Assembly: GCA_048013815.1 (NCBI GenBank)
Contig: CM106585.1
Span: 23,746,001 to 23,810,000 of the forward strand
Direction of reading: 5' to 3'
Source of the DNA: Setoptus koraiensis
Taxonomy: Eukaryota > Animalia > Arthropoda
Length of the DNA: 64,000 bases
Shown here: positions 1-64,000 of the stretch, piece after piece
Layout of the letters: each line of letters starts with the position of its first letter
Numbering within the stretch: the stretch's first letter is position 1
Position numbers and translations under genes: made by a program
The notes under the pieces: generated by a model
What the model was told of the DNA's origin: nothing
Database searches by the model: none
Seen by the model: the letters and a program-made list of their open reading frames with translations, nothing else

Positions 1-168
1 GCAAAACTGCACTAGCAGAGGCATGAATGGAAAAGCATGGGAAAAATTGTTAGAATGCGACGAGTCGCTTGGTAGTAGCTGAAACAAAGGCTGCTGACCA
101 AGAATGGCCGAGCCGCCGACAAAAACAAAGGGCACCTGTTGTTGCGTGCGTCTTCTTCTATTATTTTG

Positions 169-173
169 TGCCG

Positions 174-203
<30 letters not shown>
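169..203. repeat. (GTT)n microsatellite
   Basis: Direct reading of the sequence; it generates the poly-Q/V/C ORFs in the track. Confidence 0.95.
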
Positions 204-204
<1 letters not shown>

Positions 205-3149
205 AGCTGCCGCCGTTGTTCATGTACACAATGTTGTAGCTTGCCGGCTGGAGACACAGCTAAAGAGACACAGCGAGCAACACAACATAAGAGGATGCTG
301 TTGCGCAATCGTGCAAACTGACCCGAGCACGACACAGTCAACGGCGGCCATTGCATCATCATTGCATCATCATTGCAACATCATTGCAGCATCGTTGCAG
401 CATCTTGGCATCGTCTTGGCATCGTCTTGGCATCGTCATCATCCCATAGCTGACCGACTCACTGCTGACTTGGCAATAGGCAGGCTAATCAGGCAATAGG
501 CAGAGGGACAGAGACAGAGCGGATGGGGTCACGACATTCAGTATAATTAAATTCTAAATGTTTGCTGTTGTTTGCACCACTAATCAAGTGCTAAAATGTA
601 CCCACAATGGCCCGTTATAAAACCGTTATTGCAGCAGCATTGTTGGCCCGTTCGATTGGCCGGCAAGTAACTCGGGCAACGCTCAGCGAACACTATTGGT
701 CAGTGCACTTGTTGCCTCATTGAGTCACAGAGTCATGCGGTCATGGAGTCTTGCAATCTCGGAATTTTCGACTCTTCGAGTCATTGGGTCTGCGAGTTGC
801 CCTCGAATGGTCGAATGGTCGAGTCTCCAATTCGTCGAATCGTCGAGTCATCGAGTCTTCCAGCCGGCGAGTCTTAAGGTCGTGGAGTGGGATAGGTACA
901 GTCTGGTCAAGAATAAAACGGTCGGACATTGCAAGATATTGCAAGCACAATATTATGGATATTATAAGTGGAGTGCTGCTTGCTCGCTCGATTACATATA
1001 TCTATCTGTATTATTGTGCTATGCGTGCCATTGTTGTTGTTGTGCGCAAATGGAAATAGATACATTAGAGAGCTTGTTGTAATCAATGCTAATAATATTG
1101 TTTGACCGCCATCTCACACTGCTGAAACTAATGACCACTAAAACTAACTAACACTTGTCTGCACACCTAAGTTCAAAGTCCAAAGTTTAAGTGGTCAAGT
1201 TAGCCGAGAGTCCATTAGGCCAGCACTGGCTCGCTGATAATTGTTATTATTGTGTACATAACAGCACCACCAACAACAACACCACCAACAACAGCAACAC
1301 CACCAACGACAACAACCGGCGAGCTGGCACGCAACATTGTTATTGTTTTGCACGAACAAGTGCACTGGTTGGCAGTGTTGATTTTGTAGCTACTCATAGT
1401 GACTCCAAACGCAACAAATGCAGCGAAAGTCATGCTTTGGCCGTGGGAAAGTGTAACACCTAGACACAATTTGTGCTGAAATAATAATATAATTTGTGTG
1501 GCGATAATAATGTAATTTGTGTTTGCTCGCAAACACCGCAGCTTTCGTGGGTTTGCAGGCTGCACAAGCCGGCCCAATGTAGCGTCATATCGCATATTAC
1601 ATATTTATGGTTGCATAATACTCATACGCATTACATGATATTGGCCGGCTAATGAATCATGATAATTCATTAATTGAGGTATTAAATGAGCTCGCCATGC
1701 ATTGGCTCATGTTGGCTGCCTCGTTGAGCGTTGGTTGGGCGCTGCTGGTCAATGTTGGGCAATGCTGCTCGATGCCAACTACTCTTGGGTGATCTATGTT
1801 TAGATATTTGCATCGTCGTCGCATCATCGCATCTGAATACACATTTTAATCCGTGCGGTAATATTAGCCAGACACTGGAGGGGATTAGGCAAACAGCAAA
1901 TGTTGTTGTTGTTGGCTCAACAACAACATTAATTCAACTAGCTCAACGCAATATGCGGCCAATATGAGTGAAAAATGCACCGACGAAACAAAAGAATTAA
2001 TTGATAAAATCGACAGACCAGGGAGAGCTGCCAATGGTGCGATGGCCGGCGAACGATGAATTGAATTGGCCTAAGTCCGCTTGGATCCCACTCAATCGGT
2101 CTTGGCGCTGATGAATCAGCTGATGATGGAATGGTGAAGGGTTAGTTGCATGAGCATCATGAGCGAGCATCAGTCATTCAGTGGGCCGATCGGTCAGACA
2201 ATACAGTAATACTAAAAATAAACACGACATAGATATACAATGGTCAGTGTTTGTGCATTATGCAGCATCATGATTTACAGTTAACTCGATATAATATCGG
2301 CACAATGAACTTGGAGCGTCGCTCAAGTTTAATAGCATGACTAGCATTTGGTCAAGTTCTTGGCTGTGTTGTCAGTCCGAACGTTGACTGACCAGCGACC
2401 GGCCAGAGAGCGGCCAGCGAGTGAGCAGAGCAACGAAAGCAACAGAGAGGAGATAATCGAGCAACGAGAGGAGGGCAGCCACAACAGGTGCAATAGACGG
2501 TATGTTGCGAGACGAGACTGCTACTTTTGGGTCATTCTAATTAGTTGCTATACATCGCATCTCATGTTCATGCGCATCATGTGTATACTTTAGTTTGATT
2601 TGGCAACGTTGAGTGGTTGCATTTTTCTAGAAATTGCATCATCATGTGTGATGCGGCGCCAAGTGTATGATTATTACAACATGTATTACATGTGTGTGTG
2701 TGTGTGTAATCAGATGACGCCTCGCCAACAATTTGATTCCAACGAGTCGTTTCCAATTGACTCGTTGCAGTCAAACTGGCATGATACTCACATTGGCACA
2801 CTATATCAAATGCAAGCTAATTATCTGGCTAAATGGACATGAAATTCATTGCACTCGCACAATATATAATATATATTGTGTGTAATACACAATATATAAT
2901 ATATAATATATATATTATGTATTATGTATTATATATTGTGTGCTGGCCAGTGCGCTTTGCATAATCGCCTGTGCGCAACAATTGCAAGCGCAATCACACA
3001 ATCATAATCACGCCACTTGCATCCAATCGAGTCAAATCATCGGGCCAAAGATGCCGCTGCCTCGGCCAATGGTGTTGCGTATAATTACCGGTTTCAACTT
3101 TTACCTGTATCCTGATTTCGATACCACTGATACGCTCGCTGTTGTTGCC

Positions 3150-3154
3150 GATGT

Positions 3155-3213
<59 letters not shown>

Positions 3214-3250
3214 TTGTCGTTGTTGTTGTCGCTGTGGCTGTGGCTGTCGA
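3150..3250. repeat. (GCTGTT)n hexamer microsatellite
   Basis: Direct reading; it generates the VAVAVA and NSNSNS ORFs. Confidence 0.95.
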
Positions 3251-5384
3251 TGCTGCACCCATCGTGGGCATCATGTCGACTCGACAGGGACACAGACAGA
3301 GCCAGTTAACTGCAACAGGTGCCTTGATTATGACAGTTCATCACTGTCGACTAGATCAGCTGACAATTGTCAGTTCCTGTGTGTACGTGACACTTGCTGC
3401 TGTGAGATGGTTGCGCAACGATCAGCACACAGCGACACACAAACAAGAGCATCTATTATAAATGAATGAACGCAAAAACAGCGCTTACGTAACAGCCGGC
3501 TAAATGTGGCTCTATGACTCATGAGACAGCGTCGATGCAAGACAAGTGTCGATGATTTGTCATTAAAATAGCCGGCCACTTAACATGTGATAACTGGTAG
3601 AGTGCCCACGAGAGTGAGCATTATCACATGTTAAATGTTAACTGTTACAGTTGCTGTTAATGCTCGCCTATCGGTTATGGAGATGCCCGCGATACCCAGC
3701 GCACCAACGACAGATATATCAAGATATAATTAGAGTTGTTGCTGTTGAGTTGCAAACGGCCTCGGCTTTAGTTGGGCTGCAAATGAGGGTTGCACTTGTT
3801 GCCGCTTGCTGTCATATCTATCTGTCCGATGCATATAATACATATAATGCTTATAATGCACATAACGCATTGGGTCTAATTGCAGCTTGCGCAACTGTCG
3901 ACAAATTCATCTATTATGCAACAGGTTGCATTTTGTTGTTGTTGTTGCTGCTTTCAGCATGCAACTGCCAGCTGGTAGCTTGATGCTGGTAGCTGGTAGC
4001 TGCAAATTGTAACTGTTTTGCCGGATTGACATTAGGCAAAACATTAACAGAAACAACAGAAGCGCGCCACAAGCCCACAAGTGGCAACAAGCGGCACTAA
4101 TGAGACACCTAGATGATTGTGTGACATGAGATAGCGACATGAGGCGGCACATTGAGAAGCGAGTGAGTGAGAGTGAAAAGTAATAATAGACAGATAAAGA
4201 ATCTCTGGCAAAAAGATCCCTGCCAGTGCCTTATCAGTGCACTCTCGTTCCGTAGACAGAAGAAGAAGAAGAGTAGTAATAATAATAATAATAGTAATAG
4301 CGGTGATAATAAGAAGAAGAATAGCGAACAAAAAACAAAAAGAAATTCTTCGCTTCCATTGGCCGCTTGTCGCCGCTTTATCTGGCGGCTTTTCGGACAT
4401 TTAAACAGTTAAATAGTTTCACAATGTTTTAATACATGATAAAAGGCAAAAATAAAAGAGTGTTGCAAAAAGACACAACACACACACAAAAAGGAATAGA
4501 AATACAATTTGCACTTTGGCTAAACGTTAAGCTGCAAATTGTGTGTGTCGTCAGCTAGATCAGATCAATTCTTTCGCTTGATCTCACCTGATCTGATCTT
4601 TGCCGTTGGCGGTAACCATATTAACGGACAGGACGGCATAGCAGAGGAGCGGACTTTGGGATAGGATAAGACAGAGTAGGATAGATAGGCAAAGATAGCA
4701 CAACAACAACAACGACAACAAACACATATTAGGCAATTGTGTCACTTGTCGTTGTTAGCGGTGGCAATATGTGTCCGTTATGTTTGCTACCAACAGCTAC
4801 CAACGGCTACCAACAGCTACCAACAGAGACAGCGACACAAGCAAAAACAAATTGTTTAATCTCTTACACTGTTGGTGGCAAATTTTTTGCAAGCACAATG
4901 CCTACACAATTGTTTTTATTCATATTTTTTATTTTATCCTGTTTATATCTTCATAATCTCGAGCAAGCGAGCATGGCAAGCGTATGAATTGCATGAATAT
5001 ATCATCGACTTACATGACGACATCGACCACAACGACGAGCTAACGGGACACACGGTCATGAGAGAAAAGAATTCGGTGGAAAAGAATTCTCTCGATATTC
5101 CCTCTTCGATCTGTCTAATGCTAAATAATGTTACATGAACTCAACTAATACAATCCAACTCTGTGCCTGTGTCACTGTCGACACTGAGATGGCCAACAGT
5201 CAACAAACTGCAAACAACAACAATTCTCTACTTCTAGCAACACTTTACTACTGACTAGAATGACAATTTTCAAAGAGGAAAGGAAAAAGTGCAAAATGTT
5301 CGCTGTGTGTATCTCGGCTAGATAAGAAGCGGACAAGTGCAAGCCGGCTGAAAAAGAAAGCGTCTCGCTAATGACGCATGACAC

Positions 5385-6720
5385 CTGATGATCTTTTGTC
5401 TATGATTGACCATGCCGTAGGCTTATGCAGATTTGCCACTGTGTGTGATCGATTTAATCCGGTGAACAACAACAACAACAACAAACTAATTGTCTTGCTT
5501 GTCGTCGTCGTCAACGTCGTCGTCTTCGCGACGAATCACACACAAACAACCAAATTGTCAAGATACGACGAGCGTTGTGTCTTGACATAGCACTGACAAT
5601 TGTCGCTACTGGCAGCTTTGCAGCCATGCAGATTGCCAGCAGAGCGGCCGAAAAAGAAAAGCCGTTGTTGGTTGTTGCGCCATTTGCACAATTGTTTGCA
5701 AGTCAGTTATGACAACATGACGACAAAAACTTGGATGCTATATATCTCGATGGCGTAAATGATAACGGCCCATGACTCATGTATTCATTGCACTGATTGT
5801 ATTCATAGATGTGACGCAAATCGCGATCAAGCGGACGATTGTTGGCTGTTGGTTGGATTGCCTTTGATCGGTAGGTTTTCTGTCGATTACCGACGACAAT
5901 CAGTGAATCATCATCCATTCTACCAGTTATAGATTGAATAAAAATAATTTTATTCAACTGCTTGAAAAGTGTCTGACCATAAATATAATATAATATATAT
6001 AGCTAACTAAAATTGACAATTATGTGACAAGCTAAATGATTGTCACTCATTGCATTGGCGAGTATAATATTGATGAGTATAATATTGATGAGTAGGGTGT
6101 TGATAATTACCTGGTGATGGTGCTGATTTTTCGATGGCCATAACAGATTCAATACTATTTGAGGTAAACACTAGAAGCAAGTAGGAGGATAATATCAGTA
6201 GCATGAGCATCATTTTGCAGCTATGCCTATATGGATGATTGCAATCAATCGGCATGGATATGGCGCTATTCTTTTGCCTCTTCTTCTTCTTCGTTTTCTT
6301 TTTTCTATTAATGCTGAGCAAATCTGTAATATTATTCTCACGATATTGTTGTCTAATATTGCATGTCCGTTTATTTGATGATGTTAATTCGTTGGATGAA
6401 TTTCTTGTAATCATATCATCATTATGAATATCATTGTGAATATTATTATTATTATTATTATATTGGCACTTGACTAATGTGATTATTCTTGTAGTTGCTG
6501 CTGTTAGTGCTAAATGGTCTGACAATGACAAATCATTGATTGGCGGCTTGTGTCTTACTGTTGCCACTGTCGATATAGATTTAGCTGTTGGTTTTGTCAG
6601 TTTGTCAAGTTGACATGAATCGCTGCTAACATCGTCGCAACTACTACATCTATCATGATTCGAAGATGCCATGATGATGCAGTAGTTTCTGTTGACAATA
6701 TTCTTCTTTTCTATTATCAT
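5385..6720 (-). CDS. Possible 5' exons of an unidentified secreted or membrane protein gene (exon 6720-6111, candidate exon 5438-5385)
   Basis: The 225-aa ATG ORF ends in a signal-peptide-like stretch (MMLMLLILSSYLLLVFTSNSIESVMA-IEKSAPSP) followed by CAG|GTAATT at 6111/6110. A 54-nt phase-1/phase-1 exon (cacacag|...CAG|gtgtca, weak donor) keeps the frame open (VANLHKPTAWSIIDKRSSG). No family recognised and no further exons found. Confidence 0.3.
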
Positions 6721-7719
6721 TCACTATCTACCAGTTAATTAATTAATTTATTACTATTACTAGTGATTATTATTATTAGTGTTGTTGTTGTTGCTTCTGC
6801 GGACGTTGTGGTTGCTGTTCACGTTGTTGATTGGCTTGATTTATTTATTTAACTTTTGGTGCCATCAACGATGCTCCGACATAATTCAATTATTGTGTGC
6901 TCAACGAACTAATATTATATAGTATATACATTTATTTTATTTAGGGCTCCATTTGGGTGAGAAAAAGCCTAATTAATTTGTATGTATATGTATATTTATA
7001 TGTGTGTTGCTTTTGCAGCTAATTGCAAGATAAATAGATCACCATAAGGCGACCAAATAAATTTAGTCACAATGAATTAGCGAACACACAAACAGAAGGA
7101 ATTGGAAGAAACAAATTGATGTCGCACTGTGATCTACAATGGATGTGCACTCGACAAAGAATATTTCAAAACTGGCAACTCGTCTCAGGTGAGCTTGGCC
7201 AAAACTCACTTTCCTTCTTTCTTGTTTTTCTTCTCTCAAGCCATAGGGTTTGTTCGCAATAGCATACTGAAAGTGAGAGTAAACTACACACACACACACA
7301 ACCTGTTGAGAAACTCATTACTGACAGTTACTGGCAAACAGGTTGAGAGAATAAGCTTAGTGCAAGTGCCAATGCCAACAGTGGACTGCCCAAAAAGTCC
7401 ACCAGCCAAACAACAACCAGTATTAGACCAGCAAGCTAGAGACATCTAGCGAACGGAATCGCCAACCAACTTGGCGGCAGCAAGTCGCTCGAGGCAAACT
7501 TTCTTTCGAAGCCCTTCGATGAAGCCTGCCGAAACTGGCGAGCTAGAAAAACTATTGGAATCGCTGGTTTCGAGCAAAGCGAGACATCTAGCGAACGCAA
7601 TTGAAAGTGAAGCTGAAGAAGATGCTCCAACGAGAGTTCTTTTTTGCTTTTCTTTTTTTTATTACACGATTAGAGATTTGTAATATCTAGAATCTAGATA
7701 GCATAGGGAGCTAAACACA

Positions 7720-10638
7720 TCAGTTGGCATGTCCGAACTTTTCCTCCGGCACGGCTAAAAATTTTTGTATCTCCGAATAGGAATCATCGTCTTGATATTT
7801 TGTCGCTTTCTTCCTGTCGTGTTGACGGTCATTTACGTTGCCAACTTTTGCTCCAGGAGCAAATAAATCGTACATTATGTCTGTGGTCATCTTTCGAATT
7901 GGAACCTCAAATACTACGAACACTATCACGGATATGATGCAAGAGACCGTTATAACATAGACACAAAGACGCAGATATTCCGTTTCGTCCAGGTAGGGCA
8001 ACGACTTGAAGGTGCCCAAAACATAATGTATGACATGGGTGTGCACCAATAATGTTGATAAAGATGCTTTGGCTAACGGAGACCATATATTCATGGAGAA
8101 TAGTCGCTGCAATTTCGGCATATAACCTGTCAATAACAACAGCATGAATAGGGCACAATTTAGGGCAACAGTGGTGTGAAATATACCGTCCATTATGGAC
8201 GCAACCAAACGTTTTACATAATATTGAGAGTCGCTCTTTGCAAACATTATTAATAATCTCGGTGCCAACAATATTAGTGTGAATTGCAGATAGATTAATT
8301 TTGGTGCAAATGTCAAAAATGTCTTAGGCCATTGTTTTATCTTGCCCACTTGATACCAATGTAATAAGTGGCCAGCTAATAAGCCAATAACGTATGAGGT
8401 AACACGATAACGTGGATCGACATAACCAACTGATGAATCAACTGTAAGTGATGTTAGACGTTCAACACTAAACTCCAATGCCGCTGTTATATCAACATCA
8501 ACAGTTAGAAAATAATTAATATGAACACACATTGTGACTAATATAAAGCTTGTTATTATTGTGTAAGCCATCCGTGGTCGCCATTTTAATAACATGATAA
8601 ATATTGGACTAATTAGTGCAAATTGTATATCGCTTGCCACATACCAGCCAGGTAAAATGCAATGAGCATGGGGAAACATAAGATTTGCTTGCGGCAACAA
8701 AACATGAGTCCAACTTTCTTCTTGGCATTGAACACTCATTGAACTGTTCGATGTCCCGTAATCCCAATAAGGTCCAGATCCAGTAAAACGGAAGTAGCTT
8801 TTGGTAAACCAGACCATTATTGCATAAGTAGGTATAATACGCAAATAACGTGCAATAAAGAACACAAGCCAAAGACTCACATCGAATAGTCTCGTCTTTT
8901 TTTGGTCACTGTCAATCTTGAATAAATAATAACTTGTCAATAGGCCAGACATAACAAAAAAGGAATCTACGGCGGCACTGGGTATTGTGTGCAGATGTGC
9001 AAAGACGGTCTTTGCGTTAAGACGTTGCGATTCGACCGGATTTGTCACCGAGCCCAAGAAAAAAATGAATGCGTGCACTGCTATTACGGTCAGTGATAGA
9101 GTTACCTTGCAGCCATTAATGGGCCTTAGATCAATGGTGTTGGCGACAGGCGTATATCCGCTTTTTTTGTCGCTTTCGGTGGTGATCTCTTTCTTGTTGC
9201 GAAACAGTTCCTCTATGTTGATAAACAAACAAAACCATTTGACGATACGAGGTAACTTTCTGGCATGTCGTTTCTTTGTTGATTGATCATCTCCACCTAA
9301 CTTTTGACTTTTTGTGAGATGTTTGTTTACTAAGAACACTGAGTCTCGATGCATAGCTTCAGAGCAATCTGTATCAGACTTAGATATGCGTCTATTTCTG
9401 GCTGAAACTGATGATTGCTCTTGTTTTCTTGCAGCTAGTTTCGATACACACGAATCACCATCATTTGAACAGTAATTTTGTGATATATCGTCACCAACAA
9501 CAGCACTTGGGCTGCTAGTGTTGGCCAGATAGTACAACGAGGATCCGAGTATCACCAGGGACCAGAGAGATACGAATACCAGGAAACAAACTGTTGATTT
9601 CGATTGCATCGGATCAGTAATGGGCGATTCTTTGTCTGGCAGACAATATAACGATGTGAGATAAAATGCTTGATATCTCTCGGGAAAATTCAATTTCATC
9701 AATTTCGTCAATTGATTCTGGTACATGTCCAGCGATGACGAATCACAACTTTCCGGTAGGCACACCGCTGAACGAAATGTCATATGTCTTCTATGATGTA
9801 AACTATCCGGCCAATTGGGATACCTCAGATGAGCGTGGCAGTAGCGCATTGGCACTAGGTTCCAATTAGATTCCTTGTGGTTCATTGACATCAATTGTTC
9901 TGAGTGGATGTCCTTATCATCGACACTCTTAACTCTCGAATTTGCCATTAACTCCTCAATTGTACTTTTTGTGAGCATTGGATCATCGATGATTGTAGAG
10001 TAATTAAACTGACCCATCATGTCCAAAATATCCGACTCTAGAAGGGGCAATCTAGATCTGATGCATTGATCATAAGAACCGTCCCAATAGAAATGCCCAT
10101 GAAATAATCCAGGGGCAGGCGAGCCAAATGAATCAATTATCTTGAGCAATGAATAATGGCTGGAATTATGAAAATCTCTGTTGTGTTTTGCGCTCATGTA
10201 CAACATATAATCTAACATGAGGCCACAGGTTTTTTGATTAACGTGAGGTCCACCAGAGACGATCTTCTCATCCGATTTGTCATAATAATGCAAACCTGCC
10301 CGTTCATCAGCAGGAATTCGCCAATACACATCCAGCGAGCGTCTAAAATATTCCGACGAATTGAACTTGAAATCATACTTCAATTGTTGCTCATTCGTTT
10401 CATTCGCTGATTGTCCCACCGGGCAAATATAATATCGATTTAATTCGTGTTGACTGTTGAATAGTTTCAAGTCACCCAACGTATGCAATTCATAACCGAC
10501 CATTGATATTTTAAAGTCTTTGTGTAGGCACTCATATTCTGGTTCATCGTCACTCATACTCACCGGAGTAGATTCAACTGTTGCCGCTATGATAGTACCT
10601 ATGACACAAAGCAAACAATTAATGTTGATCAAACGCAT
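7720..10638 (-). CDS. NRF-6 (nose resistant to fluoxetine 6)-like O-acyltransferase: NRF domain plus acyltransferase-3 domain, single exon, about 972 aa
   Basis: Signal peptide from the ATG at 10638 (the track's start at 10659 is a GTG). NRF-domain motif IIDSFGSPAPGLFHGHFYWDGSYDQC. AT3 motifs DLRPINGCK..VIAVH, VDSFFVMSGLL, ARYLRIIP and WYVASDIQFALISP, with many transmembrane segments. Confidence 0.9.
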   Translation of the reverse strand: MRLININCLLCVIGTIIAATVESTPVSMSDDEPEYECLHKDFKISMVGYELHTLGDLKLFNSQHELNRYYICPVGQSANETNEQQLKYDFKFNSSEYFRRSLDVYWRIPADERAGLHYYDKSDEKIVSGGPHVNQKTCGLMLDYMLYMSAKHNRDFHNSSHYSLLKIIDSFGSPAPGLFHGHFYWDGSYDQCIRSRLPLLESDILDMMGQFNYSTIIDDPMLTKSTIEELMANSRVKSVDDKDIHSEQLMSMNHKESNWNLVPMRYCHAHLRYPNWPDSLHHRRHMTFRSAVCLPESCDSSSLDMYQNQLTKLMKLNFPERYQAFYLTSLYCLPDKESPITDPMQSKSTVCFLVFVSLWSLVILGSSLYYLANTSSPSAVVGDDISQNYCSNDGDSCVSKLAARKQEQSSVSARNRRISKSDTDCSEAMHRDSVFLVNKHLTKSQKLGGDDQSTKKRHARKLPRIVKWFCLFINIEELFRNKKEITTESDKKSGYTPVANTIDLRPINGCKVTLSLTVIAVHAFIFFLGSVTNPVESQRLNAKTVFAHLHTIPSAAVDSFFVMSGLLTSYYLFKIDSDQKKTRLFDVSLWLVFFIARYLRIIPTYAIMVWFTKSYFRFTGSGPYWDYGTSNSSMSVQCQEESWTHVLLPQANLMFPHAHCILPGWYVASDIQFALISPIFIMLLKWRPRMAYTIITSFILVTMCVHINYFLTVDVDITAALEFSVERLTSLTVDSSVGYVDPRYRVTSYVIGLLAGHLLHWYQVGKIKQWPKTFLTFAPKLIYLQFTLILLAPRLLIMFAKSDSQYYVKRLVASIMDGIFHTTVALNCALFMLLLLTGYMPKLQRLFSMNIWSPLAKASLSTLLVHTHVIHYVLGTFKSLPYLDETEYLRLCVYVITVSCIISVIVFVVFEVPIRKMTTDIMYDLFAPGAKVGNVNDRQHDRKKATKYQDDDSYSEIQKFLAVPEEKFGHAN

Positions 10639-10947
10639 GACTGATAATTTAATGTTCACTAGATTGCTGGGTAATTAAACATGCACTTAACTAAATTTTG
10701 TATAAAGTGTATAAACTGAGCAAAATTTAGTTGGTTTCCTCAGTTGGCTTGTGAACATGGAATGTGGAATCGAAAAATGAAGAGACTGATAGTGACTTTC
10801 GAGTAAATCCAAACAAGCAAGCGAATTTGTCGAAAATATACGGCCGAATCTATGTAATAACTGATATTGTTCAAGAGCGTTTTACCTGTTGCTTGATTGG
10901 CGTAAATCATTCGCGATAAATCAAATGATCTGTCGAGTGATGCCAAC

Positions 10948-11248
10948 ATGATTTGTTTATTCGGTCGCACACCGGTGAGAGTTATCAATAAATACGACAT
11001 TCAATATCAGTGCACTCAATCAATTCGTTGTTTGATTTGCAACAAATTGATCTTGGTGTTTGTAGAAACCTGAGACTGGCCTGCAAAATGAAATAGACGA
11101 AGCGATGCTTTAATTTTTACAGAAAGGAAGTGCATTCGTCAAAAATCTATTTTCATTCATCAAGTCATCAGACTACTACAATCTACGTCATCCAGTTTTT
11201 TGTCACATTGGAAGAAAACTATCGAGAATTGATAACTCCCAGAATTGA
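10948..11248 (+). other. Possible spliced small ORF (50 aa) or exons of a non-coding transcript upstream of Nup155
   Basis: ATG at 10948, donor CCG|GTGAGA at 10974/10975, acceptor taatttttacag| at 11122. The splice is in frame and gives MICLFGRTPKGSAFVKNLFSFIKSSDYYNLRHPVFCHIGRKLSRIDNSQN* (stop 11246-11248). No homology recognised. Confidence 0.2.
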
Positions 11249-11662
11249 CTTGCATCAGTTATTTGAATCGTACGCAAACGTGTCGTCGATTGGGCCCGAT
11301 TAAAGTGCATCCCGTAGAGGCGCACCGTTCGTGTTGATCAATTGCTCAGATAACGTGTAACCATGTTACGAGTATTTCGTAGTGGCGATAGAATAGAGGA
11401 ACTGGAAGATTTTGAGTAAAGAGTTTTGTTAGATTTACTTCATTTGACAGTTTTGGTGACAGATTGAAAAACAAATGAGCGACAATCAAATGCATTACAT
11501 GCATCACATTATTTATTACTCCATGCCATAATGTATCAATATTTCCTGTACCACCTATATGTTCACCAGTATTTTTTGTGCGATGATCTAACCATGAAAT
11601 AGCTAGCCTAAAAATTATGAGCCAAAATGATAAGACTCCCTCTGGTGTCAAATCATCGCAAA

Positions 11663-11939
11663 GTGCCATTGATCAGTTTAAACCTGGCGCTATTTATGTG
11701 CCGGCTCGTGCTTGTGCTGAAACAGTGTGCGCACCGCTCACCCACACAGGGGGATGAAGTAGTTTTTGTGAGTTTTGTGACGGGAGTGCTGTTCCCCATA
11801 CATGGCTATGGTAACGATATCGTGCCATAGCATGAGCTAACACATGAGGACGCACTCCACCAGTGCTTGTAAAACTGCTGTATATTGCGCGGGCCTCTCC
11901 CTCACTACATTATAGTAAAACTATTGTATATCAATGCAC
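11663..11939 (+). ncRNA. Unknown structured RNA element, copy B (paralogue of 19775-20000)
   Basis: Shares ordered blocks with copy A: AGTTYAAA, GGCGC, CGGCTCGTG, GAAA, GTGCGCAC, GCTCACCC, AAGTAG, TGTGA, TTCCCCAT, AGCTAACACA, GCGCGGGCCTCTC. Helices: TGGCGCT(11685-91)/AGTGCTG(11785-91), GGCTCGTG(11703-10)/CGCGGGCC(11888-95), GCTATGG/CCATAGC hairpin (11805-31), and terminal pairing GTGC.ATTGAT.AGTTT / AAACT...ATCAATGCAC. Confidence 0.65.
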
Positions 11940-12120
11940 TTATAAGGTGTAGATAATCTCGGTTAACAATTCACGACATCAGTTGACTAGTTTCACATCT
12001 AATTATTAATTATTATTTCTATCAAACGAAAGATAGCTACTGTATCATCAGCGGCATAAGTTGCATCCTGATACTTTGAATTAGTCGACATTGTAGTGGC
12101 TTCATACTCGTTACACCAAC

Positions 12121-15100
12121 ATGGCCGCCGCAACATATAGGATAGAACAATATATACAAAGTGACTCTGAATTTAGATCACTATCCGATCTATTACAGGT
12201 AACACAGGACAAAGCGCCCACTGTTAGCGGCCTCAAAGATGTCGATTATCCGAATTCTGTAGACAATAGTAATAGGGTGCCATTAACATCAAACATAACT
12301 ACAGTGCCTACACCAGCTGATTTAGTAGAACAATTCACTAATATGGAACACAATTGCGAGCTTGGCCTCTTCACAGAGATCTCACGAGCCTGGCTTTCAG
12401 TAGATAGTAATATATTCTTATGGGCTTACGATAATGGTGGCGATGTTGCCTATTACGATGGCATTGAACAAACTATAATCGGAGTCTGTCTGGCCAAACC
12501 TAAACCAAAAGTGTTCAAGCCTCATATTAAATATTTACTTTGTCTTACAACAGCATCAGAGATCACCCTACTAGCTGTCACTTTCAATGATGATAATCCA
12601 AATCCGAGCAATTCAGCTGTATTATTAGTGCCAGATCCCGTATTTAGAATAGCCACGGATAATGTCAGATTGACAATTATTGCCGGTACAGATGATGGGC
12701 GTATATTTCTTGGCGGGCACGATGGGTGTCTATATGAGATCGTTTATCAAGCAGAAAGTGGATGGTTTGGACGCAGTTGCCGCAAGGTAAACCATTCAAC
12801 CAGTTTGTTATCTTATGTGATGCCATCATTCCTCAATTTTAGTGAATTAGAGCCAATTGTTCAAATAGAGATCGATAACGAAAGACACCTGCTATACACG
12901 CGCTCCATCAAAAGTACCATTCAAATGTTCGATCTTGGTTATGATGGTCAACAAATGTCACGAGTGGTGTCCAGACCTCTGTCCAGCATAGTGAATCAAG
13001 CGTCATGCATAGCAAGAACAATAGATACTAATAATTTTAAGCCAATAATCAGTATAAAAGCTCTGTATAAAAGTGAATCTAGCAAGTTACATTTGATGGC
13101 CATGACTCAAGCAGGTGTGAGACTCTACTTCGCTGCCAAAGGTGATAGGCCCACCGGATTGGAACTCGTTCATGTTCGTTTGCCTCCAGGATTTACGCCA
13201 TCGTCGATTATGCAAAAACCAGCAGCAGTTAATAATCTCTACTATAAAGACAGCACTCTCATAATGACTAGTTTCCAATCAGAAGATAAGGATTTCCTTT
13301 GGGTATTGAGCAACGACGCTTACATTCATGAAAATCAAATGATGGAAACCTTCAATGTAAACTCTCTTAATGGGAGAGTTTGGACTGTCTCAGAGGAAAT
13401 AAATCCAACCCCAGTGATGGCACGTTTCGCCAATAATAAGCCACCCGCGTTAGCTACCCAACATTTTGAAGATAGAAGAAAATTTGTATTACTAACATCA
13501 CAAGGAGTTCACATTATCTACAAGAATAGACCAATTGATTTGCTTAGTAGACTTCTCATGGAAAATCAAAATCACGAGGCGCTGCCCGTACGACAGTTTT
13601 TCCAATCAATCAAACTATCTGAGGCCTGTCTAACCAGTCTGATTATTGCGTGCACTTCTAAGCTACCTCAAGAGAGTCAACTCGCTGAATTGGCAACTCT
13701 AGCTTTCTTCAGATATGGTTCTGGTCCTCGTGCCTTCAGAGTGCCTTCAATGTCCACCCCCATTAGTTCTCCAAATCAATCACTCTTGCCTGCCAACATG
13801 TCCCCGATAGCATCTTTCATGAATACGTCCGCAAATATGCCAGGCGATAGAATGGAAGTACAATTCAGTGCCAGGCACGATGCAATCTTTTTATATCTAG
13901 CCAGGATACTAAGACCTCTCTGGCATGTGCGAGTTTCCATGTCACAATCAATCAGTCCAGGACACGATTGCTTAGTCAACACCGTTGAGTTGGACGAGCT
14001 ATCGCTTTATCTAAAACGATTGACCGAATTGAAACAATTTCTCTCATCCAGCATGCAGTTTAACACGGATAACAACCTCAGCGCCAATCTCAAAACAAAT
14101 AGCAGAAATGAGCCGGCGGATGCTGCTTCTCAGGAGCGTGAATCTACTAATGCTATGTCGCAGTTATTGGATCGGTGCACCGAAGTCATGCATCTTTATC
14201 GATTATTGTGTGAGCATCAATTTGATTTGATATGTACAAACTTGCCTGTGGAAAAGCAGAATCAGCTGCACAGTATGACATTCAGAGACTTGATCACAAC
14301 GGAACACGATATGACAACCTTACTCGCCGGCGCCCTGGTCCGTCGATATCTCGATGACAATATAACAACTGACAGCATCAGTAGGAAACTACATGATGTC
14401 TGCCCATCTATTTTCAAGCAAGAAAATGCTCTATACGCAAAAGCAAATGAAATTATAATAAGAGCTCAGAATCTAACAGATAAGACAGATCGGGATAGAA
14501 TGATCAATGAGGCTGTTAATCTTTTCAAAAAAATAGGTGCTAGAATTAACTTGCAAAACGCTTGTGATCTTCTTCATTCCACCAGAGCCTATAGAAATAT
14601 AGTAGATCTCTGCCTCTATATAGCCGACAAGCGCGATCCTCAAAACCTAACTAGTTATTATCACAAAACTCTTATGCAAGCCAATCAAGATGGGAATTTT
14701 CAGAATGGAGACGATAGTAATAGCCAAGCAGCACAAGCAGCTCATGGTCGTGTTGATTGTTACATGAAAGTAATAGAGACATTAGATCGATTGATGAACA
14801 TCAGCAAATCTGCAATCCTAACACCTATGAATCTGAGTAATCACGAAGAACTAATGAACCACCATAATCAAGTAGTAAGTGTAGAGGACGCTAAATCTGC
14901 TTTCGACGACGTCATGAATTCGGCCGTTCAATCTACCGATGAATTATTTCACAATAAATTGTATGAATGGCTTTGCGAAAATAACCTATCCTCCAAACTT
15001 TTGGACCTACAATCCGCATACCTTGAGAATTTTCTCAAAAAGAAGACTTCATCATCCCTCGAATCAATCCCTTACTTGGACCTGATGTGGAGATACTATG

Positions 15101-16038
15101 AGAAACAAAACTCTTTCGCTCAAGCAGCTCAAGTTCTTGAAAGACTCGCCAGCAAGGCTACGGTTGACTACGATCTTCATAAACGTTTAGAATATCTATC
15201 TAGAGCTATAATATGTATGCAAAGTACAAACCCCGGCATGCTGGTTACTGATAAATTACAAAAATCTACACCTGGAGAATTTTTACACAAACTCGAGGAA
15301 AAAATGGAAGTTGCCCGAATACAGCACCATATTTTAGAGAAAATAAAAGATCTTCCTGAGACAACCTTCACTCAAGAAGCGATAAATCATCTCAACTACG
15401 AATTATTAGATTTATCGCAATTGTATGAAGATTTTGCGGAAAAATTCAAACTGCAAGATTGTCAGTTGTCCATATTGAAAAGCGCAGGTCACTATGACAA
15501 AGCGTTGATTGAAAACTTATGGCAGAGCATCATGGATAATATTATCCGCGAGTGTTCACACGAGCCTGCAGAGACACAAATCGTCCTATTGAGTAACAAA
15601 ATCAAGAATCTTGCGCATGAATTTATACCATCGGACAGATATTTTCCCGCATTTTTCGTACTTTCCTATTTGGAGTATAGGACACACCATCTTGAGAATA
15701 CTCAATGGATACACAAAACTTTCATGGAAGTAGGTTTCTCATTCATCAATCTATTAGACATATACCATAAATTTTACAAGTCGAGAGACCAAATGACCTA
15801 CTGGCCAAAAAAAGCCATTCACCTTCTTACTGTGCTAGCAAATCTCATCGGGAGATTCGCCAGCAAGCCCTCTGAGTTTCCTGCCCTCCAAAGACCTACA
15901 ATTGCGAGCACTTGTTTAGATGTGATATGCGGATATCTTATAGACCTACAAACAATGAGCTCTGCTGATAGAGACGTGAGAAGATTACAAGACGAATACA
16001 GAAATTTGCAGGCTCGGATAAATCTTTTACATTTATAG
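12121..16038 (+). CDS. Nup155: Nuclear pore complex protein Nup155 (Nup154/Nup170 family), 1305 aa, intronless
   Basis: Family motifs LGLFTEISRAWLSVDSNIFLWAY, YYDGIEQTIIGVCLAKPKPKVFKPHIKYLLCLTT, GRIFLGGHDGCLYEIVYQAESGWFGRSCRKVNHS, FSARHDAIFLYLARILRPLW, DELFHNKLYEWL and LSQLYEDFAEKFKLQDCQLSIL. Length is typical for the family. Confidence 0.97.
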   Translation: MAAATYRIEQYIQSDSEFRSLSDLLQVTQDKAPTVSGLKDVDYPNSVDNSNRVPLTSNITTVPTPADLVEQFTNMEHNCELGLFTEISRAWLSVDSNIFLWAYDNGGDVAYYDGIEQTIIGVCLAKPKPKVFKPHIKYLLCLTTASEITLLAVTFNDDNPNPSNSAVLLVPDPVFRIATDNVRLTIIAGTDDGRIFLGGHDGCLYEIVYQAESGWFGRSCRKVNHSTSLLSYVMPSFLNFSELEPIVQIEIDNERHLLYTRSIKSTIQMFDLGYDGQQMSRVVSRPLSSIVNQASCIARTIDTNNFKPIISIKALYKSESSKLHLMAMTQAGVRLYFAAKGDRPTGLELVHVRLPPGFTPSSIMQKPAAVNNLYYKDSTLIMTSFQSEDKDFLWVLSNDAYIHENQMMETFNVNSLNGRVWTVSEEINPTPVMARFANNKPPALATQHFEDRRKFVLLTSQGVHIIYKNRPIDLLSRLLMENQNHEALPVRQFFQSIKLSEACLTSLIIACTSKLPQESQLAELATLAFFRYGSGPRAFRVPSMSTPISSPNQSLLPANMSPIASFMNTSANMPGDRMEVQFSARHDAIFLYLARILRPLWHVRVSMSQSISPGHDCLVNTVELDELSLYLKRLTELKQFLSSSMQFNTDNNLSANLKTNSRNEPADAASQERESTNAMSQLLDRCTEVMHLYRLLCEHQFDLICTNLPVEKQNQLHSMTFRDLITTEHDMTTLLAGALVRRYLDDNITTDSISRKLHDVCPSIFKQENALYAKANEIIIRAQNLTDKTDRDRMINEAVNLFKKIGARINLQNACDLLHSTRAYRNIVDLCLYIADKRDPQNLTSYYHKTLMQANQDGNFQNGDDSNSQAAQAAHGRVDCYMKVIETLDRLMNISKSAILTPMNLSNHEELMNHHNQVVSVEDAKSAFDDVMNSAVQSTDELFHNKLYEWLCENNLSSKLLDLQSAYLENFLKKKTSSSLESIPYLDLMWRYYEKQNSFAQAAQVLERLASKATVDYDLHKRLEYLSRAIICMQSTNPGMLVTDKLQKSTPGEFLHKLEEKMEVARIQHHILEKIKDLPETTFTQEAINHLNYELLDLSQLYEDFAEKFKLQDCQLSILKSAGHYDKALIENLWQSIMDNIIRECSHEPAETQIVLLSNKIKNLAHEFIPSDRYFPAFFVLSYLEYRTHHLENTQWIHKTFMEVGFSFINLLDIYHKFYKSRDQMTYWPKKAIHLLTVLANLIGRFASKPSEFPALQRPTIASTCLDVICGYLIDLQTMSSADRDVRRLQDEYRNLQARINLLHL

Positions 16039-16061
16039 TAGCAGCTTTTGTAATATACGTT

Positions 16062-16115
16062 ATTAAAAATTCAATTTCGCTCTGATAATATACTGATTTT
16101 GACAGATGATTTATT
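16062..16115. terminator. Back-to-back candidate polyadenylation signals of the convergent Nup155 and PCID2 genes
   Basis: ATTAAA on + at 16062-16067 and AATAAA on - at 16110-16115, inside the 110-bp gap between the two stop codons. Confidence 0.5.
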
Positions 16116-16148
16116 TTGCAGATGGATGAATGACTTTTTGAGTGTTCG

Positions 16149-17378
16149 TTAAACCTCTTTTGCAGCATTTATCTCTGCCAACGGGGGGAAGGGGTTAGAT
16201 TTTGAGACCACTACCATTTGGTGATTGAGGGATATATACCCTTTAATCTTGCCGTCATAAATAAGATTGGCCAAGATGCAGTGAACTTCTTCCGTTTTGA
16301 CGTCTTGTTGATTTTGAACAATCCTGACTGCTGCACAAAAGGCCTTAATAGGAATAGTATGAGTCTGCATAACTAGTTTCACTTTCTTGAAAATATTTCT
16401 GTATGTTAAAATTCTGAGTTTTTCCACTATGAGATATATTCCGTATTTCCAGAAGAAATCGTAATTGAATTCTAGTGCCTCATCCAGGTCTCCAACCCTT
16501 CCATTGATAACAGCTTGTTTGACCGATTTGAACTGGGGTAGATTATAGTGATTCATGAGATCTTCACTTGGCATATGACCCATGAGCATTTTCACAGGTA
16601 TGAGAAATATGAGAGTCAATCTTTTGTGTTTGTACATTTGGGGTTGACAATTTTTAAAAACAAATTCTAGGAGAGTCTCAGCTTTCACCACATTAGAATC
16701 AAATAGAGATTTGATCCCCAGATAGTAGTTGTAAGTCACTTGTTGAGCTAAGCTAAAATGATTGAAAATGTCAGCATTGTCAAGGGCCTTGATCAGCGGC
16801 TTACAAAGATGTAACTTGTTGATCTTGAAGTAAATCTTGAATAATTGATTTATTATTATGATCATTCCTATTCTCTTAGAGTTTTCAAATGATGATCTCG
16901 AATCTGTTGCACATATTCTGAACAGTCCCATGAGAGAATCGGCAGCTTTTTCAGAATTTATATCAGGTTTGTGAGCCGTGTTTGGAAATTGTTGATGATT
17001 AGATGTTTTCCCAGATTCTATAGCTAATTTCCTGAGATCGACCGATTGCTTGTGCATGAGTGTTATGCACCAATTTTCCTCGCGTTGACTTTGCAACAAT
17101 TTTGTCAAGTCATTAATAGAGGAGAGTTTTTCATTGAAGGCATTCTGACAGTCTCCTTTTCTGAGTAATTCCAACACTTTCAAGTGAGAATCTATAAGCT
17201 GGTCCCAATAACTTGGAAGTTGGACGTTTTTTGGGCGCTGAGATCCCTTTTGTAAGATTCTATCAATATTTGTCAGGTCACACAAATCTAAACTGAGTAA
17301 CTTGGCCACCTCTTCTCCATTCTTACTGTAAATGGCTCGTTTAAGAAACTCGTAGTAGTCTGGTAAGCTTGATATCAT
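16149..17378 (-). CDS. PCID2: PCI domain-containing protein 2 (TREX-2 subunit, Thp1/CSN12 family), about 409 aa, intronless
   Basis: ATG at 17378 (the track's start at 17408 is a TTG). Motifs FRICATDSRSSFENSKRIGM, NQLFKIYFKINKLHLCKPLIKAL, AQQVTYNYYLG, KRLTLIFLIPVKMLMGHMP, GIYLIVEKLRILTYRNIFKKV and VHCILANLIYDGKIKGYISLNHQMVVVSKSNPFP. Confidence 0.97.
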   Translation of the reverse strand: MISSLPDYYEFLKRAIYSKNGEEVAKLLSLDLCDLTNIDRILQKGSQRPKNVQLPSYWDQLIDSHLKVLELLRKGDCQNAFNEKLSSINDLTKLLQSQREENWCITLMHKQSVDLRKLAIESGKTSNHQQFPNTAHKPDINSEKAADSLMGLFRICATDSRSSFENSKRIGMIIIINQLFKIYFKINKLHLCKPLIKALDNADIFNHFSLAQQVTYNYYLGIKSLFDSNVVKAETLLEFVFKNCQPQMYKHKRLTLIFLIPVKMLMGHMPSEDLMNHYNLPQFKSVKQAVINGRVGDLDEALEFNYDFFWKYGIYLIVEKLRILTYRNIFKKVKLVMQTHTIPIKAFCAAVRIVQNQQDVKTEEVHCILANLIYDGKIKGYISLNHQMVVVSKSNPFPPLAEINAAKEV

Positions 17379-17667
17379 TTTGATAGGATCGTTGGACCAA
17401 TTGTGCAAGAGTGGCTGCGATGATGTTGATTCTAATAGTCAGTTTTTATTATAATTACTATTGTTATTAAGTGACAATATAAACAGACAATCATGAAAGA
17501 TCCTACAACACAATAAGCGTGTGAAGAGTTGTGGAAAGCATACAAAAGCGTCAATATTAGCTGTCATGAGTGGATATGTTTGATTCCGATAAACATGTGT
17601 TCTTAAATCGTGACTAAAATACAAGTAAAATCTGGCGCGAAAATCAAGTTTCCTCGCACGTCGTCAT

Positions 17668-18678
17668 TCACTGTTTGGACTGAGCTTTTGGTTTGGGTGG
17701 GCTTGTGTTTTTTGTGGTCAAGCGTTGGAATGAATCTCCAAGATCATCGACCGCAGCTCTATCAGCATGTTGTCTTTGTTCACCGCTTGGCCCTGCTTGA
17801 ACATGTAGTTCCTCTTCTCGAGCAGGCCTTTCCCCTTCCGGTATGGTTTCCACGACCCTCTTGAATTCCTTCATATCCTTACTGAACTTTCTTGCCTTCG
17901 CTAAAAGATTTGCTCGAGTACAATTTCCAGTCTCATTGTACTTGTGATAATCGCACAGAAAAGCCTCATCATATTCGTGGCCCGAGGTGTTACCAAGTTC
18001 CTTTTCCGCCACCGCCTTGCCTATGATTGAGGTGAAAAAGCCTATGCGTCTGGAGACACAAACATAAAGATCATGTATGCTGTAGATTTTAAGCGGCTTG
18101 TACTTTTTTCTATTACCATGAGGTCCACAAACCTGATCTATCAGCCATTTGATGCTGCCTATATCTTGGCGAATGTGCTTCAGTGACAATGAAAATAAAG
18201 TGTAGTCCGACGAAACCAACTGATAGATTTTAGACAAAACTTCATGGTACTTATCGCGTGGCGTATCGAATGGTCCTTCTTGTATTCCCGCAATCTTGTG
18301 ATTTGGTTGATGCTTCAATGCCTCAACCCTACAGTTTCGTGCCGGTTCTCCTGGGTGAAACATGAAGTGATGTACAACATAATCTTTTTCTTCCATATCT
18401 ATAGACCATTTTGTAACTGTCAATTCCACCGGCATGTATAAATCACGAATGTAATTAGGGATATGCTCTTGGTCGCTATCAACAACTGCGCACAGTACGT
18501 TAGTGCTTATAGTGACAAAATTTTTCTTGAAAATATCTTTTTTATATTGTGCGACATAGTCTTCGGCACATTTCCTGTATTTGACTCGAGTATCGTCATA
18601 ATGTACAATATCATGTTCTCCCGGTCCGGGCGCCCAATCTGCTTCGTGGGCCTCTGCAACTGATCCCAGTGGAGCCAT
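17668..18678 (-). CDS. mael: Maelstrom (piRNA pathway, MAEL domain), about 336 aa, intronless, without a complete HMG box
   Basis: MAEL-domain pattern FVTISTNVLC...YMPVELTVTKWSI...HHFMFHPGEP and C-terminal FLCDYH...GNC. The Zn-binding E-C-H-C residues are present. First ATG at 18678 (the track's start at 18699 is a TTG). Confidence 0.8.
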   Translation of the reverse strand: MAPLGSVAEAHEADWAPGPGEHDIVHYDDTRVKYRKCAEDYVAQYKKDIFKKNFVTISTNVLCAVVDSDQEHIPNYIRDLYMPVELTVTKWSIDMEEKDYVVHHFMFHPGEPARNCRVEALKHQPNHKIAGIQEGPFDTPRDKYHEVLSKIYQLVSSDYTLFSLSLKHIRQDIGSIKWLIDQVCGPHGNRKKYKPLKIYSIHDLYVCVSRRIGFFTSIIGKAVAEKELGNTSGHEYDEAFLCDYHKYNETGNCTRANLLAKARKFSKDMKEFKRVVETIPEGERPAREEELHVQAGPSGEQRQHADRAAVDDLGDSFQRLTTKNTSPPKPKAQSKQ

Positions 18679-19385
18679 GTGTGATAAAAATAATGTCAAC
18701 GTGACAAAATGTGCGACAAAAAGCTAGATGGCTTGTTCCGATAGAGTAGTTATGTAGTTTGGCAGCAACAACAGGTTGACTAAAAAGTGAGAAATGAACT
18801 GACGAGAAAAATTAGATGGCCACTCTATGTAAAGGACATTTGGCACGTTGAAGAGGTTAACAGGACACTGGCGGCTGTTGTCTGGACGAGCATTGATACG
18901 CTGTTATTGTTCGGAGTGGTCGATGTTCAGTGCAACACTGATCGGGTTAGTGTTACAAGCCAGCTTATGTAACAGGGCTGTTGCCAATAGCGAAAGCAGC
19001 GCAAACACACACACACACATACACACACACAAACAAACAAACAAGTATAAATTGTTCAACAAATCACAATTCTAATGTAATGCACGGCGAGTTCTATAAC
19101 TAATGGCGCCAGTCACAGTGACGATAATCAGCCAGCCAGCACGCGGCGGACATTTTTCGATGGACGGACAGCAGCAAATGTCGTCGTTTACAAATGGCGA
19201 AAATGCTAACCATGTTTTTTGAACAAGATGTACATGTAAGCTGACTTGCATGTATTGAGCATCAATTATCGAGGCTGTAGGAGGACAAACTCAAATTGAG
19301 TGTGCAGTCGGCACAAGAGATAGTGACACCGCGTACCATGATAATAGTCTCTCGACGAGTAACTTAATATTCCGTCTCCGTGCTG

Positions 19386-19774
19386 CTAGTCTCACTTATA
19401 CGTGATATAGGGAGAGCCACCTCCCCTAAAACGCTGAGAGGGGAGCTGAGAGTCTAGACCGTTCGCACATGGGAGGCGGCATATTAGACTAGTTGTAGAT
19501 TTTATGAGCCAGTTGAAATGATCATGAAAACGAGCTTCTAATTTCCACGGGTGTATTTATCTTTCATTTGTGTTTTTTGCGAGTTGGAGAGTTGCAGGTC
19601 GAGCCTTTGCTCTCCAGCTTGAGGCGGGCAAAGGGGAGGCGAGAGGAGTGGATTATCAATTTTTAGTTATAGGGTGAGGATAGGAGGTCGCCTCCTGACG
19701 ATGGGAGGTGGGAAAAGTTGACCAACTGGCAAGAGCTGGGAGCTGGATGCCTCCTCAGAATTTTTTTTTTTTTT
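19386..19774 (+). ncRNA. G-rich, hairpin-dense segment ending in T14, directly upstream of RNA copy A
   Basis: CTAGTCT(19386-92)/AGACTAG(19486-92); CTCCCCT(19421-27)/AGGGGAG(19439-45); 11-bp GAGTTGGAGAG(19581-91)/CTCTCCAGCTT(19610-20); AGGAGG-TCG-CCTCCT(19682-96); CACCTCCC(19418-25)/GGGAGGTG(19703-10). Composition is unlike the flanking DNA. Confidence 0.4.
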
Positions 19775-20000
19775 GTTAGTTCAAATCCGGCGCCCTTTCA
19801 AATCGGCTCGTGTGACGAAATGGAGTGCGCACATGCTCACCCTTTCGAGGGGTGTAAGTAGAATTCATCAGTGTTGTGATCAGGGTGCCTTTCCCCATGG
19901 CCGACAAGAGAAATGTGCATGGTTGCACTCAATCCCTAAATGTTCCATCGCTAGGCAGCTAACACACTTGCGCTGCGCGGGCCTCTCACTCGAATAACTA
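19775..20000 (+). ncRNA. Unknown structured RNA element, copy A (paralogue of 11663-11939)
   Basis: Same ordered blocks as copy B. Helices: GGCGCCCT(19789-96)/AGGGTGCC(19882-89), GGCTCGTG(19805-12)/CGCGGGCC(19976-83), CACCCTT-TCG-AGGGGTG hairpin (19838-54), GTGCA-TGGT-TGCAC (19915-28), terminal TAGTT/AACTA. Confidence 0.65.
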
Positions 20001-20578
20001 TATATACTGTGCCGTAATCATTGATTCAAATAACGGTGCTCTTACACACAATCTCATCCAATGTACAATGTATGATAATTTTTCTTTCTCTTTATTTTAC
20101 AAGAGCAACCAGCAATAAAAATAACAGCGATGATAATGACACCTGCTGAACAATAACAACCAGTAAATTTATAAAATATCCAAGGATCACTAACACTAAT
20201 TCGGCATAGAAATATCTCATCTACAATTGTATTTATAATTTGCACTAACCGACAAAATGGTGCTCTGCTAATAATGCCCAAGGAGAGTTACCAATGCATT
20301 TGGATAGTAAAATTCGACTTGAAACATCACTAACTCGGAAAATCATTGTTGATTTATTTCACATGATTCGACCACAACCAAACATTATTTACCGAATCTA
20401 CTAAACACACCCACATATACACACATAAACACTCACACACCCATCACGTTGTTTTGGGCGCCATATTCTTTATATCAATCTATCGCACATCCCAAAACAC
20501 GCGAGTCGCCTCTGCTGCACATTTTCTCTCGTTATATTTATGTTATAATAATCAACATTAATCTTACTAACTACAACC

Positions 20579-22054
20579 ATGTCCATAACTCTGGAAAACG
20601 AGTCAGACCCAACGAGCAACGTTCCTAAAGACATCACTGAAGATGTTTCTATGGAATTTGGTCAAGCTAACACCAACACAAACAATGACAACAAACAAAA
20701 TAATTTAATGGATAACGGAGACGCAACTGAAAGTGACTTTCGTTTTGCAAAGTCCCGCAAGAGAAGCGTAGAGGAAATGCTCACTGGGGACGGATCACAG
20801 TTAATATCTGACAATCACAACAACAATAACTATCAAGAGGATGGCGAAAATTCAATCAACGAAACAGCGAATAGCAATGGAATCAGCAAAAGGCCCAAGC
20901 TGGTGGATGACTCAGAGGAAGATGTCGAAAAAGACTCCATGATGGAAAAAGATCCCGTCGATAAAGATATTGATCAAGTCCTAGAAAGCTTGATTTCTAA
21001 CGACGATGACTCCGGGGAAGTGGAATTGCTCTCTGAAACAAATCACACAATGGAAGAAGGTACAGAACAAATTTCCGATGGAAATCTGGAAGTCCACAAT
21101 CCACATTTAGATACTCTCGAGGTCGAAGTAATGACTGAAAATGCTAAAGAAATTAGCGAATCCACCGACACCGCTAGCGATAGCAAGTCCACTGAAATCC
21201 AACCGAAAGTTAACCGAAGGACTAGAAAGCCTGTGATTGCTCTGCCTAACGTTGAAGGTAAAGAGTTAACTACGCCTATAACTAAGAAGCGAGTTGGACC
21301 CAAATCACGAGTGGGTCCAGCCTCTAAGCGTTCAAAAGCCAAAAGAAAATCCAAAGACGATGATGAAGATGATACGCAAGAGGAATACTACCTCTCCGAC
21401 GCCACATCTACTGAAGCTGAACCAAGACAGGTTAGATCTAGGCCTCAAAGAAATACTGCTCATCGAGAAATGCCTCAACAAGACGATAATGAACCCGATG
21501 ATGTCGAAGAGGAAAAAGAGGACGACGACGACGATGATGAAAGACAGGCTAGCAGCCCTAAAGAATATGTAGTCGATAAAATTCTTGATAAGCGTAATGC
21601 TAAGGATTCCTACGGAAACGAAAGAGTCGAGTACAGGGTTAAATGGGAAGGATATCCCAATTCTGCTAACACCTGGGAACCTTTGTGCAACCTCGCGGAT
21701 TGTGACGATGCCATCAAATCTTACGAGGAAGCTCAAGCCTCTTTAATTTCCAAAAAGAAAACATCTCTGGCAAACGCTTCATCCGGACCCAGACGTCAAG
21801 ACGATAGTGACGATGGTATATCACCTCAAAAGAAACCCAAAAAGGCTACCAGAGAGCCACCTCTAGTTGATAAAAATGAAGTTGAAGTGAAAGAAATCAT
21901 CGGCCTCGCTCGATGTGGCAGCGAGAAATATTTTCTGTTGAGATTCCACGAGTCAAGCAAACGAGAACCTCAGTTCTTACGTTCAACCGTTGCGGCAAGA
22001 TTGATTCCTCTAAAAGTGATTGACTTCTATACAAAAAATGTGGTCTGGAAGTAA
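20579..22054 (+). CDS. HP1-family chromodomain plus chromoshadow protein with a long acidic N-terminal extension, 491 aa, intronless
   Basis: Chromodomain EYVVDKILDKR...VEYRVKWEGYPNSANTWEPLCNLADC with an intact Y/W/Y aromatic cage. C-terminal chromoshadow-like EVKEIIGL...YFLLRF...STVAARLIPLKVIDFYTKNVVW. Orthology to a named HP1 paralogue not assigned. Confidence 0.88.
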   Translation: MSITLENESDPTSNVPKDITEDVSMEFGQANTNTNNDNKQNNLMDNGDATESDFRFAKSRKRSVEEMLTGDGSQLISDNHNNNNYQEDGENSINETANSNGISKRPKLVDDSEEDVEKDSMMEKDPVDKDIDQVLESLISNDDDSGEVELLSETNHTMEEGTEQISDGNLEVHNPHLDTLEVEVMTENAKEISESTDTASDSKSTEIQPKVNRRTRKPVIALPNVEGKELTTPITKKRVGPKSRVGPASKRSKAKRKSKDDDEDDTQEEYYLSDATSTEAEPRQVRSRPQRNTAHREMPQQDDNEPDDVEEEKEDDDDDDERQASSPKEYVVDKILDKRNAKDSYGNERVEYRVKWEGYPNSANTWEPLCNLADCDDAIKSYEEAQASLISKKKTSLANASSGPRRQDDSDDGISPQKKPKKATREPPLVDKNEVEVKEIIGLARCGSEKYFLLRFHESSKREPQFLRSTVAARLIPLKVIDFYTKNVVWK

Positions 22055-22929
22055 GCGTAACATTTTCACAGATGTAAATTGAATGAGGATAGGCTCGTAG
22101 ATCATCAAACTGATCCAGTAGTTCAGACCAAATGTACATAGGACTTTATGCCATCAATCATTCATATCTCTATGGTTAGCGTTTCTTAATGGTCAAAGCA
22201 TAGTTTTTCAGTGATTTCAGTAAAATATTAAGCAAAGTTGGATCAAGTCGATCTAAATATAGTCCATGTTTTTTCGTACCTTTAATGTAATAGTTCGTTG
22301 ATGTGAGAAGAATTGCGAACATGCAAATAAACGTTCACTCCCTTCCTTCTGATTTCTCTTGTCTCGGATGTTCAATCTTCCAAAAGTGGAATGCAACCAA
22401 ATATGATTTATTTTTTCGACGGGATATACTATAGAAAGGACACCCAGTATAGCGACTCGCTAATAGCGAGATTATTTTTCTAACGCTGTTATTCTATTTT
22501 GATTCCATATCCGATCGGTAGGCGTCTCTAAAAACATGACCCAATCCTCGCCTGCTCTTGTTGCGTGGTTTGGCCGCTAGAGGGATATTTACAAAATTTG
22601 GTTTTTTCGTTCTAGTGAAGTTGTAGGTCTTGAATCAATTTTTTTTTTCATCATTATAATGGATTGATGCTAGCTACTATTTGGGTATATAATTTTAATA
22701 CAAAAATGAATCGGTGATACATTCACGTTTCTCAAACATCTGGATGATAATAATTTAGTCTGTGACAAAACAAGAATAGGGATATTATTTATTGCACGAT
22801 ATCATTTTACCTTTTAACCATCATCGCCTACCATACACAACTGCACATAAATATTCTCAAGCAAGAAAAAATACTCACATTGCTTAATAATTGGAATTAG
22901 AGTGTCATTAGTCACCTTGACAAAAAAGG

Positions 22930-25182
22930 ATGAGATCTCAAGTGGTAAACGTGGGCTCCTCAACTACGTCGTCGTCTTCGCCCTCAACAGTGCCAGTATC
23001 TGATTCGAAGAGGTCCGTCTTTGAGCGCTTGGGCAGACAAATCGACTTTAACACATCACCCATAACACCTGCTTCCAAAGTATCTAATAATTCAAGTCAG
23101 TCGTCATCGTCAATTATTCGTGAACCATTGCCAGGTCCATCAACTCAGACATCCTCTATAAAGAAACGTCTCACCGACCCTTTGTGGGAGGCTTCTAGTG
23201 AGAGACGTCGCCAGAATAGTGGCTTACGCTCAAGGTACATCGATCCTGTGGATATCGGATGTGAACTAGACAACAGTAATAGTAGTAGCAATATCAATAG
23301 TAATAATAACAATTTGAAAATTCCAATGGATCCATCTATGTTGCCTGATATCAAATCCTCCTCTGCTGGTGCTATGTCATCCATTGGCCAACGTCCGCAA
23401 TCTCCATCTCCTCAAATGATTATGCCACCTAAATACGATAGGCATGGTAATTTAATCATAAGCCTTAGAGAGAAACGCCGTCTTATGAATCACAATCGCT
23501 GGCCATCTTCGAGGCGATCAGGAAATGGTGAATTCTTTTCACACCGTCATCCAACCAATAGAGATATGGAACTCAGACAATCAGCTCATTCTATCCATCC
23601 GAATTTTGCCAAGGGTGGCTCTATGAATCGCGACCACCCATTCTCAAATATCACATCTTACGGAGGTGGCAATTCGCGCAATAGTCCATCTATGCACACT
23701 ATGAACAATCAACACGGCGGAGAGGAAGCGTCCAGATATGTCAAGTGGCGTGAGAGGCGAAATGCAATTACCTCATTGGATAGGGAGGCAGCAAGATCAA
23801 ATTCAAAAACCAATTCATTGAAGAATACACTTCAATCAACCCACAAAGATAGTGGTGCAAACTCAGCCAATCTCAAATTGTCTCCTCTATTGAACACTAA
23901 TTCGTCGTCTCCCACAACTGGAAATAATGCAACGACAAAACTAGAAAATACAAATTCAAGCTCACTCAGCCAATCTATTTCTAAGCCTTCTGCGAGTAAT
24001 AATGGCCATGGTTTTACTACAGAGGGAACAGCTACTATCATGAAGAGAAAGAAGGATTCGTCACACGCAAATAAAGAGCCACCTACTGATGTTAGTGATG
24101 GTGAAATTGTTGATGACGATTCCTCTGACGAAGAAATTCTGCAGCCAATTGAGGTCAAAAAAGAAGCCGACTTAGTCCAACAACAACCACAACAATATTA
24201 TTCAAAGGGTCACACCTCTTCATCTAGGTACTCAGAACATTCGAACTCAGCATTAACCATTAGTAGTGGTCGAACTAAAGAACGTAACACCCATGACGAA
24301 GTCAGTGATGATGATGGACTCACCATGGCATCGAAAATTAGATCAGAATCTAGCCCACGGCTTCAATCCATCGGTGTGTGGGAAGTCAATAGGAAGGTAG
24401 AATCTAGGTCCTCCGCTAGGGGAGAAAAAGATCCAGAATATCATGGTGATAGTAGAGAGGGTAAGAACAAAGACTCTGATAGCTTACTGGACGAACCACC
24501 AGCAAAGAAAAAATATGTCGATACAGTTGGTGATCAAAAGGACAATTCGAGTAATGATAATCTCGAGACAATTAGTGATGACGAATTCGATGCCATGGTC
24601 GATGGAGATCAAGATTCCTCCACCAAGGGCTCATCGAGCTTCTATCCTGATGACAACAAGACTAAGGATAATCTAGAACAAAAACAGTCTTCTCAAGCAA
24701 CTAATGGATCAGCACAACAAAAGTCTACATGTGCAGACAAGGGCGAATCAGAATTAATCAAAGCTTTGGGCATCGACTGGGCCAACTTGTGTGATCTAGC
24801 AAAGAGACAATCAAAATCTAGGGAAATATTCACACCTGGATGTGCTAGATCAAGGTTTACGGCTCCTCACTATTTAAAAACATTGAGGATATCGCCTGAG
24901 TTAGCCGGAGAAGAGCTAATGAATCAGATCAATAGAATATGCGGGCGCATTGAATTAGATGAAAAATCAACAACCAATTCACCCAAACAACCCCAAATCA
25001 AAGAGGATCAAACTAGCTCAGATTTTTCTTCGAGTCTCATGTGTGCCAACGAAATATTCCCGACAGGTGTAGATTCGTTGGATCAATACAAAATCCAAAA
25101 TGCATCCATATCCAGTCCAGACTCAATACTAGATAGGCAAGCCCAAACGAATCTAGGCGGAACTGACACAATTGACACCTAA
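22930..25182 (+). CDS. ZC3H13: ZC3H13 / Flacc (Fl(2)d-associated complex component, m6A writer accessory), 750 aa, intronless
   Basis: RSVFERLG near the N-terminus, LETISDDEF, and the family C-terminal region ALGIDWANL...PGCARSRFT...LRISPELAGEELMNQINRIC. No CCCH finger, which matches insect Flacc. Confidence 0.72.
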   Translation: MRSQVVNVGSSTTSSSSPSTVPVSDSKRSVFERLGRQIDFNTSPITPASKVSNNSSQSSSSIIREPLPGPSTQTSSIKKRLTDPLWEASSERRRQNSGLRSRYIDPVDIGCELDNSNSSSNINSNNNNLKIPMDPSMLPDIKSSSAGAMSSIGQRPQSPSPQMIMPPKYDRHGNLIISLREKRRLMNHNRWPSSRRSGNGEFFSHRHPTNRDMELRQSAHSIHPNFAKGGSMNRDHPFSNITSYGGGNSRNSPSMHTMNNQHGGEEASRYVKWRERRNAITSLDREAARSNSKTNSLKNTLQSTHKDSGANSANLKLSPLLNTNSSSPTTGNNATTKLENTNSSSLSQSISKPSASNNGHGFTTEGTATIMKRKKDSSHANKEPPTDVSDGEIVDDDSSDEEILQPIEVKKEADLVQQQPQQYYSKGHTSSSRYSEHSNSALTISSGRTKERNTHDEVSDDDGLTMASKIRSESSPRLQSIGVWEVNRKVESRSSARGEKDPEYHGDSREGKNKDSDSLLDEPPAKKKYVDTVGDQKDNSSNDNLETISDDEFDAMVDGDQDSSTKGSSSFYPDDNKTKDNLEQKQSSQATNGSAQQKSTCADKGESELIKALGIDWANLCDLAKRQSKSREIFTPGCARSRFTAPHYLKTLRISPELAGEELMNQINRICGRIELDEKSTTNSPKQPQIKEDQTSSDFSSSLMCANEIFPTGVDSLDQYKIQNASISSPDSILDRQAQTNLGGTDTIDT

Positions 25183-25672
25183 ATCTCATAATTGCATAGA
25201 AATGCAAAATAATCGAGAATGATTGATTTGATTACTGGAATATACCATTATGCCAAGAGGCGCTGTATATGTTCACCGAACTATCTACGTGATTGTTAAC
25301 TGATAATGATCAATGTTAAATTAAAAACCAGGATGAGTTGATTTTTATCATAATCAATTACCTGATAACTTATTGTTAGAATAAGATTATCATAATTGAT
25401 AGAATTAAAAAAGAGAACTATATCGCACAAATTTTTATTTATTACTATGAACTTTGGAGTGGACATGAGAATGAACATCTTTGATTGAAGAAAGTTCTTA
25501 TTTTGGCAGCTGTTACTATCGGTTCATTTCAATATTAGAAACGTTGAATAATATCTTTGTAATTCGTTTCAGAAATATCTAGGTAAAATTTCAGGACGGT
25601 CTGACTATTTGTATAGTTAAGTTACAATATATTACTATAATATCATTATCATGTTTGGTACATCTTGTAGTA

Positions 25673-27877
25673 TCATAGGCATTCAATTATATCACATCTA
25701 ATAAGGGATGATTGATCGTCTTGATCTTCATCATCGTTAGTTGTTTGTTCTACTTTGTTATTTCCATTCCTATCTTTGCTATCACCAGTATCATCGACGT
25801 TGGGACGATTGATTAGGATGGTTTCATGATGATCCGCAGATTGTTGTGAATCAATACGATCAACGCAATCATTGGCAGATGTCGATGGATATTGGTAAAG
25901 TTGTTGTTGCAGTGGTTGATCACAAGCATTGGCATTCCTCTTATCCGTGGTGATAGTTGACTTTTTGGTGGTGTTGTCTATCAATAATAGATCACGAATA
26001 TTGTTTACATTGCCACTTGTTTTAATTGTTGATGGTATAATATCTGCAGATTTATATCTTCTATTAAGAGTTTCACTTTTTGTTTGATGCTGATGAGCCT
26101 GATGCGCTCTCTGTGAGTGCTGATGGTGATGATGGTGCTGTTGATGATGACGATGGTGGTGATGTTGTTGCTGTAATTGCGGAGATGATGATCGCACGCT
26201 TGTGTCAATGTCATCGTTGGATGTAACCTGTTGAAATAAAGCACAAGAAGATACTGTTGCACAATTGGACAGTGAATTATTCGATTGATTTTGGTTGATT
26301 GATTTGGATCTATGATCGTGATGATGGTAATGGTGATGCTGTTGATGAACATGTTGAACATGTCCACTCAGATGAGCTGTGTCCACTTCATCTTGGCTAG
26401 TTATATTGGCGGCCAATGGAATAGATTGATTAGATACGTTGCTACTAGTGTTTGTGCATGTTCCCGTAGTTGCACTTGTTTCCGTTCTAGATATTGTGTG
26501 ACAGGTGCCAGTAGATAGTGAATTTGAGCGTGTAAATTGTTGCTGACTGTCTTCGCTGGTGTACGAGCTCGAGGTTGACAATGTTCGCGACGAACAACAT
26601 GTAGAACATGATCGAGTTAGGCTGTATTCATTGTCGTAACTAGTGATGGTTGCATCAGTGGTAAGGTCTGTGTTAGAAGACATAAGCAAATAATTCTGAC
26701 AGATTGTTGCCGGTGTCCCAGACGTAGCAGTCTTATTGCTGTTCGTTTGGTTCACTGGCTGGCGATTGGCTGCAGCTCGTTGTAGTTGCTGATTAGAAAT
26801 GCATCGTTTAGGCGTCATGAGTGTCTGTTGTTGTTGTTGCTGCTGCTGCTGTTGATGCTGAGGTTGTTGAGGTTGTTCATGCTGGCCTCTTTTCTGTTGT
26901 TGAGCTCGATTGTTGATGTTGTATTTTGAATTGTCCTGACAATTACACCTGTAAGAAGAGGACACCGAATCAATGGTACAAGTGGGACTGCTAGTACTAC
27001 TGCTAATCATCGTGTGACCACAGTGGTGTTTTGCACCGGAAAAGGCACAAGTTGCTGTGCTCTGATGATGGTGACGAAGTTTCGGCTCATTTGATGAATT
27101 GCAATTACAACTGTTTCTACCTGCTAATTGTTGTTTATCGTTGCTTTGTTCACCTGTCGTTCGTTGTTGGTGCGTTTGATTGCTGTGAATTATCATGTCC
27201 TGATGGTGATGCTTTTGTCGAATTTTTATAGCGGAATTTACATCGTGACAACATTTAATTTGGTTACTTTGGCCGTATTGTTGCTGATGCTGTTGTTGTT
27301 GTGATTCCATTTTGCTCAATTCTGAGGTAGATCGACTCAACAAGCCCAATTTTGTGTCTCCCAATTGTTTGGATCTAGGTGTACTAAGTAGTAGTTGTTG
27401 TTGTTGTTTGTTTACTGGGGCGCTAGTTCTGGCTGTTGTTGTGTTACCCGAGTGTCTATTCTTTGCTTGATGATGAGTCGTATATTTAGATTGTTTATTA
27501 ATGGTCGATTGTGAGCAATAGCTTGAACAACAGCAACACTGATTACAGCATGAATTACTATTGTTGTGATCAGTTGTTGATGAGGCAGCCGATGTTTTGT
27601 TGACACTATTATTACCAATTGCTAATGATTTGTTATTGTTGTTGTTGTTGTTGTTGCTGGTGGTTGTGGTGGCGGTATCGCCCTTGATAGCATTGGTCGA
27701 TATTATTGTTGTTCGGTTGTTGCTTTTAACTAACATTGTCTGATTTTGGGTGGAAGTGGCATTCAGTAACGACGACGATGAACCCATAAATACATCGTCT
27801 TGAGAGCCACTGGTATTTGTGGCAACAACAAAGTTCTTTTTGTTTGTGTTGACGTTCGTCACACCAATTTGATCACT

Positions 27878-27911
<34 letters not shown>

Positions 27912-30900
27912 TGCAATTTCTCATGACGCAGTTTAATCAATTCAAATTCTTTTCTGCCTAAATATTCTATTAGTGACATTGTTCTAACCATTTTAGCTGG
28001 CGCTTCCACTCTGGATGTTTCACATTCTTTGAATGTCACCGGACACGATATATTATGCTGTTGTGTGTCAACGAGTTTATTAATGTTGTCGCTAGTGTTT
28101 GTCGTGGACTGTTGTTTGTTGATTGACAATTGATCACGATTAATTGATGGCTGCTTGCTGTTTTTATCTATTTTAACAACATTAGCTGCCATCATTTGCC
28201 TTACATTAATATTGTTAGGCTTCATTATTATTATGCTGTTGCCAGTGTCATCGCTCAAGAACGGACCCTTACACCATTGTGTATAATCTAATTTGGTGCA
28301 ATAACTATCGTATGGCCTAACGGTTGTCTTGATCATCTTATAATACGGATCAACGGATTTGTCCATGGTTGTATGTCGGTTGTTAGTTTGTTTGTTTATG
28401 TGACACAAGCAATTGTGATTATTTTCAAAACAACTACTACTGTTGTAATCGTCTTCAACGCCATTGTCGACAATGTCATTATCAACGTCAACATCAACAC
28501 CGGTGTCACCTGTAACAGCATCGTCATAATACATTACTGGACAATGACACGAACTAGTATCCGTTGTTGTGCTATACATATACTGTTGTTGATACATTTG
28601 TTGTCCACTTGTTGTAGTGGCCGTCGCTGTTGTTGAATGTGTTGCACCAGTTGTTGTAGTTGTGTTATGATTTGAGCTTAACTCTAATTCAACATCAGTT
28701 ATTGTAGTTGCTGTAGGTGTTGTTGTCACAGTTGGTTCGCTGTTAATGTTAGTGCCAATATTGCAAAAATGATAATTATTATTAGTATTCAATATGGCAT
28801 TACTATTGCTACTAGTACTTCCGCTCGACATTGACATAACATTTGTTGCCATTGTTGCTAATGTTGCTGTTGTCGCTGTTGTTGATGGCGCTGATGATGT
28901 TGTTGCCAATGTCACTGATGTTGTTATTCCGGTTGCCGACAAACACGACACTTGATCGCAAGGCTTCAATAGAGATGAGCAATGACCATTATCACCAGAT
29001 TGCCGATCGATGCAACATTGTTTAGTGGCCGTTTCGCTATCGTCCTGTTGCAATTGTTGTTGCTGTTGTTGTTGTTGTTGCTGTTGTTGTTGTTGTTTAT
29101 GTTGCAAAATAGATAAACTTTGCAATTTACGTAATCTAAAATTGAGCGCCTCCAATTCGTATGTTTTTTCTTTCAACAAAGAACGCTGTCTAACATTTTC
29201 GTCCATCATCAATTTAACTCTATCGTTTATATTTGCACCATTATTACCATGGCAACTGGCACTGGCGGCCAAGCCGCAACCACTTCCGGCACTGTTCTCT
29301 TCGTAGGTGTTCTTTTTGAAAGTCTTCAATGTGGCACGGACACGATGATCGCCCGCCTTTGGATTGTGCTTCAATTCAATCAGCTAAGATACAAAACGAG
29401 AAGAATTCGACGAAATACGAATGACAAATACGGCATACGTAAGTATCAGTATCGTTATGAAAACAACAGCGCAACAGTGTAGTAATGAACTAATTGAAAA
29501 CCAATTAGAACAGTTGATCAATTTATGTGACGCACCAATCTCACCTTTGGCACGAAAACTAAGCAAAGGGTTGTTGTGGAACAAAAAATTATAAATATGG
29601 ATATTATCACGAACGATGCATCTTGTTGATCGCGCAAAACAAACGACAGACCAGCTCCAATGACACACATTATCACTACGTTGTAAACCTATATTGTTGG
29701 TAATGGAAAGATGAGATAGAGGTCAGTGATTAATTGATTTGCATTCGCAATCAATAACTTGTGTATGTTTACAAGCGTATGAGTTCAGTTGCAATGCTTA
29801 CCGAGAGGCCGATATATTTTGAGTCGTTCAAGGCGGGTATGCTGACGTGACGCGTCTCCCTGGATACGCGGGGTTCATTCATTGGGAAGTATCGATTTTG
29901 ACACAATTGAATACATTTGTTTGTGTGTGAGAATTCACTATCTAATTATATACTATTATATCAGTCGATATGAATGTAATGTAATGTATATTGCACTTAC
30001 CAGGCTAGAAAGCAACCGAACAACATCAATAGACCTTTGTAAACATATATTATGCTAAGGAATATACTCATTCGTTTGCTCTGACAATGTTCCATTTCGG
30101 GTATTATCAGTTCATCCTCGTTGTCGTTCGATTGCTACATTGTACACGGCATGAGTATGACAGTAATTGAATGGTTATCATTTGAATAATAATAATAAAA
30201 TAATAACAATTTATATTATCATAATACAAGTTCCATTGAACTCAAGATACTCACCACACCTGTACCGTTATTGGTCTCTCTGTAGAATGGGTCAACTATT
30301 TGCCAGACGGTCAGTATGCAAATATCAAATGTTATTAATATGGCGACCACAAGAAATAATTTGTAATCCTTAATAACTTTCTTGTGTAACTTTATATTTG
30401 TAAATATCGAGTGGACACGAAATGTTTTGCTAAACATTGAGCCAAATGCCAAAGTGAAACCCGACATGAGCACCCATGCTCTAGCCTGAACAATACATAA
30501 CATTAGATTATGATTTAAGCACATGAGATGAGACAGTTGCAATTAGATTAGATAGTTGATTTTATTAGTTGAGTCAATGCCAATTTGCTTCCCTATAGAC
30601 AGCATGAAACACCAATCAATATCAACACAATAATTAGTTTAAGGTGAGTAAACTTACAGCACAAATATAGGGAAAGTTGGACTCGCTTGTAAGGCCACTA
30701 TCCAAGCCTAATATTATCACACTTGTATAGGTCAATATACAGCCTATAATAATGAGATTGTTCAGATATGGACTGGACATCTTGATATATCTAGTATATC
30801 GATTGTGAATATAAACATACAGGTAAGATACCGATTATCGTTAGCGAGAATAATTATGATGATATGAAAACAAATTGATACATTGTATGCATTGTGCCTT

Positions 30901-33900
30901 CCAATAGGCCCGTGAATATCGGCCATGCAGTCATAAGATTAATTCAAGTTAAATAGCTCACCTCTGATTTCTAAATTTAATGTTTATCGATAGAAATACC
31001 ACAGCCAGTACGATACCTATTGTGGCTAAAATGGATATCAACACAAATAATGTCCTATTCACTCTAGATGGTATCACTTTTTGAATTGTATAGTCAATCG
31101 GTGGCGATGTACCTGTATAAATTGATGTGGTTGATTTAATTAATTAATCAATTTAATTGAGTATTGATGATTAGTGGTTTCATCCAGTTATCAATTGTCT
31201 TGGGTGAAACATACCTCGCCAGAAGATGGGAAAGCCGACCTTGAGATCCAGTTGATCATTGAGAGCGTCATAGCTACCAATGATCACTTCCGTTTTCTCA
31301 CGAAATGCTTGGAATTGCCTGAAACTAATGAGGCCCGGCCTCTCGTTTTTGTAAAAGCTCACAACACCCTAAATGATGAAAATAAGCATAAATTGTGATT
31401 ATTATTATGGACAGTGTGAATAAGTGTGAATTGTTCAGTTTGTTTGCAGTTTTGCCAGAGTGCAAAAATTGATCGAATGATGGCCTTGTTACTCACAGTT
31501 ACTCCTTGAAACATTGTTTGATTTAGAGCCGTTCTTATCATGTTGGCCCAAAAAGGTTGATGATAATCAAAGTCCATCAAAGAATTTCTCGAGTTCTTGA
31601 ATTTAATTTGCTGATCAACAGAATGTAAGGCCAAAGCGATGGCCCAAACACCATCGTAAACGTAACCATAGAATTTATTTGGTTCGATTTTGATGGCCAA
31701 CTCTTGGGCTCGTTGTTTGTATTCGTTGTAATACTCATGTGCGCGCTGTATATTTATATTTATTTCATAATCGGGATTATAATAAATAAATTGGGACAGA
31801 TAATCCGTACAGATTGCATGTGATTAATAAGTGAGAAGATAAAGTCATTCTGTGAACAATAACGCTTCGCAAGACATGCCCGTGAACTCACCATTCCCGA
31901 CACTGTGCGCTTCTGCGAACTGCTAACAGGTGTAATGTCGGTTATTATGTAACCATCCATGGCAATTAGTAGCTCTTCTCTGCTGCACCGACTTTTGTTG
32001 TAATTCAACTCGAAACTTTGCCACAGTTTATCCTCGCTAATGCCAGTTAAAATCCATTGATATTTCCTGCCGGTCATTCGTTCAGTGAATGCCTCACAAA
32101 ATAATTGCAGGGCCCATTTTTCATCGAAATTTCCCAAAATTATGCGCACGTCTTTATCCTGTGAGACAACGAGTGATTAATTGATAGTACAGAAACTACT
32201 TGTTAGACCTTGAATTCATAACGATATACACACAATACAATAACAATTATCAAAAGTGCCCCATAATACATCTGACAGGACACAAAATGGAGAAAATAAA
32301 TAAAAGTAAAAGCCCCAGAAAGTTGCCCTTGTTCAAGCGGAGATTGATTAGCATAAACTTGTGCACGCAACCATCCAGCTACTCAATATAAATATACTCA
32401 TATGTCACGCGCTTTCCAAGCGAAATTGATTATACTACAAGTTAGATATCTACAGAGTGCGTACATGAGCAAGGACAATCACGTGCCACAACGTCATCTA
32501 TATAATAAAACTTTATTATTTAAAACTAACTGCATGCACATTGGCCAGAGGGCGCTGCACACCTTACCTTAAGCTTACGCAACTCGTCGCCAAGATCGCC
32601 TCGTTGACCCAACTCATCTACTGATCCTGGCAAGCTAACCGATTGTTTAATAATAATATTGAATTTTTCCAGATCCGTCAACAGTTTGCTATGAGGCTGC
32701 ACGCAGAATGGAGAGAGATGGAGAGTAAGTGAGTTATATTATTTATCTAGATATATACCGTTAGTTAGTTGGTTTGTGTATTGATATGGGTGCCGAGTAG
32801 CGGGTGGATTAAAAGTGGCTAAAAGAGACTCTGATATGATCGATGACCGGGATGATGCCAGAGACACCAGCGAGCGTGGCTCTTGTTTTTTTGCGCAACA
32901 GCACACAAACAATCTAACGGTGGTTGTAGCCAGATAATAAAGACATCCGAAAACAAGACACGACCATTACGCAACACCTAACTGAATCTAGATCGCTCTA
33001 ACTAGGTCTAACTGGGCCCCACTTGGTCCAACCGGGGAACCATTCCCATGGCAGCCAAAGTTGGAGAGTTTAAGCCGACAAGCGAGGCGACTTTTGCTGA
33101 TGCTTGTGAGCGCGTGTTGCACGTACCCGCAGCATCGGAGCCCTCAAGTCTGTTTAGTGGCACGTTGCTGCACTTTGTTCGCCTAATGTTCTTAACGTCA
33201 TGAATTATGTAAATTGTGTTTATTATGTTTCTTCTATGTGCGCGCCTCAACGGGCGCCTAAGCTTTAAGCTGGCTGCTTGTAATCCAGTTGAGAAGAGCC
33301 GGGCCCCCAACACGCACTCTAACACTTTCCGTCTATCTATCTATCTATTTGAGAATGGTGACGCCAATCTACATATTGAAATGTGTGGACGCCCACCCGC
33401 TCGCTGGTGGCCATTTAAATATTCAAATAGCTGATAGAAAGAGAAAAAGCAAGAGAGAAATGCAATCACGATCAAGAATTTCCAAGAAATCAAGTAAAGA
33501 ATTTACTGTTGTTGCGCGTCGTAATTGACCTGTAATAGTTGTCGCGCGTTTTGAATTCACAGCTTGTTGTTGTCGTTGTCGTTGTTGTTGCTGTTGTTGG
33601 CGGCCCCAACAATACCTAGACTGTACGCAACAATACTAACTCTCTCTCTGTCCCCCTTTCGCTTGATATTTATCCGGCGGCCAAGTGTGCGCATTGACAA
33701 AACTGAACCAACTATTACCAATGTTGCCATTATTATTATTATTATTATTATTGTTATTATTATATTACGACACACACACACAAATAACAACAATACATAG
33801 AGACGTGGGCATTGTTGTTACATGCAGTGCGGCTATTTGGGGTGAACCGTTAGTCCGGTTGCGGTAATATATTGTAGACGAAGTAATAATAGCGATAATA

Positions 33901-36526
33901 ACATAACAACCACTGACCTAATGATTACGTGCAAATATTCAAAAGTAAGCACAAAAAGAAATGTGGCCAAAAGAAAAAGATTATTCAGTACGCGAATTGT
34001 CGCGGGGAATTGTCGCGGGGTATTGTCGCCGGGAATTGTCGCACCGAAACGAGACGAAATGGGCAAAATGGGCAAAATGGGCAAATTGGGCAAAATGGAA
34101 AACGAAATTGTGCAACATTAAACAGGCGTGCGAAGCAAATCAGTTATCAGGGTGACATTTGATTCCATTTATTTGGTCGTGGTCAGAGGAGGCCGGCCAG
34201 AGCCGGCATCCGTTGGTGTTGCCCATTGGTGGCGTCTCTCGAATGGCAGCCAGTGCGCGCTGTAATTTGCATAGAGATGCGAATTAAATTGGCTGGCAAC
34301 AACAGCAGCAACGACAACAACCACGACGACACCAATAACAACAACAAGCAAAACAACGACAACAGCAACAGCAACAGCACACGTCCACATTAATGGCCAA
34401 GATTGGAGGCTTTTATCGCATTTTATGCAGCAGCGGATGTTGCAATGGATGTTGCGTCGCCAAATTGTTGTTGGTCTGGTTCACGTTGGCCCTATTCACC
34501 TATAAACTTGCTGATCTCGCCATCGATTGGTCACTTTTTGTGTTGGTCAACAGCAGCGGTTGCATGAGCCAACAATGGCGCCGGCCCCAACGGTGAGATT
34601 AAGTCTGTCTGGCTGGCTGGCTTGACTGATCTCGTGTAATCTAGTCTGGCTTATGTTTGCCATGCTGGCCAGATCTATTGTTTGCATTGACAGCAGCGCA
34701 GCAGTTGGTGTCACATGAAAGAGTGACTCACCTGTCATTGGTATCTGTGGTAGCATTTTGCAGATTATTTATTATTAGCACAATTAGCTCGCTCGCAATA
34801 TGCAAGCGACACTTCATCGGCCAGCCAAGTACGCGAGCAGCTTTTCAATCTGTGCACCAGTTGTTGCCGATTGAAAATTTTACATCTATTTTGAGATTTA
34901 TCCCATTGCCACGGCACCCTACATACAGCTGTGGGCCCATAGAGCGGCTTGCAACGGAACAGTTGCTGTTAATTTAGCATAAAAAAGCAATTACGTCGGG
35001 GGATTATTATTGCTATTATTACTGTTATTATTATTATCATTATTTTGATCTGCTCCGGCAAGCTGACTTGCATGATACAAGCCAATCCGATGCATGCATC
35101 CAACAGCGAACGCAAGCCGGCGGCCAGTTGAGCCGGATAAGCGATAGGCACTCAAACGCGATAGGCGATAGGCAGCAATTATTGAGAAGAGTATAATTGT
35201 TGTAAACTAGTGTTTGTGTGTCAAAACCATCAGATGACTTGTTTATCGACACAATCACTATATTTGCACAATCTGGTTTGCACCAGAGTTCGAGTGGCAT
35301 GCCGAAAAGTAATTTATTCAGCCTGAAATGGCGAGCCAATCCCATTTCAGGCAGATTTGTGTGGCGTTAGTGCGCAGAGTATTTGTGTGTCATTAGCAGT
35401 GACAATGAAGTGATTTTTTGTTTGTGTCGTTCCAATTTTGCATTGACTCCGCTATCAGAGAGCAGACTAATCAAAACTAACTTGAGCTACTCTTGTCATT
35501 GGTTCGTTGCAATACCAGTACCATTGCAAACGAGAATGGCCGCCAGCCAACTGACAACACTCACAACTTGTGAGTCACAAGCACAAAATTGCCAGCAAAA
35601 TGAAATGGCCAGCTCAAAATAGAACAAAATTAAATTAAATTCCCCCAAAATTCCCTGTAATAGATGCAAATTATTATAGAAAATTATTTTATTTCAATAT
35701 AATATGCTGTGCATGTTAACTCACCAAACTGTAACGGGGCAAATTCTGGTAAATGGTTCCCACTCTGGTCCAATTAAAATGTTTTATAAAGGGTATTCTG
35801 GCTAAACTGAGAGCGCTCTCCGAAGGCACAACGCGAAAAAAATTTGGATAGTTCTCTAATGTGTAAATGGGATCCGTATCAGCATATGAGACCTACAGTA
35901 GTAGTTGTAACAGGGCAAGTAGTAGCAACAACAATGGCGACAAATTAGGATATATTGCATTAGTATTTACATTGAAGTGTTATTAAGACGGATGAGCGGA
36001 TGTCTATTTAGCGCGTGTGTCTATTTGTTAGTGTGATATATTTGTTTGTCTGTGCCCAGAGTGAGTGTGCCCAGTTTCTGTGCCAACACACCCACACACA
36101 CACGCTGAGCAATTACATAAAAGTGATGAGTGACATAATAGTGACAAACAAACAAACCAGCGAGCCAGCAGATAGACAAACAAAAGCAGAAGAAACATTT
36201 CAATAGTTTGTAACCGGATGGTGGCCGGTATGACTGGCCCTAATTGAATTACCATTCACCGACTTGCACCGAGAAACCATTAGTTTGCATTAGTTTGTTA
36301 TTTACACACTCAAACAGCTGACATTTGACAGTTGTCAGCTGACAGTTGACAGTCGACATTTGACTCAAATGATTTGAGTGTAACTCACCTGGATAAGATC
36401 GAAAAAATACGATGCCTTGGCTATTGGATCCGTGCTAACTCGACAGGCGTCACCATAGAGGAGCATCTTCTTTGGTTCTTCGTACACCATGTCGAAAAAT
36501 TGTTTTAAACTAACTGTGGCGTTACA
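25673..36526 (-). CDS. GABA-B-R2: Metabotropic GABA-B receptor subunit 2, 5'-partial, 13 exons mapped (1,888 aa plus stop)
   Basis: Exons 5' to 3', all GT-AG and phase-consistent: 36526-36389, 35892-35725, 32696-32568, 32158-31892, 31745-31497, 31368-31215, 31112-30962, 30790-30658, 30485-30255, 30134-30001, 29859-29802, 29688-29545, 29383-25673. R2-type motifs: [117 protein letters not shown]...RVRATL, then a coiled coil. Confidence 0.95.
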
Positions 36527-38570
36527 CTAATTATAACCATGATTGATTAGTGTGTGTGTCGATGACATTTTGTCGATGACAAGAGATGGACGAAATGGAG
36601 TTTTTAATAAAAGAGTGAGAGAGAGAGAGAGTTTATTAATAGTTAGTTTATTTATAGTTGTGATGGATCGAGAACTCAATTTGCCGACTGCTATTGCGTT
36701 TGTGTTGCGTGCAAAAGTAATGGTGTTTTGATTGCAATCATGCCGACCAAATCACCATTCGATGATGCAATCGATTTGTCTGGCCCAGTTCGATGTGCTT
36801 GAGCAGTCGAACTGAGCCAGCAACTCTGCAAACTGTCTGAGCATCATTCGAAATATCTAGTCTGAGCACCATTCGAAATATCTAGTCTGAATATCTGTCG
36901 AAATGTCTAGTCTAATTTGATTAGAATAAATAGAGAAATAGAGTTTATTCGCAATTAAGTGCGGATGGTGCATTCAAACTTGGAGCTCACAACCTCACTC
37001 ACAACTTGTGACTCACAAGGGCCGTACAATTTTTGCTGACAATGCTCACAATTACCATCAGCGGGCCCTTATCAGCCCCCGATAGTCGGGGCCTCATGTT
37101 TGTATGGAGGTTTTATACGTGTTTATATGTGCGGCCTGCCACGTCTAAACCGAACCCGAACTTGAACCCGAACCCGAACACGATATCACGTAGCAAAATA
37201 ATCACGCTACGCGCGTAGTACGTGTCTAGACGCTAATGCAGTTTTGCCATTGCTTTCTCAATTGGGGCTGCTTCATATGTTCAATGGCACAAAATGATAA
37301 GAGAATTAGATCGATTTAGATTTAGCCCGCCGTTCGATGGCAACGGTGAGTTGCTGGTTAGCTGTGCTGGTTGCACCGACAGCAATGGCGACAACACTGG
37401 CCTGGCTGCCAGCGACCGAGCTAGGCGTATTTGGCCAAAAAGATATCGCAACTGATAATGGGTATTCTCTACTGGCTGTCGGGTACGGGATTAGGTAGGC
37501 CAGAAATGGTTTTGTGTGTTAGAGGAGCGGGGCAATTGAATTAAATTGAATTGAAGGCATCACGATCATAAATTAAAAGATCATTAGGCTTAGTAGCGAT
37601 CGAGCGGACGCGCGCAACCGATAAGACACTTGTGTCCGATGTCGTGCAGCGCTGTCTTGTCCGATGCCACCGACACACACCATTGTCGGTATCGTGGGCC
37701 CCATTCTGGTCGCTGCATTCTGGTCGCTGCATTCTGGTGGCGGGAGTCTACTCGCCAGAGTCTGGTCGCCAGAGTGTGTGAGCCGGGTCGGATTGAGCCG
37801 ATTGGGGCGCGAGCAGCCACAATGGCAACAATGGCAGCTCGATAGAGTCGTCCGCGGCTAGCCATTGTTGATAAGCAGTGACGAGCTGCAGTCTGGCTAT
37901 GTGCTCAAACATTTACCATTAGCGCAACGACTTGTTTGTATGTGAATTGTTGTTTGTCGTGCCATTTTATTGCAATTCACAATTCACAATTCGCGATTTG
38001 CGATTTGCGATTTGCGATTCGCGATTGTCAGCAGCGTCGCCGGCAAGTGGCACCATGTTGCAGTGGCCAGATGAAGGGCACCCACGACGATCATTGGCGG
38101 GCCCGCTGTTTTTTAAACTATCGCTACTCGACTAGCTGCGATATAAACAACTCGACAAGTCGCACGAGTCGAGCTTTGGCCGACTTTTGCTTTAATCGAA
38201 CCGGGCACCGGACGCACAGTAATTGAACGAGACACACACAATATACAAATATTTATATTCAGTGCCACAACCATTTGCAACACACTGTTGGAGTACATGC
38301 GTTTGTTTGCCCAATCTTATATCTTGTGTATTACATATTATATAATATATATTTCTCAGTCATACATATAACTGATGATGCTGTTGGCCGATTTTCATTT
38401 TCATTCGCGTTTCTATTTTCATGTCATTGCCAGTGAATGCTGCCAACGCTGACCAACGATGCACATCATCAACCATCGCTCGCTCTAACCATTAAACCGT
38501 TTGTGCCACTGGGGGCCCCTTTGAGAGTTGCTTGCCATGCAACTTGCGTCTAGCCACCCCATGCAATCAT

Positions 38571-38639
38571 CTCAGTCGGCTCAGTCGGCTCGGTTGGCTC
38601 AGTTGGCTCGGTTGGCTCGGTTGGCTCGGTTGGCTCAGT
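38571..38639. repeat. 9-bp minisatellite (GGCTCRGTY)n, about 7-8 copies
   Basis: Direct reading. Confidence 0.9.
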
Positions 38640-39028
38640 GGCGCCAGTTGCTGCGGTCGCATCCCCAGTCGCAGCTCAGCAGTGTTCAATTGCTGGCACG
38701 ATGATATTTGGTTTACACAGCTCTATTCTGGGGCCCGCTGCTCACTCAGGAGCCGAGCGAGGCTTTTTAATCAACAGCGGCCACAATAAATGGTTTCAGA
38801 TAGCCGTTTATACATTATATTGCATCTTTTGAGCAGACAGTGAATATTGTTGCAATTGTGCAATCTCAACATTGTTGCGCACACACTATTCAAACCATGA
38901 TAACCAATCGTTGGAGCAGACCAAAAAAAGTCAAACTCATCAGCTTGTGGCTCCGTCTGGTCGTTGTTTGTGTCCTTAGTTGGCCATAAATGATATTTCG
39001 CTAGCGATGATCGTTCATTCGTTGGCCC

Positions 39029-39109
39029 AATCCGACGAATCCGACGAATCCGACGAATCCGACGAATCCGACGAATCCGAAGAATCCGAAGAATCCGAAG
39101 AATCCGAAG
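39029..39109. repeat. 9-bp minisatellite: 5x AATCCGACG then 4x AATCCGAAG
   Basis: Direct reading; the unit variant switches once within the array. Confidence 0.95.
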
Positions 39110-40254
39110 AATGAAGAAACGCATCGTATCAGACAAAAAAGAAGCCAACTCTTGGTAACAGTTTAGCTTCGTTTGACAGTTTGGGCCTCACTGACCTGCC
39201 TGCAATGCGAACGCGAGCCAGCCTGATTGAACCTGATTGCCTTCGCTTTTGACCATTACAGTCAAGACGCTCATCTCAAGCGCTCTGGCCAACTCTGTCG
39301 CTCTCATTTGCTGTCTGGCCTGACTGGCTGTCTAACCAGTTAGCTAGCTGATTGAGCAGCTGATTAACCAGTTGACTGAGTCCACTAGTTAGCGGGCTCA
39401 ATCAGCAAGCTGGCAAGAATTGCTTTTGGCATCGCTGCTGGCTGCTGGCTGCAACGCTCGATGTATATAATGTGACTTGCGAAGGAGCCCCAAACTTGCT
39501 TCAATGCATGGATGTTGTGTCCTCGTTGGGCCGTCAACTCGGGGCTAACTCGCCTCGTTAGCCTATTGACAAGTCATAATAATAGATGTTAACTCACAAC
39601 TTATCGGGCCGAGATGCCTCTTAGCTGTGTGTTTAATTTATTTAGTCGTGCCAGCGAGAGCCAACTAAATGAACGGTCAGCAACTGAGGCACAAAGTTGC
39701 CACAGTTGCTGTCGTAGTGTCTGTGTCTGTCCAGTAGACAGGTAAAAGTGTGCTGGCCACTGGACAGACTCTATTATTGGATTCTATTATTGGACTCTAT
39801 TATTGGACTCTATTATTGGCAATTACTGGGCGAAATTGGGGCCTCGAGAGTGTAAAGTTGAGACAGGATGTAGACAAATGTAACACTTTGGGTGTGTGTC
39901 ATCATGGTGAGACTTGTGTCTTATGATGACCACGAAGCTGCTGATGATGATGAAAGCATCAGAGAGATGAGATTTGAGCGCTTGAGAGCGCAAGAAGCGA
40001 GTGAGGAAAAAAGCGAAAAGGGGCCACTGGGCTCAACGAGTTACAGAAAGAATTGCACACAGGGACCAATGACATTCGGAGGAAAACCAATGAAACATTC
40101 ATGAGGCTTGCCTCTACTGTCGCTGTATATGTGATAATAAGCATGATAATAATGATAATAACAACAATAATCTCAATAATAACAATGATAACGTTAATAT
40201 TATTGTTGTTTCTTACTTCACATGTGTCGCCTACATTTGCAATTGTGTCCTCTG

Positions 40255-40427
40255 CTCATCTTCTCATCTTCTCATCTTCTCATCTTCTCATCTTCTCATC
40301 TTCTCATCTTCTCATCTTCTCATCTTCTCATCTTCTCATCTTCTCATCTTCTCATCTTCTCATCTTCTCATCTTCTCATCTTCTCATCTTCTCATCTTCT
40401 CATCTTCTCATCTTCTCATCTTCTCAT
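40255..40427. repeat. (TTCTCATC)n octamer array, about 21 perfect copies
   Basis: Direct reading; 20 exact units span 40261-40420. Confidence 0.97.
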
Positions 40428-43400
40428 TTCATTTGATCTTATTTCGTCTTATTTCATCTCAGCCGCAACACGTGTAATTGCTCGAATGGCACCGGGCCAA
40501 CGGGGCCGATTGACGTGACTCAATTACTGTGTCAGCACTCTCAATTTAATCGACAGCGACGCACCTAGCTACTGTGCACCAATCAACTGTGTACATGTGA
40601 GGCTTGGAGGTGCTATTATTAAAAGATGCAATAAGTTGCACATTTTTATCCCCGTTTCATGCCGTTTTATCTGGTCGTTTCAGTCTGTTGGGCAACACAA
40701 GACCCCCCACTCACCAGCCGCCTGCGAATTACCAATTCTTCAATTGGCCCGCTCTCTGCCGCTCTCAAATGCTAAAAATCTGACCGAGCCAGGGAATTGG
40801 GCAAGTTAATTTATGTGTCGAGCATAACTAAATTAGAGAACTGGCCCATGTGCAACTGGCCAGCGAGTGGGCGAGTGAGCGAGTTTGTGAGTTGCGTAAG
40901 GCCGGATAAAGGTCGGATTATAGCCACCTTTTGCTTGTTGTCGGGCCAGCCGAGTCATCTTAATGCTGGGCACACACAATGTGCCCACAACTAGCAGCTA
41001 GGCTCAAATCTGCCGCTGCGGCCGCTGCTGACCTTTTGCTTTGAGTTGGGCCCGTTTGCTAGAGAGTGCTAGTTGTTGTTTCTTTTCTGCTCTCGCTCGG
41101 GACACTTTCATTGAGGCCCAACGGAACAGCTTTGTGTGAGCCTAGCGACTGTGCGAGTCGCCAATTTTGCGACTTGTGTGCGCCTAGCGACCGTGCGACG
41201 CGCCAATGAGACTAGCTCGGCCGACATGGCGAGCTCGTTAACTGGATGCTCGCTAGCTCGCTGGCTCACTGCTCGCTCGGCTGCCAACAAGCGGCGAAAC
41301 AAGATGGCGACCGGGTAACTGGCGACGACATGAGTTGAATATTGATTGATGATGACGGTCACATGATGATTAAAATCATTCAATGGCCGCCACTCAACGT
41401 TGGCCAGACTTTTATGCTGTGACAGTATTGCTGTGCGACGGCATAAAGCTGCACAAAAGTGTGTACTGCTCGCAAACCTAATATTCATCTTGAAATCAAA
41501 TGACGTGTGATCGGCCGGCCGAGCATCAAGGCCAAATGAGCTGCCAACAAAGGCATTGCAGCGAGTGTCGTTGAGCCGCTCTCTAGCTGGCAATGGCAAG
41601 CGACAAGCACCATTAAATTGAATGGCGATGGTGAAACATTAAGCAAGTGACCGCTGCCAACTGACCGACTGACCAGCTGACCAACTGACAAGTGCCATGA
41701 CAATGATGATGATGGCAATCATAATCATCGCCGTCATTGTGATTGGCATCATTGCATAACAGCAACATTAGCGACAATCATGTCAGACGGCATGTTATTT
41801 TGTCATCTCATACATGGCCGATGCACTATTGCCGATACTCACATTGTCAGTTGAAGTTTGTAGTGACTGACAAACTTTTGCGCAATTCGCTTGATTTGTG
41901 ACCCATTTATGACTTATTGGTGACTTATGGCCACTCACAGACCATTGATGCCGTCAATTACACCATTGCGGTACAAGCGCACTGCTCATATGCCCAACAA
42001 CAACATATCCAACAACAACATATCCAACAACAACATATCCAACAACAACGACAACGATATCACTCTCTATTTATCCAGCTATTTGAGCGGCTCTGTTCCG
42101 ATTGCTGGCTCGCTCACCACAAACCTGTTTTGTGCCGCTTCATTTAGCCCAACATGTAATCTCACAATTGTCACAGAGGCAGTCTCTTGAGTATCAATTG
42201 CTTGATAGTCACTTCCAAGCTGCGATGGCTGCTCAATTGGAGGACCCTTTATATTGTCCAGTTACCTATTGCAAGTAGCATCTATATATTTCAAGCTGGG
42301 CTCTCTCGTTGCTGTTTATCTTTATTTTTTATCATTTTATCATTTGTATCACATGTATCATTTTTATCAGTGGGACACACGATACAATGGCCATCAATGT
42401 GGAGCGAGTTGGAATAAATTGTAGATCAAAGATCCCATTCGAGACACAATAATTGCCGACAATTGTGATCGGGACGCTCTGTTCAAAATGCACACTTCGA
42501 TCTGCTGTCTCGGTGCTGTTTTGCGTTTCCTTTGGATGGGCCACTCAATCGAGAGTTGACATGATGAGACAGAAGGCATGAAAAATAGGCATAAATATGA
42601 ATAAGCCGACGACAATAGCTGGCAGCCCGATCGTGGACAAGATGGCACAAATGACGCAAATGACGCAAATGGCACAATTGGCGCAAATGGCACAACTGGC
42701 GCAAATGGCACAACTGACGCAAAATGGCGAGCACGGAATGCAAAGAGGGGCCAAGAATTAATTTGGCTTGTTTGTAATATCGCAACGACTCATTAATTTC
42801 AAGCGAGCGACTCTTCTTTCATTAGTTGTTTGGCTGGCTGCTGATTGTGCTCGCTAGGCCGTCGGTTTCTATTGGATCCATTAAGAGAATTGACGCCAGT
42901 TAGTTGCTGGCAAGCTCATTGGTGATCATTCAAGATTATTACGAATATTTGCCTCAAAGTCGTTTGTTGGAACTCTGTTGTATTTGGCCCCAACAACAAC
43001 AGCAACGACAGCAGCTATTGTTGGAATTGATTATAGCGATAATAGCGCTGGTTGTGATTTGGCTGTGGGCAGTTTGCGCTCACAATGAACAAACAAACAG
43101 TGACCAGGCTCATACAATGTAAAACAAGCCACACTGACCAACTAATGATTAAGTGATATAGATTGATGATGACTGCCTTTATAATAATAATTCATATGGT
43201 TTAAAACCATGGAATGGCCCGCACTGGGGCCCGCACTGGGGCCCGCATTGGGGCCCCAATTGAGGCGCAAACTGCGGACTGAACTGAGCACTGAATGACG
43301 AAATGGCCAATATATGTACGTCGTGGGCTATCAACAAATCAACATTGTTCAGTTGAATGTTGACTGTGAGCAACATCATTGGTCTTAATCATGCATGTTT

Positions 43401-46400
43401 ACTCATTATTGCAATACACTTATTATATTATTGTTTTTAACTTGAACTTAAACTCACACTGTCAGAATTCTGTCTAATTCTGTCCAATTCTGTCTAATTC
43501 TGTCTTTTGGTGTCTAATCAACAACCGTGACGGTAGCAATTACAATTGTAAAAGTTGCATGTACATGTTTGTTGACACCGATGCCACTGGCTGTTTGCCC
43601 ACTGACCAAGCGACCAGCCAGTGCGCATAATTAGCGACGCTAAATTTTAGCGATATAAGCAAACTGGTGCAATTGATATGCTTGCAACATTGTATCATGG
43701 CAGCGTACATGCTATAAATGCTAATGAATGTAAACATAGGCTGCTTATAACCGGCTCACTGTTACATAATGGCTGTTATATGTAACAACTCGCCAGCGGT
43801 GACAAGAACAATAACTGCAAGTATTTGTTAATATGCACTGCTTATTGATACTATTTATCAAATTATATCACTATTTGAATATCAATTGAATTTCGAAGCG
43901 AATGGCGCAAATGTGCACCGAATGAACCCATTGAATTCATCATTTATTGGAGCCTCTTTGGGTGCACACTGTGTAGCGGGCACTTTGATGGTTGTGTAGC
44001 CAGCCGAGCAGATGACAAGTTGTCATTGACAAGTGATGAGTGCTGCAGAAAATGGCCAAGCTTCGAGAAAGCAGCCAAAAACAAACACAACTGGGCCTCA
44101 TTTCGTGATTGCGTCCTTTTGCGTTTTTTTGCCACCTACAGCTGCTTTCAAATTGTGCTGGCCTCTAATTGTGTAATCTGATGTGCTGCTGTTGGTGCCC
44201 CCACAGGCACTAAACAACGCAACACAACACAACGCAACACATCACAATGGCCCATTCAAATGGCTGGCTGATTATTAATACATGGCCATGTATCGCGGCC
44301 ATCCATCAGAGCCAACACTATGACACCTATTAATATATTGATATACGCATGAGGAGAGTTGCGTTAACTCACCACCAGAAGGAGATGAGCGCGTGAAGTG
44401 AGAGGCCCAGCGAGGCCCCACTAAAACAAAACAACTCAACTCGTCAGCGCAATCGTCCTCAAAAGAATTGTGAGCAAAGCAAAACAAAGCGCAAGTGAAA
44501 AAGTAAATCTATAACTGGAACAAACAACAGGCCCGGTAAGACAGATAAAGCAAATAAGCCTATTTGTCACAACGAGCTACTAATCACCAGAGCCTCGTCT
44601 TGAGAGAGCGAGCCCAACAACCAACAACAACAACCAACAACAACAACCAACAAAAACCAAGAACAACAACCAACAACAAAGCGCCAAACAAAGGGCCGAT
44701 TCGCGATTTGTCACAAGCGAGCAACAACGTGACCTTTTGTGTCGCATCGAAGCTGTGCGACTGTTGCGAACCCCCTGAACGCTTTCGAAGCGCCCCAAAG
44801 CCTCCGACGAATCGCCCGAATCTCAGAAATGTCGCAGTTCTCACGGGATCAGCTTAACAAGATGAAAAGTTGTCACGATGCAGGGTATATTCGTGCCAGC
44901 TGATAGGAGTCTCGAGTGAAGTGTCACTAAGCCAAAGCGGTCAAAGCGTCACTTGTTATGCGCTGGAGCATCAATGGTGCATGACGCAACAAGACAAACG
45001 GCCCCGATGCGCTCGGCTGGATGCCCGTGGCCCGGGTTGTTGCACGCATACAAACAATTGGCACACAATAGACGCAAATAAATCCGTCCATCAAATCGCC
45101 AGCCATTGCAGTGAGTTTTTAATTACGTGCCACAACATCACGTTATGTGATTAAATTGCCCAATGGCCATGTCGTAAGATTGATTTTCCATTTATCACAG
45201 TTATGATTGTTATTTTGTTGCTGTCATTTTCATTGTAAGAGTATATACATTGTAAGGGATTACAGCAAACAACAATTGTGACAATTATAGCTCAGTTAGC
45301 GATAGCACAATTTGTCAGCGCCCCATTGAAACAATGGAGTGGGCCGCTCACCAATTGCAGCAACCATTTCAAATTTGAATCTCGCACCATGATGATGGGT
45401 TGATTCAAACGGCTTATTGGCGTCTAAAATGGGGCCGTCTCAATGTAATGCGTCTAATGCAAGTGGCAACATGGAAGAACCAAAACGTGACACAAGTCGC
45501 TGCGAGCGCAATTGCAAACTGCAGTCACGCCAGTGACCTCTCTCGCTAAAAGTGTCAATCATTACAGTTTTGTGTCTGTTGACACTTGCAAATGACTTTC
45601 ACCTGTCCTTTATACGGTTTATGAGGTGCTGATAGCGACACAATCAGCGTTTGCTTATTTGCATGCTTATTTGTGTATTTGTATGCAGAACAGCCATAAA
45701 TTAGTTGGTATCACAGTGATAACCAGGCGCCAGTTGGCCAATTTCGGGCCTTTCGCTTTCAGCTTTTTTGGCGTTTCTCTTGTTTTTGCCACTTGGCTGT
45801 TTTTGGCTGTGTGTTCGCCAGAGGGCAAGTAGATTCGGCGCCCGCTAATTATTAAAATCGAAATCAAAATTAAAATAAGATCAAATCAACAGCGCGCATC
45901 GCTTCAATATGAGCATATGTAACGTATGTTATGTTGACCTGAGCACCGCGAATGCTGATCCTACGCGACTCGCCAACACTGTAAGCTGCGCAAAATAATT
46001 ATAATCAATATAATTATATAACGGCGAACCTGTCGCGCCTCTCAAAATCATTGGTTCAGTGCTGGCCAGACTGTGGAGGGCACACAACGGCTTACAGCGA
46101 GCAGTCCAATGGACACTGTTGGGGGCCTCATTTCATTTATTTGAAAGTGGTCGCGCAAGAGCGCCAACGGCCGTTGCATTTCATTTAAATAAGCCTATCT
46201 AAACGCTATCCTATAGGTGCTGGCACTATTGTCACCATCACTGGCAGCGTCGACAGCAGCAATGGCAATTCTGGTCGAGCAGAGATTGATTTTCTATGCG
46301 TATAACGTATATGTGTGCTAGTTGCAGGATTATTGTCGCTGGAGGGTGGTTGTTGCGCACGTAGCAGTTACGCAACAACTGCAGTTGTTGTCTAGGCCAA

Positions 46401-49400
46401 CAACAGAGACAAAAAACTGACTGGGGCCCCGTTTGTGATGATGATAGTGAAATTGGTTAGAGATGGCGCCAAAATTGTTTGGTGAGTGGCGGTGGCAATG
46501 GCAATGAGAGGCAGGGCAAAAGTAATTTTTGTTGTGTCTCGCGCTCGTGTGTGTGTGTGTGTGTGTGTGAGTGTGTGTGTGTGTGAGTGCCAGAGAGCAA
46601 TTGTTGGTGTCAAGCGAGAGTGTCGGCCTGGTATTATCTGCCCTTTTGTATTATCCATTCAATTCACTTATTGCTAATTGGGTATTCGGGTATTTGGCAG
46701 TATGTGAGGCCGCGGCTTGGGTTATAAATGGATCAGCTTCGCATGTGTTGCGTAGGCAAGTTTGCCTAGATGGATGCAAATAAATGGCGAATGTGTGTTG
46801 TCGGTGATATTGCCTGCATGAGACAATATCGCACACGCTTGTGTGATAATAACATCACATATCACATCGTTTGGCGCCTCCGTTGGCCTTGCAACTGCAT
46901 CTATCTACATTTCTACTTTTGCGCCTTGTCATCAATTTGCCATATCTCTTTCTTTCTCCCCTTCTCTCCCTCTCTCTCTCTCGCTCCCTTTCTGTCGCTG
47001 TGCGCAACAACAATATCTCCATAGGTGGTGACACCAGCGATGCCGGCGGTGCCAGAGGTGCCAGCGGTGCGCTAGCAACGAGTGTCTCCCAGAATTCGGG
47101 GGGCTCCAAATTACAACACAATTGGCGAGAAGGAATAAGCAAACAATTGCCAGCCAGCATCAGCCTGGCTGGTTAGGCCAGCCATTAGTGAGCTGCGATC
47201 AGCTGACGATGACAAAGCTGATGGCAAAGTCTCATTATGCCCATTATGTTAAGAACAGCAGCAATTAGATATCAATCATGATGACTGATCTGGCAATTTG
47301 ACCCTCGTTGCCCTCAGCCTGGCTTTGTTTGTTTGTTTGTATGTCTGGATAAATGTTGTCGTTGGCATTGTTGTCGCCGTTGTTGCTGTTGTTGTTGCTG
47401 CTTTTGGTGGCCGTTGTTGCGTCACATTGTCATACTGATTGACTGACTTGGTGACAACTTTTTCTCTGTTCTCTGCTCTTTGCTCTCTCTCATCGTGTTG
47501 CCGGTGGCTCGACAAGCCACTGGCAACACGATGAGAGAGGCGCGAGCTGCAACTTGCAACCAATTGAATAATGGCAAACAATAATGCAATTATTGTTTAT
47601 GCAATTAAAACACTAAACGGCCAAACTGATCGCAACGACAACGAAATAACAGCAACAGCAACGGCGCCTTATGTAACACGCCAGTGTCATACAGCCAGTG
47701 TCATACATCTCGGCCGTGTCATTACTGCACGACGACTGCTCGATATGACTATACTAATTGCTTTCATTTCACGTGCACGGGGCCCCCGATGCCGGTGCCA
47801 GTGTCATGAGTCACATGTAATGTAGTCGTCGTGTGACTGCAAATTGCGCTTTCAGCCCTCTTGCGCCAGCCAGACAACATTGTTTGGCCCTCTATTGGCC
47901 GTTTGTGTGTCAGCTGAAAGCAATCGCAATTTCTCTGACTCGGTTGTTTTGCTGCCAAGTGTGCCCAACAGCCAACAAAATAACAGGTCTCGTCTCGGTC
48001 TCCAAATTAACTGTTTTTCTTTAACGGTATCGTAACAGCGATTGGTCGGCTGCACTCTCGCCGATGCAACCGACCAATCGCAAATCGATGAAGCTGCCAC
48101 GCCAAAGTCAATTGGGGCCATAATCTGCCACTATCACACCGCCTATGTCGCCTCAAGAGGTAGCTATTTTGCACTGGCTGCCAGTGCAACCAACCAACGG
48201 TCTATCTGACAACTGAGACACACTTGTGATAAATATAGAACTGGCTCAATTGGGCCCCTCGACGAGTGCTCGTTGATGCTGCTCGTGGCGGCTTGTGGGC
48301 CCATTTGTAAGACCCGTCGTAAAACGCCATTGTTAGGCGCACAAATGCTCGTGTTGCGCAATGTGAGCGCTCCAAAACTGCAACTCAACCGCCAGCGATG
48401 ATGAAAAGAGATTTGCAGACACGGGGGCCCCATAGAGACGGATAAGAATAAGAAAAGCAGGGATAATAAAAGCAAACTAATTCTGATTGCGCACAACGGC
48501 AGCACAACGGCAACACAACGGCAACACAACGGCGGCCGACTAACGTTTTCAATAATACGCTTTAACACGCCACACTTTCATTTGCTCTTGTCTGTTTGTA
48601 TCTCTCTCGCTGTGTGTCCAAATATCGCACTTGTTCGCCATGCAGTCAATCAAGAAATGGTAATTTTTGTTGATGCACCCCCATACATAGGTTGCGTATA
48701 TTGTGTGAGTGTGTCTAGTCTTGCTCACTGGCCCCCTCGCCCCTCGGCCCTGGCCCGTCGGCCCTCAAGCCGCTCGCCCGCCCCCAGCTAACAAGATCGC
48801 GCGCACTTATTATCTCGACAGGTGCATGCTCGTCCCCAGGCTCGAGGGCTCGCCAGCTAGTGGGCGCCTAGTGGATGGCCCAATGTTTGGCTCGTTGAGA
48901 GGCTCTCCCACCGGCTCGCTCGGCGGCGCGCTCGGCGGCCCGCTCAATGGCGCGCTCAATGGCACGGGGTCCCTGGCGAGATATTATATATTGTTGTGTT
49001 GTTGGCTGCACAATTATCCGTTGCAAAAACAAATTACCACACACGAACCATAACACCGACAACAACAACAGCAACAACAATTGTTGATGATAAACTCTCG
49101 CCGGGTCGCCAACAGAAAGTGCCCGATAGTGCAAACAATGGTGCAACTGGGCAGCCAGCTCAACGAGCAAACGTCAATATACTTATATAAGTAGGCAATA
49201 TAATGCATTTGGTGCCTCTATATAAAATGCAAATAGTCGTGTGCATTTGATCGTAATGGTTGTGGCTCGGGTTGTTGTTATTGTCCGTGCACAGCAACAA
49301 TTGATGACAAGGTGGGGGTGATATTAGATAATTAGATGCTCACCCGAAGCGAATCACCCGACGCCACTCGCCCGACACCAAGCGCCCGACGCCAAGCGCC

Positions 49401-49841
49401 CGACCCCGAGCAGCCGACGCCGAGCAGCCGACGCCGAGCAGCCGACGAGAGAGCCAGCGTATAGACGATTCTTTTGAAATAAATTGAATCGCAAATTTGG
49501 CTCACTCTCTCCTCGGCACCGTTAATGTTCGCTAAACTAACTCGTTAGCAGTGCAAATCAATCGACTCGCCCCCGTTTTGTTCAGTTTGTTGTTTGCTTC
49601 TTGTTCGTGTGAGCTGCTCGCCAGATAATAGTACCGCTTGTCTGGCGTGCATATTATACCCGGCCCAATAGCGCCCAAGTAGCGCCCAAGTAGCGCCCAA
49701 ATAGCAGCCAAACAGCAGCGGATGGCTGAGGTAATGAAGTGGGCCAAATAGATTGCCCGTTGCTGGCTGCAGTGGGTGGTAATCTCGGAGTAAACTGTCG
49801 ATGCGTTCACACGAGTCGCCTTATATTGTTCGAGGTCTCGT

Positions 49842-49972
49842 CTTGCGTTATCGAGACTTGCGTTATCGAGACTTGCGTTATCGAGACTTGCGTTATCGAG
49901 ACTTGTGTTATCGAGACTTGTATTATCGGGGCTTGTATTATCGAGACTGGCATTATCGAGACTGGTATTATC
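49842..49972. repeat. 15-bp minisatellite (CTTGCGTTATCGAGA)n, about 8.7 copies degenerating rightwards
   Basis: Direct reading; it yields the DNASL, VIETC and RYRDL repeat ORFs. Confidence 0.95.
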
Positions 49973-51853
49973 AGCGCGTCCCACTGTGAGCTCGACGGAC
50001 ACGCAGAGGTGAGCGAAATTCGCCGCAATACCCAGCTGGTCGCCTTGACTTGAACGGTTCTTGAACGGTGAACTCGGCATCATAGTATTTGTTGATAGTT
50101 GACAGCTGAGTGCGCCCCCTCTGCAAACCACCGTATACCACACACTATACGCGACCAACGGATGTAAGACGACGAAGCCCGACAAAATCAGCTTATCTTT
50201 CTACGGCGAGCAACGGATAAAGATCCGGCTGTGCCTGCGATCAATTTACCTTTGTGAAGGCCAGAGGTAACATGATCATCAGCGGCCTCATCTGCGCCTG
50301 GTTGTCGCGTAGATGCGCAGCACAGCACAGCACAACAGTGGCCCACTGTGCGCCAGCATGAATGGGGCCCGATGCAGACCGATTGTTCACCTGTCCGCGA
50401 TATCGCACCGACAGCGACCGACAGTGAACGGCAAAACAGCAAACAAACACATCGGCAAGTTGATGGATCTTGACAATCACACAGCCGCTGTTTGATATAC
50501 CCCAATTGCAGGCAAGACGAAATGAAACTTGTGCCAGTGACTCGCCGGCAGTGAGCGGCTCAAAGGGCCCCAAAGCAATATATTTGGCCATACAGCACAT
50601 ACGGCATACATTGCTGTATGGCATAGTCATGTCCGTTAATTCGCGCCCGTTTGCGTTATGCAAATTGCGCCTTTACCTGCGAATGCATGTAAATTTTGCA
50701 TTGCATTGTGTTATTCGTTGTGTGTGCTGGCGCCCCTTTAATTGATCAGGGCCCCTCTCTTTACAATTTCTTTCAATCTGTCTGTCTGTCTGCCTGTCTG
50801 TTTGGCTCTGCCTGCCTGCCTGCCAGTCTGTCTGGTTTGTTTGGTTGCCTAGCCAATGGCAGACGTGCAACGGTATTATGTAGATGTCGCTCTATTTATG
50901 CCCATGCAAATAGACAAACATTGATAAGTCGTGTCACAAGCTTGTCGAATGGCGCTGAAAGGAGCGGCCTCATTCCAAATTCATTCATTTCCAAATTCCA
51001 AATTCCAAATTGGCCGCTTGATCAATTGTCGACAAGTCGCTTGTTGATTGGGCCTCCGTTTGTCTGTTTGGCTGTGTCTGTTTGGCTGTGTCTGTCTGAC
51101 GTGTTTGCCAACTGTGGCCACAGTTAGTCGTGCGTTGCAAATTGAATGAATTGTGCAAATTGAAAGGGGCCCCTTTCTCTATTTCTCTATTTACAGCGAT
51201 TGTCCGATGGGGAGCACTGTTGCCGGCTTTGTGCTATCAATGGGCTCAGTTGTTGAGCTGTTACAACTGAACACCAGTGCCGGCGCCAGTCACTATGTCA
51301 CAATGGGGCCGAGATGCGGCCCCTAGCCAACAATATCCGTACACTGTATATGTGAGCCGTGTGTCTATTGAATTGAACTTAAGAGCTTGCCCTTAATAAA
51401 TGGTTTCCGTGCTAAGGGTGAAAAAGTGACCCATTTGGGCCATCGTTGCCGATCTTGCCGATCTTGTCAGTCTTGCCGACCTGCCGACCTGCCGATCTGC
51501 CGATATTGCCGACCTGCCGATCTTGCCAGCAGCCAGCAGCCGGTAGCCGGTAGCATGGTGCCAAGACCCAGGCGAGAGGTGTGTTGCACAATAGTTGTAG
51601 CCATGTCGCTATATTTAGTGTCTACCTTGTACCATTGGCGCTAACTACCAGATATTTCGGTATCTCACCAGCTACGTAATGGCGCTGTATCAATATAAAT
51701 ATTTGTCAGCTAGCCCATATAGCACACACACACACACAGGATATATATAGCCTCTAGCATCGGTGTATATGCACCGGTATCCGTAGTAAAAACGAGCATC
51801 TAGAGTGTATATCCAATGGCTATACAGATATACAGCCACTCGTTAATACTATA

Positions 51854-51919
51854 GATACTCGTGATACTCGCGGATACTCGCGGATACTCGCGGATACTCG
51901 TGGATACTCGTGATACTCG
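51854..51919. repeat. 9-10-bp minisatellite (GATACTCGYG)n, 7 copies
   Basis: Direct reading. Confidence 0.9.
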
Positions 51920-54900
51920 GGGGCGTGCAAGTGGCCCAGTTAAGAGATAGGTGTTAATGATGGCTGAAAGTGTGCGTGTGTGTGTGTGTTAACGATCAAA
52001 CAGTATCAATCATAAGTAGCGTCTCACTCTCTCGCAGTAACCGTTTTATCCAACCAGAGACTAAATCGAGCCGAGGAGCCTCTTTAGAGCTTGCTCAATC
52101 TTTACAAGGAAAAATCCCCGACGACACGTTGGTGCCAGCTCGCCAAGAATGGTCTTAAAGAAGCAAGCGATTTATTTATTATATACCTGGCCCACTATAC
52201 ATGTACATTTACACTGGCACAGCACAGTATCTCATATCTGGCTCTCGTTTGGTTTATATATCGCTGATATAACGCCGATGCTAACAGATATAAAGGATAG
52301 GGGCACGAGCAAGCGAACGAGAGGCCACACACGACAACAAGCAGTGCAAGTGGCTGACATGAGACAGGCCAAGACACAGCCAGAGGTTAGCAGCAAACCT
52401 GGATTTTCCCTGGGGCACTTATCGGGTACGTTCCGGGTATCATGTAGCCTCAGACGGGCTCAGATGGGCGCCCATGCCCGCGTCACAAACGAACCAACCA
52501 GCAGTTTTCTTTCACCTGCCCACACACACACACAAGATGAATGGTTGGAGGCACCTACTAGGGCGTCGATAAAATACATTAGCTCACTCCAACTCGTCAG
52601 GGTCCCCATTTGGCTGGCCTCAGTTAGCTGAGCTAATAGTTGAACCCACGGCACACTGTCACAGACAGCCCCAGACGGTGAACCAAAATACTGTTTGACT
52701 TTGGTGTGATATTCAGTTTCAATTGCAGGCCAAGTGCATTGCTCAAGTCTGGCTCGCTGTTATAATTGCATATATGCGTATGTACATGATACTGATCACC
52801 GATGGATCACCGATGGATCACCGATGGATCACCGATGGATATATCATCATATTGAACGTGCCTGTGACAAAATCACAGAAAAGCACAAATCAGCTGCCGA
52901 TGGCGTTGAAATATTTTTGTCAAGCAAAGCTCATTGGCTGAAAACAGCCAACAAAACGGGCACTGAACATGCCAACAATAAGATATGAGATCAAATAATT
53001 ACTTGTCGTATTAGCTGGCTGGCCCTTAATTCATCAATTCTATATGTATGACTGAGGCCTCCATTAATCGAGTCTCAATACTAAACTTGAGAAAGTTGCT
53101 AGTTTAGTGCGATTGAGAATATGGCTAGAATTGGATTAGAATTTGATTGATATTGTCTCGTTGTTTTGTGCCACTAAAGTTGCCTCGAAAGCTGATTAAA
53201 GTTCAATCCGATTTCTCATTCAAGTTAATAAAACCAAAATCTTTTCTTTGTGCCTGTAGAGTTGACATTGATTATGAACTGAATAAATCCTATCTGCGTT
53301 GTCTCGCTAACAGCCACAGACAGTTTAGGTCAACTTGTGATCCAACACTGACGAGTTTTGTAAGTTGTAAGTCTAATATTAGTGCGCACTTTTATTGCAC
53401 GTACGCATAAGATATTGCATCTTGGCCTCGTACTTGGCACGTGACAACTAAATCAATGTGATAAATGACGAGTCATGTCATTTTGTTCATAATATTGTTT
53501 ATGATGATTAGATAGCATATGGTACACATTGGTGTTATAAGTTATATACATACAAGTTTTACATAGCAATGCAGTTATATATAGCCAGCCATATATGCCA
53601 CTAACCAGTGACAGTGGCGACCAGAAACAACAAATCTTGCCAGAGCAGTGCCACTATTTGGACTGCTCAAAATCAGGCTACAACTGGCCGATATTGCTTG
53701 AGACCTATTTTGAATAATTATTTGGCGCCAAAAACGAGCAACCTAAATTAATTGCTCATCATGTGTGTCTATTTAGGTATCATTGCTATTGACAACTCTT
53801 ATCTCGTTTTAACATACCCGCTGCACTTGCTGTAAACACTTGCTCAACATAACTGTTAACTCCATTGATAAATCCCGATCCATCTATTTAGGTTTGGTAA
53901 TGGATATCAAGTGCTGGCTAGTAACGGTATTGGATTGGCGGGTAGGCGCACTTACGCAACATACATACAACATATTAGCACATTGCTTGTGGATAATCCC
54001 ATCGGATTGATATCACTTTATGATGATGATGACGCCAGACAAGTGCGAGACACACACTCAGATTTGAGACATTTTCTAAAGATAACAACAACAGCAACAA
54101 TGTAGTCATACGAGAGATAAATTCAATGTCGATTCTCTACTTAAACTTTCTCTCAACTTTAACCGATACTACACAACATACGCTATGTCATTATAACTAA
54201 AAGCCAGTTAAAATGACGCAACGAGTTCCAGTTTTCTTGGAACAAGCCGAAACAAGCTTGCACTGGCACTGCACTGAATATTTATTTATACCCCAGCCCA
54301 GCCCATCCGAGCCGAACCGAACCAAACGGAGACAGCCTCAGTGAACCCCAGGGCTTCGTTTTGGCCAGCCTCGCTGCTCAGCTGATTGGTGGCTTGCCAT
54401 TAGCTCACTTATACTTGATGTAACTTCTACTCGATGTAACTTGTACTCGATGTAACTTATACTTCATGTAACTATCTGATCGGATGGGCTTGTGTTGCGT
54501 CGCCAAACAAACGTGTGTGCATAGTGATAAATTTGGCCTCACTGCCGATGGATTTAGTTTTTTCGCTGTTGTTATTAAGAAGTTGAGATTTTTAGGTTGG
54601 GGCCCCGCGTCCCTTTCAAGAATTCCGCCTAATGGGGCCGCCGTCAATAACACGGGCGGCCTGTGTGTACGTATGAGTCGACAAATAACTTATTAGAAAC
54701 TTTCTGAGTGATTTTCTGCCTGATTTTCTGTGTCGACTCACTCTTGTGACTCGCCAATTTGGTCGCTCGCTGCTCACTGATTGCCAGCCATGAGCGACAA
54801 AACAATTTCAACGACAGCAATGAGACAACTGACAATGAGCCTGCAATAAATTTAAACACTGGCGAAATTCAATTTGCCATATCATTTCGTTTGCCGGCGA

Positions 54901-57744
54901 CTGTAGCTGGCCGGTTTGTGTGAATTGGGCCCGCGTGAAAGTGAGCTCGTTCACACATTCAGCGCGGCCACTGGCGACAAATGTTGGCCCACAAAAAGAT
55001 TTGATTACGCCCGCCAACAGAGTCCCTCTGTCCGGCTAGAACTGGTTAGAACTGGCCGGAATCTGTTAGAAATGGCCACAACTGGCTCATTGCTATATGT
55101 GACTGGAGCAGAAAATATCCAGCCAGCGCCAATATTTTCTCTTTAAAATATTGGCACTGTTGCTGTCTAGTCACTAGTGGTCACTAGTAGTGACTCACCA
55201 GTAGTGACTCACCAGTAGTGAGGCTCGGCGAGCACGCACACCAACTGGCGACCGTCAACTAGGACAACTAGCGACGATACCCGCAAACACGAGAAGAACA
55301 ACGCGTCGGGCATAATGGCCCAAGAAGAGATATTTACGACAGCTCACAAGTAAGTAATGATTCGAATGATAGAGCGATTCTGTCACTGGGCTCGCTCGAA
55401 GAACAAAAAGAACGCAGCTCCACAACGATTGCTTCTCGTGCTTTTCGTTGCGCAACTTGCAAATTGTAAATTGTAGGCCGAACGGACTTGTGTCGTAATG
55501 AATACGCGACAACAACACCAATCATACAACAACAGCAACACGAGCTCAGGCCATCAGCTGACTGGCAAAGTTTAAAATCGCTCATTGTAGTACGAGGCTC
55601 GTATGTGTCACACAAGTCAAACGATGGCCGGCTAATAGTTGCCAGCAACTAATGACACCGACAAACAAAAACACAACCAGCCATAGAATACAATGATGAC
55701 AAGAAAGATAACACTAAATGACCGCCAGAGCGCGTGCGACCGGCCAGCGACAACAATTTCGCTAGCCATTAGTTAGCAACTTGGGCCCACTATTGCAAGC
55801 ACCTGCCAAGCGAAAAGTTGGCTGGCCTAGCCTAGACAAATTGGCCAGTAGATGGCCAGTTGACAGTTGTCAGTGGCGCGTAGTCATTAACCAGCATTAA
55901 CCTAATGGCCAGCACTAGTGACACCGTCACTTCCGGTGTATCATGTTTACAAGTGTTATGTGATAGTATGAGAGTGGGCGACGCAGTGACACTTATCGGC
56001 ACTTGCAGCCAAGTAAGTTACAGGTATACTTATACCTGCATATGTATTTTAGTTGGTTTAGTTGGTATAGTTGGCTGGCTAGTTGACGGTGCCTACCACC
56101 AGGGCAGCGGCAGTTTTGCGGCAGTTGCGGGCTGCAGCAGCAGCAACAGCAGCAGCATTTGTGATTACGTTACCAACAAAATTGATAACAGCTAGCGACA
56201 TGCAGCTAGCAGAGCAAACAATTGTGACAGCAGATATATTGTCGCCAGGGGCAAAAGTTAATGAGTTGTTGCTCCAATTACCTAATTCAGCTCTTGTTTT
56301 TGTTGTAGCTCGCGTTGTTGTTTGTTTGTTATGAGGCAAGCGTTATTGGGGCCAGCATGCATATACCATACACATATAACTATAAGCAATGGCGTATATA
56401 TGCGACCAGGCCAGAATGCCCATAAGCCATGACTGTCTTTGGCTGCTGGCTTGCCGTTGCTCGTTGATTCAACAGCACACCGTTGTTGTTGTTGTTGTCG
56501 TTGCCGCTGCTGTTGTTGTCGCTGCTGTTGTTGTCGCTGCTGTTGTCGTTGCTGCTGCTGTTGGGTGATTAATTAACGAGGTGTCGCCAATGACAATAAT
56601 CAAATAGCAACTCCACAGCGAGCTAGCGAGCCAACGGTTACAATGGCGAACTGGTTGACCAACTGGTGATATCAGCAGCAAACAGAGCCAAATCATTGTG
56701 AGATGAACCTTCGAGCCCGAGCTTGTTTGTGCTGCAAACTTCACCAGAGAGCGCCAAGACCATTGTTGGCCATTGTTGTTGGCTTGTTAGATGGTTAGTT
56801 GGGCTCGTATGCCAACGGCCGATTGTCGAGAGATTGCCCTTCGAAAGGGCTCCACAATCGCTCTGGCTGCAGCTTAACGAAGTTGCAATCAGCACCAAAA
56901 TGATGGTGATGCTGGTAGCGCCTAAATCTGGCTGCAGCACATATAATGATGATGATAATAATAATAACAATAATCGATAAATAATGTCTCTATATCTCGG
57001 CTATATCTCGGCTATATCCCGGCTATATCTCGACTATATCGTTGCTATATCTCGACGCTTGGCTGTAACTCGCTTGGCGTCTCTGTCGTGGTGCAGTGGC
57101 CATCTCTTGGCTGTGTCCCCCCTCCCAGTCGCTGCAAGACAGCGCCCTGTCCTGTGATAGCGAGCGTTTCTGCTCTACTAAACTCGCGAGTTGCAGCAAG
57201 CCGACCAAGCCAGCCAAACGGCAACAACAATGACAACAACAACGACAACAACAACGATGACAAACGGCAACTGTTATATCATAACTGGAACTGTAATATT
57301 ATAGATGCCAAGCCGTCACCATAAGTGTAAGTACAAGTATCAGCTCAACAACAACAACAACAACAACAACAAAGTGCGACAACACATAACAGAACCGTTA
57401 TATAATCAGTGGGCCCGCGAGCGCGATTGTTGTCATCAGGCTGATGGCCACTGCACTAGCCACTGCAAAACATTGTCACTGAACAAGCTCATTCTTTGTT
57501 GCCACTGTTGTTGTTGTTGTTGCTGTTGTTGTTGCTGTTGTTGTTGTTGTTGCTGCTGTTGTTGTGGCTGTCGTTGCTGTTGGCGTTAGTTGTAGTGCTC
57601 TGTGCGACTCATCCGATGATACAATGGTATTCGCGCACACACCATTAGCTCGCTGGCAGCAGCAACTCTCTGGCGGAGAATTGCAAGAATGTGCAAACAC
57701 TGGGCCCCGAAAATTGATTAGGACTTGTGCTACAGGCAGACACA

Positions 57745-57747
<3 letters not shown>

Positions 57748-57785
<38 letters not shown>

Positions 57786-57807
57786 GTGTGCGTGTGTGTG
57801 TGTGTGT
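57748..57807. repeat. (GT)n microsatellite (others at about 46548-46585 and 59935-59996)
   Basis: Direct reading. Confidence 0.95.
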
Positions 57808-59964
57808 GGAGGGGGGGGAGCGATCTCAGATTCAGACGAAACAAGTGAGTGTGTCTGCTCACCTAAGCTTGTGCTATCTGTTTGCCCGAGTGTGCCCGTC
57901 AAGTGAATCAACAACCATCGAACAGCCAATGACCAAAATATCCAAATGCGATCAATCCAACAATCACATCACATTAATAACGTGCGGGCCGGTCCACTCG
58001 TGTCAGTCCGAACACAACAAACAACCAAACTGAAGCACGGCAACGTATGCTGACGAGCGAGCATGTTGCCATGTACCAGCACAGGTGAGCAAGTCAGGTG
58101 AACTGGCACAGGTGAGCAGGTGCCGGCGAGTGTAACGGTACTCAGTCGACAGTCAGTGTACCGTTAGTGGCGGCTGTTCATGATTTACTACCAGTAATAC
58201 AGGCAGTAGTACAGGCACAGTTAGACACTTTTTTGCGCGGCTCAGTGGGTTACGCAACGCTCATTACACTTGCAATCGCACGCTTTGTTTTTTAAACTTT
58301 TGCACGCGTTTGTTGGGCAACAACATTCACACTGTTATTATTATTATCATTATAATTTTTTTCTTCTTTCTTTTTGTTTTATCCACGCACACCCACCCAC
58401 TAACCAGTAAAATTTATAGTTATTAACTGAACGAGCGCAAACACACAATCACTCCTGTCAAGGTGTCAGCTGGCTTGCTCATATTTATACATGGTAACAC
58501 ATTTTAAAGAGCACACATTTTTACTGTTGCGCAATGTTGCCTATTGCTGGACACAATAAGTCTGGCAAGACTGAATTTGACACAAATTTAAAATAGAATT
58601 ATCAATTGTGAGATTCGCATCTGCTGAGTTGTGGCGAGAGGTTAAACTGTTAAAAGTTGTGCCGTATATAACTCTCACACCACAATCTCAGCGCTATATG
58701 GGGCACAACTTTTTTCGCGCCACCTCTCTTTGCCGGACAGAAGTATGAGACAGTGTCATTGCATTGGTGTATCATTAAATAAGTAAAATTAGATCCTACC
58801 GAGCTAGACACAATTTGCTTGACACAAACAACGACAGCTGCTTCTATTTATGTTTTTCCGTCACGATGTGAGGCGGCGCAGCGGGCCAGTTGGGGCCCAG
58901 AGCGGGGGCGATAGATCTATCTAGATGGATGTTTGGCCCACAGCACACACTGTCGGCGTACAACTAAACCAACGTAGTGTCTATATACGAACACACATAC
59001 GCAACCATATACAAATGCATTTATTTTTATACATTTGTATTTGTTTGCTTGTGCCGGCAGCGGCAGCAGAGGACCCAAAAAGGCGCCAAATTGAACATAA
59101 TGATCAATCACTTGTCATGCTTGCGCAATTACTCCCCCAAACAAACTCATTGTTGTTCGTGGGGCCGCCGCTAGGCAGAACGCATTCGCGAGTGCTCATT
59201 CAGATGTTATGATGATCGCCAATTTCGCTTGCATATGCACACACATTTATCCGTTGTCAGTCGTGAGCAAGTTGCAAGGAGCGTCCATTGTGCGCGCTAC
59301 GTGGCAATATTTGCCAAAATCTCGAGCTGGATATTGAATATCCAAGGTGAATAGTTGCGCAAATATCTGTCGGTTGTTGTTATCAATCGAGTGGAAAAAT
59401 ACATGGCCGATTGTTGTGCGTGTGTGTGTGTGTGCAACCACTTGTGCCACTCTGCTAGCTTTTGCACAGATCAGCACACACTCGCAGGAATGAGCGGTAA
59501 TGATGGTCCGATGTTGCTCGCTAAAGCAAACAACAAAACTATGATACCAAGCGCCATGATTGCGCATGAGCTTCTTGGTGTTGTTATTATGTGATATGTG
59601 TGCATACGAGGCGTGCACAGCGAGCGATCAGTGCGCGCCGGCGATATCGGCCCTGGTGGCGCGCGACAGTGTCACGGTGTGACATAGGGTCGCGCGCGAC
59701 TCGCGTCCATTGGTTGGCGCATCGGCCGGCCGGCCATTGAATGCAATGAGACACACGAACAAGATTGAGATGTCGGATAGATGGCGGCCACAGCAAGTGA
59801 GCGATGCCAGCGATTACAGCGCCCGCCGCCAGAGGTTAGGTCACGAGCGGCCCGTGGCAACGAGCGCTATTATGTAATAATAGAAACAAAAAGAAAAGAA
59901 AACTCGATGCCTCTGCCGGCGGTTGTTGTAATTTGTGCGTGCGTGTGTGTGTGTGTGTGTGTGC

Positions 59965-60000
<36 letters not shown>

Positions 60001-62005
60001 CGGCCAGACAGAGCCGCTGTCAGCAGTAATCGGCGAGACCGCCGAGACTAAATAGCGCCGGCATTATATATGACCATTATATATCATGCACTGGCCGTTA
60101 TGACTGCAAGCTTACGCTGGCCACTATATGGTTACATAATGGCCACACAGCTCACATGTGTGTGCATGGGCATGTGTGCTCGGGCCCCAGTTGAGCATGT
60201 CCGAGATGCAAAGTAGCGAAAAGGGGCCAACTCGACACGTACGCCCGATGATGGCCCGCGATGGGGCCACGGCGCAACCGCACCGCAAGCTCGTGGCAAA
60301 CTCGTGGCAGGCTGGCCTCCGCACACACACACAGTTGCACAGTTAACCATGGCAACTGTGTAGCGGCTGCCAGGGGTCCCGGCGCTTGTCCATGAATGTA
60401 TGCAAAATGAGCGCCAAAACGGCCGTTCAAAATAGTGTGAGCAGTAAATGGTCACACAAGCACAACGAAAGCGACCGGCATGCACCGATTCTGGGGCCAC
60501 TGGGGGAGACCCGCTTGTGGAGAGCTCTCCCTTGTGGGGAGAGTAATGGATTCTCTGTGCACAGGGGCAATTGTCTTTTTTGCGCACGCACAATTTCTTA
60601 TAATTGCCGTAGTCAGTGGTCAGTGACTAACTGTGGTCACACACAGTGGTCAAATGCGTGTGCGTGCGCGCGTGTAACCAGAGCGCGCCACGCACCAAAG
60701 TCAAACTTGGCACACCGAGCCGATTACAGCTGTAATCGGCCGGTCGCCATGGTTTCAATTGGCAACAGCTGGCCCGCAAGCTTGCCAAGCAGCATCATCG
60801 ACTGTGTTTAATCTCTGTGACTTATCACTCATAAGTTCGTATGTATCATTATATCATTTGTTTAGCTGCCGCTCACAAGTCAGACACACTTGTCAGCTGA
60901 TCGGCTCATTGTTTGACAGTCAGTCAGCTGACTGGCTGGCTTGACACAACAAAGACAGCTGATTGGTTTGACACAACACGGTCAGCTGACTGACTGTGGC
61001 CGGGCCGGCTGTACTACTTTGCTGCTGTTTACAATTGTGTTAGATCATTGTGAGCAGCCAAAGTCACTTTGATAAGTTAACTCACAGCTGTCCAGTGGCG
61101 TGCAAAATCTAATGTCAGCAACCTTGGTCAAGATGAATGCTGTGTTACGCAATGAGCACTCATTATGCAATTAGTCCAGCAGCAACAACACAGGGTAATG
61201 ACGCGTAATAGATTAACGGACAATAGGAAGAGAGGGGCTCACTATTGACAAATGACCTATCTGTGCAACACTGCACAATATTAGCTATTGTTTATATCAG
61301 TGAGTTGAGCGAGTCAGAGCTTGTGAGATCAGTACTAATGTGCATTCTCTTGCCACTTGCACCAATTAAAACAGCCAACTATTAACTGCAACAACTGGCT
61401 GTAGTGTGGTCTCATTACGCGATGCTGCTGGCAAGCTGTTTAAACCGCAACAACCACAACTGACCTTGGGACAATTGTAAGTGACACAACAAACTGCACA
61501 GTAATTAATACACTATTTATACTATACGCGGCTTCAGCGGCTGGTATGTACCACAAGCTGACCCATCAATTCTGTTCATCTTGCACATTTTCGTGCTTCG
61601 ACAAACACAATTTACCTTGTAATGTTCATATAACGGTATTGTACCGTTATTCTGTCCACTCCTACACACTTACAAGCTGTCAGATAGGCTGCATGGGCCA
61701 TCTTGGCCAATTGAATACTGTCACGCGCTCACCGTTGCCACACTGGCCACTTTTGACACTTGACAATGCCTATAACTTGTTGCTACAGTTCAATTGGTTA
61801 AGATTTTAATTAGAGTTTATTTAATAGACTGGCCACTTGTTGTTGTTGCTATTGTAAGTATCTATGTAATAAATCGCTCACTAGCTACTCCTATCAACCA
61901 ACTATCGCAGTGTCGATAATAACGCGTGCTCCAATCTCCTTTGGTAACTGCATTGGTAAGCAAAGTTCAATGCAAAACAACAAAGCTCACTGACGCCCCC
62001 AACGA

Positions 62006-62053
62006 GTTTCATTACAATTCCCTTCAAACAGTTGAAAGGAATTGTAATGAAAC
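62006..62053. repeat. Near-perfect inverted repeat / hairpin (16 bp + 1 mismatch + 5 bp, 4-nt loop)
   Basis: GTTTCATTACAATTCC-C-TTCAA-ACAG-TTGAA-A-GGAATTGTAATGAAAC. Confidence 0.9.
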
Positions 62054-64000
62054 CACTGGCTGGTCAACAATGATGTGTATTGAGTACTAATAATAGTACA
62101 TTATGTACATGTGTCCGTATTCACCCTATTTTTGTTATTGTTGCGACCGTGTTATTGTATGCATTTACTGCCAGTGGTAGCAGTATCACTATGCAATGGT
62201 CAACAACATCTTAATAACAATGGCGCTAACGATTACGTGATTCTACCTATTATAACTACAACTTTCGTTATGCAACAGTAACAACAACATGATAAATCAA
62301 ATTCGTTACTCTCTCTCTCTTTAACCAGATCGCAATGATAACAATCAATAATAGATAGCAAGCAATAGATATTTTCATGCAAATACAATGTCTACTGTAG
62401 CTAATGCCCGTCAGGCATCATTATCGTAGGCGCCATTCAGGGGCGCACATTGGAAAATAATTACACAACTCACAAATGCTCATGGCCGGTAATTGGTGTA
62501 TCTGTTTCGATATCTGGTCACTCGGAGCGCCTAGCTCCGGAAATGGTTGCTATGTATATTGAGGGATAGTGAGCTCTCAGGAGTTGTCACTAAACGATTA
62601 TAATCTACGTGTGTCTCATACACACATCATTAGCTTATTTTTTGTGTTTGTTTTGTTGTTCACATTTGGTGGTGCAAATAATAATAGAACAATGTATTAT
62701 TGATTCTTGTTGTCGTGTTTTTGGTTGGTTTGGTTGGTCCAACGAATGTAGCTAGATAGCTACATTCGTTGGATATATGCAAATGCCAATAACAAAGGAA
62801 TACTTGCAATACCTATTAAGATAGCACGATATTTCTCTTTTTGTTGACTGTTATTGTCATTTACTTGCATTCGCGTTTACTAAGTGGACAGAAACTAACA
62901 ATACAATGTAAGCAATAGTTAGCAATAGTTGAACAAACACGCTTCTTGTATTTTGTGGTAAACCAATAATGACAATAATAGTATATACGATAATAAGTCA
63001 GTATATTGCATAGCAAGAGGTCGTATTTGTATTGATTGGGCCTTAATTGAGCTCAAACTTTGCCTGTCACAAGGTAGCAGACAGTTGTGCACATATATAC
63101 ACGGTTGGTTACATAATTGCTAGAGCAACTGGACGACTCACCCAACCAAAAGTTGCTCTAAAATGTAATTAAACCGTTTCGGTGAGCAACAACTCAATTT
63201 AGATGACGCTTATATGACGAAGAACTCACTTCCATTGCACGATGAACAACATGAGAGAGCCTCGACGAGAATTATAGCAAATTGAATAGTTGGCCCTATG
63301 CTCAAGCAGGATGCGTCTGTCTTATTGCCAGGTCGGCCAGGCAAAGATTGATGTATCCATAAATTGTAACTGCACGTTCTGCATACTTGTGCTATAATAG
63401 TTGACACGGAATGTCACAAATTTGATAGATGAGGCACTAGGCTAATTTTGATCAGACAGGTACATAGGTGCTCGTTATAAATGTAGGTGAGTCACTAGTG
63501 GTCCATTATTGTTTGCAACGAGCTGCACATAGTCTGTTTTGATGACGTTCTCAAAAACGATGTAAGCTCGCCCGCCCCCACATTGTCTTCTTCATGATGC
63601 AACTAATTCTTTTCAGAGCTCTAGTTGCTTGTATTTTTAGCCAAACGATTTGCTTAATGCAAATGAGTCAGACAGATATGGTAAACTCATTGAAATGCAT
63701 GGATATTCATGAATATTCTTTAAACCTCGTAAATGTACATCAAGACGAATAGATTTAAAGAAAATCAGACGTAAAGGAACTATTGGTTGGTATTGCCAGT
63801 CATATATTCATCGGATCACAGTTGACGGATTTTGATTCGATTCAATTGAGGGGCCCAACATGAAAATCACGTCTTGCTCTAACGTGCAATTGGCCCATGC
63901 CAGTATACCTGCCATTCAAATGTGTGTGGCCTGATTTGAGTGAATTGACTGAGAAATCACTTGATCATGCCAACTATATTGGGACAGTAATCTTATCTTT

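Follow-up and report, generated by a model that had tools for sequence, protein, structure and literature searches.

Our combined findings suggest that two diverged elements in the window analyzed here, a 64-kb stretch (64,000 nt) of the genome of an eriophyoid (gall/rust) mite, are probably paralogous copies of a single lineage-specific proximal promoter or upstream regulatory module of ~290 bp. The module would span about -260 to +35, with one copy driving Nup155 and the other driving, or having once driven, the neighboring HP1-like chromo gene. Cis-regulatory DNA, and not RNA, is suggested by where the copies lie and how they are oriented, by the spacing of TATA-like and initiator motifs and by the ATG-free leaders. 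The invariant blocks would serve as transcription-factor binding sites, and several of them are GCGC-core palindromes (GGCGCC, GTGCGCAC and TGCGCGGG). Their fixed spacing may reflect a fixed protein assembly on the DNA, and the variable slot may be a free linker. The 3' block would be placed near -55 and a TATA-like element near -30, and the ATG-free leader would begin at a putative start site marked by an ATTCA-type initiator. The module may have been copied by local duplication or through exaptation of a repeat (a solo LTR, for example). The features of the two loci are as follows, with distances given from the predicted start sites:

11675 to 11802, + strand: copy B 5' core, from the alignment and a profile match (E 3e-39), about -263 to -136 relative to the predicted start of Nup155
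11803 to 11885, + strand: copy B variable slot, with no alignable counterpart in copy A
11886 to 11905, + strand: copy B 3' block, TGCGCGGGCCTCTCCCTCAC, about -52 to -33
11910 to 11920, + strand: copy B putative TATA-like element, TTATAGTAAAA, about -27, placed by its spacing
11934 to 11962, + strand: copy B putative initiator-like motif, ATGCA, and the sequence after it, with the A at 11938 taken as +1
11938 to 12120, + strand: ATG-free leader of Nup155 (0 ATGs versus 3.1 expected)
12121 to 16038, + strand: Nup155 coding sequence, 1305 aa, no intron
19778 to 19901, + strand: copy A 5' core, from the alignment and a profile match (E 5e-37)
19902 to 19973, + strand: copy A variable slot, from the alignment
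19974 to 19993, + strand: copy A 3' block, TGCGCGGGCCTCTCACTCGA, about -54 to -35
19999 to 20006, + strand: copy A TATA-like element, TATATATA, -29 from the predicted start
20024 to 20060, + strand: copy A initiator-like motif, ATTCA, and the sequence after it, with its A at 20028
20058 to 20516, + strand: stretch of ~410-460 nt missing from a close relative
20579 to 22054, + strand: HP1-like gene, 491 aa, with Chromo and Chromo-shadow domains

Copy B (11675-11905) and copy A (19778-19993) carry the same blocks in the same order. The block positions given in the original prediction were confirmed in the sequence: AGTTYAAA (19778 in copy A, 11675 in copy B), GGCGC (19789 and 11686), GGCTCGTG (19805 and 11703), GTGCGCAC (19825 and 11727), TTCCCCAT (19891 and 11792) and the last block, GCGCGGGCCTCTC (19975 and 11887). 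The invariant blocks in the 5' core of copy B are AGTTYAAA, GGCGC, GGCTCGT, GAAA, TGCGCAC, AGTAG and TTCCCC. Mean column identity between the two copies is 73% (MAFFT), and the large length differences do sit in the slot between TTCCCCAT and GCGCGGG. Even between copy B and its own orthologue, ACACATGAG(A)GGACG is the only stretch shared in that slot. The homology runs ~70 nt past the 3' limit first proposed, to 20060 in copy A and 11962 in copy B, and this extension comprises the TATA-like element, the ATTCA/ATGCA motif and AATCTC. When the core profile was run against the 64-kb window, the best match after the two copies had an E value of 0.39; GCGCGGGCCTCTC has two exact matches in the window, which contains no related sequence elsewhere. 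Beyond these two, the window yielded no copy, nor did ~94 kb of eriophyoid loci (orthologous sites excluded) or JGI metagenome contigs, and a literature search found nothing relevant to the element.

Both copies are retained at the orthologous sites of a close relative (Logan SRR33593474), where we refer to the orthologue of copy B as L001B and to that of copy A as L005A. Four-fold degenerate sites are 59% identical between the two species. Despite this divergence, 67 of the 120 ungapped core columns (56%) are invariant across all four copies, and we conclude from this comparison that the element is under selection. In the variable slot, only 5 of 30 columns are invariant. The suggestion that this is a functional element under selection, and not a decaying duplication, was thus borne out.

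At all four loci the copy immediately precedes a + strand gene and shares its orientation; in the window, copy B precedes Nup155 and copy A precedes the HP1-like chromo gene. The unit ends 209-262 nt before the downstream ATG at three loci and 592 nt before it at copy A, where the gap contains an insertion of ~410 nt. The corresponding stretch (20058 to 20516) holds 9 ATGs and a second TTTTGGGCGCC + TTTATATC pair, and may be either an intron or an insertion that brought in a proximal promoter. An exact look-up of the window's chromo protein matched no contig. On the other side of copy B, a 107-aa open reading frame on the - strand (11346-11669) falls in no family of Pfam; its N-terminal part lacks conservation at the orthologous locus L001.

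The 3' end of the unit has the layout of a core promoter. GCGCGGG is followed after ~12 nt by the TATA-like element and after a further ~29 nt by ATTCA or ATGCA, so that 51-58 nt separate the 3' block from the initiator-like motif in all four copies. As assigned after viewing the alignment, the TATA-like elements are TATATATA at -29 in copy A, TATAGTAAAA at -27 in copy B, TATACAT/TATATTA at -34/-24 in L005A and only a weak CTATTGTA at -30 in L001B; the initiator-like motif, assigned in the same way, is ATTCA in three copies and ATGCA in one. In copy B this motif is followed by the conserved GGTG..AATCTC, and in copy A by a leader stretch conserved with L005A (AACGGTG..ACACACAATCTCATC); the first 35 nt after the predicted +1 are ~85% conserved between copy A and L005A. 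Between the predicted +1 and the start codon, three loci have 0, 0 and 1 ATGs versus 3.1, 4.3 and 2.8 expected (1 versus 10.2 in total), and counts inside the element itself are 7, 5 and 10. Neighboring genes typically have leaders of 110-220 nt that contain no ATG. No such depletion is seen at copy A, with 10 ATGs from the predicted start to the start codon; the module there is perhaps no longer an active promoter, or an intron would be required.

Promoter vocabulary in this group of mites also speaks for the promoter reading. At seven eriophyoid loci, the 300 nt before ATGs contain GCGC/CGCG words at 2.4 times their density in coding sequence. In distant eriophyoids that lack the 5' core (L002, L006 and L007), a pattern like the 3' block, GCGCG..A[CG]T(A)CGA[AG], precedes the chromo gene in sense orientation. 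It was found 6 times in 158 kb versus 0.46 expected, with four of the six occurrences having served to define the pattern. Four sequencing runs (X7-X10) contain 12-38% of the sampled words of 19300-20500 and are not among the listed holders of 19560-20100, for which 5% was required; this pattern would fit, weakly, transcripts over the flanks and not over the element.

The module resembles TATA-plus-initiator RNA polymerase II promoters in its sense orientation directly upstream of protein genes, its GC-rich block at about -55, its putative AT-rich TATA-like element at about -30, its putative TCA-type initiator and, at three of the four loci, its ATG-free leader. Like those with GC-rich activator sites, it has palindromic GCGC-core blocks. 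Candidate sites may be of the E2F type (TTTSGCGC) or the NRF1 type (GCGCATGCGC), such as those of housekeeping and cell-cycle genes; L001B has ATTTGGCGCCATTT, with TTTTCGCGCC and TTTTGGGCGCC in PCID2 and the proximal chromo region. Unlike such promoters, however, it keeps ~130 nt of ordered blocks at fixed spacing in two promoters that are paralogous although their genes are unrelated. Most promoters are less tightly conserved, and the pattern is reminiscent of RNP-type RNAs. Also counting against a promoter are one genuine double compensatory change in helix a (see below), the weakness of the TATA-like element in L001B, the 10 ATGs in the copy A leader, the assignment of TATA and initiator motifs after the alignment had been seen, and the absence of the 5' core in distant eriophyoids.

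Two further readings were considered. First, both copies may be remnants of a single mobile-element family (solo LTRs, for example) and may have been co-opted as promoters before the species diverged; we consider this unlikely. In this case U3 would carry the TATA and R would begin at the initiator. A self-contained unit of ~290 bp (about -260 to +35) that has its own putative TATA-like element and start site and stands at two genes is LTR-like. Three copies begin with TG(T/A), ACACA lies near the end of the unit, and the element is lineage-specific, its 5' core not being found at the syntenic sites of distant eriophyoids. However, the sequences show neither target-site duplications nor a clear terminal inverted repeat, no related full-length element was seen, no internal-element remnant lies beside either copy, and both copies are under strong purifying selection. 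The low copy number, two in 64 kb and none in the 94 kb of related loci outside orthologous sites, also argues against a repeat. Second, the module could be a member of a promoter or leader cassette family copied between unrelated genes in this streamlined genome, or else an RNA with two paralogues, confined to this lineage and under constraint in its sequence and not its fold, a pair of readings that we regard as improbable.

The elements had been proposed to be a pseudoknotted structured RNA, a reading that our analysis did not support. The pairings of helices a and b are correct for both copies in the window, and helix a shows one double compensatory change, C-G in copy A versus U-A in L005A and copy B. 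Yet the orthologues contribute three mismatches to the two helices and no new compensating change: helix a is interrupted internally by G.A in L005A and also carries C.A in L001B, and helix b, which shows no covariation, is broken by a G.A in L001B. No helix of at least 7 bp could form in all four copies, nor does the + strand outperform the - strand. Alignment folding with RNAalifold, a test with low power on four sequences only, gave an SCI of 0.35 and an energy of -13.3 versus -12.0 ± 3.0 for column shuffles (z -0.45). Nor did it reveal covariation. Single-sequence MFE z-scores against shuffled sequences were not significant (+0.82, -1.59, -0.93 and -0.57). With 56% of core columns invariant but no covariation and no significant fold, the constraint, as far as the alignment tells, is on sequence rather than base pairing. 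Searches against Rfam 15, which had also been suggested, yielded no match anywhere in the window at the gathering score, and no family matched the four copies at E ≤ 10, with only a 15-bit chance match to mir-965 on L005; a tRNA search found none. A known RNA family, such as RNase P/MRP, snRNA, SRP, 7SK, snoRNA, ribozyme or telomerase RNA, was therefore rejected.

These results also bear on whether the copies are two paralogues of a free-standing + strand gene for a non-coding RNA restricted to this lineage, either pseudoknotted or less structured with single strands that bind proteins or targets. In its favor are the ordered invariant blocks at fixed spacing, length changes limited to one slot, strong purifying selection, the helix a double change and G.U pairs that would function on the + strand only; C-to-U changes in L001B (ACCC to ACUU), read from the sequences, still pair with G in a local hairpin. 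Against it stand the broken helices, the unremarkable folding energies and the lack of any Rfam match. In addition, neither an RNA-gene promoter upstream nor a terminator downstream was recognizable, a TATA/initiator and an mRNA leader follow directly after the element, and an internal run of T4-T5 in three copies argues against Pol III. We therefore consider an RNA gene quite unlikely.

The crossing of helices a and b is reminiscent of the nested double pseudoknot of HDV-like ribozymes, for which we looked for P1 (7 bp), P2, a short P3/L3, P1.1 and a catalytic C in J4/2. The two helices cross in P1/P2 order, the variable hairpin slot lies at the place of P4, and in three copies helix a opens with a G.U pair. 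However, ~68 conserved nt lie where a P3/L3 of ~15 nt is expected, there is no GG after helix a for P1.1, both helices are broken in L001B (and helix a in L005A), and no Rfam ribozyme family was among matches at E ≤ 10. Only the P1/P2-like crossing is present, and the copies do not fit an HDV-like ribozyme.

Very unlikely, in our view, is an snRNA-type (DSE-PSE-TATA) promoter for a short RNA that begins at the initiator-like site, which at copy A would be ~56 nt long and end at a T5 run. The upstream core, the -55 block and the -29 TATA resemble the three-part layout of type-3 Pol III promoters at comparable distances (-250/-130, -55 and -30), although the PSE is only putative. A T5 run does lie 56-57 nt after the predicted +1 in copy A and L005A, and the first 35 nt of such an RNA are the conserved ones, but the stretch between them and the T5 run is not conserved between these two copies. 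At copy B no T4 run precedes the Nup155 ATG, and the ATG-free stretch there runs on to the protein start, as for an mRNA leader; no snRNA-like product or Rfam match was found. Finally, an RNA element within long 5' leaders that the Nup155 and chromo mRNAs would carry, such as a shared translational or localization signal, would suit the orientation and sequence constraint, but 5-10 ATGs per copy versus 0-1 in the leader after it, the lack of a stable or conserved fold and the TATA-like element at the 3' end make it highly improbable.

Several further readings were discarded. A coding exon on either strand conflicts with core indels of 1, 4 and 23 nt and with codon-position differences of 14/10/11 and 15/10/13, which lack three-base periodicity. 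No Nup155-like DNA or peptide lies downstream of copy A, as a tandem-duplication remnant carrying the Nup155 5' end to the chromo locus would leave. The T14 run at 19762-19775, which prompted the idea of a retroposed - strand copy, is missing in L005A and borders a window-specific insertion. A candidate telomerase-RNA template (AGCTAACACA) is not retained in L001B or L005A, and no C/D, H/ACA, Sm-site or B-box reading of single blocks is conserved in all four copies.

A promoter would place these elements in an ordinary class of features, a conserved module duplicated ahead of two neighboring genes with nuclear functions, and would thereby remove the window's top candidate for an undescribed RNA. 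In this AT-rich, intron-poor mite genome, GC-rich blockwise conservation just upstream of genes should first be read as promoter. With ~12 ordered blocks kept in two promoters since before the species split (at ~59% neutral identity), the module would offer a compact test case for promoter grammar in the Eriophyoidea and, if promoter copying is common in this genome, may bear on how new regulation originates in streamlined genomes.

Two stretches with the same ordered blocks lie in the window where the original prediction had placed them, as a check of the sequence confirmed. Aligned with MAFFT, they show 73% mean column identity. A core profile matched the window at these two sites only (E 3e-39 and 5e-37; next match, E 0.39), and a profile search of the window and the eriophyoid loci revealed no extra copies. 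The similarity reaches ~70 nt beyond the predicted 3' limit, taking in a TATA-like element and an ATTCA/ATGCA word, up to AATCTC. The source genome is that of an eriophyoid mite, with Aceria tosichella as the best named match of the window's Nup155 (50% identity), and the genes in the window are long single ORFs. Both copies are oriented like the + strand gene downstream of them. A Logan assembly, SRR33593474, represents a close relative (Nup155 identity 97% at the protein level and 87% at the DNA level) and contains both orthologues.

Copies, orthologues and surrounding features
Window 11675-11905, + strand: copy B, between an ORF without a Pfam family and Nup155 (ATG 12121)
Window 19778-19993, + strand: copy A, between a Maelstrom-domain gene (- strand) and an HP1-like Chromo/Chromo-shadow gene (ATG 20579)
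L001:7845-8150: orthologue of copy B in the relative, upstream of Nup155
L005:1631-1895: orthologue of copy A in the relative, between the Maelstrom and Chromo genes
Window 19240-19770: ~530 nt without counterpart in the relative (L005 has ~170 nt here)
Window 20058-20516: insertion of ~410-460 nt in comparison with L005, separating copy A from the chromo ATG
Window 19033-19239, 11171-11315, 11422-11540 and 10743-10873: intergenic patches of 120-210 nt that match the relative at 67-70% identity

The prediction of a functional element under selection was borne out: 67 of the 120 ungapped core columns do not vary among the four copies (variable slot: 5 of 30), whereas at four-fold degenerate sites the two species share only 58-61% identity. 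Core identity is 73-74% between orthologues and 65-68% between paralogues which, together with the degenerate-site divergence and the invariant columns, indicates that the duplication is older than the species split and that both copies are under purifying selection. Some further intergenic patches align as well, so constraint on non-coding DNA is not confined to the element; candidate identities for these patches are unannotated exons, UTRs or additional regulatory DNA. The HP1-like (20579-22054) and Maelstrom (17668-18699) proteins are ~66-68% identical to those of L005, and Nup155 97%; judged from these sequences, the two chromatin/piRNA-pathway genes are fast-evolving. Between an acyltransferase gene and Nup155 the relative is ~3.1 kb longer (L001 4780-7840 versus window 11480-11675), and this extra DNA includes a CRAL_TRIO-domain gene (L001:5040-5753, - strand), which is absent from the window.

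In more distant eriophyoids (Nup155 53-56% identical) the 5' core was not detectable at either site. The order Nup155(+), Maelstrom(-), Chromo(+) is kept across them (window 12121-22054; loci L002, L006 and L007). PCID2 lies between Nup155 and Maelstrom in the window lineage only, with a zinc-finger gene there in L002 and nothing in L006 and L007.

We lean towards reading the element as a duplicated, lineage-specific proximal promoter or upstream module common to Nup155 and the HP1-like gene. A TATA-like element lies ~12 nt past the GCGCGGG block in all four copies, and ATTCA (ATGCA in copy B) follows ~29 nt further on, at 51-58 nt from the block to this initiator-like word. With the A of this word set as +1, the leaders up to the start codon contain 0, 0 and 1 ATGs for copy B, its orthologue and the orthologue of copy A (expected 3.1, 4.3 and 2.8), and the elements themselves contain 7, 5 and 10. 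Neighbouring genes typically have leaders of 110-220 nt that contain no ATG. Copy A is the exception: the insertion at 20058-20516 carries nine ATGs. This insertion, possibly an intron or a proximal promoter of more recent origin, also has a second E2F-like TTTTGGGCGCC plus a TATA-type TTTATATC ~100-130 nt before the ATG; the module would thus precede an intron or have been superseded by a proximal promoter. On the other side of copy A, 19240-19770 has GC-rich hairpin-like sequence at 19570-19760 and a T14 run directly before the copy, and has no further copy in the window or the loci.

In seven eriophyoid loci, GCGC/CGCG words are 2.4-fold denser upstream of ATGs than in coding sequence. Upstream of the chromo gene, L002, L006 and L007 carry a sense-oriented motif similar to the 3' block, GCGCG..A[CG]T(A)CGA[AG]. 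It was found 6 times in 158 kb versus 0.46 expected, a recurrence that is suggestive only, because four matches defined the pattern and one independent match lies in coding sequence. The runs X7-X10 contain 12-38% of the words sampled from 19300-20500 and are not among the runs listed for 19560-20100; we give little weight to this pattern, which would be compatible with transcripts over the flanks and not the element.

An independent RNA gene is improbable but still conceivable. The tight block order and spacing, unusual for a promoter, speak for it. No Rfam family matched either copy or its orthologue, even at E 10, and no tRNA was found. The proposed pseudoknot of crossing helices a and b gained no support, with helices broken in orthologues, ordinary single-sequence folding energies (z-scores +0.82, -1.59, -0.93 and -0.57) and an SCI of 0.35 for the four-core alignment (z -0.45 versus column shuffles, the - strand being no worse). 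RNAalifold assigned the cores an energy of -13.3 kcal/mol, in which the covariation term was positive. In an exhaustive scan no helix of >6 bp was compatible with all four copies, and the longest, of 6 bp, joins invariant GCGC blocks without covariation. Structure-preserving change in helix a holds for one double change (C-G in copy A, U-A in copy B and the orthologue of copy A) and fails at internal mismatches in the orthologues of copy A (G.A) and copy B (C.A). Three copies have an identical helix b, which a G.A mismatch breaks in the orthologue of copy B; the species of L002, L006 and L007, lacking the 5' core, lack any partner for this helix. The conserved GTGCGCAC and GGCGCC blocks are palindromic and so pair with many partners by construction. 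Indels of 1, 4 and 23 nt, together with the lack of three-base periodicity, rule out a coding element.

A Nup155 remnant was looked for beside copy A and none was found, and no target-site duplications were seen at the copies. The proposed promoter module could have been copied by local duplication or have its origin in an exapted repeat, for instance a solo LTR. A classic E2F-type sequence, TTTTCGCGCC, lies at ~17630-17645 in the short spacer adjoining the Maelstrom gene 3' end, ~260 nt upstream of where PCID2 starts on the - strand. Among the module blocks are putative E2F- or NRF1-like cores. The blocks of the module common to Nup155 and the HP1-like gene would be factor-binding sites.
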